Below, one piece after another: positions 1-64,000 of a stretch of DNA of 64,000 bases. The DNA lies in NCBI RefSeq assembly GCF_018977255.1, contig NW_024704742.1:112470001-112534000 (forward strand). The letters run 5' to 3'. The notes beneath the pieces were generated by a model. The model searched no databases, was not told the origin of the DNA, and saw nothing but the letters and a program-made list of their open reading frames with translations. Both the position numbers and the translations under genes were made by a program. Positions within the stretch are counted from its first letter, which is position 1, and each line of letters begins with the position of its first letter. This DNA is from Callorhinchus milii. Lineage: Eukaryota.

Positions 1-611
1 GTTATAATCAACAATCTTTATACAATAACAGAACTGGGGAATAATATAATTTCTTCAGAATGTGTTTCACCTGCATGGTAATAGTCAGAATACTACCCAT
101 GTCCCTTAAAATCTCAGCATTCAATTTGTAATTCATCAAGAATAGTTGTTGAGAATTTATATATCTTGAATTTAAATGTTTTTATCAACCATGGAACTAG
201 GAAAAGTCCAGAATTCTGTTACCCAGTCTGTAACTAACCATTAAGTTAGTTAACTTGACTGATAACATTAAGACTAGATTGTAGCATTCAGCAAACTTTA
301 TCTGACAGTCAAACTTTGATAATACAGCACTCACTATCAAATGCAGATTGAATCAATCTAGTCTACTGAATGTGGCATAACATTTCCTTTGTGGCATAGC
401 ATTTCCTTTGCTTTTATTTGTATCATGGTTTAAGGGCAAATCATAAAATTGGGTCTCCAGCTGATAAAATATAGAGCTTCCTTTTTCTGATTTTTTAAAA
501 ATAATGTAAAGTTTTTTATGAACTTTGTTTTAGAGTCAGTGGGGTCTGGCATGCCCACTATATTTATTATCTTTAGCAAGTTTTTTTTTATCAGACTTTT
601 AACTCACTATT

Positions 612-952
612 CCTGGCTCAGTCCGTAGAACTCCCACCTCTGGGTCAGAATGATGTGGTTTCAAGCCCAATATCAGGAATTGATCTCATAGTCCAAAACT
701 CAGTCCAAACTCAGTCATACTCCATATTAGTACCGATAGAGGGCTGTATTATCAGAGGTGCTGTCCTTCGGATGATATATTAAGGTTCTGCCTGCCTGTT
801 CTTCAGGTGAATCTCATGGCACAATTCAAAAAGATAAGGAAGATTTCTAGCCAGATGTCATGGGCTGCTGGGTTTTCCTGCAAAACCAGTGACTGCAATT
901 GACATTAATTATTGTGGACTGCTTTGAAATGTTATAGGTGCTATAAAAAAGT
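612..952 (+). mobile_element. Old Deu-domain tRNA-derived SINE (SacSINE1-like), degenerate
   Basis: Head cctggctcagtccgtagaactcccacctctgggtcagaa..gtttcaagccc, body agaggtgctgtccttcggatga, remnant tail ggtgctataaaa. Aligns by eye with the copies at 5229-5641 and 35582-35765. Confidence 0.75.
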
Positions 953-989
953 TCATTCCACTCTCTCTGTCCTTCTCTAACAATCTCTA

Positions 990-1356
990 ACTTCTAACTC
1001 CTCTGCTCCTCCCTACCTTTGCAACCTACTAAAATGTTACCAAGCTACCTGCTCCTGTGGGCACTAGCCTGCTTTATGTCCCCCCCAACCCCTGCCTGCC
1101 TCACCATTGGCGGTCAAGCCTTCAGTCTTCCTGCCCCTATCCTCTGGAACTCCATCCCGGAGTCCTTCCACCTCACCCCCTCCATTGCCTCCTATGAGGC
1201 CCGTCTCAAGACCTTCCTCTTTGATCATGCTTCCAGTTATCCTCCCTTCTTCACTCCCCTGTCCCTCCATCTCTCTTGATTCTAACCCTTGACTGTCTAG
1301 CACCTTGGGACATACTCCCGACATGAGGGCACTATATAAATGCAATTTGTTGTTGT
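990..1356 (+). mobile_element. L2-clade LINE 3' fragment
   Basis: Translates IGGQAFSLPAPILWNSIP...LKTFLF (L2 ORF2 C-terminus). 3' end cttgggacatactcccgacatgagggcactatataaatgcaatt followed by (ttg)n. Confidence 0.9.
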
Positions 1357-1559
1357 TTCTTTTTTATATTCTATCAAAGCTTTGTATTTCCAACAAATTA
1401 GTTTAATTTTCTATCTAATTTTGTGTCTTCTTGATAATTTCCAGATTGCAGCCAGGGAAGGTCAGGAGAGTACTCCAATGCAATACACTCCTCCCATTTG
1501 ACACTCTAGTAGTCTTTCAACATCTATCTCCTTTTGAAACACTTCAGTTTGCTTGTGTA

Positions 1560-1815
1560 GATATGAACTTTTGTGAAGGTATATTCCACATTCTTACAGT
1601 CTTTAGTGTGAAGAATGGTTTTCTCTTTTCAGTTTTAACTGATAAGTTTTAATTATAACATCATGTCTTCTTGTTGTTGATTTCTCTAAGATAGGGAAGG
1701 ATCATTCCCTCTCTACACTGTTACTTCCTTTTGACATTAAGTATCTCAATAAGATTACTTCTTAATCTCCTTAATCAAGGGAACTAAAATTTACCAAGCA
1801 GCTTATCATAACTTT
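1560..1815 (-). mobile_element. CR1-clade LINE 3' fragment, old
   Basis: attccacattcttacagtctttagtgtgaagaa...ccctctctacactg...aagtatctcaataaga resembles the reverse complement of the CR1 ORF2 end (FFT.RV...WN motif). Confidence 0.55.
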
Positions 1816-2019
1816 GTTAAATATTGCTTAAAATGTTTTTGATTTTTTGATTATTTCACAAATGGTGGTACTTTTATGTACTAGATATATGACCATTTTA
1901 TAAGTATGACTTTAAGTCAAATTATCCACATACTGGTAGGCAAGTCAATGACTCAATTTTAAGATCATTACTAGACGGTAAAAGGAGAGACTAGAATAAT
2001 TGTTTCTTCATGGGTTATA

Positions 2020-2145
2020 ATGAAAATTTACATTTCTATAGCGCCTTTCACATCTGGGGGATGTCCGAAAGTTTTAACAGTACTGGCTGTGTCCCTGAGC
2101 TGGATGTGGGAGTCGAAGGGCGAAGAGGGAAACGAGGGAAAAGTA
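2020..2145 (-). mobile_element. L2 3' tail fragment
   Basis: ttacatttctatagcgcctttcacatctgggggatgtcc is the reverse complement of the L2 3' stem-loop. Confidence 0.7.
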
Positions 2146-2189
2146 TGATCAAAGCATACAATGCCCTGAAGAAACATAGCAGAAGCTAC

Positions 2190-2345
2190 AACACCGTGCC
2201 ATCTAAAAGGGAATTAGTGAATTCTTTGCAAAGAAAACATTGAAAGATGTGAGGAAAGTTGCAGGGTGTGGGCTAAATGGATTGCTCTTTCAGAGAGATA
2301 GCACAGGCACTGTAGATTAAATTCTCCCGCTATGTTGTAAATAAT
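2190..2345 (+). mobile_element. CR1-clade LINE 3' UTR fragment
   Basis: aaaagggaattag...gattgctctttcagagagatagcacaggcac is typical of shark CR1 3' ends. Confidence 0.55.
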
Positions 2346-2350
2346 ACAAG

Positions 2351-2393
2351 TAAATGGGAATCATAGAATCCACAGTTCTATGATTCCCATTTA
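2351..2393. repeat. Perfect 18-bp inverted repeat with a 7-nt loop
   Basis: taaatgggaatcatagaa-tccacag-ttctatgattcccattta. Confidence 0.95.
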
Positions 2394-3109
2394 TGCCACT
2401 TATGGGACAATGTTAAACTGATATAATCTGAAAATTGTAGAGAGACAATTTCCTTTTGCTTGTTTCACTCTTCCCCAAATTTCCCTGTTGAATCTCTATT
2501 GAAAGTCAATCTAAGTACTGTGAAGGAAATGTTATGGAGTATATATAATTTGAATGTAGTCTAAACATTTAGATTAATTAAATAAAATGGAACGGTGAAT
2601 TTATCCACGTTAAAGCTAGGAAGTGGAGGAATTGTAATGTTATGGGTATTTATGATTTAGAAAGCAGGACCAAACTTCAGCTAAAGATCTTGAAATCATT
2701 CTCAATGAGCCTATTTTACATGACACAGAAGGAGCCTTTTATGGATCAGTGTAACAGTAACATTGAGTTAACCTGATGAATTGCTGAAAACATAATTCTG
2801 CATTCTCAAAGAAGCACTGTGCTGGCAAAGCTTTTCTCATTTATTTATAGACACCAAACACAATGACATCAGATTAAAATGCATAATTTTCTATCACTTT
2901 CCCATGATATCATTGTAGCAAAAGTAAAGTGTGACATTTTCCCATCTCCTGAACAATAAAACTTCGGCCAAACTTAGTTTCATGAAGACCGGATTTAATT
3001 TCCCCTATTCCAAAGAAAGTCATGGTGAGGTACATGTTCCACTGATTCTAATCCAAATGATCATTTTTTATACATTTAGTGATTATTGGCAGGATATCTG
3101 ACTCCTAAT

Positions 3110-3332
3110 GGGATCATAGTTCAGTCTTGCTCACACAATCTTGACACATCTACTTTTCTCCACAGATGTCACTGGATAGCATTCAACAGTGGAAACCCTG
3201 ATTCATTCTTCCTGAGTTGCTGAGGTCAAATTACATTGTCCTGGTGCTGTTCTGATTAAAATCAAGTAACTTGTCTTAGACTGAGGTTGAATATGGAGTC
3301 TTTGAGTCTGTGTGGCTTAGTATTGCACTAAA
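3110..3332 (-). mobile_element. Unclassified old interspersed repeat (SINE-like)
   Basis: cagtcttgc..cac..aat...cac...ggaaaccctg...ctgtgtggcttagta, with related segments by eye at about 17260-17470 and 41790-41880. Confidence 0.45.
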
Positions 3333-3343
3333 CAATGCATTTG

Positions 3344-3412
3344 TGGAGTCCTGTAGCTCAGTGGTTAGAGCACTCACCTTTGCAAGTGAGACATCTGGGT
3401 TCAATTCCTGGC
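3344..3412 (+). mobile_element. Isolated tRNA-like head of the young SINE family
   Basis: tggagtcctgtagctcagtggttagagc (A box)...ggttcaattcc (B box), same layout as the head at 47285. Body absent. Confidence 0.8.
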
Positions 3413-3746
3413 GTCAACTATAGTTTGTGCTCGAGAATTCCACATTCCAACTGCCCTCTCTTTAAAAAATTATTTTCTAGGTTCCACTTTAATTTTTCTG
3501 TGATCATCTTAAATGCGTGTTCTCTCATAACTAGCTCATTGACCAGCAGAAATGATTTATAAATATGTATCCTATCATAGCACCCACCCTTCATAGCTTT
3601 AGATAATAATATTCCTTGCATTTGATATAGATGCCTCCATTGGTTACTCCCTTAATTTTCTTAGCCCTAGTGAAAAAAATCTCTTCTCAAGTCTCGCTTC
3701 GTATCTGAAACCTCTCATTCCTGCTAACAACCTAGTAAATCTACAC

Positions 3747-4068
3747 TGGAATCCTGTAGCTCAGTGGTTAGAGCACTCGCTTTGCAAGTGAGAGACCTGA
3801 GTTCAATTCCAGGCAGGTCAGGGCGAAACCTTGGGCAAGTTTCCTTACTCCACACAGAGCCTAATAATAATCCCTCCAAAAAAAACAATAATAAATTGGT
3901 CATTTTCAATCCACGACTGTTTATGGGACGCTGCTGTGCGCAATTGACTGCCGCGTTCGCCCACAAATATACAGTCAATTCACTTTACAGTATATTCTGT
4001 GAAGCGCTTTGAGACGTCTAGAAGACGTGAAAAGCGCTATATCAAATGCAAGGATTATTATTATTATT
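3747..4068 (+). mobile_element. Young tRNA-derived SINE, short subfamily A, full length
   Basis: tRNA head with A/B boxes, ccttgggcaagtt CORE-like start, Deu-like gctgtgcgcaattgactgccgcg, L2-type stem-loop and (tta)n tail. Confidence 0.95.
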
Positions 4069-4166
4069 GTTCTTTACCAATTGAGCAATCAATAATCTAA
4101 GGTATCCCTTTAAGACATTTTTGTAAAATCTTCACAGGCTAATTTACTAATGGAGACACTTTATTG

Positions 4167-4323
4167 GTGTCAGCCTAATTCAGTTGGTAGCAATCTCACC
4201 CCCGAGACAGGTCAGAAGGTGGTGGGTTCAAGCTCCAGTTCAGAATTTTGAGCTCATAGTCTGGGCTGTCATTCCAATGCGGTGCTGGGGAAGCATTATA
4301 TCAAATGTAAGGATTATTATTAT
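4167..4323 (+). mobile_element. Old Deu-SINE, internally deleted
   Basis: gtgtcagcctaattcagttggtagc...tcagaaggtggtgggttcaag head joined to a tatatcaaatgtaaggattatt tail. Confidence 0.7.
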
Positions 4324-5228
4324 CTTTAAGGTGTAAAATAATGATATTATTATTAATTACTGAAAATGATGCATGGCTTTTCTCCCCATCTCCTGAACAA
4401 TAGAATGTTCCAAAAACAATTCAATGAAGGTAGTCATGTTACCCTTCCCCCCCGCCTCCCCCACTAGAAGGTAGTGTAATATTTTGTGATCTTCATTATT
4501 ATCGAATGAAGTTGCATTATCTTCAAGGTGTAAAATTAATAATTGCTGAATCAGATTTCTCTATTGCAATCATATTAGCATCAGTTAAAACCCTGACTTG
4601 TTAAGTGATGGTGAATCATATTGTTAGGCTACTCTAATGCGATCTCCTTGAGGCAATATGGGATCTGACTGCATGTGTGTCCTTCTGTCACAACATAATG
4701 ACTGAATGCTCCACAAGAAAGAAATATACAAAAGGTAGATCTCTGAAAAATTCACTGACAGATAAATAGAAAATATAGGAGCACTAAGTAATCATTCTTC
4801 ACATTTTACAGAAGCAGATTCATTTTTGTCAGGCAAGTCAGTTTCCTTTTATGTCAGTAAACATCTCTTTTTATATAATATATGTGATTCTGTCAATAAT
4901 TTCACTACAAAATATTATCTATGGTATAATTAGCAAATATATCATTATGATTTCTGTACTGAAAATACTTTACCGGAAGAAAATCATTTCTCTAATACTT
5001 CAACAATTCAATTTGTTTGACAATTTTCAAAATACCTAAGTTTTCTGTAGTCCATTGAAAGCACTTCTGGTATACATGAATTGGTAAAATAATGTACACA
5101 TGAAATTTGACTTATTCCAAGGATATTTCCTTTGCAATTTGAAATGTTACCTGGAATGTACTTTGTACACTGAACATTTTTGTTAAAAAAAATCTTCCTG
5201 GTGAAGATTAGACACTCACGTTTTAAGG

Positions 5229-5641
5229 TAATAATAATCCTTGCATTTAATGTAGTGTTTTTCACTTAGGAGGATGTCTCAAAGCACTGAACAGGATTTT
5301 CTGTGGTAATACCTATGCATTTTGTAGGCACACATAACAGCCAATTTGTGTACAGCAATGTCCTACAAAAAAACATGAAGTGAACAATCAATTTTATCTG
5401 TGTCCAGGACACAGGGAGAATCTCCCTTTTCTTGTTGAATAGTGCCCAGGGATCTTTAATGTCTACCTGAACATGCAGATGGACCTCAGTTTAACATCTC
5501 ACCTGAAGGGTGCCACCTCCAAAAATGCAGTGCTTCCTTCAGCACTGCACTGGAGGATCAGCTGAGACTGTTTCAATATGGGACTTGAATACACAACCTT
5601 CTAACTCAGTATTGAGTGTTACCAACTGAGCCAGGCTGACA
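5229..5641 (-). mobile_element. Old Deu-SINE (SacSINE1-like), near full length
   Basis: Reverse-complement tail aataatccttgcattt, Deu-like cagccaatttgtgtacagcaa, head caactgagccaggctgaca. Confidence 0.85.
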
Positions 5642-5992
5642 AGTAGGTACCCTTTCTTCTCCACCTTTCCTAATACACGTACAATTCATATTTGAGGATT
5701 AGAGTGAGCAGCCTGTTCCTGAATCGCAGTCAATACTGTTATGAACTGGCTGCTTGGCCAGATATGAAAGAACAGTGCCATGATGATGATTCCTCATATT
5801 TTCTCTCTTTTCCTTTGGGGAAGCACCTGGCCTCCACTCAGTTCTTCCTACTTTGTCCAGTGTTGTTTTTCCTCCCTGGTGACCTGCACTGAAGAATGTT
5901 GTTTGAAACTCTCCAAAGAGCATTCATTGCAAAATGCAGAGCAGTTATGCATTTTGATTTTAACTTTTTAAACATTTTATTTATATATTATG

Positions 5993-6365
5993 CTGTCAGT
6001 TTGACTCAGTCATTTACAATCTTGCCTCTGGATTAAAGGTTGTAGTTTATACGCCTCATGTTGGATCTTGAGCTTCTAGTCGAGGTTGACACTTCAGTGC
6101 TTGGGGAGTGCTGCATTGTTTGAACCTTATCCTTTGAATACAGTGTTAAAGTACTGTCTGCCTATTCAGGTAGCTGTTACATGGCACTATTTGAAAAGAG
6201 AAAGGAGTTTCACCTGGTGTCTTGGCCTACACTTCTCCAGATAAATTGATCATTCGCTTTATCAAATGCAAGGATTATTATTATTATTATTAATGACTGC
6301 TTGTGCAGTCATCACTGTACACCAAATGGCTGCCACATTTGCCTCCAAGTAGGCATTGACTACAT
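5993..6365 (+). mobile_element. Old Deu-SINE, degenerate
   Basis: ctgtcagtttgactcagt...ggagtgctgcattgtt...atggcactatttgaa...aaatggctgccacattt. Confidence 0.75.
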
Positions 6366-6479
6366 TTGACAGGAACTTGTAATAGGCATTGCAGCAAATG
6401 CAGAGTATTGTTTGGGGATTCAAATTTATGGTTTCATCAACACAATTCTTTTAATAATCTAATTCTTTAACACATGTAC

Positions 6480-7360
6480 TTCATGGATGAGACAGAACTT
6501 GCCAAGGGGAAAGCTGAAAGAGATTTAGGGATGGTAGTGACTCATCGCTCACTATATTAAAACAGTGTGAGGCAGGAATAAACCAGGCAAACAGCAGGCT
6601 GGGCTGCATTGGTAAATCAGTTAAATTCAGATCTCCAGACGTCATACTCAAGCTATGTTGTGCTCTGGTCAGGCCGCACCTAGAGTAATGCATACTTGGT
6701 CACCGTGACATCAGTGAGCTACCCAGGCCCTAGAGGCAGTGCAGATGAGAGCAACAAGGATGATCCCCAATGTTAGACAAATGAATGATGAGTAACAATT
6801 GGACAACAACAACAAATTACATTTATATAGCTCCTTTCACATCAGGGAGGATGTCCTAAGGTGCTGGACAGTCGAGGGTTTGTAACCAAACTGGAGAGTG
6901 GATTGTTGAGGGTGGGGGTCACGGTAGTAGTTGGGAAGATAACCCAAGGTACAGTCAAAAAGTAAGGTCTTGAGATGGACATTGAAAGAGGTGAGGACAG
7001 GGGCGAGACAAAGAGATTTGGGATTGAACTCTAGATAAAATTCTAGACCACCGATGGTCGGGCAAGGCAGGGGTGTGAAGCAGGCCAGTACCTGACAAGT
7101 GGAGACCAGTGAGTGTTCTTCAGTCTTGAGAGAAGATATCTCAGGGGGACCGTGTAGAGCTGTATCAAAATGTAAATAGGATTGAAAAAATAAAACAAGA
7201 TCTTGATGTTAGAATGCACCAAGACAGTAGAATGAGAGGACATGGTTTTACAATTGTCAAGAGCAATTTCAGGACAGATACCAAGAAGTTTTTTTTTTAC
7301 CCAGTGGGTTATTAATGGCCAGAACAGGTTGCTAGGAAGATTGGTTTAGGCTAGGACACC
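6480..7360 (+). mobile_element. CR1 RT 3' fragment interrupted by an L2 insertion
   Basis: 6480-6803 encodes RDLG.V..., KQANSRLG.I and L..ALVRPHLE (CR1 RT). CR1 resumes at about 7240 (ggacatggtttacaattg...ttttttacccagtgggtt). Confidence 0.8.
6804..7235 (-). mobile_element. L2 3' fragment nested in CR1
   Basis: Reverse-complement L2 tail (caa)n ttacatttatatagctcctttcacatc..ggaggatgtcc, followed by a purine-rich L2 body. Confidence 0.8.
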
Positions 7361-7841
7361 TTACTTCCATGCCTATGTAGCACAATAATTAATCATCGTT
7401 GTGGTTCAGCCAATTTTGAATAGTACAGTGGTTCCTATGCAGAAATAAAAGAAGTTTTTGCAACAACAATGGTACCAAAGGAGATCTCAGTGTCATGATA
7501 GGAAAGAACAATAGGAATTCCAAATACTATAATAGCAGTTAAAGTATTAATTGACAATGATGAATTTCATGTCATTGCGAATATCACCCTCATTTTGTGC
7601 AGAAAGATTTTAATTTTCACCTCTTCACAGCACACAGAACAAAAGACAGAAATTATCACTAATGGTAAATAATAATAGTAGATGATCCATCAATATATTC
7701 CAGCCATATAATGAACGTTTCAAACTCACTGCATCCGTAGAGAACATAATCGTTCTTCACAGTCATAATATCTGACATGTAATAGTACCTTAATTGAATT
7801 AGTGATATAAACAACTAATAGGATTTTTTTCTGGTTAGACC

Positions 7842-8118
7842 AATAATAATAATCCTTGCATTTGATATAGCGCTTTTCACGTCGGGAGGACATCCCAAAG
7901 CGCTTTACAGAACACACTGTAAAGTGAATTGACTGTATATTTGTGGGCGAACGCGGCAGCCAATTGCGCACAGCAATGTCCCACAAACAGTCGTAGATTG
8001 AAAATGACCAATTTATTATTTATTTATTTTTTTGGAGGGATTATTATTAGGCGTGTGGAGTAAGGAAACTTGCCCAAGGTTTCGCCCTGACCTGCCTGGA
8101 ATTGAACTCAGGTCTCTC
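7842..8118 (-). mobile_element. Young SINE subfamily A, head partly truncated
   Basis: Near-identical to the reverse complement of 47285-47602. Stops within the tRNA head. Confidence 0.95.
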
Positions 8119-8339
8119 AATGAAATAAACCAGATAAAGACATGATAAAAAAGTTCAATAGAATTGTCTCCATGTCTTCATATTCTGCACTGGAAAGAGA
8201 TCTAGGGGGTATTACTGAAAACAAAATAAAATAATTAAAATAATAATAATAGTTGCATTTGATATAGTGCTTTATCAAGTCATGATAAAAAATATTGGGT
8301 TCAACACACAACCTTAACAATAAAATAATAATATTTTTT

Positions 8340-8690
8340 CCTTTTGATATCGTGGCTTTTCCAGTCCCAAAGGGCTTCATAGGATGTATTTCAAAGTGTA
8401 GCAACTGTATTGTGCAGTCATACACATCACTAATTTGTATGCAGCAATGTTCCACAAACAGTCATGAAGTGAATGATCAATTTTATCTGGAGATTTTTTG
8501 GGTGGGATAACGGGATAAACTCACTTCTCTTTTCAAGTAGCGCTATGTGATCTTTAATTTCCACCTCAGCAGGCAGATAGGATCTCGGTTCAATGCCTCA
8601 TGCAAAAGTCAGCACCTCCAATGATGCAACACTCCTCATAACTATTCCAGCAACAAGAGTACTATCCAAGTGAGCCAGGTTGGCACCTCC
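8340..8690 (-). mobile_element. Old Deu-SINE, degenerate
   Basis: cagcaatgttccacaaacagtc...gatctttaat..ccacct...gcagataggatctcggtt...gagccaggttggcac. Confidence 0.7.
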
Positions 8691-8974
8691 TTAACCAATC
8701 CATGCAATACAAATTACAATTCTGGCCTAGGTGAATTGGGTATGTTTCTTATATAACAAAAGTTAATTTAAGCCTTTCAAACTAAATTAGTGTTGTGAAA
8801 CAAGTGCAATTCATTTTATATTATATTTATGTATCAAATAAACATGAAATACACAGTATAAGTCTTGTAATACCATTTGCTTCATGGCATGAATGCCTGA
8901 TAAATGCAGTTTAATACAGATAATTGCAAGGTGTAACATATAGGAAATAAGAAAAGGAAACAGAAATACTCTGT

Positions 8975-9470
8975 GGATGGAATAGAACTGGTCAAGGGGG
9001 AACCTGAAAGAGGTCTGGGGGTGTTGGTTGACTCACTATGTCAAAACAGTGTGAGACAGCAATAAACAAGGCAAACAGGATGCTGAGCTATATTGCTAAA
9101 TCAGTTCAGTTTCGATTCCCAGACATCATACTCAGGCTGTTTGGTGCTCTTGTCAGGCTACACCCAGAGTACTGAATACAGTTCTGATACCGTGATATAA
9201 GGGAGCTTACCCAGACCCCCTGGAAGGCAGTGTAGATTAGATTTTATTGAAGTACATGTGATCCTAAATAGATAAACTAATAATATCTTTAACATAATCA
9301 CAAACTCTACAAGGGGGCACAAACTCAAGTTCAGAAGGAAGGTGAACAAACAGTTTAGATTCAACTATGTTGGGCATGTAGAGGTCAATATATGGAATGG
9401 ACTACCCAGAGAAGGAGTGGAGGCAGATTGTTTCAACAATTCAAGAGAGAAATTAGATAGCTATTTGGCT
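8975..9470 (+). mobile_element. CR1 RT 3' fragment
   Basis: gaaagaggtctgggggtgttggttgac, gcaataaacaaggcaaacaggatgctg, acaagggggcacaa, tggaatggactaccc. Paralogous to 6480-6800. Confidence 0.8.
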
Positions 9471-11131
9471 GATAAAATCTATCCTTTTACTTTATTACCA
9501 GCCAGATCCCAGACCACAATGATTCTTTCTAGTCCTGCACATTCTTATCTGCCTAAGCGATAACCTTAGTCTTTGTAGGAAAATAATATCTCAATTGGGC
9601 TCCAAGGAAATCTCAGCAATGTACAGTAGTCATGATGATGATGTTAATTTCACATAATAGTTTCTCAGAATTAGAAATCACAACTGTTTGTAAGACAAAG
9701 ACTTGCAGGAAAGAATCCACACTGTGGTTCACAGGTTCACATTGTTCACTGTTAGTTCTTCCCAAATGAAGATTTGATTTTTTTTTCATAAATATGTTTT
9801 GTGTAATGAGATACATTTCTTGTTTTTGAAATTTTGATGAAAAATGCATTTCAGAAGGTCATTCTCTGTCACTAAGCTGACATTCTCACACTAAGTGTGA
9901 GGTGCCCACAGTTGCATTGCTGGAGGCAATGCAGATGTCTGCTGTCACAGTCATTCACTCAACCAGAATTCAGAATGAAATCCTGGAAGGGCATTAATAC
10001 ATACATGTATATTCCTTTCCCAACAGATTGGTTAGAAAGGTAAAATTAATTCATAAAATATCTAAATGGAAAAACACCTGACAAAATCAATCAATGAATT
10101 AAAATGGAAATTCTTTTGATTTCATTGTGTTCCTCAATGATCAAAAATGTAGTATTTTGAATTTAATTCAATTTGTTTCTTTTTTGGAGTAACAATTACC
10201 TGGTGATAAAAATTAAAGCAAGTCCTTAACATCCTTATTGGATTGTTCATTTAAAGCAAACTCAGGAGTTAATTCTCTTCTATTCATTCCAGGTACTAAA
10301 TTCTTCAATCCATCTTTCTGATCTGATACATTTGATTTGTTTGTCTTTGAGCTTTCAAATGTAACAATTTTAAATGTACCATTTAATTCTAAATGTTGAT
10401 ATTTTTATGAGGACAGATTTGCTAAATCTACAAAACAGAATGGAACTTAACACACATCAACAAATATGTCATTTGGAGCATGATGTACAGAATAACAATC
10501 AATCCTGTCGATTGACTCCACAAATGTTATTAGCTCCTCAGAACTTCTTTCTATCATCTCATTTGTCCCCACATCAACTTACCTCATCAGTCCTACATCG
10601 CCCACCTTTACCTCATTCCCACACTACTCACTTGTGTGCTTCGTCATTGAGGGTGAATATATTTGATGTATTGATTTATTTGATTTAAACTGGCAATGGA
10701 GGTTGGTGCACCAATAACAATTTCCATTTTGCAAATTAAATTGTAGGATTCTCTACAAAGTTGATAACATTTTTGGAAAAAATCTGATCCCAAAAGCTTA
10801 CAGAGACTGTTTGCCATGATTTTAGTTTCCAATTTTTTGATGCTGCCTTTTGGAGGTTTACTCAACTGAGAAATGGTCCAAAAGCAAAAGATCATCCACA
10901 ATTACAAACCCATTTTACATGATTTCATGCACATGCAATTGCAAAATACAATTGTCTTTAGCAATATTTAGGTTTAAATAAGACAGAAACCATTCAAGTA
11001 GAAGTCGCCACATAACCAAATACACATGTGAACAAACAGATGAAACGTCTATTCATCTAGCAAAATGCTAATTTGTTCATAAACATATAAAATTCAAAAC
11101 CTATAAATGAACAATTATGTAATACTAATAG

Positions 11132-11273
11132 AATAATAATCCTTGCACTTGATATAGCGCTTTTCACATCTTCTAGATGTCTCAAAGCGTTTCACAGAAT
11201 AGACTGTAAAGTGAATTGACTGTATATTTGTGGGCAAAATGTGGCAGCCAATTGCGCACAGCAGTGTCCTACA
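11132..11273 (-). mobile_element. Young SINE 3' half
   Basis: aataataatccttgcacttgatatagcgc...ggcagccaattgcgcacagc. Confidence 0.9.
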
Positions 11274-11421
11274 GTACCCTTAAACCTTGGATTCTTCCCC
11301 TCCCCTACAATGTTAATAAAAGAAAGTACAAGTACATACGAAGCTATGCATGTTTAACTGAATCAGTTATTTACTATAGAAGGTGCTCATTGCCTGTTCA
11401 CTCAGTTTGTATTACTATGTA

Positions 11422-11769
11422 GTGGAGACCTGTAGCTCAGTGGTTAGAGCGCTCACCTCACAAGTGAGACACCCGGATTCGATTCCCGGCAGGGCGAAAC
11501 GTTGGGCAAGTTTCTTTACTCCACATGCCTCTGTTTACTTAGCAGTAAATAGGAACCCAGTCATTAGCGGGGTAATAATTGCTTCAAAAGAAAAAAAAGT
11601 CACTCAATTCACCACTGTTTGTGGGACACTGCTGAGCGCAATTGGCTGCCGCGTTTCACCCACAAAATATACAGTCAATTCACTTTACAGTGTATTCTGT
11701 GAAGTGCTTTGAGATGTCTCGAAGACACGATAAGGCGCTATATCAAATGCAAGGATTATTATTATTATT
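11422..11769 (+). mobile_element. tRNA-derived SINE, long subfamily B, full length
   Basis: tRNA head, full CORE-like block ttgggcaagtttctttactccacatgcctctgtttacttagcagtaaatagg, Deu-like block, tail atgtctcgaagacacgataaggcgc and (tta)n. Confidence 0.95.
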
Positions 11770-13123
11770 CTGTCACCACTGAACTCCTCATTCCTCTTAG
11801 CTCCCACCTCAGCGTGGTGCTAAATGCCTTGAGACATCCTCCGAACATAAAAAGTGCTACCTAAGTGTATATTGTGTTGTACTAATTCAAGTTACTTACT
11901 CTCTCAGATCACATGGCGCTGGCTCAAAGAACATGATAAAAAATGTTTTATTAGAATTGTTATCCTCTTTAAAATCAGTGCGTTACACATCAAGTGGTAC
12001 ACTCAATTATTTTAAAACTCCTAAATACTTCTGAGTGAAAATAATAAGAGTTTGGCTACAAAATACACAATCAAAATAGACACTTCATAATAAATCCTGT
12101 AAAGTGCGTTGAAACATCCACTCCTCCTGAAAGTCGCTAAATCAAATACAAAGATTATTATTATTGAATGTGTTTGTGTTCGTGCTGAAGGTAGCTGTTG
12201 TGGAAATTAGAAATATATATCAAATCAAACTCAGGATCCGTTTTAGTTGGGTTTTATTTTTCTACCCCATTTCTCATCATGGATCTGTGTTCTTTCTGAC
12301 GTATGTTTTTTGTGCCAGCCAACTGGTCCTAACAGAATAGGCAAGAGACTAGTTTTTCTCAGGCCACTAACCATCTGGTAGGTAATTCATGTGGCCGATT
12401 CTTGCTTCAGATACTATCACCTGCTCACTGCCTTCTCTGTCAGCTTCATCAGACATTGGGAATCCACAGCCCAAATAATCTCTATTTGAACTAGTATCAT
12501 ACAATTCAGTGATGCAACTGGTCAATTTGGTAAAAAATCATACAGACCAACATCAATACTAAAGTGATGCTGACTTAAAGGGGCACTATCATTACGAATA
12601 AAGGCTTTTCGTCAACTGTTTTCGTTCATTTTAAAATGTAAAAGATCCAGGAGAATTGTGGACATTGCAGTTAAGGTGATTTCATCCATAAATAATGCCA
12701 TAATAAATTTTCATATTGATGACATTGAGATTATTCAATAAACAACTTGCTGCTCTAATGGGAAGATGGTACAATTGGTATACTAGAAGCATGACCTTTG
12801 TAACCTCCCAACTAGACTAATGCACTCCTTGGAGTCACCCTAGTCCTACCATCCACAGGCTCCAGCTGATATAAAACGCCATTGCCCATATTCTCACCAT
12901 CTCCAAATTCCTCATGCACAGGCACCCTGGGCTCCCTGTCTCCCACCAGATTGATTTCAAGGGTATCATCCTCACCTATAAATCCCTTCATGCCGCGCCC
13001 TTATTGTGCCAACAGTGGTTGCTGACCCATCAGCAACTATACTCCTATCCTTTCTCTCCAGCCTTCCATCTGACCTCTCTATCTGTCTTTCAATTTTTTC
13101 AATTCAGTAATTAAAGCTTTTTT

Positions 13124-14760
13124 TTACATTTACATTTACTTTTACATTTGTAAAGCACCTTTCACATCGGGAGGATGTCCCAAGGCGCTGGACAGACAGA
13201 GTTACAGACCCGAGCTGAGAGGCGGGGTTGGGGAGGGCGGAGGGCAGGGGGGNAAGCAGGAGATCGAAACCACGGTCAAAGAGGAGGGTCTTGAAGGTGG
13301 CGAGGGAGGGGACGAGGCAGAGGGATTTCAAGGGTATCAGAGTGTTCCAGAGTGTGGGGACAGAGCGGGTGAAGGCCCGACTGCCAATAGTGGGGTGAGC
13401 GAAGTGGGGGACATGAAGCAGACTGGAGTCCGCTAAGCAGAAGGGGCAAGCAGGATGTTAGGGGGTTAGGAGATTGCAGAGGTAGGGGAGAGCAAGACCA
13501 TGGAAGGCTTTGAAGGTGACAACCAGGATCTTGAACTGTCTCCTCTGTGTGATGGGAAGCCATGGGGTTGGGTAAGGATGGGGTTGATAGGGTCGCAGAG
13601 CCTAGTGCAGGAGAGGACACGGTCTGCAGACTTCTGGATGAACTGCAGCCTGTGGAGGGAGGAGTTGGGGAGGCCGACAAACAATAAGTTTGCATAGTCG
13701 AGCGGTGTGAGACAGTGGCGGAGCCGGGCGATGTTGCGGAGGTGGGGGAAGGCAGAGCGGGTCATGACGCAGATGTGGGCTAGAAAGGATAGTTGAGGGT
13801 CAAACAAGACACCAAGGTTCTGGACTGGCTTAGCAAGGTGGAGTGTGCAACCATGGATGGTGATGCTGTCAGCGTCTGAGGTGAGGAGGTGCTGATGGGA
13901 GCCAATCAGGAGGGCCTCGGTCTTGTTGATGTCCAACTGAAGAAAGTTAGCTCTCATCCTAGACTCCCGGAGTCAAGGGTGAAACCAGAGAGGTAGAGTT
14001 GGGTGTCATCTGCATACATGTGGAAGTTCACCGCATGTCTGCGGATGATGTCACCAAGAGGGAGCATATAGATATTGAAGAGGAGGGGACCAAGGACAGA
14101 GCCCTGAGGAACGGCGCACAAGACAGTGCGGGGGTTAGAGGAGAAACTGTTTGTGGAGATAAAGTGGAGGCGGTGTGAGAGGTACGATCTGAACCAGTCA
14201 AGGACAAAGCCGTGAAGGTTGAGGTGAGAGGAGAGGTGGTGGAGGAGGATAGAGTGATCAATGGTGTCGAAAGCAGCAGAGAGGTCAAGGAGGACGAGGA
14301 GACAGAGGGACAGAATATCATTTGTCACTTTGACCAGGGTCATTTCCAAGGTCATTCCAGGACCTTGGAGAGGAAGGGGAGGTTGGAGATGGGGTAGTAG
14401 TTAGGGAGAAGAGAAGGGTCCAGGGAGGGTATTTAAGGGTAGGAGTAATGACTGCATTTTTTAATGGGGTGGGAACAGTACCAGAGGACAGGGAGAGGTT
14501 TATGATGTCAGTGAGTAGAGGGGCAAGGAGGTGGAGCTGGGAGGTACGGAGAGGGGTAGGGGTGGGGTCGAGAGAGCAGGTGGTTAGTTTCATACAGGTT
14601 ATGGAGGTGATGAGAGAGGGGAAAACTGTTTAAAAGTATGGAGAGAGGGATGGGTAGGGGTCAGGATGGGAGGAAGAGATGGGGAGGGGATAGCAGATGC
14701 AGTCGCAGAGGCAGCTGAGCAGATTCCCTCAACTTTGGATTTGAGGAAGTCCAGCATCAC
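13124..14760 (-). mobile_element. L2 LINE, 5'-truncated, frameshifted RT domain through 3' end
   Basis: ORF pieces LLDLSAAFDTIDH, VPQGSVLGPLLF, HMYADDTQLY and NFLQLDINKTE, with a (tgtaaa)n-type tail. Confidence 0.97.
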
Positions 14761-14934
14761 ATTTTTTTTGCAACAATCTAATATGCATTATTTCCTATAA
14801 GGAAAGAGTGTTGCAAAAAAAATATTAATTGTTTGTTTAACAAAAACTGGATGATTTTTTTTGGTGGGAGGCGGGTGGGATCACCAGCGAGGTTACAGAA
14901 GCTCACTACCTCTTTCCCGTCAGGACCAGTACCG

Positions 14935-15172
14935 CACACAGACACACACTCAGAGACCCAGAGAGAAACACACATACAGACCCAGAAAGAGACACAGACC
15001 CAGAGAGAGAGACACACACACACACAGACCCAGAGAGGAATACACACACACACAGACCCAGAAAGACACACACACAGAGACACACAGACACAGAGAGACA
15101 CACACAATCAGAGATACAGAGAGAGATACACACAGACACTAAAACACAGAGAGAGACTCAGTGACACAGACA
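14935..15172. repeat. Compound (CA)/(GA) microsatellite or degenerate minisatellite
   Basis: Repeats of acacacacagacccagagaga-like units. Confidence 0.95.
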
Positions 15173-15179
15173 ATCACAA

Positions 15180-15400
15180 CAGCGGGGCCTCCGAATGTAG
15201 CCCATTTGCGCCACCGTTCGCATGCGCGGCCGGAGCCGCTACGCCCACAGTGACGTCAAATAAAGATCGTGAGCGGCCCGCGGGCCATAAGCTACATTTA
15301 TGGGGGTTTGTAGCGGGGGTGGGGCAGGGGTCATTGTTGCGGGAAGGGTGTATTGGCCCAGGTCATTGGTGATGATAGACTAGCTAGTCTGGCTTGTTGA
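15180..15400. promoter_or_regulatory. CpG-rich promoter-like island
   Basis: Dense CpG in a CpG-depleted background. NRF1-like tcgcatgcgcg (15218-15228), palindromic CRE tgacgtca (15251-15258), two reverse CCAAT boxes (15352, 15365), G-run cluster at 15302-15330. Confidence 0.7.
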
Positions 15401-15427
15401 CAGGACTAAGAAGGGGAGACAATCACT

Positions 15428-15685
15428 GGGGGCAGGGATGCTTCCTCTGTGCCTCTTGTTAACTCTGCAAGTCAAAGCTCTGATGGTACGATGATCCTCG
15501 CTGGCCGAGCGAAGGGAAGCTTGCCAGACAGTGCTCTCAATGGCAATTCATGCGATTTTACCTGTTAAACTTCCACAGAGCCCCGATACAGTCTCTGTGA
15601 CTACCCACACCTATAACCCTCCAGAACAGGGTCAGCAGGGTGTGTTCCTCCCGGGAGAGAATGTGCATTCCATTCCAGGCGCAAA
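15428..15685 (+). mobile_element. Unclassified repeat family X, copy 1
   Basis: Shares aagcttgccagacagtgctctcaatggcaa exactly with 19017-19046, and gagaatg.gcattcc. Confidence 0.8.
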
Positions 15686-16201
15686 TAAAGTTTTCTTTTA
15701 TCAAACCCACAAACATTCTGCTGCAATAACACTTTTGATGCAGTTTTCCTGGCTCCTTGAGGATAGATTACCGTAAATAATATTTCTTAAATTTGATATT
15801 CTTAAATCATGTCATTGAGACATCTCAAAGCACTTCACTTCGAAGCACTTAAAAATTTATTGTAAAGTGTAGTGATTGTGTAGGCAAACATGGCAACCAA
15901 TTTACACACAGCAGGTCCCACAAACAGTCTTGAAATGAATGAGCATGTTGCTAAAGCACCAATATGAGATTATTGAACACCACTGAGAGCCATCTTTTCT
16001 AACGTGTTCAGTTACCTTGTTTTATAACTGTAATGAACTGCTGCCTTTCCATCATCATTCTGTTATCCTTAAGCAATAAGGGCCACATTGTTTGTGTCAT
16101 AGATGTCCTCTGGGAGAACATCAGTTCTATTTTGTATCAATCAAATGCAGACATTCATGTTTCCCTCAGCTGGATGGTTGCCTTTTCTTTATCCATCCTA
16201 G

Positions 16202-16289
16202 GCATGGAAAACTGTCAGTAAAATGTGCTCAAGAGGATGGAATATCTTGCTGAGAATCACTCCACAACTTACACTACACTAGAGAACAT
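16202..16289 (+). other. Candidate exon (product unknown)
   Basis: Acceptor ccttttctttatccatcctag|G and donor CAT|gtgagt. ATG at 16237 in strong context (aggATGg). Confidence 0.35.
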
Positions 16290-16759
16290 GTGAGTTTCTT
16301 TGCCCGTGAGTCAAGGGTAGGATTTGAAACCAGTTTGCACTGAAATGCCGTGTTCAACAGTTAGGAAACCTTAACAAAGACTACATTAGAACTATGAATT
16401 TAATTCTTTATTGGATGGACCTAAATGAAAATATTGTGCCCAACTAATTTTAAAAAACAATTGGAGTGAAAATGTGATGTGTGACGTGCTAACCGGCTCT
16501 AATGATAATTGTCTAATCAATGAAAATTGTGTTCTGAACCATTTCATCACTATGATTTGGGCTGAAGTTGGCCTAAGACTACAGGCTCCATTGTTATTCT
16601 TACTCATAGAACACAACGCTTCACTGCCACTGCACAAGAAACCAGCCTAACAACTCAATCTGATGAGTTTTACTGCTATTGCTAGTCTGGCATTTGGACT
16701 GGCTTGGATATTATGTGCCAATGAGAGGCCTCAGAATAATGGAGATGCATTCCGTCAGA

Positions 16760-17010
16760 AATAGGGATGTATAGTGGGTTACATATATTCTTTTGTAACT
16801 TTAGTTCAAATCCAGTTCAGGTTGATTCCATTTATTATCAGCAAAAATCCTACATGAAATAACTTGGGTACTTTCAATCCCATTTCTATTGGCTGTGCGT
16901 TCATGGTGTTTACAACATTGTTTGTTTCACCACTAAGTCTCAGCTCGGGATGACGAGTATAGGAAATGGAGAATGTCACACTGGTGTAATAAATGCTGTT
17001 CTTCTGTGTT
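16760..17010 (+). mobile_element. LF-SINE-like ancient SINE relic
   Basis: agttcaaatccagttcaggttg, cctacatgaaataacttggg..tcaatcccatttctattgg and agtctcagc are collinear with the LF-SINE consensus as I recall it. Confidence 0.55.
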
Positions 17011-17859
17011 GTTGGTATAGGGTACGTTAATAATCCTTATAATAATAATATAAAAATAATCCTTACATTGATATAGCGCCTTCTCACGTCATTGAGACAT
17101 CTCAAAGTGTTTCACAAAATATATTGTAAAGTGGATTAACTGTATTTTATAATTATAATTAATCCTTGCACTTACACTTGATGTAATGCTTTCTGCAGCG
17201 CTTTACAGGATTCACTGTAAAATTTAATGACCGTGTATTTTGCAGTCAAATGTGCCAATCAAGCCCAGTCTTGCCTTCACTCAATGTCCACACAGATTAA
17301 CTTTCCATCGGGGGGCTGGAGGGGGGTCGGAGGGATTCTGTACACTGTAACCAGAAGTGAGAATCATATCTGATATTCCCCACCTCACAACATCAGTGCT
17401 GAAACCAAACTGTAGTGACCAAACTACTAAGAACGAATAATTCAGTGTGGTCTCAATCCATAGGAGGCTTCAAAGCTTCTAAGTTATTGTCTGTAGGGCT
17501 GCACTTATCCCTTCTGAGTAGACTCCCTTTTTTACACAATGATATTGCAACCCTCTTTCCCTTCCCCCACATACATTAAATCTATTTGTACTCAATTTTG
17601 AACAGCTGTCATACAAGGATGGACCCCTGTGATCTTGAGTCCGGGATGTTGTAAGTGCTCAATGAACCAAAACAGGGAAGTCACTGGGATGAAATGATTA
17701 ATGATACTTCCTGTTGCAAAAGGAAGGCAGGAAGATAGATTTGTTGTTAAATGTTGAACTATTATATCAGTTTAACCCATGTTCAAACTAAGTAGCAGTA
17801 ACACAATCTTATACATCCAAATTCCAGAACAGAAATCAGGAAATGAAGCTTCAACAAAC

Positions 17860-18110
17860 ACCAACAACTTATACAGTGCCCTTCACGCAAATAGCAACTC
17901 AGAACTCAGATCACTTAACCGTGGTATAGTTTCACCCTGATCTAGAAAGAGAGGGGAGGTGAACAAAGGCATGGTCCAAGAGGAAAATCCTTAGGTGAGA
18001 TTTGAAGGTGGGCAGTGGGGGCAAGATGGAAGGATTGAGGCAGAAAGTCCCATAAATTCGGGACATAGTGGCTGAAAGTATGGATGCTAATGATGGAGCG
18101 GAGGATTCCA
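17860..18110 (-). mobile_element. L2 3' fragment, old
   Basis: caacaacttatacagtgcccttcacg...aaaggcatggtccaagagga...catagtggctgaaag. Confidence 0.7.
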
Positions 18111-18924
18111 GCTTCTGCCATTTTTTATTTTGTAAAGTACTTTTTTTGGTGTAGTGTAGGTCATAGAGTGGTCTCTGTGATGTTCTTGTTTAATATTTGT
18201 TTTCCAGGGATGATCTGCTGCGTAGGAGTGAAATCCTAGCTCACTCCAGATAAAAGTAAACATTTTACTGATTGTTTTACCAACCAGGCTAGACATGATG
18301 CCCCCAGGTTGATCAGTAAAGCATTCATTTTAGAAACTATTCACTTGCCTAGGTGAGCTGTCATCTAATGGCTGATAATTAACATTGGCAAAGTTAAGAA
18401 ATACCGTAAACATTACTCCATTGTTACAATAAATAATTCTTTTTTTGATATAATGCCTTTCATGTTGGGAGATAATGGTTTGGCACAACATGTTGGCATA
18501 CCAGTATACTGCAGCAACATGTAACAACATGCCGTTAAATTAGATAAGAGAACAATGAAGAAATGAAGGGGGCCATGCATACATCTGTTGAAGTGAACAG
18601 CTCAATCGTGCTGATTTGAACATTATAGGTACTACAGTATATAAAATTATTGGCAATGTCTTATTATTATAGTGGTGGATAGACTGTCTGAATGTTTGCT
18701 AATTGCCTTTGGGATCACACAGTGAAAGTTTGCAGAACTTTCCAAGATTAAAGAGTTCACGAAATGCTAGACTGAGTCTAATAGGTCAAATGCCCTTTAT
18801 CTGTCATGCTTTTCCTCTTTAGTATTTCATGCATGGCAGTTTCCTGGTTGGAGGAAGGGTGATGCATTCTAATCTGTAGACTTTGGAGACTATAAAATCC
18901 TCATGTTCTTGAGCCTTAAAACTT

Positions 18925-19445
18925 AGGGATGCAGGGATACTTCCCACTGAGCTCCTGTTAATCCTCCAAGCCAAAGCCCCAACAGGTAGGGTGGTCCTAG
19001 CTGGACATGCAATGGAAAGCTTGCCAGACAGTGCTCTCAATGGCAAGCTTTGTGATTCTAGCTGGTTGAACTCAAGCAGTAACTCAACGCACACTATGGA
19101 GTTCCCTAACATTTGCTCTTGTCAACCTGCATCTAAAAATCTCAGGCATTAGTTAAGCAGGGAGAATGCGCATTCCATTTCAGAAACAAAGACATTTTCA
19201 TGTGTAGGTGGCATACAAATGTGGAACTCTCAGTCTGGTTTAGATATTCTTAAGCATGATGCTGGGTTTCTGCATGTGTCAAACACATGACTAATGAAAA
19301 AAAAGGTCACATTTAACCTTGTGCGTATTTTTGGAAAATTCTTAAATTCTTGATTTGGAAGCCAATTTTGAAAAACCACTTCTAAATTATGACTGAATTT
19401 AAAATTTTCAAAAATTCTATGCAATCTTAAATTTTAAGTGAAAAA
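18925..19445 (+). mobile_element. Unclassified repeat family X, longest copy, with terminal AT-rich hairpin
   Basis: Collinear with 15428-15685, 34950-35090 and the reverse complements of 30222-30520 and 62790-63232. Confidence 0.85.
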
Positions 19446-19854
19446 TCCTCTGGCTGACACCATAGAAAGCTTCAGGCCTTAGGAACTTGACTTGATCACT
19501 TGATCACTACTGATCACTACTAGAAACCTCTCCTACCAGGTTTCCCTGTCTCCTCAGATGACTCAGTAAGACTGGCAAGTTTGCCTTCCAAAAGGAAGAT
19601 CTGAGTTGAATGTTGGTTTGAACAGGAAGTCAAATTCAGGTACGAGTTGTGAACATGTGTTTACACTTTGATTTGAAACACTAAGTATGGAAAAGCAGCT
19701 ACTATTAATAATCCAAGTGCAAAAAAAATCAGTTATCATTGCAGTAAATTTATATTCTAATGAATTATTTCTGACTTCTGGCACGTGCTCCGAGATGCTA
19801 CCCATGTGAAGGGCACTGTATAAGTGCAAGTTGTTGTTCACTTTTGGTCAGCCA

Positions 19855-20070
19855 GGTGTTTAACACACGTGGAAACAGTCATCACCATACTTAAGAGTAT
19901 CTAAATCAATCTTCTGTGCATCCTATCTATACATGGAAATGCCAGAGATAGATTGTCAGAATGGAATGCACACTCACCCGTAGGAGAGATGCACCCTGCT
20001 TTCCTAATTCCAGAAAGTCTTAGGCTCAGGTTGGCAAGAGCTTAGGCTTGGACCCCAGAGTGTCCATTGG
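19855..20070 (-). mobile_element. Family X partial copy
   Basis: catcaccatacttaagagtatctaaa and aatggaatgcacactc are reverse complements of the corresponding parts of 19160-19265. Confidence 0.75.
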
Positions 20071-21219
20071 GGTCCTGTTGGAGCAAAACCACAGGGTTAG
20101 ACTTGTTCACTTTAAAAGGTTGGCATTACTTTAACAGTGTCACGAAATGTGACTTTACTGCTCTATCATGTGTGCATGATGTCATCTCCTTTCTTCTGGA
20201 GATGATGTGCTGATGGGTCAGTGAATCATTCACTGAGCTCTGAGAATCAATGCAACAATAATGCGAACTCCATACTGTAATGCTGTGTGACTTGCTTTTT
20301 AGCCCTTAATTTATTCATGAGTTCTTAAAATTTCCTGTCACTTTGAGTTTAGTTAATGGGAAAGAACAGTTTAAATAATAGACAAATCTTAACACTTTGA
20401 GTACTAGATTTCTTTCAAAGCTGGTGGTACGTTATCTAAAACCTGCAAATCTTATAGCAACATGTTAAATACGATCACAAAGTTTGTGTACCATTACTGG
20501 TTATATATTATTAATCAACTGGTTGCTGAAGATGTGGAAGCTAAGAGGTGGAACTGTATTGCGCAATTGATATACTATAATTATCTGGAAAACAAAATAG
20601 CAGAAAAAGCAGACTGAAGAAAAAAAACACCTCTCTGGATGGGTCTGATTATTTTAATGCAGCTTTGCCTTTGTCATAGAAAACTGTAAAGCACTGTTGT
20701 TTTATTTAGTGCAGTGTTAGTAAATTGGAATATTTGTTGCAATATAAGTAATAATTGTAATTCAATTCTAAGACCTTAGATTTCTAATAGCAGCAACTTT
20801 AGTAGCCTCTCGTGGGCACAGCTGATGTGTTCTGTGTTCAGAAGGCAATGAACATCTTTTATGAATAATATGATCTTATTTCCATGAGAAATACTGACTA
20901 CATTTAGGATTTTGCTTCTCATGAATTATGGTTAACCTCATCACAAGTGGAAAGAAAATTGCAGAGAATTCAATATTCTATTTCTGACACTAGTGGTTCT
21001 TATTTGGTTCAATTCAAGCATTCCATATTTTATGAAACAGTTTCCCCTATCTTAAGGTCAAATAGCAAGAGGAAGTGGTTTGATAACTGTCATCTTGTGA
21101 TGTTATTCATACACGAATCCTTACCAAGCAGAAAGATATAAACAATAAAGTTACTTTGAGCAAAACTTCAACGCATTCTGATGTAGGTCAGTGGTTAGTT
21201 ATGCTTCCATTTTATATAA

Positions 21220-21652
21220 CAATAATACTTGGATTTGATATAGCACCTTATTATGCCATCAAGACATCTCACAGCACCTTAGCAGTGACTGGGATCTATA
21301 GGCAAATGCATCAACCTATTTTCACTCAGTGAAATCCTACAAATAACCATGAATTGAGTGACCAAGTTATCTGGAGGATTATTGTTAAGCTTACGAGGAG
21401 AAACTATCTAGTTTCTGATTTCCAGTTTCTAGTGATTGTACCGGGATCTTTAATCTCTACCTTAACAAGCACCTCCAACTGTTGCATGAGATCTTAAATT
21501 GAAGTCACATTTTGAGCTCATAGTCCAGGCTGACATCCCAATGCAATGCACACTCACCCAGTTTGAAACATGATCTCAAGTAAACAATAAGATTTGAACT
21601 CACAATTTTCTGCCCAAGGCAATAGTGCTACTGACTAAACCAAGCTGACACC
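21220..21652 (-). mobile_element. Old Deu-SINE (composite, degenerate)
   Basis: Tail aataatacttggatttgatatagcacc, gggatctttaat, head aaccaagctgacac. Confidence 0.7.
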
Positions 21653-22164
21653 TGACTAAACCAAACTACTGTTTACAAACCAACTAGTTATAACTGAAGG
21701 GGAAAGTATCATGCATTATTTAAAATCCCGCTTATAATCAAGGAGGATGTGGAAAACTTCAGAAACTATTTATTGCATAATGATGCTTTAAAACCACGGC
21801 ATAAACATGAAGTCATTCGGTTTAACATAAGATATTTCAGGATAGTAATTTATGATTAAAATATATTTGAAAGCTTCAATTAAACTAGGGCAAAGGTATA
21901 TTTTGACCCAGCGCCTTGGGATGTCTTCCTGACGTGAAAGATGCTCTACAAATGTAATTTTGTATTGTATTGTAAACTAAAGCAAAGATTGTAATGTCAT
22001 ACAAAACAGGCAAATTGAGAGAAACACTGAATGTTTTTTAATGCTTCAGACAGACCCAGATAACAGGCTGCAGTGGTAAGCCACTTCCACAACCTCTGCT
22101 ACAGTGAAGTTTGAAATTTCCTTTTCACTGAGTTTTACTTAATCAGATCAGGTTAGAGTAACGA

Positions 22165-22472
22165 TAATTTTTATCAAGTAGATTGTTGGCCAGGACACCG
22201 GGACAAACTTCCTTCTCTTTTTGTATAGTGCCATGGGATATTTAATGTTCAGGCAGACAGAACCTCAGTTTATTGTCCATTTGAAGGAAGGCACTCAAAC
22301 TGCATTGGAGTGTCAGTCCGGACCAATGGTGGCCAACCTGTGATCCGCAGGGCGGAAGCTATTTTGTTGACCATAAAGATTGACCACTACTGGTCTAGAC
22401 TATGTGATGACATGGGACTTAAACCCGCAACCTTCTGACTCAGAGACAAGAGTGCTACCTTGAGCTAGGCAC
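22165..22472 (-). mobile_element. Old Deu-SINE hosting a nested MITE
   Basis: ttggccaggacaccggga...gtgccatgggat...caaccttctgactcagag. Confidence 0.8.
22324..22392. mobile_element. 69-bp hAT (Charlie-like) non-autonomous DNA transposon (MITE)
   Basis: Imperfect TIRs caatggtggccaacct / agattgaccactactg. 8-bp TSD gtccggac / gtctagac. Confidence 0.75.
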
Positions 22473-22584
22473 AAGCATAAAGTAAGAGTTTCCATAGGAA
22501 TTAATGGATTGTTTATTTCATGAAGAAAATGTGCTTGGTAAATATTTGGCCAGTTGATTACAAACACGCAGCATGCTCACAAGA

Positions 22585-22870
22585 ACATTTTGGACACAGA
22601 AAGCCCTTCGGCTCATTTGATCAAGTCCTTTCTGAATGCTTACTTTTTGCCATTACAACATGAAACTACTTCATAAATGACTCCAGGACCATGACTTCAA
22701 TTACCCCTGCTTAAAACATATTCTTGTGGTTGGTTATCCTTGTAGCGAATATCCACTTCCTGGTCTCTGTCCTAAAGTTGGCCTTGACAACCCTTAAATC
22801 AGTGACGTCTTGTTCTATTGCCTGAAAGTATTATTCTACGTTTACTTTCTTTATCCCTTTTAATATCTTG
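22585..22870 (-). mobile_element. CR1 3' fragment, old
   Basis: acacagaaagcccttcggctcat...cttcctggtctctgtcctaaa...ccctttt aatatcttgtat, resembling a reverse-complement CR1 end. Confidence 0.5.
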
Positions 22871-23624
22871 TATGATAAAAATCATATCCAAATGCAGACG
22901 GATGTGGTTTGATTACATCATTGGGAGGACAAATGGGGTTTAATATGTAGAAATGTGAAATGGAACTGAACTACAAAGGATGCAGGCAGCCCGAAGTTTG
23001 TACTACTTAGGCGATTATACAGATCAGACTTATGCAAGGCTTACTGTACTTAGTGCAGAAGCTTACCTTAGCATACCCAGGGTGTTGCTTGTTTTTGCAA
23101 CAGTTCAAAAGAGTACATTGTGTAAAAGACTGAGTAATCGGTAAAATCAGTTTGGCCATAGAGTCAGCCTGACAGGGTTGTTATGAAGCAGAAAAAANGA
23201 ACCCCCAGGGTAGCAAGAAGCTGCAGCCTGTTGTACCATAGGTGCCTCGTTACATTATGCATTATAATTATTATCATATCATATTCTTTAAAAATAAAAG
23301 AGTGGTTGAAAAAATGTCTGTGCTTTATTATTGTCTACTTCAAGTTTTATTTTTTGATGCTGAACCCAAGTCATTCCAAAAGCTAGTCTGAGTAGAGCAC
23401 AGCCTTATTTTGAGTGTCGCACTGATCTAGATTCTGTGAGAACTTGTGTATCCAGGCATGCTGGCTTTCATCTGACAGCAGAATGGCCTGCCTGTCTTCT
23501 GTACAGATGCACAGGCATTCCCTGTAGCATAGAGAGAATGAGAAGACAGCAAATTCTAGTTCGATGAAAACTCAAAAAATCTTTGAGTCTTGGTTTGGTG
23601 GTGTTCCTGTCTGCCACATATTCA

Positions 23625-23997
23625 AAGATCTCCATGATCTCCTAACCACCTACCAACCTGTCCGCTCCTTAGACTTAGTGGACCCTGGCCTGCTTCACGT
23701 CCCTCACCTTGACTGCCCCACCATTGGCAGGCGGTGCTTCAGCCCCTCTGCCCCCACCCTCTGGAACTCTATCCCACAATCCCTCTGCCTCGTCACCTCC
23801 CCATCCTCCTTCAAGATCCCTCTCAAGACCCTCCTCTTCGACCGTACCTTCAATCACCCTCCTACTCCTACCCTTCCCACCCTCCTCCTCTCCTGATCCA
23901 AACCACCAGCTCAGGTGCAAATGGTCCAGCGCCTGGGGACGTCCTCCTAACGTGAAAGGTGCTATACAAATTCAATTTGTTGTTGTTGTTGTTGTTA
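23625..23997 (+). mobile_element. L2 3' fragment
   Basis: Translates IGRRCFSPSAPTLWNSIP..LKTLLF, followed by the stem-loop and (ttg)n tail. Confidence 0.92.
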
Positions 23998-24034
23998 TTC
24001 CCTATTGTAATTCCTTGACATGATTTGCAGAGCT

Positions 24035-24359
24035 TAATAATAATAATAATAATAATCCTTGCATTTAATATAGCGCTTTTCACGTCGGGAGGACGTCCCA
24101 AAGCGCTTCACAGAATACACTGTAAAGTGAACTGACTGTATATTTGTGGGCAAACGCGGCAGCCAATTGCGCACAGCAATGTCCCACAAACAGTTGTAGA
24201 TTGAAAATGACCAATTTTATTATTGTTTTTGGTTTTGGAGGGATTATCATTAGGCGTGTGGAGTAAGGAAACTTGCCCAAGGTTTCGCCTGCCTGGAATT
24301 AAACTCAGGTCTCTCGCTTGCAAAGCGAGTGCTCTAACCACTGAGCTACAGGACTCCAC
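24035..24359 (-). mobile_element. Young SINE subfamily A, full length
   Basis: Complete head to (tta)n tail, near-identical to 47285-47602. Confidence 0.96.
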
Positions 24360-24551
24360 TTGTATAATACACATGCACTTGCACCACAACTTGCAAATTA
24401 GACCCCAATTATATATTATAGAGTACTGGCACATTGTGGAAATCCTTAAAAAACAACACTTTTATTTTGAAGGAATGGCTCTTATCCTAAACCTGTTACT
24501 ATGAAGTACAGTATTACTTCTGTACTTTAATAAAAGGTTGGCTCAGAATAT

Positions 24552-25275
24552 AACAACAACTTGCATTTATATAGCATCCTTCACGCTGGATAGCGTCTTG
24601 GAGCACTTAATAGTGGCGGAGCCCGATGCTGAGTCAGCGGGAGGGACAAGGTGACCATAGTCTCAGTCAAAGAAGAAGGTCTTCAAGCGTGACCTGAAAA
24701 TGGGAGAGAAAGGACAAGGCGAAGGAATTCAGGGAGAGAGTTCCACAGCTTTGGGCCATAGTGGCCGAAAGCACACCTCCGATGGTGGGGCGGAAGGTTT
24801 GGGGACAAGGAGGAGGCTGGAGCCAGTTGAGCGGCGGCAGCGGAGGTAGTAATGTAGGTTGGAGAGATAGGGGGTTACCAGGATGTGAAGGGATTTAAAC
24901 ATAAGAGTGAGGATCTTGAAATCAATTCACTCTGTGACAAACAGCCAATGGAGTTTGACAAGGACTAGGATAACAGAGGGACGGAATTTGGTGCACGTGA
25001 GATTGTGGGCGTCGGAGTTTTGATTTAATTGAATTTTATGAATAGTGGAACAGGGGAGATCAGCGAGGAGGGCATTTAAGTAGTCGAGGCAGGAGGTGAC
25101 GAAGACATGGACGAGGGTTTTGGCAGCTTTTGGAGTGAAGTACAGATGGAGGCCGAGCAATATGGCGGAGGTGGAGGAAAGCGATCCTGGCCAGGGACTG
25201 GATTTGGGGTACAAAGGATAGCTGTCGGTTACACCTGACACCTAAGTTGCGCACGGTTTCAGTGAGTCTTTGGGA
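24552..25275 (-). mobile_element. L2 3' fragment
   Basis: Translates AKTLVHVFVTSCLDYLNALL and VRNLGV, with a (caa)n tail at 24552. Confidence 0.92.
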
Positions 25276-26721
25276 GAGATCCCATCAATGGGAAAATCAG
25301 GGACATTGTGTATTTAAATTGCATGATTCACAAAGGACTTGCAAAAAGCGAATCCTGGATATGTTTCCTTTGATTCTCTGGGGCTCTGCTTTGACACAAA
25401 TTTCACAAGATCACAAAAGTTCATGGAAATCAAAACGAAGATCAGTGTTTGAGTGAAATTCCAGAGGGTCATCCATGTCATATCTGCAATTTGCTATTTA
25501 TAAGTCTTTTTGCACATCTCATAAATTAGACCCCATTGTTAATTTTGTAATGCAGAAATGGTGGAGTAAAAATTTAGATAGTTTTAGAGATTCATACAAT
25601 TACAATACAATTAAGATTTATAAAGCATATTTCACATTGGGAGGACATTTCAAAGCAATTAAAATATGTCTGGACACCCAAGTTGGGGATGGAAGTCAAA
25701 GGACTTGGGTAGGGGAAAGATGAGGGGAAAGGCGAAGGAAGAGAAAGTACGGTCAAATACTTATGTCTTGAGGTTGACATTTTCAACATTGTAGCATTCC
25801 CCACCACTGCACTGGAGTGTTGGTCTAGAACATGAGCTCAAGCCCTGATGGGATTGAACTCATAACCTTCAGACCCAGAAAGGAGTTTGCTACCAACTCA
25901 ATTGAGCTGAAATCAGTCACACAATATATGAGCAATAAATCAAGAATATTTTACTAAAATTGATGAGATGAGAGTGGAGAATGACCCATTCAGGTATTTA
26001 CCAAGGATCAGGAGAAAATTCAGATATTTACAGATTTTAATTAGTTGCATTTTAATGGAGCAGATAATGATTATTTTAACATCAAACCACCAGCCTTTTG
26101 TAAAGAACAATAAAATAACACAACAACAACAAGAATTTGTATTTATATTGTGTCCTTCATGCACGGCAGCATCCAAAGCACTTGAAAGTTGGAATATAAA
26201 GTATTTTATGCTTTTCCATAAATAATTAGTTCCGTAAAAACTCTTGTATTAAAAATGACAGCTGCATTTTGTAACATGAAAACACACTACTCCTCTCATG
26301 AGATATTTTCGTCCCTTGGCCATGAATCATTACTCATTGAAGCAGTCCATCCAGCTTTAAATGACATTAGCAGCAAATGAAGGAAAGTTAAGATGACAGT
26401 CAGTTCCCAGTGGATGGGTGAGTGGTGTCCGTGGAGAGCGTAAAAATCCTTTCTTAGTGTTTGGAAAGTGGCTTTTCACAAATTTCTACCCAAAATAGGA
26501 TTGCAGTACATATCTATGCATGAGTTATATAAATCCACAATGATCTTGGACCAAGCCTTAAATCTCAGATTAGATTACAATCAGCAAAAGCACATTGTCA
26601 GCATAGTACTAGATGCACCAGAAGCAGCTACATATAGCTACAGAATCTGATTGGTTTGATAAACCGCACCTCAACTCTATGGGAAAAAGGCTTACAGAAA
26701 TTTACATCTGACAATTTATAA

Positions 26722-27055
26722 TAAGAATATTCCTTGCATTTTGATAAAACCTTTATAAAAATCAAAACATTTCAAATCGCTTCACATGCAATTAATACCA
26801 AAAGTAGTGGCTATATTTGCAGCAAATGTGGCAGCCAATTTTTTCACAGCAATGAACCATGAATTTAATGATAAATTTATCTGGATAATTGTTGATTAGG
26901 ACACCAGGAGAAACTCCCTTCCCTTTTCAAATAGTAACGTGGATTCTTTAATGTCCACCTGAACAGGCAGACAGAACCTTGGTTTAATGTCTCATCCAAA
27001 GGACATCACCTCTAACAGTACGGCACTCCCTCAGTATTGCACTAAAGGACCAGCT
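26722..27055 (-). mobile_element. Old Deu-SINE
   Basis: gtggcagccaattt, ggacaccaggagaaactcc, ccacctgaacaggcagac, gcactccctcagta. Confidence 0.8.
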
Positions 27056-27147
27056 TGCAAATAAAGTAGTCTGGGAGTATACCTAGCAGAATCTTGTTAG
27101 GATCAATTTGTTTGAGTGAGTGGTAGTGTGTGGGGCCATTTAATTCG

Positions 27148-27254
27148 GAAGAGTATCTGATGAGGGGTCATGGACCCGAAACATTGATTCACTTTCCTTT
27201 CCATAGATGCTGCCTGACCTGCTGAGTGTTTCCAACGACTTCTGGTTTTGTTTC
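27148..27254 (+). ncRNA. Penelope-type short element with a hammerhead ribozyme core (degenerate)
   Basis: CTGATGA-g-GGGTC-atg-GACCC-GAAA-caTT (27157-27185), then catagatgctgcctgacctgctgagtgtt. Paralogue at 52662. Confidence 0.75.
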
Positions 27255-27294
27255 TTATGAAGATGGGTTTGGTCAACAATGATAACGATCAGTA

Positions 27295-27624
27295 ATGATG
27301 TGCCTTCGAGATATCTCAAAGCACTTCACAGAATATACTGTAAAGTGAACTGATTGTATGTTTTGTGGACAAGACATGTCAGCCAATTGTGCACAGCAGT
27401 GTCCTACCAACATTGGTGGATTGAGTGACCACATTTTTTTATAGTGATTATTACTCAGGAAAAGCGATCCGCCAATCAACTAACAAGTTGGTACCTACTT
27501 ATTGCTCAGTAAACAGGTGTGTGGAGTAAGGAAACTTGCCTAAGGTTTCATCCTGCCTGGAATCGAACCCAGGTCATCTCGCTTGCGAGGCGAGTGCTTT
27601 AACCACTGAGTCACAGGACTCCAC
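27295..27624 (-). mobile_element. SINE long subfamily B, near full length
   Basis: Reverse-complement head ctgagtcacaggactccac, CORE-like block, Deu-like block. Confidence 0.9.
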
Positions 27625-27926
27625 TCCAAATCTTCTGACAGTAAAGCTGTAAGGAGACATATTTTGATCTAACCACTTAAAACTAGTTAGAGTGCAAAAA
27701 ACATCTTTTCTTCCAGCTCAAGTTCCCCTTTATGGTGTACTTGTTGTCATTAGTGCTATCTTCTTGGCAGTTGAAATGTTCCAAAACAAAGTGAATCATG
27801 CATAGTGTCAAATATGCACAAGTCTTGTATCAAGCTGCGACGGTTTTCATCCCTTAATATATACCTACATTATGTAAAGCCTACGGTATAGATTCTTCTC
27901 TGCAAGTTCCCTTTCTGAGTTAAACA

Positions 27927-27974
27927 ACAACAACTTGCACTTATATAGTGCCCTATATAAATGCAAGTTGTTGT
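27927..27974. repeat. 22-bp inverted repeat made of two L2 tails
   Basis: acaacaacttgcacttatatag-tgcc-ctatataaatgcaagttgttgt (1 mismatch). Confidence 0.9.
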
Positions 27975-27984
27975 AATGTTTTAG

Positions 27985-28200
27985 TAACTGTATATTTTGT
28001 AGGCAACGTGGCAACCACTTTTACATTCTGCATTGTTGCATAAACAGCCATGAATTGAATGACCAATGACCAGGACACTGGAAGAAACTCCCTTTTTTTT
28101 GAATACTGCCATAGGATCTTTAATGTCCATCTGAACAGACAGCCAGGACTTTGGTTTAACATCTGATCCGAAGGACAGCACCTCCAACAATGCAGCATAC
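27985..28200 (-). mobile_element. Old Deu-SINE fragment
   Basis: gaccaggacactggaagaaactcc...ggatctttaatgtccatctgaacag...ccgaaggacagcacctcc. Confidence 0.8.
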
Positions 28201-29159
28201 CGCAGCAAAGCATTAAATTTGAACTGTCAGAAATGGTTGTTTTGCTAAAATGATTAGCACATTGTAAGTTTGCACCAAGAACTGCATAAAGAGGCAGACT
28301 TCTCAGTGATCAGGTAGAATTTCATTATGCTTAATATATATATTATATCTAAGCACTTTGAGATGTCGCGAAGACTTGATAAGGTGCTATATCAATTGCA
28401 AGGATTATTATTATATATTCTTGAAAGAGTTGTTTGCTGCAATGAATACTGGAGAGTATGAATCAGGTTCAGTGTATTCCTTAGCAGGAAATCACATTAG
28501 AAATATCGTAGATCATTGGGATTTCTGCTCCAGAAGAAGAAAGGATCAGAGTGGGGTTGAATTACTTTCCTGTAAAGCTGAGATGCATGTTATCAAAGAC
28601 CTCCAAATTGTGTAACTTAGATTCTTTATCAAGGAATCCCTTGAAAAATGTTGCAATGTAGATCCTGTATTTTATTCCTGTCATCGCTGTCAAATGGAAT
28701 CTCCTCCAAGACAATTATTTTACCACCTGCAAATATCCTATATAGATTTCTAGATAGCACTGAAGAGACACGAAGAAGGTACCATTAATTCTATATGAGG
28801 ATTTTTCAAAATATTTTATTGCACAAAACATGTTTCAGACACTTACATCTCTTACGAACATAAAACTGATTGACAGAATCACTAGAATATAAAAATAGTT
28901 TCATTCATCAGACAAATTAACATTCACTAAAGGTCATGATGAAACATGTATTCAGATAAATAAAGTTAAACAATTATTTTTGTGCTCAACAATTCTTCAC
29001 CTCTTTACAAATGTAATTTTTTGTTGTTCAATGAAGTAAAAACTGTCCTTTTTTAAAAAATCTAGCTCCACTACTACACTCTTAATTATGTAAATAGATT
29101 GTCTCTTACAACTTAGTGCCATCCCATGTACAGTAGGTGATGTGATCACATTACTGTTA

Positions 29160-29450
29160 GATTTTTTTATTGATGATCAAGGCTAGGTCCCGCAAGCCGA
29201 ATTCGACCAAAACGCATTCCACGGATTGGTGAGTCAGGAAGTAGAACCCATTTGTTTAAGATCATCGCTAAAAACATGAGTTATTTTTATTCAAAGGGTT
29301 ATTAGGACCTAGAATTCCCTGCCGAAAATTATGAGTGAAACAGAATGCACAACAGCTATCAAAAGGGAATTTTAAAAAAATTAAAAAAAGAAAAAATAGA
29401 AAAAAATATGGGGAAAGGGCAGAGATAGTTGACTAAACAGATTTCTTTTA
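29160..29450 (+). mobile_element. CR1 3' fragment, old
   Basis: tttttattcaaagggttattaggacctagaattccctgcc...tcaaaagggaatt...tatggggaaagggc. Confidence 0.6.
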
Positions 29451-30221
29451 CCATCTGGGAATAATTATTATCATTACAAATAATTATATTAATAATCCTT
29501 GCATTTGATACAGCTCTTTCACCTCAGAGGGCGATGTCTCAAAGTGCTTCATAGGATTTAACTGTAAAATGTAGCTGAATGGCCTTCTTCTATGCTGTAA
29601 CATTCAAGGATTCTCTGGTGGAACTTAAATCCTGTTGCATTTTAGTGGGATTTCTGGCATATCTCCAATCCTAGTCTTGTCAAAGTCTTCAGACTAAGAG
29701 GTCAGATCCCCAAAGGACTTTATTTATGGATCACTGCAGTTAGTCTACAAATTAATAGAGCTAGTGCATGCATGCATTAAACTGAAGCCTGGCTTTTGAA
29801 TATAGTATTAATAAACAGTATGTGTGCATAGATCCTCTGCTGAGACTTTCTGCACTGATGTGATGGGAATACTGTAAATTTGAAATTTCGCACAGTAAAT
29901 TTGTATTCTTGGGGCCCTGTCCCTGTACATATACAGCAAAAATAAATTGACTGCTAAAATTTGATTTACAGTACCTGTCAATATCACTACACTCACAGGC
30001 AGAAAATTCCTCTCTACTAGGCACTTCTCTCACTGGACTTGATGCTCCTGACTGCTGTGGTGATATTTTGACATCTTTGCTATCATTCAACTCCCTGCTG
30101 TTAATAACTCAGTCTTTGATGTGCTTTCTCCCCTGCGCACAGCTGCACTTGTTGGTGTTCAACAAGGGACTGGAATTGAGATCAGAAGATATTTCTTTGT
30201 ACAGAGTCTTGTGAAAATGCT

Positions 30222-30520
30222 ACCTGTACATGGAAATGTTACCATGTCTGAAATGGAATACGCACTCTCTCCCCATGGGACACACCCTACTTCCCTAATT
30301 GCGGACGGTATTAGGGGCAGGTTGGCAGGAGCCAAGGCTTAGGTACCCCAGAGTGTGCTTTGAGATACTGCGGGAATTTAATCAGCTCAAACTGAATAGC
30401 TTGCCATTCAAATCACTGTCTGGCGAGCTTCCCATTGCTTGTCCAGCTAGGACCACCCTACCACTTAAGAGATTTGGCTTGTAGGGTTAACAGGAACAGA
30501 GTGGAAAGAATCCCTGCCCT
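30222..30520 (-). mobile_element. Family X copy
   Basis: gcttgccattcaaatcactgtctggcgagcttcccattgcttgtccagctaggaccacccta is the reverse complement of about 18987-19048. Confidence 0.85.
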
Positions 30521-32058
30521 TAGAGAGATATGAGAAAATCCAAGGAAATAGGATTAAAAGATCTGCTATGCATCTAACGAACTGGTGGAACAGGCACAAT
30601 GGGCGGAATGGTCTTCTCTTGTTCCTCCAGTGAATCATTTCCTTATGGTGTCAAGTCCATCAAACTGTATGTTATTGCACCACCTTCACTTGTTTGCAAA
30701 CACATAATACAGTGATAGAAATCGTGATAGGATAATTCATTGTCTCATTGTGCTTGACATCTCGACAACGAAATGATGCACATGATCTGTAAGTTATTTT
30801 TAAACTCTTGTTATAAAGTGTAAGCATCTTATGCACCTCTTTGAGATACTGTTGGAACTTAACCGGCTCAAGCTGAATAGCTTGCCATTCAAAGGCATCA
30901 ATCGGCCACCTCTGCCTTCTCTGCACCCTCTTCTTACTTGTCCTTCGTCTCTTTGAGCTCCATCTTTTTGCCAGGATTTATCTTTCGTCCCACCATATAC
31001 ATAAAGCTACCTCATCAGACTACAAGCTCCTGATGACCTAATTAATCCTTTTTGGCCTTAGGACTGTCTATATTATTATCAATCTTTCCCTATTGCCAGG
31101 AACTGTTTCTCCCTCTATCAAAGTGATTGTCAGGGTTCCCTTTCTTAAACGTCCCACCCTTCACCTCTCAGATTTCCCTAACATCAATCTTCCTTTCTTT
31201 ACTAAAGGCCCTATTGGTGTAGTTGTACCCAGCTAAGGCTCATCTCTCTCAGCATTCCCTGGTGGAGTTCCTTTCATTCGGCTTCTGATGTGTCCATAGC
31301 ATTGAGACTCAACTGGATAAAGACACCATTGTGTACACCTGCCTCTCTTTACCCAGAATCTCTCTTGTAATACTCATTGCTGCCTTCAGTGTTATTGAGT
31401 ACCTCCTTTGTTTCTTCTCCATGGTACTGTACTCTTGTGATTCCACCTGTCCCATTGCCAGCATTGCATCTCCTCCAACCATTTTCTCTCACATACCTGA
31501 TGCCATCTGGTCCTCTGATCTATCCTTGGTTATCACTTATTCCTCCTCTTCATTCTGCCCACAGCAACATCATCCCAAATATAGAGCTAGAATCCATTTG
31601 CCCAAATGATCCTTGCCTTTCCTATGGTATCTGTTACATTGGATCTTCCAAAGTCCTTCATTGTAATTGCTGTCAAGTGTAGTGACTGAGTACTTGTACA
31701 AAAGCAAGGTAGCCAATTTCTGTACAGCAAGGTCCCACACAACCATGAAGTGAATGATCAGTTTATCTGGAGGGTACAATTTGTTAGAAAAAGTGAGACT
31801 TGTAATTACAAGGTTCTGTTGTATATGTTAAATAACATTTAGCTGGAATATTAAACTGCTCCAAGCTCCAAACACAGGTTCAAACAATTTCTGATTGTGT
31901 TAATGCTAATCGAATGTTAATTGTGCTAATGTATTTGATTAACGCACAGGAGCTCAGTTTTCATTTTCTTTGATATGTAATCCACTATAGGTATTTATAT
32001 AGCAAAAGTTCCTTTCAGTGGGTGTAGTCAGAATATCATGTCTGTGTACAAATTGCTT

Positions 32059-32209
32059 AATAATAATAATCCTTGCATTTGATTTAGCTTTCGCCAACAA
32101 AATATACAATCAATTCACTTTACAGTATATTCTGTGAAGCCCTTTGAGACATCTCAATGACACAATAAGACGCTATATCAAATGTAAGGATTATTATCAT
32201 TATTATTAT
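32059..32209. mobile_element. SINE 3' half (+) preceded by an inverted SINE tail (-)
   Basis: taataataatccttgcatttgatttagc ... gctatatcaaatgtaaggattatta. Confidence 0.8.
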
Positions 32210-33571
32210 CAGATGGATGTCAGCACTGCAGGCACTGTGCAATGTGAGACACAATGATATCTCAGGAAAAAAGTAATTAAATTAAGTGAACCAGAAATAA
32301 ACTGTAATAATATTTAACCATCAAAAATATAGAGCTGTTCTTAACTTTTGTACAAATGAGGACTTACATGAAGACTTACATACAGTTAAAGATACAGAAA
32401 TGGTAAGTGACTACTTTCACACTTGTGATAATAATAATAATAATAATCCTTGCATTTGATATAACGCTTTTCACGTCTTCTAGATGTCTCAAAGCGCTTC
32501 ACAGATTGTAAAGTGAATTGACTCTATACTTGTGGGTGTGTGTCTAATTTATTTGAAATGACTTTGGGCAACCTTATGGAATTGATATACAATGTCTATT
32601 TGTCCTACTTTCTATTATAAGATGCTCACAGACTGACCATGTAAACCTGCTCACTCCAGATGTGGCATAATTATTAGTATTAAAATGGGAGAATTAACTT
32701 GGGTTGAACAGGAATGGATTAAGTAAGATAACAAATCCTTAGCCATTGTTTGCTTTTTCCTAAGAAAAGAAAGCTTCAGAAATACATTAACGTTTACATT
32801 TTAAACTAACAGAATACTTATATATATATTATTATAAAAGAATACTTTTAGTTATACTCTTGAGGTGGTGGAACTGGCCTTTGTTTTGGATGCAGATGTA
32901 CTATCTTTATTGCAGCTATGTTGAATGGAATTTGTTGTAACCATCTCAGTATGTATAATATGGCAAAATATTGAGAACATTTTATAATGCATTTATTACT
33001 TCACTGCAAAACCACAGGCGTGAACTTAAAACCACATCCATTGCAGTTGCCCACATAAGTAAAAAAATTAAATGCATTAGATGATGGCTGAATCCAGCTG
33101 TCCATTTACAATAATTTTTTAGCACTTTAACAACAACAACAACAAGATTACATTTGTATGGCGCCTTTCACGTCGGGAGGACATCCCAAGGTTAACAAAG
33201 TAAATGGGATATTAAACTGAATTACAAAGGGTGGGTGGATTGAAAAGTCATGCACAATACAATTCATTTTTAGTTAAGCCCAAATTCTTAATTCTTAAAT
33301 AGCCATCTGGCTATTGACCGAAAGTTTACTCTGGCACAGTCTTCTTGAGAAGTAACAATATAAGTCTCAATATGTCTTAATATATCTAGAACTCCCTCTC
33401 TCTACCTCATCATCCCACCCCTCTCTATCTACCGTTAAATTCTGTCTTAAAGTCTTCAACTGCACCTATAGTCACTTCCCCCTCTATTGCTCGGCATCCG
33501 ACCATGTCATTGTAAATCTCTTTGAGATGGTGTCCTGCATGAAGGGAACTATATAAATGTAAGTTGTTCTG

Positions 33572-34020
33572 TAATAATAATCCTTGGAGAGTATATTTTG
33601 TGGACAATCTCAGCCAATTTGTGCACAGCAATGTTACACAAATAGCCATGAAGTGAGGGATTTATTTATTTTGGAGGATTGTTGGCCGGGAGAAACTCCC
33701 TTCTCTTTTTGAATAGGGCCATGCGATCTTTGCTGTTCATCTGGTCAGATGGGACCTAGGTTTAACATCTCATCTGAAAGACAACACCTCTGTCAATGCA
33801 GTGTTCCTCCAGTATTGCACTGGAATGCCAGCCTTAGACGAGGAGGTCAAAGTCCTGACAGGGAGCTTCAACTTGCAATTTTCTGTCCAGGCAGATGAAA
33901 CCTCGGTTTAACATCTCATCTGAAGGACAGCACCTCTGACAATGCAACAGCACCCCACCACTACATTGGAGTGTCAGCTTAAATAATGTGATTCCATATC
34001 CTGATGTGGGGCTTGAATAT
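33572..34020 (-). mobile_element. Old Deu-SINE with an internally duplicated segment
   Basis: ggtttaacatctcatctgaa.gaca.cacctctg.caatgca occurs twice (about 33759 and 33905). Confidence 0.75.
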
Positions 34021-34832
34021 TTAGCCTTTCACAAAATAATGTAACCTATAAAATGAAATTATGAAGCAAAGTCGAAAAATAATGCAACTCATTTATTTTC
34101 CTCAGAAGAACTATTCAGTGAAACAAGTTCTGCTCTGAATATTCAGCCCTTTTCAATTTTAAATACCATCTAGAGACACACACAGAATTTAGATTTTCTC
34201 AAATCTTCCAACAGCAAAACATATTGGAAATATGAATCTGAATCATAAAATGAATATCTGTAAGATGACATACTGAGCACAACCAAGGATGTTTAGTGAG
34301 TCTGAGGGTAAGGATTATTTAAAATCTATCACACAATTGTTTCTGCAGGAGTAGGGTCAACTAATTGAATTATTCCATGCATTAAACCTGTCACAATAGA
34401 ATCCTTTGTTAACTAGGGCTGTTATCACTGGCTTCCTTCAGTTTTATTTATCACAGCATTGCGATGGTGCTGAGGTAATTCTAATTTACTGTCAATTGGT
34501 TGCAGCTTTTCCTCTAGGGTACCCACATGTCAATGAATCACAGACATCAGTCTGCTTTCTTGTTGGAGAAGCCAGTGTACTGTTTGATTTGACCGTCTTG
34601 TTACCAGGCAGATTCTTCCACAAAAAGATCTGCTAAACATGGGCAGAAAAAAGGAGAGTTCTGGAATTCTGTAACATGAATATAATTGGCATGAACAAAT
34701 CTGGACAGTGGTGCCGGAATTTCACTGTGGATTATGAGTGTTAGGCTCTGAAAGGTTTCAAATATTATAATAGCACCATAGCCAACCAAGCTGTTGACAG
34801 ATTGAGACAGGCCTCATTAACAAGCACAATTG

Positions 34833-34836
<4 letters not shown>

Positions 34837-34866
<30 letters not shown>
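34837..34866. repeat. (TA)n microsatellite
   Basis: Read directly from the sequence. Confidence 0.95.
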
Positions 34867-34868
<2 letters not shown>

Positions 34869-34949
34869 GTGTATGTGCACATTTCATTGGGAAATGATAA
34901 TGCACAAATAGATTATATTTGTGAGACCAGGAGAATGAGGCGAGAAAGG

Positions 34950-35090
34950 GTCCCTCGGAAAAGAGAGTGCACATTCCATTTCAGACACAAGGAAACTTCC
35001 TTGTGTAGATGACATATATGCGTGGAACTGGTTTGGATATTCTTAAGCATGGTGATGGGTTTCTGCATTTGTCAGACACACTGCTCACCA
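34950..35090 (+). mobile_element. Family X partial copy
   Basis: cattccatttcaga...ggtttggatattcttaagcatggtgatgggtttctgcat matches about 19171-19275. Confidence 0.8.
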
Positions 35091-35581
35091 AAAAAAAGCA
35101 AGGGAAGCTAAGGAAGTTTAGTGTATTCATAATACAGGACATGGCACAACTCATCATGATCTCTCAGCCCAATTATTCAGTGCTGCTAACACACATTACT
35201 GACGCCATGCAAGACCATTATCTGGTTGCAGGTCACATACTCATTGAGGTCTATCGTGGTAGCCCCTGCAAAGTGTCCATTTTGTAGGTGAGATGAATAA
35301 TCAAATAAATGAAGACAAGTGCAAAGGTGAGATCAATACAATGCTGTGGACAGTATCCCTTTGAAACAGAGCTGCACCATTGCATGTGTTCCCAGAGATA
35401 GGAGCTATCACAATCCTGAAATGTATAAATGTGCGTGTTTCTTCTCTCAGGAAGAAGACGGTTTGGAGGGGCTTATGGAGGGCTCTGCTTTGACCCTCCA
35501 TTGACAACAGTCCTTTTTTTATCACCCACGAGTTCATAAGCAGTTTGAAGCTGGAGGGATCCTGTCACTAATGAGTATTGC

Positions 35582-35838
35582 GTGTCAGCTTGGCTCAGTT
35601 GGCAGCATTCTCGCCTCTGAATCAGAAGGTTGTGAGTTCAAGCCCCACGTTGGACTTGAATTCACATAGTCTAAGCTGACACTCCAATTTACTGCTGGGG
35701 GTCTGCTCATTGTCAGAGGTGCTGTCCTGTTCAGGTCGGTGTTAAAGATCCCATGGTGCTGTTTGACAAGAGAAGGGAGTTAACCCACAACCTTTTGACT
35801 CAGAGGCAAGAGTGCTACCAAATGAGCCAGGCTGACAC
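35582..35838. mobile_element. Old Deu-SINE 5' part (+) fused to an inverted SINE head (-)
   Basis: 35582-35638 and 35782-35838 are inverted copies of the SINE head (8 mismatches in 57 bp). Confidence 0.8.
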
Positions 35839-38699
35839 ACAGTACTTAAGTGACTTATAAGGAGCCATATCAAATACAAGGTTTATTAGAATGATGTGCA
35901 TGTAGCCATAGGTTGAAGGAAGCTACACCAAAGGCTATAGGATGCATTGCACCACACAGACCAAGGCAGCTCAGAGGGTAAGCTGAATGTGGTAGAGCAC
36001 TTAACATTCCAGAGGTTAGGATGGAAGAGGGGAGGAATTGTCACTGCAAAGAGGAACCTCCTGAAAGGATGTTTTCAGACATTTAATTATTTAAGCACAA
36101 ACCTGCAGTCCTCAGACATTTTCTCTGTTTTGGCTTTGTAATTTCTGTGATCTCCACTGCTTTCAGAACCATAATTTATGCTGTTACAAACAGCTGTATA
36201 TAATTATCTATATATATATAGTGTTATTGTCACTCTCAAATTGATGCGATTTCCTAGATTAAGTAAATCATCCCAGAACAGGAGAAAAATGAAGGCCCGC
36301 CATGGCAAAGATATTTCTGCCAAACATCCGTGTAAACAATCTGCAGGAATTTGGTGTGTAAATTTACACGCCCATTGTAGTGCACTCCATGAACAATGTA
36401 TCTTCACATTTGCTATGTTTTGCACAGAATTTCGACCTATTGTCTACAGGCAAAGATTGATCACTGTTCTCCACAGCCATATCATTGTAAATTTACCACA
36501 GTTTGACAGTATGATGAATAGTGTATTTAATCCCATGCTATTAATACAATTAATCAAATTTATCTCACTGGCATCGACAGCTTAGCTTCAGCGATTCACT
36601 TGTGTGCTGTTTATGACTACCAGACTGAGTCATCATGTGATATGTTTGGTTAACCACTGTTTCAATGTTGCATCCGCTTCATGTGCCAAATATATACTGT
36701 ATATATAGGGCACTGATGACATTTTAGACTGTTTCACAAGACAGTTTTTAAAATCTTGCTGTTTTGCCTGAAAGGATGATGTTATTGATGCGTGTTAATG
36801 TCACCTATTGCATTTTGCAATATGTTCTCTGAGAATACATTTAGCTTCAGAGAACATGGAAGTTTCATTGGCAAAGTTGGTCTTGGCCACTAACGTGTTT
36901 GATGCTTACACCACTGCCTTTCCTCTCCCAATCTAGTGAAGAATAAATTGCCCCATAAAATGTGAAAGAAAACTTCACAGTGGTCTAGTCTCTCGAGGCT
37001 TTTGTGGCAACCGGTTAACCTTTACAATGTTTTTTTAGCGGAAGCAATTGGCACTGTTCAACATTTTGCTTTGCATTGAGGTAACACTACAGATTCACAT
37101 TGGTGTAACATTTCATCTTTGCATTGGTGTAACATTTCAGTTTTGCTTTTGCAACTGCCATTGTTGAAACCATATTGATATCTTCCTGTCATATTCACCA
37201 GTTTTCCTTACATTAAATTGTGCTGCAGACATTGCATCAATTCAAAGCAGTCCAACAGTTGGGTTTATATAATAATAATAATTTTAATTATATACCATCA
37301 TAGGCTCGATGGGGTGAAAAAACTCTTTCTGTGTTGTAATCCCTGTGGCTATGATTTCATGAGTTGATGCAAAGTAGTCTATTAATTATTCAGTAAAATA
37401 AAGCTAATCTTGCACCAGGCTAATCATAATAATAATAATCCTTGCATTTGATATAGAGCCTTATCATGTCGTTGAGACGTCTCAAAGCGCTTCACAGGAT
37501 ATACTGTAAAGTGAAATGACTGTGTATTTTGTAGATGAAATACATCAGGTTTTCTTTACAAACATTTGCAGATCAGAAAAATAAACTGATGCCAAAATTT
37601 CTTTCGTCTCTGCATATTGTGAATATTGTAATCCTGGAAAAATGTTTCAGGATATTTACTCAGGGAACAAAGTATTGCTGTTCTGCTTTTAACGCCTTCC
37701 ACACAAGTCCTGACAAGAGATTGCAAATGTTTTCTTATCTACATCCCACAGTGACCTGATTGCTTCATACATACCCTATTTTCAATAGTGGCTTGTGCCT
37801 TTGTATAAGATTTTACTTATTTATCCTTTGAAGCATTCTGCACTGCACCATTTAACCTGTCATTCAACTACTGCTCTTTTCTGATGCTATGACCAAATGT
37901 AATTCCAGCTACAATATGAGCAGATGTATATGGTGCATGAATGACAGCTTTTAAGTTGTCAATAAGTGATTCATCGTGTATCAACTTCCAAATGATTTAG
38001 ATTCTGCAGGATATGGAGGCTGTGTCTTGCAGCTATGAACTGGCAGCTTAACTTATGAAACAAGAATGGATGAAAGTCCCCAGCTAATACTAGCGTTGTA
38101 GGCCCAGAGTTTTATTTATTTATATATGCGATACATTCCTCTCCCTCTGAATACCCGCTGCCATATTCAACAATGTGCAAAATGGCACAATTGTACTAGA
38201 TTCCACATGAATCTAGCACAATTATGCTAACATCAGGTACTGTATACCCACTAACCCCCACCCCCGCCTTCTCATTGCAGCAGCTTGGGTGCCCAGTCAG
38301 TGGTGTAGATCGCTTTGAGATGTTCTCCCAACAAGTAAGGCACTATGTAAGTGTAAATTGTTGTTGTTCTACAGATATCAGTCTAGCTCCATTGGTAACA
38401 CTTCCACCTCTGAGACAGAAGGTTTTCTGTTCCAGCCCCCTGTCAAGGCTTGGTGTTTACAGGTTCTGGCTTCAATATACTCCGCTTCATTGAGTGACGG
38501 CAGAGTGTTTCTTTTGCAACAGCAAATATAGGTCATTTCATCCCTAAGATTTTCCCATTAAATCACGTAGGCTTCAGTCAGCACTTGTAACATCCTGGAT
38601 TCAAGATTTCAAAGAATTCAATGAGCCCTGGCCTTCAAATGTGGAAAGTGGCCTCTCTGGCTGTATTCTGCCCAGTTAACTTAAGACAGTATTTCCTGA

Positions 38700-39010
38700 A
38701 TACAAATTTACATTAATATAGCTCCTTTCATGCTGAGAGGATGTTCCAAGGTGCTAAACGGTACTTGTTTGCCACCTGAGCTGGAGTTGGGAGCTGAGGA
38801 GCAGGTGTGGGGAGGGAAAAGATGACAGAAGTGGAAGAGGTGGGCCTTGAGATGAACCTTGAAAAAGGTGAGGGATGGAGTGGGTCAGAGAGACTCTGGG
38901 ATGGAATTCCAGTGAGTGGATGCTGTTAGGATAAAAGCCCACTCACTGATGGAGAGGGCCAGATAAAGCAGAGGACATGAAGCAGGCTGTATCCACTGCC
39001 AAGTGAGCAT
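38700..39010 (-). mobile_element. L2 3' fragment
   Basis: tatagctcctttcatgctgagaggatgttccaaggtgct...gggatggaattccag...ggacatgaagcagg. Confidence 0.8.
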
Positions 39011-39589
39011 AGGTATAAGACCTGAACATTTGTCGATTTGGCACTTGAAAATTACCCTTGGCTGCCACGTATCTCCCACAAAATACAGTCAATCCACTTT
39101 ACAGAATTTCCTGTGATGAGCTTTGATATGTCTCAATGAAGTGATCAGGTGCTATATCAAATGCAATGATGATTATTAATATTAATTATTATTGTTATTA
39201 TCCTAAGGTAGGAATCCAAGATGTCAGCATCCAGGACTTTTCAGGAGAGTTTGGACACTAACAAGTATTCAGCAGTTGGGTGGAGGTATTTAAAAATATT
39301 TTAGCCCCATATTTTAGCAAATTAACAACAACAATAAATTTGATTTGTATAGCGCCTTTCACATCAAGAAGATATCCCAAAGCACTGGACAGTCAGGGAT
39401 CCACACCCAAGATGATGTTTGGGATCAGGCGGGAGACATGAAGCAGACTGGAGCATGCTGAGCGGATATTAAATATGAATTAAATATGAATATTGCCATT
39501 TTTACCGCATTTTTATTCACTAGGAATACCATAAAACAACTGAGGGAAGCATCATAACAAATCAATACACGGCCTGTCTCCCTTCCTAT

Positions 39590-40021
39590 AATAATAATGC
39601 TTACATTTGATGTAGCACCTTTCACGTCACAAGGATGGCTCAAAGCACTTCACAGGATTCATTGTAAAGTGATGAATGTGTATTTTGTAGGCAAATTCAG
39701 CAGACAATTTGCACACAGCAATATCGCACTAACAGCCATGATGTGAAACCAATTTTATTTGGGGAATTATTGACCAGGACAGCGAGAGAAGTTCCTATTT
39801 ATGAATAATGCCATTAAAATTTTAACATCCTCCTGAACAGGTAGATGGAACTTCAGTTTAATATCTCATTCAAAGGAATGTACCTCAGAAAATGCAGGAA
39901 TCCCCCGCAACATATTTGATTGCTACCCTGGAACTATGAATTCAAAGTCCCAATATGAGGCTTGAACCAACAACTGTCTGACTCAGAGGCAAGAGTGCTA
40001 TTAACTGAGACAGGTTGACAT
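39590..40021 (-). mobile_element. Old Deu-SINE, near full length
   Basis: Tail ataataatgcttacatttgatgtagcacc through head ctgactcagaggcaagagtgcta...ttgaca. Confidence 0.85.
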
Positions 40022-41264
40022 CTTCTTGATTTGGTGTTTGATGAATTCAGTGATCTGAAATCTGCAATAAAAATGTTTTTGCTGAAAATATCTGGAATAA
40101 AAATAAAGGTCTGTCAGAAAAGCTCTTGTCAGAACCAACAGTAGACTCAGAAGACGCTGTGTTGCCTCCCACTCTAGGGAATAAGACATCTGCCACATTG
40201 TATTTGCTGTGACTATGATTTGTTTGGTGTCCTATAGCTCAGTCGCCTCGAGTGTTTTAAGCAATAATAATAATAATCCTTTGCTTTGATATAGTGCCTC
40301 ATCACATCTTTGAGTCGTTTCAAAGTGCTTCACAGGATATACTGCAAAGTGGATTGATTTTGTATTTTGTGGGCAAATGTAATTTTTGCATTTTGGCTTA
40401 TCTTTCAAGATAATTTATGCCACCTTTATTTTTCTCTGTATTTCAATAGAGCATTTGAGATTTTTCACAAAAATGTGCCAAGGTTTTCAATGGCTTGGCT
40501 GCTAAGGAAGATTTGTTTCCCAGTAAGCATGGTTGAATGCTTTTCACACTGATTGATTGACTAATACAAATAACTCTGCTTCACTGAAACCCGTCTCCTG
40601 TGTGTTTTCTGTTGGATATCATTTTTCACCGTTTATTACCACTACTGTGATCAATCATATTCACTTGCATAGGTCAAGAGGCTTGTTTTCATTTGTCAAA
40701 CCAGAAAATAGGAATGATTTTTAATAACATCCAATTGGGTGTCTTAACTTACTTTTGGTAGTACATTTAGATGGAATACACAATTCTAACTGTTTAACAT
40801 AGGTAAATGTCTAAATTACCTTAACAGCATGAAAGTCTATGCATCTGCTGTCTTGCCATTTGGGATCAGTTCTCAGTGCTGATAAAATAAATTTTAAAAA
40901 TTAGCACTTAAAATTTTACACTATTTTTCAAATCAAATTTAAAAAAAAGTTCATATCCATTCTCTTTCTCAGTAAAAGTTCTGAAATGAATTGGGAACAT
41001 TGATCTAAAATGCCACCGCATTCAGATTTACAAATAGCCACATTGTTGGCAAGCCACAAGTCACAACTCTTCCTGGAAACAGAAAGTGTGTGGTGCTGAC
41101 CCGTGAGAACTTCTCTCTGACATGATCTACTGATACCAATTCCTGCTTGTAAGCAGTGTGGCACACATCAGTTACCCTCAGGAGTCACTACATGCAACTA
41201 TGAGTTGCTGTTTGCAAATTGGTTTGTGAGTATTGCATATTCTGGAATATGCAATGATAAGCCA

Positions 41265-41768
41265 GGCCCGGAACCTTGGTGTTTTGTTTGACTACCCCAC
41301 ATCCATGCCATGACCTGCTCTGCCTTCCCCCACCTCTGCAACATTGCCCGGTTCCACCACTGTCTTACTCCTCAGGCCGCTGAAACTCTCATCCACACAT
41401 CTAGGCTTGACCGCCAACTCGCTGGCCTTCCCAACTCTTCCCTCCACAAGCTGCAGATCATCCAGAATTGGCCCACAAATATACAGTCACCTTACAGTTT
41501 TTTCTGTGAAGCGCTTTGAGATGTCTGGAAGACGTGAAAAGCACTAAATCAAATGCAAGGATTATTAGGATTATTATTAAATCTGCAGTTTGTGTCCTCT
41601 CCTGCACCAGGCTCCGTGACCCCATGACTCCCTCCCTTTCCCCCGGCTCCACTGGCTCCCCATACCCCAGAGGAAAGAGTTCAAAATCCTTGTTCTCACC
41701 TTCAAAGCCCTCCACATCCTTGCCCCTCCTTACCTTTGCGACCTGCTGACCCCATATCAACCTGTCCA
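41265..41768 (+). mobile_element. L2 fragment interrupted by a young SINE 3' half (about 41470-41578)
   Basis: AAETLIH..SRLD..LHKLQIIQN, then the SINE, then SAVCVLSCTRLRDPMTP resumes the L2. Confidence 0.9.
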
Positions 41769-42705
41769 CTGTAGGGAGCTGTAGAGAGATCAGGAACCCT
41801 GCTTGTTTTTTCTCCCCTTCATGCTTGTGGGAGACTGAGTTAACCAAGTTAACCACCCATTGCAGCCCCAGAGTGACTGCCTCTTATTGCTAAGCCACTG
41901 CTGTGAGGTGCAAAAACAGTTTCTCTGCTTTGTAAAAGCCTAATCAACATAGAATGATAGAATATTATAGCACACATACACCTGATGTAAAATATGCTGT
42001 ATAAATGTAATTTGTATTGTGAATATGAAGGGATAGCACAAAGTTGTAGAAAGACTAGTCTCCTCGAGAAGCTTTATCTGGGAATATAGAAAACCATTAG
42101 AAAACATTTTAAATAATAAAATAACTGTTTCTAAATTGTATTTGAATTATTTTCAGTCTAATATGTTGATAATATTAACCTAAAGATTGTTTAAAGTTTT
42201 AATTGAGGAATGATTTAAAATATAATTAAGGATAACTGACATTTGTTCAGGATAGCTGCTCTCTGGTGGTTGCTCCTAAAATCATTTCAAATAATTCTTG
42301 TGATGGAAATGTAGAACTGCACCACTTTATCGTACACAAGTGTCATACCATAACATACATAAAGGGATACGCCTTTGATATAAGCCATCCAGCCTAACTA
42401 GTCCATGACGGTGTTTATACTCAACACAAGCCCCCATTCATCCTATGTTTCAAAGAAAAGGTGCTATATAAAATGCAAGGATCATTATTATTATTATTTC
42501 CCTCATTCATATCCCTCTATTCCCTTTTCCTTCATGTACGCATCATATTTTCTCTTAAATCATGAATTTCTGGAGTTCTGACCTCATATGATTTGGTAAG
42601 TCAACTGATACCCAAGGTCTCTGGAATACATGAACCCAATCACACCACCCGTTCGGGTCCTAATCTCTGACTGTTCAGTGCCTTGGGACGTCCTCCTGAC
42701 ATGAA

Positions 42706-45700
42706 ACAACAACAACAACTTGGATTTATATAGCGCCCTCCACGCCGGACGTCTCAGAGAGCTTCACAGTAACGGATCCTGGGGCCGAGCCAGGGGGAGG
42801 AAGGTGACCAAAGGCATGTTCAAAAAAAAAGGTCTTCAGCAGAGACCTGAAAATAGGAAGAGAGAGAGCGAGGCGAAGGGAGTGAGGAAGAGAGTTCCAG
42901 AGCCTCGGGGCATAGTGGCTGAAGGCACGGCCGCCGAGGGTGGAGTGAAGGACTCTGGGGACGAGGAGGAGGCCAGACCCAGAGGAACGGAGGCAACGGG
43001 TACTGTTTTGAGGAGAGAGGAGGTCAGAAAGGTAGGGGGGTGCAGAGGAGTGGAGGGATTTGAATACAAGGGTGAGGATCTTGAAGTTGATCCTCTCTGG
43101 GGCAGGCAGCCAGTGCAGTCTGGCAAGGACTGGGGTGATCGGGGAGTGGAGTTTGGTGCGGGTGAGAATGCCGGTGGCAGAGTTTTGAATAATCTGGATT
43201 TTATGGATGGTAGTGGATGGGAGGTCGGCAAGGAGGGTGTTAGAATAGTCCAGCCGAGAGGTGACAAAGGCATGGACCAGGGTTTCAGCAGCTTTAGAGA
43301 GTTTTAGGGAGAGGTCGGGTAGGTGGAGGAGGTGAGAACCGTGAGATTTTAGACGTTGACGAGAGCCAAAGAGTATGGCTTCCGTGTTGTCAACGTTCAG
43401 CTGAAGGAAATTTGCGCTCATCTAGCCCCTGAGATCTGACAGGCAGGCTGACAGAACATCAGGGGATTGGGGGTCGCAAAGAGAGGTAGAAAAATAGAGT
43501 TGGGTGTCATTCGCATACATGTGGAAATGTACCCCATATCTGCGGATGACATCCCCAAGAGGGAGCATGTAGATCAGAAAGAGGAGGGGCCAAGGATGGA
43601 TCCTTGGGGTACCCCACAGGTGACCAGGTGAGAGCGGGAGGAGAAGCCGTTTGTGCAGATGTACTGCTGGCGGTTTGTGAGGTAGAACTCGAACCAGGCG
43701 AGTGTGGTCCCACTGAGGTGGATGACGGAGGAAAGACGGTGGAGGAGGATGGCGTGATCGACTGTGCCGAACGCGGCAGAGAGGTCCAGGAGGACAAGGA
43801 GGCAGAGGGAGCCCTGGTCACAGATAGAGAGGATGTAATTTGTGACTTTCACAAGCGCAGTCTCTGTACTGTGGGCGGAAACCGGACTGGAGGGGTTCAA
43901 AGAGCGAGTGGAAGGAGAGGTGTGCGCGAAGTTGGCAGATTGGCAACGACGCGTTCTAGGACTTTTGCAGGTGGATAATGCTGCCTGGCGGATGTTATGC
44001 ATTTCAGATGAAAAGAAGTCCATGACCTCCTTGCATTTGGCATTTGATATGAAGATTGAGGAGGCCTGAGGGGGGGCACGGAGGAGGTAGTGGGTGGTGA
44101 AAAAAAGGATTTTAGGGTTGTGTTTAGCCTCCAAGATGATGTTGGAGTAGAAGGCCATTTTTGCACGTGTCAAAGAACAACGGTAGCTGTGGAGATGCTT
44201 GAGTCACAGTTGGCGGTGAACTGTCAGGCCAGTTTTCCGCTATCTGCGCTTGAGCAGCCGGGTTTAGGTTTTTTGGTGGCGGAGATGGTTGCTGTACCAG
44301 GGGGAATCGGGTGGGTTTAAGATGGTCCTGGATTTCAGGGGGACGAGGGAGTTGAAGGTGGAGGAGAGGTGATCATGGAGCAGCTGGATGGCTGCTTCAG
44401 GGTCTCCACGGGTGGAAGGCCAGAGGGATAGGATGTTTGATGATGTGAGGGTCTCAGGGGGTAGCCTTTTCGAAGGGAGGTAGAGGCTGATTGAGGGCCT
44501 GGTGGAGGCGAGAGGGATGTGAGAGGTAAAGGAGATGAGGAAGTGGTCTGAGATGGCCTTGTCCACTCTGCTGAGGTCGGAAATGTCAAGGCCTTGAGGG
44601 CAGTGAAGTTGGCAGAATTAGATCAAGGCATGTTTAGGTGAGGTTGAAATCATCCATTATGAGCAGGCGCTCGGAGCAGAGGGACAGGGAAGAGAGAAGA
44701 GTAGAGATGTCTATGTGGAAGGAGGCGGGGGGCTTAGGGGGGTGGTAGACAAGGAGGATTTTCAATGGGAGAGAGGAGGGGAAGCAGCCAGAGGCGTAGG
44801 GGGTAAGACTAAGGGAGGCGTTGGAAATGAAGGCCACTCTGCTGCCACGTTGGTTTGGACAGGGGGTGTGGTGGAAGGTGTAGTCTGGAGGGGACACTAG
44901 GGGGACGGGGTCATTGGGGGAGAGCCAGGTTTCGGTGAGCCCAAGAATGTCAAGGTGCTCGTCCAGGATGAGGTCATGGATGGTGAGGGCTTTGTTTGAG
45001 AGGGAATGGACATTTTGGAGGGATATGCAGATAGGTTTGCTGGAGGGAGGGGAGGGAGGAGAGAGTGATGTGGAGAGGATTTTCAGGTGTACAGGAGAGA
45101 TGGTTGTGGAGAGTGGTGTGAGTGGAGAGTTTGGGAGGGTACGTATGAGGGAGAGGGAAGTTGTGTTTGCCTTAAGGAGGCGGTTTGAGTGGAGGGAGTG
45201 AATGACTGGACACATGGGGTTGCTGCTCTGGGACAGCCAGTGCCGGGAGCCATGATGGGTCCGGCGAAGGATGCCCAGGCTGGAGCAGAGGGAAGTGGTG
45301 ATGGGGTTGAGGAGAGAGAGAAGGCGGGGAGGGCAGTGGGAGAGAAGGACTGAGGGGGAGTAGCAGATAGAGGTAGGTGGGAGGAGAGACATTTAGAGTG
45401 GAGGGGGAGGCTCGTGTCAGGGCGGCAGCCAAAATGCGCACGCAGAGACCGGGAGCGAGTGATCAGCGGGACAGCATCAGCCCTCAGGCTGTGTGGTCAT
45501 GGCTGGGATGGCAGTGGCAGCGGTTGCCAGTCCATTGTTGTTGTTGTTATTGCTGGTTTTTAGTTGTGACGTCACGCCGACGTCACTTTGTGTATCGCGA
45601 CCCTCCCCTCACCTACCTCGCCCCGCGCTCTCCTGACTCCGCTCCCGACTGAGTGGCTCCTCACCTGGCTGGGCTTTATACCCGCAGTTAGGGCTCGGCT

Positions 45701-45731
45701 CTGCCTCGCGCTCTCCTGACTCCGCTCCCGA
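42706..45731 (-). mobile_element. Near-full-length disabled L2 LINE (5' UTR, APE endonuclease, RT, 3' tail)
   Basis: ORF2 start MSLLPP..LGILRR (45392). APE motifs LQNVHSLSNK, LGLTETWL, VYHPP, DFN and SDHF. RT motifs LDLSAAF and VPQGSILGP. C-terminus APRLWNSLP, with a (caa)n tail. Frameshifts and internal deletions are present. Confidence 0.96.
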
Positions 45732-45814
45732 TAAGGCACTTACAAATGTAATTTTGTATTGTATTGTATTTGCTTTTACTTCTTCTATACAGTACTTTGC
45801 ATTTCTGTCTTGAA

Positions 45815-46190
45815 CCTAGTCCACCTTGTTTGGTTGATAACTGTGTGAGAAGGTTGTACATCAAGCCCAACATCAGGAGTTTGAGTACATAGTCTGGGCT
45901 GATGCTACAGTGGATGTTGGGGGTGGGGGGAATTGTTGTATTGTCAGAGATTCTATCCTTTGAATAAAGCATTAACCAATGTCCATCTGCCTATTCAGGT
46001 GGATGTTAAAGAACCTGTAACTCAAAAAGAGAAGGATGTTTTTTCCCGTGTCTGACCCAAGTATTTTTTCCCATGTCTGGCCCAGATAATTTGATCATTC
46101 ATTTCCTGGCAATTTATAAATAAAGACATTATAAATTGGCTGCCACTTTTGCCTACACATACACACACTACATTTAACAGCAATCACTAT
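45815..46190 (+). mobile_element. Old Deu-SINE
   Basis: agaaggttgtacatcaagccc...catagtctgggctga...ctgcctattcaggtggatgttaaaga...aaattggctgccac. Confidence 0.8.
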
Positions 46191-46204
46191 TATAGGCTTT
46201 GTAT

Positions 46205-46340
46205 CATAACATAACATAACATAACATAACATAACATAACATAACATAACATAACATAACATAACATAACATGTAGGAGCAGGAGTAGGCCATTCGGCCC
46301 TTTGAGCATGTCCCGCCATTCAATCATGGCTGATCTTCTC
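46205..46340 (-). mobile_element. CR1 3' terminus with an expanded (cataa)n tail
   Basis: (cataa)n 46205-46270, then taggagcaggagtaggccattcggccc...tcatggctgatct, a typical shark CR1 end in reverse. Confidence 0.85.
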
Positions 46341-47202
46341 ATCTAACTCCAGCTAATAACCTGAAATGCAAATGCAATTGCAAACATTATTATTTAACTT
46401 TTTATTATTATTTATTTATTATTATTTTGTGTCCTATATTCTTACACTACATACATTTGTGGATAATGCTTAATGGACTAATTAAAAAGCCCCTTGTCTT
46501 GAAATGAAATATAAATGAAGTTTTTGAGATTCAGAAAATGTATCAAGGAATGTATCATTCCCACGTGCCAATAGATTATCTAGCACCATTTAAATTAAGC
46601 AACTAAAGGATGTTTCCCATTATAAGTTCACTTTATTAAGCCTCATAAATGTAATAAAATAATAAAAAATAACATATACTTGTGCACCAGACCTTTGACC
46701 TTCAGAGAATCATCCCTATTATTTCTTACCATGTAGACAGCTTGCTACTTCTTGGGAATATTTTATTTTGCAATTGAGATTGACTGGATAACTGGTATGA
46801 GACTGTAAAAAGTTGATGGCTATGACCTTCTTTGGTATTTAAGCAAAGGTTATACTTGTACTTATCCTTGTATCTTATCTTAAATGCCTTGTACTTACCC
46901 TTTAACCTTTATTTGATAACATTTGTGGTTATCCTCAAGTGTCCTTAATTATCACCGGTGTCAATTTGCCACCAGCATTAATTAAAAGTCACTGTTAGTG
47001 GTGTTTATTCAGAACCTGATATTCCTTGCTTCACACTGAACCTTTGTTTAAAATTGATTTTACAGCTGAGGTCCTTTGGGGAAGCACCTCTCCTTACTGA
47101 CTCTTCCAATATTCTGCACAAATTTGGAAACCCACTGTTAAAGCAATTATGGCTTCCTTCTCTCTGGAACTCTTGCCCCAAATCTCCTCCCCACACCTAC
47201 CT

Positions 47203-47630
47203 TAACATAACATAACATAACCTGTAGGAGCAAGAGTAGGCCATTCAGCCCTTTGAGCCTGCCCCGCCATTCAATCATGGCTGAGTGGAGTCCTGTAGCT
47301 CAGTGGTTAGAGCACTCGCTTTGCAAGCGAGAGACCTGGGTTCAATTCCAGGCAGGGCAAAACCTTGGGCAAGTTTCCTTACTCCACATGCCTAATAATA
47401 ATCTCTCGAAAACCAAAAACAATAATAAATTGGTCATTTTCAATCTACGAATGTTTGTGGGACATTGCTGTGCGCAATTGGCAGCCGCGTTCGCCCACAA
47501 ATATGCAGTCAATTCACTTTACAGTATGTTCTGTGAAGCGCTTTGGGACGTCCTCCCGACGTGAAAAGCGCTATATCAAATGCAAGGATTATTATTATTA
47601 TTATCTTCTAATCTAACTCCAGCTAATTCC
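47203..47630 (-). mobile_element. Second CR1 3' terminus, split by a SINE insertion
   Basis: 47203-47284 and 47603-47627 together reproduce about 46255-46336. Confidence 0.88.
47285..47602 (+). mobile_element. Young SINE subfamily A, full length
   Basis: gtggagtcctgtagctcagtggttagagcactcgctttgcaagcgag...gggacgtcctcccgacgtgaaaagcgc...(tta)n. Confidence 0.97.
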
Positions 47631-47997
47631 TTGGAACTCCTTTTCTGTTTTCAAAATCTGTTAAAAGAAATCTACCAAAGGTTTGACCACACCTCTAAAC
47701 ATCGTCATGGACTGTTTGGGCAGAATAGTTTGTTTCTGGGCCATACCAATCTAAGGACAACACAATACAAACTTACATTTATATAGCGCCTTTCAGATCG
47801 GGAGGAAATCAGTGATCTTCTACAAGAGTGTTACGCATTGGGAGTTAAGTTAACAGGGCAAATTGTAAAAGCAATTTATCAGCTTAATCTCAAACTTGAG
47901 TTATGCTTCTGCATGTAAAGCACTCCAAAGTGTGTTACTCCATAATAACACACAAGGAAGGGCATGTGCGGCAGCGGATATGCAGCATGTGATGTGA

Positions 47998-49075
47998 AAC
48001 AACAACAACAAAATTACATTCATAGAGCGCCTTTCACGTTGGGAGGATGTCCCAAGGTGCTGGACAGTCAGGGGTCAGGACCCGAGCATGGGGGAGGGAT
48101 GGGGTAGGGGTAAGGGAAGGCAGAGAGTTGGGAGGGCGACCGAAGGCACGATCAAGAGGAAGGAATTGAGACCGGCCTTGAAGGAGGCAAGGGAGGAAGC
48201 AAGGTGAAGGGACTGTGGGATGGAGTTCCAGAGTGTGGGGGCAGAGAGGCTGAAAGCTCGGTCACCGATAGTAGGGCGGGAGACATAGAGCTGGCTGGAG
48301 CCCGCTGAACGAAGAGAGTGAGCAGGTTGGTAGGGAGTCAGCAAGTCAGAGAATTACGAGGGGGCAAGACCATGGATGGCCTTGAAAGTGAGGACGAAGA
48401 TCTTGAATTCGATCCTCTGGGGGATGGGAAGCTAGTGGAGTCGGGTGAGGGTGGGAGCGATGGGGTCGCAGAGCCTGGTGCGCGAGAGTACACGATCTGC
48501 AGAGTTTTGGATGCTCTGCAGCTTGTGAAGGGAAGAGTTGGGAAGGCCGATGAGGAGGGAATTTCCATAATCGAGCCTTGATGTGACGAATGCATGGGTG
48601 AGGGTTTCGGCAGCCTGAGGGGCGAGGCAGTGCGGGAATCTGGCAATGTTGTGGAGGTGATGGTAGGCAGTGCCGGTCATGGCGTGGATGTGGGAGAGAA
48701 AGGACAATTCAGAGTCAAACGAGACACCCAGGTTCCTGACTGGCTTAGTGAGGTTGAGTGTGCAGCCATGGAGGCTGATGCTGCCAGCACCCGAGGTCCG
48801 GAGGCGCTGGTACGAGCCAATCAAAAGGGCCTTGGTTTTGCTGATGTTCAGTTGGAGAAAGTTGTCCCTCGTCCAGGACTTGATGTCGGACAGGCAGTCG
48901 GTCAGGACGCTAGTAGTCCTGGAGTTAAGGGTGGAGGCAGAGAGGTATACATGTGGAAATTTACCCCATGTCTATGGATGATGTCACCAAGGGGGAACAT
49001 GTGGAGGGTGAAGAGGAGGGGACTGAGGACAGAGCCCTGAGGAACACCACACGAGATGGTGTGGGGGCTGGAGGA
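47998..49075 (-). mobile_element. L2 LINE 5'-truncated copy
   Basis: Translates VRNLGVSFDSELSF and AETLTHAFVTSRLDYGNSLL, with a (caa)n tail. Confidence 0.95.
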
Positions 49076-49999
49076 GATTATTATAAAGCCATTATTTGGT
49101 CATGAAATGTGGTACAATTCATGATTTTCTCATATTAGCACTTCGATTAGGGAAAATCTTGAATTGGGGCATGGGGAGCATGGATTTCTATGATGGGGCA
49201 GGGTAGTTGGCATATTTGCCCTTGAAACAACATTCATTTCATTTCTAATTACATTTGTAAGGTACTTTGATACTTTTATTTGTACATGAAATATGCTATG
49301 TTATTAGCAGATGCAAGTTATTGTCAGTATTATGAATTTGAATGACAAATCTTTGCTAATATAGAAAATATTTATTGATGATATTAAAATAAACTGTCTT
49401 ATAGTTTAAAACGTTATAGAAATTGTACATTGAGGAAAATGGTTCAGCTCAGTGTACTGGTAATGTAGTGAATCCCACAAGGGGGCAATGTGACACAAGG
49501 AAACTGAAACAACTCAGTTGTATATTCTGGCTGTTTTGTAGACCTACTGAGCCATAAGATCACAGAAGGTCCTTTGACTAATTTGATCGCGTGTGTGCAC
49601 TATAAACACTGTTTGGGTCAAATGGCCTGTGTCTGTGCTGAACCAATGTAATTCTACGTCATACTTCTAGAATACCCACCCTACTATCGGCACATTGTCA
49701 ACTTAGCCTCAGGGTCAGAAGATTGTAGGTTCAAATTGAGCTCATAGTACAGACTCGCCCTCCCATGCTGTACTGGGACAATGTACTTTGTCAGATGGTG
49801 TTAAACTAAGCTATTTAATTGGAATTCTGTTATTAATTCAAGGTAAAACCAGATCAGAAATTGTTCTTCTGGTTGATTTGTAGTTTGGGAAAATGTTCTT
49901 GTGTTTTATTGTACTTTTAGATATGTTCCCATTCTATTTCTCTACATCGTAGCCTTGCCGGACCATAAACCTCCTGTAGTCTGGACCGTAGGCAGTTAA

Positions 50000-51022
50000 G
50001 TGACCAGGGCTCTCGCTGCCTCCTAATTCTTCTTGATTTCTTGGCCGTCTTCAACACTATTGATCATGCTGTCCTTCTCCATTGCCTCTCTTAACTCCAT
50101 CTTCATGATTCTCTCCTGTCCACTCCTGGTTTCACTCTTACCTATCCCAAAGTCTCCACTTTATCTCTACTCCTGCACCGTCACATGCAGTGTTCCTCAG
50201 GGGTCTATCCTTGATCTTCTCCTTTTTAACATTTTCATGTTCCCGATCGGTCATGCCATATGTGGATGACACCCATCTCTCTCTCAGACGCTGAAGCTGA
50301 CAGTGGTGCCAACTATTTGGATGTGTACCACCTCACAGAACCTGTACGGAAAGAACCTCAGTGTCTTGTTCGAATCTCAATTGTCTTTTAAATCTCACAT
50401 CGGTGCTCTGACCTCTTCAGGTATCCGCCACCTACGTAATATTTTCCATCTCTGCCATTACCTCTCTCCTTGGATCGCTGGGACTCTAATCCACGCATTG
50501 GTCATGCTTAGGCTAGATTACACCAACTCTGTGCTCACTGGACTACCTGGTTCTTTCCCTCACAAGCAGCAGACTATCCAGAACTCTGTAGCTCGTGTTG
50601 TCTCCTGCACTAGGCTCCATGAGCTTATCACCTTCGTCAATGCCCAGCTCCCCGGCTCCCCATTGCTCTGCAGTTTGAGTTCAAGATCCTTGTCCTAATC
50701 TTTAAGTCCCACCATGGTCTTGCCACACTCTATCTCTGCGATCCCCTCAAACCATACTAACACAATCACTATTTTTGCTCAGCTTGCACCGACCTGCTTC
50801 ACGTACCCACCATTTCAGTATATCTGCTCCCACTCTCTGGAACTGCACCCTGGAGTCCCTAGGCTCCTTCAAGGGATGCCTCAAAACTGCACGTTTGACC
50901 ATTCCCTCTCCGCCCCACCCCCACACCCCCAGCTAGGATGCAAACCCTAGACTGTTCATCGTCTTAGGACAGCCTCCCAACATGAAAGGCGCTATATAAA
51001 CGTAAATGTGTATTGTATTGTA
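50000..51022 (+). mobile_element. L2 LINE fragment, old
   Basis: Translates VPQGSILDLLLFNIFM and TLIHALVMLRLDYTNS. Tail aaggcgctatataaa..(tgtat)n. Confidence 0.9.
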
Positions 51023-51459
51023 AGTGAGATATTTGTAATGTTATTTTTTTGTTAGCCACCAGGAGGCACTAAACATTAGCCATACCATTACAGTCTTCTC
51101 TCTCTGATCCCTCTAACACATCAATGCAGCTAAAATCAGAAACAGCACTGGAAGAAGCTGCATCATCTCCACTCTGTCAAGCAATAGTGCTGCAAATCAC
51201 CACTCCAGGTCAGCGCTTGCTATACTGGTATTGTTTGTAATATTAAAAATTAAGAACAAGTTTGGAAATATTATGTATAGGATAAAGTTGGTGGTATTTC
51301 ATAACACATTTGATATGATAATTATTCATTCTGCATTCACCTACAAATACACAGTGACAACACTGTACAATAAATCCTATGCAGCTCTTTGAGACATCCT
51401 CCTGATGGGAAAGGGTACCATAACAAATGCAAAAATGTTTATTTTTTTAAACCCACATA

Positions 51460-51635
51460 TCACACAGTCACTATCCTACACACTGTGTGTTACTGATACA
51501 ATCTCATACATAAAGTGTTATAATCACAATCCTGCACGCTGCCTATTACAGTCATATTACCACATTCTGTATTATGGACATACACATCAGGTATTATATT
51601 CACAATCCCTCTCACTGTGTTACAGTCATAATCAT
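51460..51635. repeat. Highly degenerate minisatellite, roughly 22-28 bp unit
   Basis: About six units resembling ttacagtcacaatcc..cacactgtg. Confidence 0.5.
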
Positions 51636-51987
51636 GGCCACCTCAGTAGTTATTTTCCTCATAATATTCTAAGTGCACATAACCAAAGATTTATACATCT
51701 CCAAGAAGGAACAAGAAACACAATATGTGGAGCTAATCTATAAAAGGAGCAATCTTGTTGTTTTAAAAAATAAGAATCTGAAACTGCGACAAGAGATCAC
51801 TTTGTTCCACTGGAAGAATACATCAAAGGCATCCCCTGAACATTGCAGTCAAAAGTGAAAGAAGAGGAAAATAGTACGGAGGATGAGGAAGGAGGTTTTC
51901 ATCAATTTAATTCAGGAGATTGGAGCAAAGCAATTTCCCAGTCGATACTCAGCTATTACAATTGTGCCAATACGAGACATAATTAAA

Positions 51988-52245
51988 TAATAATAATCCT
52001 TGCATTTGATATAGCGCCTTATCACATCTTCGAGGTGTCTCAAAGCGCTTCACAGAATATACTGTAAAGTGAATTAACTGTATAATTTGTGGGTGAAATG
52101 AGGCAGCTAATTGCGCGCAGCAGTGTCTCACAAATAGTTGTGGATTGAGTGACCAATTATTTTTTTTGAAGAAATTATTATCACCGGAAAAACAATCCGC
52201 CAATCGACTAACAACCGAGTTCCAACCTACTGCTAGGTAAACAGA
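51988..52245 (-). mobile_element. SINE subfamily B, 5'-truncated
   Basis: Tail gcgccttatcacatcttcgaggtgtctc through cctactgctaggtaaacagagg. Confidence 0.9.
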
Positions 52246-52502
52246 GGTAATTGTAATTCTCCTCGGAGGAATGCTGTATATCCTGAGTGATGAACTAATC
52301 TGTTCAACAAGTATTGAAAACAGCAGGATTCAGCATGCAATGTATGGACTGATATTTGTTTGAATATTATCATTTTCATTAAATCTTTAGTATGATTGCA
52401 TTGCATTTTCTTTGTTGAGATATTATTAAGACAAAACAAAGATATGGTTTATTAACAGGGATAAAATATGTCAACAACATATCAAGTTATATCAACTTCA
52501 TT

Positions 52503-52635
52503 TAATAATAATAATAATCCTTGCATTTGATATAGTGCCTTATCATGTCTTTGAAACGTCTCAAAGCACTTCACAGAATATACTGTAAAGTGAATTGACT
52601 GCATATTTTGTGGGTGAATCACGGCAGCCAATGGA
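52503..52635 (-). mobile_element. SINE 3' half
   Basis: aataatccttgcatttgatatagtgcc...cggcagccaat. Confidence 0.88.
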
Positions 52636-52661
52636 TTGAAATAATCATTTAGATCTTAAGA

Positions 52662-52767
52662 GAAGACAGTTCTGACGAAGGGTCATGGACCTGAAACATT
52701 GACTCACTTTCCTTTCCCCATAGATGCTGCCTGACCTACTGAGTGTTCCCAGTGACTTCTGTTTTTG
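52662..52767 (+). ncRNA. 106-bp Penelope-type element with a hammerhead ribozyme core, flanked by a 15-bp direct repeat
   Basis: agtt-CTGACGA-a-GGGTC-atg-GACCT-GAAA-caTT-gact. Flanks atttagatcttaaga at 52647-52661 and 52768-52782. Confidence 0.8.
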
Positions 52768-53554
52768 ATTTAGATCTTAAGATGTGTCTTGTGTAAGCAG
52801 CTCAAAGATTTCTGAATATGAATGTCATCCTGGTTACATACTCAATCAATTAATGTTCTGGGAAGTAGGTGTTTTTTTTAGTTGAGGCTGGGACTAACCG
52901 AAGAGCAAGAGCACAAGAAGCTTGGGGAGTTCTATGGTGCCAAGTAATTGCACCACTCATAAAGCACAATGTAGGCTCACATGCGCAAGAATTTATATAA
53001 CATAAACTACTCTGCGGAATGAGCCGAATCCAAGATAATTAACATCTACGTCTGGCAATCAGGCAATAGGTGGCACTTGCAGCAAAGTGATCAAATTCTC
53101 TGATGAGTCCTGCTGGAAGTCTGGTACAGTGCAAGTGGGGTATGGAGGAGTCACTTGCCTCTGTCAGTAGAACCCTACAAGTAATCTCTTTCTAGCACTA
53201 GATTCTCATAGGTGCCTGTTCTCTGTTTCCTCTTATCATCGAGTGCCATATTTCATAATAATAATAATATTCCTTGCATTTGATATAGCGCCTTATCATG
53301 TTGTTGAGACATCTCAAAGCTCTTCACTGTATTTTACACAGTATTTAGTGGCTACTGAGCTTAATACCAAAGATCACATCATTGCATTCTCTCCTCTGTG
53401 CTAGTATTTTAGTCAAATGTCCTTATGTGAATGACAAACAACATCAGTTACTACATTTCAGTAGAAAAATCCTGTGAAGCACTTTGAGACATTTTGATGA
53501 TGTAATGAGTTGCTATATTAAATGCAAGGGTTATGATTATATTCACAATGAGTC

Positions 53555-53830
53555 AGGGCAGGACGAAATGTTAGGCAAGTTTCTTTACTCCACAACCCTC
53601 TGTTCACCTAGCAGTAAGTAGGAACCTGGTTGTTAATCGATTTGCGGATCACTTTTCTTGGGGTAATAACCCCTTCCCCCAAAAATGTGGTCACCTAATC
53701 CACAAATGTTTGTGGGACACTGCTTTGCACAATTGGTTGTCGTGTTTCACCCACAAAATACACAGTCAATTCACTTTACAGTATATTCTGTGAAGCTCTT
53801 TGAGACGTCTCAAAGACATGATAGGGCACA
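53555..53830 (+). mobile_element. SINE subfamily B lacking most of the tRNA head
   Basis: ggcaagtttctttactccacaaccctctgttcacctagcagtaagtagg...tttgagacgtctcaaagacatgata. Confidence 0.9.
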
Positions 53831-53849
53831 ATATCCTGCCAGGGATATA

Positions 53850-54945
53850 CAACAACAACAACTTCCATTTATATAGCGCCCTCCACACAGGGTAGCATCT
53901 CAGTGGAGCCTGGCCAGAACTGGTGAGCTGTGGGTATGGAGTTTGGTTCGGGTCAGTATGTGGGCAGCAGAGTTCTGAATGAGCTGGATCTTTCAGGAGA
54001 CCAACGAACAGTGCATTTGAGTAATCTAAGTGGGAGGTGACAAACGCATGCATGAGGGTTTCGGCTGCATTTGGGCTAAGGTACGGTTGGAAGCGGGCAA
54101 TGTGGCAGAGGTGGAAGAAGGCAGTCCTGGTCAGGGACTGGATGTGGAGGAGGAAGGACAGTTGGGGGTCGAGCTGGATGATGTAGCCAGACAAGCTGAT
54201 AGAACATTGGCAGACTTGGAGTTGGTACAGGAGAAGGCTGTGTGTCATCCACATACATGTGAAAGTTTATCCATGTCTGTGGACGACATCGCCCAGAGGG
54301 AGTATTTAGATAAAGAAAAGTAGAGGGGTAACCCGCAGGTGACCGGGCGAAGGCAGGAGGAGAAACCATTTGCTGAAGTGAAATGGAGGCAGTTGGTTAA
54401 ATAGGACTTGAACCATGCGAGTGCAGTCCCACTAAGGTGAATGAGGGAGGAGAGGCAGTGGAGGAGGATGGCATGGTTGACTGTGTCGAACGCAGCAGAG
54501 AGATCCAGGAGGACGAGGAGGCAGAGGGAGCCCTGGTCACAGATAGAGAGAATGTTGTTTATGACTTTGACAAACACTGTCTCTGTGCTGTGGGCAGGGA
54601 GAGGTTACGGATGAGGGAGGGGGAAGGCTCTTTACCTTTCGGTGGCGGTTGGTGCGGAGAGATTGAGCAATAGGACAGTTGGGGTGGCTGCTCTGGGACA
54701 ATCAACACAGCCATGATGGGCCTGGTGGAGGATGCCCAGGCTGGAGCAGAGGGAGGTAATGGTGGGGTCCAGGAGAGAGAGAAGGCGAGGAGGGCAGTGG
54801 GAGAGAGGGACAGAGCGGGAGTAGCGGAGTGTGGGAGCAGGAACATTTTCAATGGGAGCGGTTCGGGTTAGGGTAGCAGCCAAAACGCACATGCAGAGAC
54901 AAGGAGCGAGCGATCAATGGGGCAGCATCAGCCCACAGGCTATGG
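53850..54945 (-). mobile_element. Internally deleted L2 (5' region joined to RT part and tail)
   Basis: About 54710-54945 matches 45250-45490. About 54250-54590 is RT (LDLSAAFDTVNH). The APE region is absent. Confidence 0.9.
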
Positions 54946-55325
54946 AAGACAGAGCAGTGGGATAGGGGTGAGGAGGTGGAATGGCGGTCGTGGCTTACGT
55001 GCCAGAGACTGGGAAAGAAAGGGAGGACAAGGTAGAAAATATAACAAAATTATATTAAATGCAAAGATTATCATTATATTCACAATGGGTCCGTCACATT
55101 TTCCTTTTCCTCGATCTCTCATCCTCAGAGGGGTCAAATATACAGCAATTTACAACTGGAGTAATTGCTATAAACTCCACGCCACAAACAGGGCAACCTG
55201 TGGTAACCGAATTGTGTCACACAGACTTGCAGAACTCTCGTTCCAACACGGCCTGAAGTAGATCACAGAGTTCCCGTAGCTCAACAGAACACCACCTCTG
55301 GTTACCTGCAGGATTCTCTGCGACT

Positions 55326-55434
55326 CCAAGGCGCTGTACAGTTGGGTCAGGACCCGAGCGGGGGGGAAATGGTCAGGGTGAGGGGAGGGAAGTGAGGGAG
55401 CGAGGAGGGGGTAGAGAGTCGAGAGGGGAGCTGA
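55326..55434 (-). mobile_element. Tail-less L2 3' UTR piece
   Basis: 109 bp with 5 mismatches to 58705-58813. Confidence 0.9.
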
Positions 55435-58009
55435 CTTACTTAGCTGTTGAACCGCTCAGGATTGGTCCGAGTAAAAGATGCCAATACTGCTGTCATTCCT
55501 ATTGATGTTCTTTTTTGACAAAGATGCACATATGCTAATAGCAGACCACCTAGGATTACAATAAAAGAAAACCATTTATGTTCTTTCTAGAGATGAAGAT
55601 CATTTCTCAAATGTTGGCAAAAGAATACCCCCTGCAACTTAACAATAAAACTGATCTGTCTGAACTCAGTACTCAACATTTCAGTCAAGGGTTTGCTGGA
55701 AGTTCATTGCAGGGTGGAACCTTTTGCTAAGCTTAATGTGATGCATGACAGCAGCAGTGTTTTTCTTCATAGCAATACCATTGAAAAACAAACCAAGCAA
55801 TCGAGGCAACAATCAATCACTCGGATATGGTTCTCACCAAATCTGTTGCAAAGTGCTGCTTTCATTGTAGCATTGTACAAATCTGTAGTAATTACATCCA
55901 GTTTCCTAATTCTTGAATAGTATTGTAGTAAGACATATACAACTGATTCTTATCTACGTACCAATGGGTTCCAACTAACAAATAATATGGAAATGAACCA
56001 CATTCCAAACTGTATTAAAATCAGTTTTAATACATTTATATTTCACAAATATATTTGTAATACATATAAAAAGCAAAAGAATATTGGGATTGCACTCACA
56101 AATAGCACAGAAAGTTCTGGTTTACAGATGTCTCATTTTCAAGCCCTATTTATTTTTCTGTATGTAACATACGGTGACAAATGGTTAATATTTCTGAGAG
56201 GTCAAACACCTCTGTCTGAGGGCCGAGGAGAGCAAGTGTTACTCCAGTATTCAAAAAAAGTAGTGAGCAATGACTAGTTAAACATTAGTAATGGAGAAAA
56301 ACCTATGAAAGTTAGCGTCTATAAGATTCTATAAATGGCTATTGAAAGAAAAGGAGAATAAGGAGCAACTAACAATAGAAACAATATGCCGCAACAAATT
56401 TGCTGGATTCATTGAGGAGCTTACGCCAATTTACTTTGGCTTCCAGAAGGCATTTGATAACATTCCATATTTTAAACTTTTAAAGAACATAAAGCTCTTT
56501 TGAATTCATTAATACTTAATTAGCTTGCTGTATTAAAAAGTCATTTAGCAATGAGAAGCATACACACATCTGTCAAGGTAATATGAAATTAATAGGAAAT
56601 ACATTTGTTGCTGAAAATTGCTAAATTAAAAACCTATTCCTGCATTGGGCAACCCAGTGTCAATCACTATTTGAAATGTGATAGGAAATTGTTCAGTATT
56701 CTGACCAACAATCCTCCAGATAAATTTGTCACGCACTTCATTGTTGTTTGAGGGATATTGTTGTGTGCAAATTGGCTGCCATGTTTATCTATAAATGCAC
56801 AGTCAATACGCTTTACATAAATTCTCTGAAATGCTTTGATATGGTTTGATATTCTAAGTACTGTATCAAATGCAAAGATTATTAATAAAGGATTGAATAT
56901 CTTCTTCACAAATCTATACCTGGTGGCATTGAAGGAAAAAAAGTTTCCTAACTCAGAAAAACACCGCAGAATGAACTAAAGAAACCTCTGGATTGTAAGA
57001 TGTTCCACATCTTCGTTACTCTTTAATCTTTAAGATATGAAGTCCACAACCTTTCTCATTGCGTAATTCACTGATTTCACCCCTATGATTCTTTATAACA
57101 CTCACCATTTGTCAAAGGAAACAAGTTGTAGGGACAGCAGACTAGTATTTTGCAATGAGAAGCATATTTATTCCATTTATCTTAAAAGGAAACCTTTTTG
57201 TTCCTTAATAGTTTCAATGGAATAAAACATCAATTGTTGTTGACTAACATCTGGCTACATGACACATCACATATGGTGACAAATCAGCAGTCGGGGATCA
57301 CAGATGAATCCCATCATCGCAGCTAGCTTTTGTTCATCTGCGCAGTGTTCTGAGCCAAAAGTACTAACCATCTGAAGGATGTTCTCCACTGAGAACCTTA
57401 TTGGGACATCTCTGGGAGATAAGATCACAGCATTTGTACACAGATGAAGTATAGCTGGTGTTATTTTTGGTGCAGTCACAAATAATCTTGGCTGGCACAT
57501 CACTGTGTCACTTCAAGACTATGGAACCCACAGTCACATGTGCTGCATTCTCGAAGCAAGTTCGGATTATTTTGAAAGCTCTGTTTGCTACATCAAGAGA
57601 AAACTCATACAAAAAAGATGATGCATTAAAAGACAATTTGCTGACTTGTATTTTATTGAAATTTCACCTCCTGCAGTTTTAAACATTTTGATTGTGCAAA
57701 ACAGTCCCTAAATAACTTGAGACAGCTGACTGAATTTCATGTTTTATTGTTAAAAGTGACAGTTGTATGTTAAAAGTTCCTACTCCAGAAATTGCCTTCT
57801 CTTTTGGTCAAATAGCTAACAGTACTCTAGACCTTTTTCATACCTAACCTCCTTCCTCCCACAAGCATCCTCTATTTCACCCATTCCAACTGTGTCATCG
57901 ATAAACAATAGACAGTTTTGTTGATTTTTTTTATTGATACACTGTATTTTGAATGACACATGCCAAGGTACTTTCTATACGAATACCTTCTATATCAATA
58001 TTCCAATAT

Positions 58010-58440
58010 TTACATTTGGTAGAGCACCTTTCATATCAGGAAGATATCTGAAAGCACTTCACAGGATATACTGCTATGCGAAGTGACTGTATGTCGTGGG
58101 TGAATGTGGCAGCCGATTTGCGCACAGCAAAATCCCATAAGCAACTTTAAAACTTTAAAGTGATCGGTCAATTTTACTTGGGGGATTGTTGGTCAGGACA
58201 CTGAGTGAAATGCCCTCCTCTTTTCGAAGAGTACCATGGCATCTTTAAACTCTACCTGTACAGGAAGATGGGACCTCAGTTTAAGATCTCGTCTTAAGGA
58301 CAATACCTCTATCAATACAGCACCTCCTCCTTGTATTGCATTGCATTGTCAGTATAGACTATATGATTTCTATGTTCTGACGTGGGATTTGAACCCACAA
58401 CTTTCTGACTCAGAAGCTCGCAAATGAGCTAACCTGACAT
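58010..58440 (-). mobile_element. Old Deu-SINE, near full length
   Basis: gtggcagccgatttgcgcacagcaa...gggacctcagtttaa...tttgaacccacaactttctgactcaga. Confidence 0.85.
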
Positions 58441-58650
58441 ACAACAGCTAAAGGGTAACATTTCAACCATTGTATGTAAGTCTGGCTCAGCTGGTAGTAC
58501 TCCATTTACCTAATGTGACAGTAAATTACAGAAACTAAATGTTGTGTTGAATAGCCGACATGCAAATGGCACCAAATTTACATGTGAAATGGGAATGAAA
58601 GATTAGGTTGGAGGACAAGAGACTAAAGAAATGATCAGAAAGAAGCTATT

Positions 58651-58835
58651 TACAACAACAACAAGATTTCATTTATAGAGCGCCTTTCACGTCTGGAGGA
58701 TATCCCAAGGCGCTGGACAGTTGGGTCGGGACCCGAGCAGGGGGGAAATGGTCCGGGTGAGGGGAGGGAAGGGAGGGAGCGAGGAGGGGGTAGAGAGTCG
58801 AGAGGGGAGCTGAAGGCACGGTCGAAGAGAAAAGT
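58651..58835 (-). mobile_element. L2 3' terminus
   Basis: (caa)n, gagcgcctttcacgtctggaggatatcccaaggcgctgg, aaggcacggtcgaagag. Confidence 0.9.
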
Positions 58836-59023
58836 TAAATGACTACAGTATATAAACAGTAAACATGTTTCATACATCTCAAAACGGGGAAGTGCATGCA
58901 CAACGAAACAGGAAGTGATGTCAATGGCAACCTAATGATTCCGAAGGCAACTATTTTGTGCATAAAATGTCTTGCTCATGGCCAGCTGTGCATATATATT
59001 GTGAATGGGACCCATAATGGACC

Positions 59024-59219
59024 TAATAATAATCCCTCCAAAAAAACAAAACAATAATAAATTGGTCATTTTCAATCCATGACTGTTTGTGGGACATTGC
59101 TGTGTGCAATTGGCTGCTGCATTCGCCCACAAATATACAGTCAATTCACTTTACAGTATATTCTGTGAAGTGCTTTGGGACGTCTAGAAGACATGAAAAG
59201 CGCTATATCAAATGCAAGG

Positions 59220-59250
<31 letters not shown>
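59024..59250 (+). mobile_element. Young SINE subfamily A, 5'-truncated, long (tta)n tail
   Basis: taataataatccctcc...ttggtcattttcaatc...(tta)n. Confidence 0.93.
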
Positions 59251-59251
<1 letters not shown>

Positions 59252-60119
59252 GTTGTTTTGGAATTTATACTATAGTGAAATGCATTGTAATGGCCCTGCA
59301 CTCTATTTAGGACAATATTTTTTGTTTAAAAAACAGGTATTATATAGTAGAAGAAAAGCATTAAAGATAAATATTGCGAATTTGCAATGTGCAAATTAAC
59401 ATTTGTGATCAATTTAGTGACCACATTATAACTAACACACTGGTTGGTTTCTGGAAGTAAACCCCCATCCCTCCTGACACTCTTTTATTAGTCGCATACA
59501 TTAAGCCACATTTTGGGTTGCTGGTTACAGGGATATCAGCTTTACCTAGAGGAAGGAATGCAAGATGTGCAAATGGGACAAATCACACTGACTCAGGGAA
59601 ATTCCACTACAACACAATCTGCTATTGGAGCAGAGTTCCCATGGCTTGATGAGAATTGTAATGAATTCAAAGAAATACAGTATTATTAGTTGCCAATAGC
59701 TGTGTTTAAACAGCTTGTGAGTACAAAGCTTCAGATGCCAAAAATTGCACTTCCTTATATTGTTTAGTTGCTAAACACGATTTTACTGCTTATTTTTTCA
59801 CAGAATGGAGAGAAAGAAGCCCTCCAGCTTGTTTAAGCTCAGAGTAATGATAAATGACAAACATTAACCCATTACCTTTTTATTCAGATGAACTTTTGAT
59901 AGAACAAGCTCAGTAATAAATCAATGAAGCTGGAATGCTTAATGAACCTTCATACACTAAATGAAAAGGGAATCTAAAGCAAATGACAAATAGTTTTAAT
60001 GTATTGAAGGGCTTCAAGGCTTTCTTAGGTTGTGTTTAGCATCTCAATGGATGCCATAAAGTATGAAATTCCCATTTGAATTTGGCAGCTGTCTTCCTCT
60101 CAATGTTGAACAGCCCGAA

Positions 60120-61660
60120 ACTCTGGAACACTCATCCTCTGTTCTTGCCCATTCCTTCCCTATCTTCAGATCGTGACTCATGACCTTCCTCTTCCACCAT
60201 GCCTACAGTCACCTCCATCCTCGGTGTTATGCTCTGCCACTGTCAAGTGCTCTGTGATGCTATCCTGCGTGAGGGTCACTCCTCTCCAACCTCACAAACT
60301 TGAGTCCAATCTCAAACCTGCCTTTCCTGGTCAGTGTTTTGGAACGTGTCGTTGCAAATCAACTTCGCTCACACCTCTCCCTCTACTCCCTATTCGAACC
60401 CCTACAGTCCAATTTTCGCTCTGTCCACAGCACAGAGACAGCACTTGTCAAAGTAACAAATGACATCCTCATTTGACATCCTGTGACCAGAGCTCTCTCT
60501 GCTTCCTTGTTCTCCTGGACCTTTCCGCCGCATTCAACACAGTTGATCATGCCATCCTCCTACTCCGCTCTACTCCCTCATCTAACTTAGTGGGACTGCA
60601 CTCGCATATTTCGAGTCCCACTTAACAGACTGACAACAATACATCTCGGCAAGTGGTTTTTCCTCCCGACCCCGCCTAGTCACTTGCTGGTTACGCCTAT
60701 GCTCCATCCTTGTCCCCCTTCTTTTCCTTATCTACATGCTCCCTCTCGGCGATGTCATCCGCAGACATGAGGTCAACTTCCACATGAATGCGGTTGACAC
60801 CCAAATCTACTTCTCCTCATCCAGCTGCAACTCCCAGTCCACTCATGACCTGTCTGTTTGTCTGATGGACATCAAGGCCTGGATGAGCGCAAATTTCCTG
60901 TAGCTGAATGTCGGCAAGACCGAAGCCATCCTCTTTAGTTCCCGTCAACATCTTCTCTCCTGTGGATCTGAACCTCAATCTCCCCAGGCTCTCCTTCAGA
61001 CTCACCAAACCCATGTACAACTTAAGCTTCAGGTTTAATCCCCATCTTTCCTTTCTACCCCACATCCGTTCCCTGACCAGGAGCACCTTTTTCCACGTCA
61101 GTCACATAGCCAGCCTCCGTCCATATTTCACACCAAAGCAGCCGAAACCCTCGTCCATGCCTTCATCACTTCTGGGCTGGACTATTTCAATGCCCTCCTT
61201 GCTGGTCTCCATCATACACAAAATTCAACTATTTCAAAACTCCGCCACCTGGATACTCAGCCACACAAAACTCTGTACCCTATCACACCAGTCCTTGCCA
61301 GGCTCCACTTGGCTCCCAATTACTGAACAGATCGATTTCAAGATCCCCTCACTCGTTTTCAAATCCCTTCATGCTCTCGCACCTCCTTACCTATTGACCT
61401 GCTTACCCCCTACTCCACAACATGCTACCTCCGCTCACCTGGTTCTGTCCTCCTGTTTGTCCCTCGTCCCCTCCTCTCCACCATCCGTGCCTTCAGTCAC
61501 TCTGCCCCAAAACTCTGGAGCTCTCTCACTTAATCCACCGCCTTGCCCCCTCCATCCCACTTTCAAATTACGCCTAAAGACCTTCCTTTTTAATCGTGCT
61601 TAAGGTCACCTACTCCCCTGGCTCGTTGTCAGACTTGTGAAGGGCGCTAAATAAATGCAA
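60120..61660 (+). mobile_element. L2 LINE RT fragment to 3' end, frameshifted
   Basis: cacagcacagagacagcacttgtcaaagtaacaaatgac (HSTETALVKVTND), ctggacctttccgccgcattc, IDFKIPSLVFKSLH, LKTFLF. Confidence 0.93.
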
Positions 61661-61831
61661 AGGGCAATTGCATGAAGAAGCAGAAGAGGAAAATGTAAAC
61701 TTACAAGGTTATCTGAAACTTTCTGGCAGCTCATTACAGCAAGCTTTTGCACTTAGCCTATGAACAGGAAGTTACTCATCACTGAGGACTGAAATTCTAT
61801 CTAGTATTAGCCTGAAAGACTATTTTGCTTA

Positions 61832-62155
61832 AACAACAACAACAAAATTGCATTTGTAAAGCACCTTTCATGTCGAGAGAACGTCCCAAGGTGCTGGACA
61901 GACAGAGGTTCAGACTCGAGCTGGGAGTCGGGGTCAGAGAGGGTGGTGGTAAGCAGGGAGATCAAAAGCACGGTCAAAAAGGAGGGTCTTGAGATGGGTC
62001 TTGAAGGTGGCAAGGGAGGGGATGAGGTGGAGGGACTGTGGGATGGAGTTCCAGAGTGTAGGGGCAGAGTGGAGGAACACCCACCCATCAATAGTGGGGC
62101 GAGCGAGGCGGGGACGTGAAGCAGGCCAGAGCCCGCTGAGTGGAGAGAATGAGCA
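61832..62155 (-). mobile_element. L2 3' fragment
   Basis: (caa)n tail and gggatggagttccagagtg, similar to 13150-13440. Confidence 0.9.
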
Positions 62156-62789
62156 TTAAAAATGTAGGTTGGCACTTAAAATCTCTTTAAGAATTATGCA
62201 AAAATATCTTTCAAATCAAGACTCAATTTAAGAGTTTTCTGCACAATCTTAAGTTTTGAGACAATGAACTTAAACCTAAGGCAACGAGAAATTTCTGAAT
62301 CACAGTTCAAGCAGTAGCCAAAGTAAATTAAAAGGAAACACATCACACACACGACAAGTAATGACACGGATCATTACATTATAATCCAAGTGATTTTTTC
62401 TGTTCAGGTCTCCGCTGAGATTTACGACTCTTCCAGGGCCCTGTCTCTCTCTGACATGAAGCTCATTTCTTTAAATGTTCTATTTCCCTCAGTAATACCT
62501 CATTTGCATTTGTGAGAAGGGAAAAAAGACTTGAACACTTTCTGGATGAGTTCACATGCAACCTTGGCAATTATTAACAGTATGTGTTTGATTGACTGGG
62601 AAACATCTGCACTGTCCAATGTAGATGAGCACAAGGCAAAAAATAAAGATGTTAATACAAGGTGTAAAACACAATTTTGAGAAAAAGTGGTGCGAAAAGA
62701 CCATTTTCTGACCGTAAGTAAATTTAGAGACCTGGCTGGGTGGTGGTTCCCATAGTCTCACCCATAGGATCACTCTGTTCAAATTAAAA

Positions 62790-63232
62790 TTGAACATTGC
62801 ACAGAATTTTTAAAAATGTTAGCTTCAATCTTATTTTGGAAGCTATTTTTCATGGGCTTCCAAATCACGATTGAATTTAAGAATTTTAAAAAATTTTGCT
62901 CCATCTTAAATTTTAAAGCAAAGTCATATTTTTAAAGTGTTTCCAAACCAGACAGTGTTCCACATATGTATGCCATCTATGTACAACAACAACAATGACA
63001 TTACATTTATTGAAATTTTCCCATGTCTGGAATGGAATGTACACTCTCTCCCTGAAGGGACACACCTTGTTTACCTGAATCTGGAGTATTGGATGCAGGT
63101 TGGTAAGAACTAAGGCTTGGGGACCTTGGTTCTTGGGGAGAGGGTGTTACTGAGAATAGGCTTTTTCTTGAGTTTAACCAGTTAAAACCACCTAGGTTGC
63201 CATTGCGAGCACTTTCTGGCAAGAATCTATTG
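62790..63232 (-). mobile_element. Family X copy including the terminal hairpin
   Basis: ttgccattgcgagcactttctggcaag, aatggaatgtacactctc, aaaccaga..gttccacat.tgtatgcca.ct, hairpin core tttggaagc/gcttccaaa. Confidence 0.8.
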
Positions 63233-64000
63233 TCAGCAATGCCCTGGAGTGGTATGCACACCACATAATCTTGGCTTAATTCTGGCATTCTGTGACCAAG
63301 CACATCACCTTGAAGTGAGCTCAGATCCCAGATCACATGATAGTATGGTCACAAACCAGATTATGCCTTCCAGCATCTGTCATCCCAAGCCTCAGAATTT
63401 TCTTATCAGCTATTCAATGGACGTCTGCTTTAGCATGGTAGAAGGGCTGTATCGACAAAACAGCTTGTGAGATGCCAGCCACTTTGATGTTCTAGAGGTC
63501 CACATCTAGTCCACATCTGGGAATGGGTGAGGGGGAGAGGGTAAAGAGAAAAAAACACCAGCTATAGAACACAATTCTACAACATGCAATCAAATTCTCC
63601 TATACCCACAATCTTTTGGATGGATTTCATCCACCATTAGTGTTCATTGAGACCCACTTCCAATGTAAGTGCATTTGACCATGTTCCATAACTAATCAAA
63701 TGTGCAGCTTTACAAAATTAAATGGATCTGGCACCAGTGCTTGGCTGAATTAATATTCATTCTGCTGAAATTCACTGCAATGTTAAACCTATATAACATT
63801 TTATGAACCAGTGCAAATACTAATTGCAATTTTATGCCTAGGCAGATATTTTTCACTTGCCAATAAGTCAGCATTAAAATTTCTATTGGGTGGAATATCA
63901 CGTCTATACTTCTCCTGATGGTAGGATAATGAATGTCAATGTTACCTTTATTCTTTGTAAATGCTAAATATTGATGGAGTAGTGTATCTGTATCCAGCTT

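Follow-up and report, generated by a model that had tools for sequence, protein, structure and literature searches.

A 106-bp hammerhead-bearing insert in Callorhinchus milii DNA is probably a decayed pseudo-LTR stub of a Penelope-like element

The 106-bp insert at 52662..52767 (+ strand) of the window, by which we mean the whole 64,000-nt stretch of Callorhinchus milii DNA that was analysed, is in all probability (roughly 0.82) a dead, 5'-truncated stub of the pseudo-LTR (pLTR) of an endonuclease-bearing Penelope-like element (PLE) belonging to a high-copy family. An exact repeat search placed the insert between two identical 15-mers at 52647..52661 and 52768..52782 (both +), which lie 121 bp apart from start to start and are probably a target-site duplication. 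This pair is the only family of direct repeats in 52450-53000, the 15-mer occurs twice in the 64-kb window, and the chance of such a pair, with each end left free by ±5 nt, is about 2e-7. The first-pass annotation had described the unit and its bracketing copies in these terms, and both proved exact.

Relative to the hammerhead core, the unit ends at -10 and +68. Junction filler may make up its first 5 nt (52662-66), which are almost a copy of the end of the duplication; in one joint row other letters precede 52667. The insert lies ~13 nt past a SINE fragment (52498-52634), and the DNA to the right of the insert is unique. One contig each from samples X4 and X5 runs from the interior of the element through the right 15-mer into this unique flank; two more samples thus carry the insertion. 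The fifteen joints listed in the contig comparison, beside 1162 others, all fall inside the neighbouring SINE, and none of the fifteen skips the element. Samples X4 and X5 also differ slightly from the window in the unique right flank, at 52797, 52871, 53046 and 53152, and these differences are probably allelic. Contig cover of the unique flank was patchy in organisms B and C. A profile built from both copies in the window (the other is described below) detected neither an inverted partner nor a third copy there, and the insert apparently has no 30-40-nt tail; both are optional features of PLE insertions. Tandem arrangement was likewise absent from the window, where the unit is single and its nearest copy is 25 kb away.

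The hammerhead opens with the 5' strand of helix I (52668..52671, +), which forms 4 bp with the 3' strand (52701..52704, +), including a G-U pair adjoining the core, and is placed by both fold and covariation. The CUGANGA box (CTGACGA, 52672-52678) is followed by an extra A at 52679 (together 52672..52679, +), and helix II (52680..52692, +) consists of 5 bp (52680-84/52688-92) and a 3-nt loop, with a G-U pair at 10.1-11.1 in this copy. GAAA (52693-96) and then C-A-T-T (52697-52700) complete the core (52693..52700, +); the latter is the would-be half of a palindromic helix III and includes U16.1-N17, and the nominal cut site falls between 52700 and 52701. The CUGANGA and GAAA boxes and U16.1-H17 are thus present in type I order, and the extra nucleotide between 9 and 10.1 is the A at 52679, in a column that also formed part of the pattern used to find relatives. 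The core, helix II, GAAA and a short helix I were all located where the first-pass annotation had put them. Its helix II stood as regards the 5 bp and the 3-nt loop, but the closing pair, G-U here and with C in most relatives, had been overlooked. The core pattern with a GAAACRT end matched the window twice against 0.01 expected (100 shuffles), a significance that is overstated, as the pattern was written after both copies had been seen.

Hammerhead covariance models had been proposed as a check; those of Rfam returned no hammerhead family, either for the whole window at E up to 1 or for 351 nt at E up to 10. The single-strand folding energy was not unusual compared with shuffles (z = -0.03 to +1.6). 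Since the motif lacks helix III, neither outcome is unexpected, and the folding comparison is uninformative. The ATG in loop II opens no frame, as a stop follows after five codons; in the anole element, by contrast, the ORF starts at stem II.

The abundance of the family was assessed by aligning to the window, at 80% likeness, the contigs from four runs (organism A twice, organisms B and C once each). For organism A the summed depth peaked at ~0.6 million over 52712-52742, compared with 5-9 in the unique right flank, and for organisms B and C it reached 4.0 and 4.5 million. Summed depth is not copy number, but with an element-to-flank ratio of 7e4-1e5 the family comprises roughly 1e4-1e5 copies, that is tens of thousands, in three related organisms. 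Depth was greatest in the 3' part of the repeat (52705..52767, +), which ends 68 nt after the core. It dropped about five-fold from 52722 to 52692 (112,000 at the latter) and far more at the CUGANGA box, where the mean of the bin was 14,000; past 52773 it was below 700, a more than 300-fold fall in that bin. The profile is compatible with a fixed 3' end and variable 5' truncation, and alignment bias could contribute to the 5' drop. A family-specific 22-letter stretch was found at 0 loci in viral contigs and 0 in metagenomes. One bacterial contig matched this stretch and was set aside as a chance hit, carrying no hammerhead.

The same contigs indicate the majority letters of the family. At 52692, C makes up 68-76% of the summed depth (T in the window copy), so that the majority has G10.1-C11.1, and at 52698, G makes up 58-72% (A in the window copy), giving a majority in which 15.2-16.2 is C-G and palindromic. 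Since the family majority keeps both letters, the window copy has, judged by sequence, lost G10.1-C11.1 and the palindromic 15.2-16.2 at two CpG sites. Opposite-strand deamination products account for 11-13% of the depth at 52693 and 8-11% at 52697, and at both CpG sites the reference-like letter is in excess, which suggests alignment bias. The window copy also departs from a 95-99% majority at 52717 and 52738, and its divergence from the family majority is at least ~4%.

It had been proposed that AACATT in place of the palindromic AACGTT reflected CpG decay and that cleavage was probably weak or lacking. The letters at 52697 and 52698 agree with the decay, of which one of the two losses had been spotted. 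As to cleavage, the dimer fold was modelled at -1.4 kcal/mol in this copy, at +4.8 in the second and at -9.1 to -22.1 in eight intact relatives; cleavage of the window copy is therefore predicted to be weak or absent, and the copy is probably catalytically dead or nearly so.

The second copy of the family, which the earlier annotation had not noticed, lies at 27148..27254 (+; aligned over 27156-27253) and is 88% identical to the insert over 100 nt, with the similarity ending at 52770. Its helix I is disrupted and its helix III is non-palindromic, and its 10.1-11.1 pair is G-C. No duplication was recognisable around it, the best likeness of its ends being 7/9. Both window copies begin within ~10 nt of the core and finish at nearly the same place, and both have A at the position of 52698 (C-A, non-palindromic 15.2-16.2). 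Being shared, this letter may have been inherited from a subfamily source and need not reflect decay in place.

Relatives of the family were sought with a 22-letter gapped pattern of its core, which gave 109 matches at 106 metagenome loci, several of them re-assemblies of one site. From 44 listed upstream frames, 15 were picked for a Pfam scan; five scored above the GIY-YIG cut-off and there were two RVT_1 matches below cut-off. The ORF-linked relatives have a CxxxxCxxC linker, which is tied to Neptune and Nematis (PMC8557442). With six frames from four of the matched loci as protein queries, 29 of the 109 matches were found to have PLE-like similarity that ends on the same strand no more than 600 nt upstream, usually ~100 nt from the core; the figure is 18 among the 58 matches with at least 500 nt upstream (the four query loci included). 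The 64-kb window itself showed no PLE protein similarity (best tblastn E 0.37). It is the ~28-nt core by itself that makes the link to PLE ORFs, the 3' 67 nt having no relative among the PLE-linked loci. The occurrence of this core just downstream of RT/GIY-YIG sequence in those 29 matches bears out the first-pass annotation in calling the motif a Penelope-type minimal type I hammerhead, and solo pseudo-LTR, its name for the unit, is an apt description of a stub without an ORF. At one further locus (L072:10-2900) the core is directly followed by a 961-codon open frame, with PLE-like similarity ~850-2880 nt downstream, and by its sequence this is possibly a near-complete element behind an upstream pLTR.

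Many of the relatives also appear to be insertions. Flanking repeats were compared between 81 distinct matches with enough flank and 839 random positions, the rows not being fully independent. Exact repeats of at least 10 bp flanked 21 of the 81 motifs versus 58 of the 839 random positions, and repeats of at least 12 bp flanked 14 versus 18. The duplications of these related stubs measure 10-14 bp in 20 of 21 cases and 22 bp in the other, so that the 15 bp in the window is slightly longer than most. On the 3' side, 8 of the 21 end 58-72 nt past the core and 11 end 88-119 nt past it, which fits a tail-less and a tailed form; the 5' ends are spread from -3 to -378. Short stubs outnumber ORF-bearing copies among the relatives. 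One of them (L101) is built like the window unit: an ORF-less unit of 98 nt with a 12-bp duplication and ends at -6 and +64.

Covariation was examined in 24 rows, comprising the two window copies and 22 motifs picked from 53 distinct ones, with motifs in another register left out. Because the search pattern prescribed helix II, the covariation evidence concerns helix I alone, which lay outside the pattern. All four pairs of helix I change on both sides (29 cells versus 11.7 in shuffled alignments; 0 of 500 shuffles), and every slid control was lower. A separate group of motifs (L005, L006, L007, L008, L025, L066, L084, L098 and similar) has a longer helix II, two extra letters after the palindrome and a shifted helix I register, and constitutes a variant with a short palindromic loop 3.

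The insertion can be pictured as follows. The GIY-YIG nuclease of a PLE would have nicked both strands of AT-rich DNA at positions staggered by 15 nt. Reverse transcription, primed at the cut, would have started internally, ~68 nt downstream of the core at what would be the tail-less 3' end of the pLTR, and would have halted after ~100 nt, just beyond the hammerhead; gap filling by repair would then have produced the 15-bp duplication. The hammerhead would have come along as a passenger from the parent pLTR, where it would have been active, if at all, as a dimer with a palindromic helix III or with the aid of the element's protein. CpG-type changes at 52692 and 52698 after insertion would have turned the closing pair into G-U and abolished the self-complementarity of helix III, and as modelled the window copy, having no tandem partner, almost certainly would not cleave.

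Several steps have precedents. Minimal hammerheads are described in PLE pLTRs, most of them as single motifs that probably come from truncated PLEs (PMC4209133), and solo pLTRs and duplications of 8-10 bp have been described (PMC3846280). In vitro, reverse transcription starts internally and cutting occurs in AT-rich DNA with a preference for ATT, and hammerhead cleavage is protein-assisted and dispensable for insertion (PMC11167929). Truncation is given as the usual fate of PLE insertions (bioRxiv 10.64898/2026.07.22.740005). The duplication in the window starts with ATT, which might be counted towards a cut by a PLE nuclease, yet this support is weak since just 1 of the 21 related duplications starts in this way.

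Minimal hammerheads in PLE pLTRs, including thousands of dispersed single motifs per genome, are already known, having been described in 2014 (Cervera and De la Pena 2014, PMC4209133). The features given there are an extra nucleotide between 9 and 10.1, a G10.1-C11.1 pair and a palindromic 15.2-16.2. The motif described here resembles these in its type I topology, a helix I of 4-5 bp, the extra nucleotide, the lack of helix III in the monomer and its dispersal as single motifs, and the family majority also has G10.1-C11.1 and the palindromic 15.2-16.2. The window copy differs in its G-U at 10.1-11.1 and its non-palindromic 15.2-16.2, and its helix II of 5 bp differs from the 7-8 bp given for the Schistosoma motifs in the same paper. 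Fishes, coelacanth, frog and reptiles are among the hosts named there, and no cartilaginous fish is among those named. A literature search, made outside Repbase, most subscription papers and supplements, found no paper pairing the species name with 'hammerhead ribozyme'; the supplements of PMC4209133 and of bioRxiv 10.64898/2026.07.22.740005 may list the family.

Endonuclease-bearing PLEs (Penelope/Poseidon, Neptune and Nematis) are described as leaving 5'-truncated pLTR units with a target-site duplication, an optional inverted partner and an optional tail of 30-40 nt (PMC3846280, PMC8557442, PMC11167929). The insert agrees with such insertions in being a short 3'-end unit in a probably duplicated AT-rich target, with its 3' end at the tail-less distance of related families, and departs from those elsewhere in lacking an inverted partner and, apparently, a tail. 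Its 15-bp duplication also differs from the 8-10 bp of Adineta PLE insertions (PMC3846280). With metazoan non-LTR retrozymes it shares a non-coding, PLE-derived sequence, a type I hammerhead, existence as a monomer and a probable duplication longer than 4 bp (PMC7229834, bioRxiv 10.64898/2026.07.22.740005). Retrozymes are, according to the same two sources, defined by tandem hammerhead-bearing units and yield circular RNAs, and the bioRxiv source argues that they derive from pLTRs. Unlike the cnidarian retrozymes, which have units of 220-245 bp and canonical hammerheads, there is here one 106-bp unit with a minimal motif and no tandem, known from DNA alone.

Two alternatives to the truncated stub explain the unit as a product of the same elements. 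A dedicated non-autonomous mini-retroelement of ~100 nt, whether SINE-like or a retrozyme monomer, could have arisen from a PLE pLTR, multiply from its own short or circular RNA and be inserted by PLE protein in trans. This would account for two window copies of nearly equal extent in a very abundant family, and the non-palindromic letter, found in 2 of 2 copies, could be the signature of a short master; vertebrate retrozymes, too, are reported to derive from pLTRs and to occur as monomers, in families of 51-972 bp (bioRxiv 10.64898/2026.07.22.740005). We consider it unlikely, given that the window holds no tandem copy, the hammerhead is minimal and not canonical, and the nominal cut site is 68 nt away from the 3' end and does not coincide with it. 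The drop in depth towards the CUGANGA box also looks as if many copies were shorter than the ribozyme, alignment bias again being a possible contributor, and in related families stub lengths grade continuously into those of ORF-bearing copies. The retrozyme-like mobilised unit that the first-pass annotation had offered as its alternative is disfavoured by the same absence of a tandem, the minimal motif and the steep fall in depth towards the 5' end inside the motif. That annotation had also set its proposal against a family made up of random 3' stubs of a full-length element; 3' stubs of many lengths, close to that picture, are what the related families give, and it is in the related families only that they are seen. 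A true solo pLTR, the remnant of a once complete insertion whose two direct pLTRs had recombined, would likewise put one pLTR between duplications, and solo pLTRs occur in Adineta vaga, where recombination or deletion has been suggested for some (PMC3846280). This is still less probable, as truncation is the usual fate of PLEs, short stubs outnumber ORF-bearing relatives, and 1e4-1e5 copies would demand very frequent recombination over a repeat of ~100 bp.

The remaining two alternatives deny either the decay or the insertion. A ribozyme co-opted to act on a host transcript might be suspected from the presence of the insert in two further samples and from two copies on one strand 25 kb apart, but it has very little in its favour when two defining positions are altered, the modelled dimer fold is nearly unstable, the locus is one copy among tens of thousands, and 0 convincing Pfam matches for a host gene were obtained among 150 frames. 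These were the exon-like frames at 51840-51983 and 52882-52944 and the 148 longest non-repeat frames of 374 listed; no host gene was recognised among the 150, and the one Pfam match below cut-off was taken as chance. That the 15-mers belong to the element or to a local duplication, and are no insertion footprint, could be entertained in view of the loosely similar letters at both ends of the second copy (7/9). It is hardly credible: the 15-mer is found only at these two places in the window, the similarity between the copies ends at 52770, and the depth collapses past 52773.

Within the truncated-stub reading, it is conceivable but doubtful that 5' junctions cluster immediately before the hammerhead because the motif, folded or bound by protein, halts or redirects reverse transcription. 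In a related family, 30 of 38 non-edge copies lose their likeness to the ORF-bearing reference within 14 nt of the core, a figure to be read with the variable T-run and subfamily divergence that break alignments there, and with a search that kept whole-core copies only. Among the metagenome loci (L009, L011, L035, L042, L044, L074, L079, L088 and others) 5' similarity often stops 12-14 nt before the core, frequently with an inverted partner, and in L009 the junction is a palindromic A-run/CCGG/T-run. Either a preference for this 5' junction or an artefact of aligning the variable T-run may explain the stop. If the proposal were true, PLE hammerheads would have a non-catalytic role, and the ~100-nt hammerhead-bounded unit would be a self-standing mini-element with tens of thousands of copies in the lineage. 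The role of PLE hammerheads is described as an open question (PMC8557442). The single locus matters little, as it is one decayed copy of an abundant and described kind of repeat, or ordinary genomic debris. The family, however, provides a large natural collection of PLE insertion footprints in a vertebrate genome that evolves slowly, and the 5' ends, 3' ends and duplication lengths across its copies could tell whether the hammerhead shapes reverse transcription.

About one third of the window is repeated within the window. The exon-like frames at 51840-51983 and 52882-52944 flank the insert and had no Pfam match; contig cover of the latter was patchy in organisms B and C, and the two are probably not exons. 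RT fragments are also present in the window, and these we take to be LINE-like from their family resemblance. A scan for bacterial promoters and terminators found nothing in this animal DNA, to which it is irrelevant. A microRNA-family match on both strands at 23928-24107 was rejected as spurious, being caused by a long hairpin there (-98.7 kcal/mol over 230 nt), which is apparently formed by two tail-to-tail repeat fragments. Single N positions occur at 13253 and 23198. The SINE-like repeat beside the insert (52498-52634) has an AAT-repeat end and recurs at ~30 other places in the window, with a summed depth of 5-10 million in organism A. Seven tRNA-like matches were found (3352-3413, 3753-3817, 11426-11497, 24288-24352, 27548-27620, 47289-47360 and 58382-58431), six of them above the Rfam cut-off and mutually similar, with two scoring 55-58 bits, and judged by sequence they are probably SINE heads.
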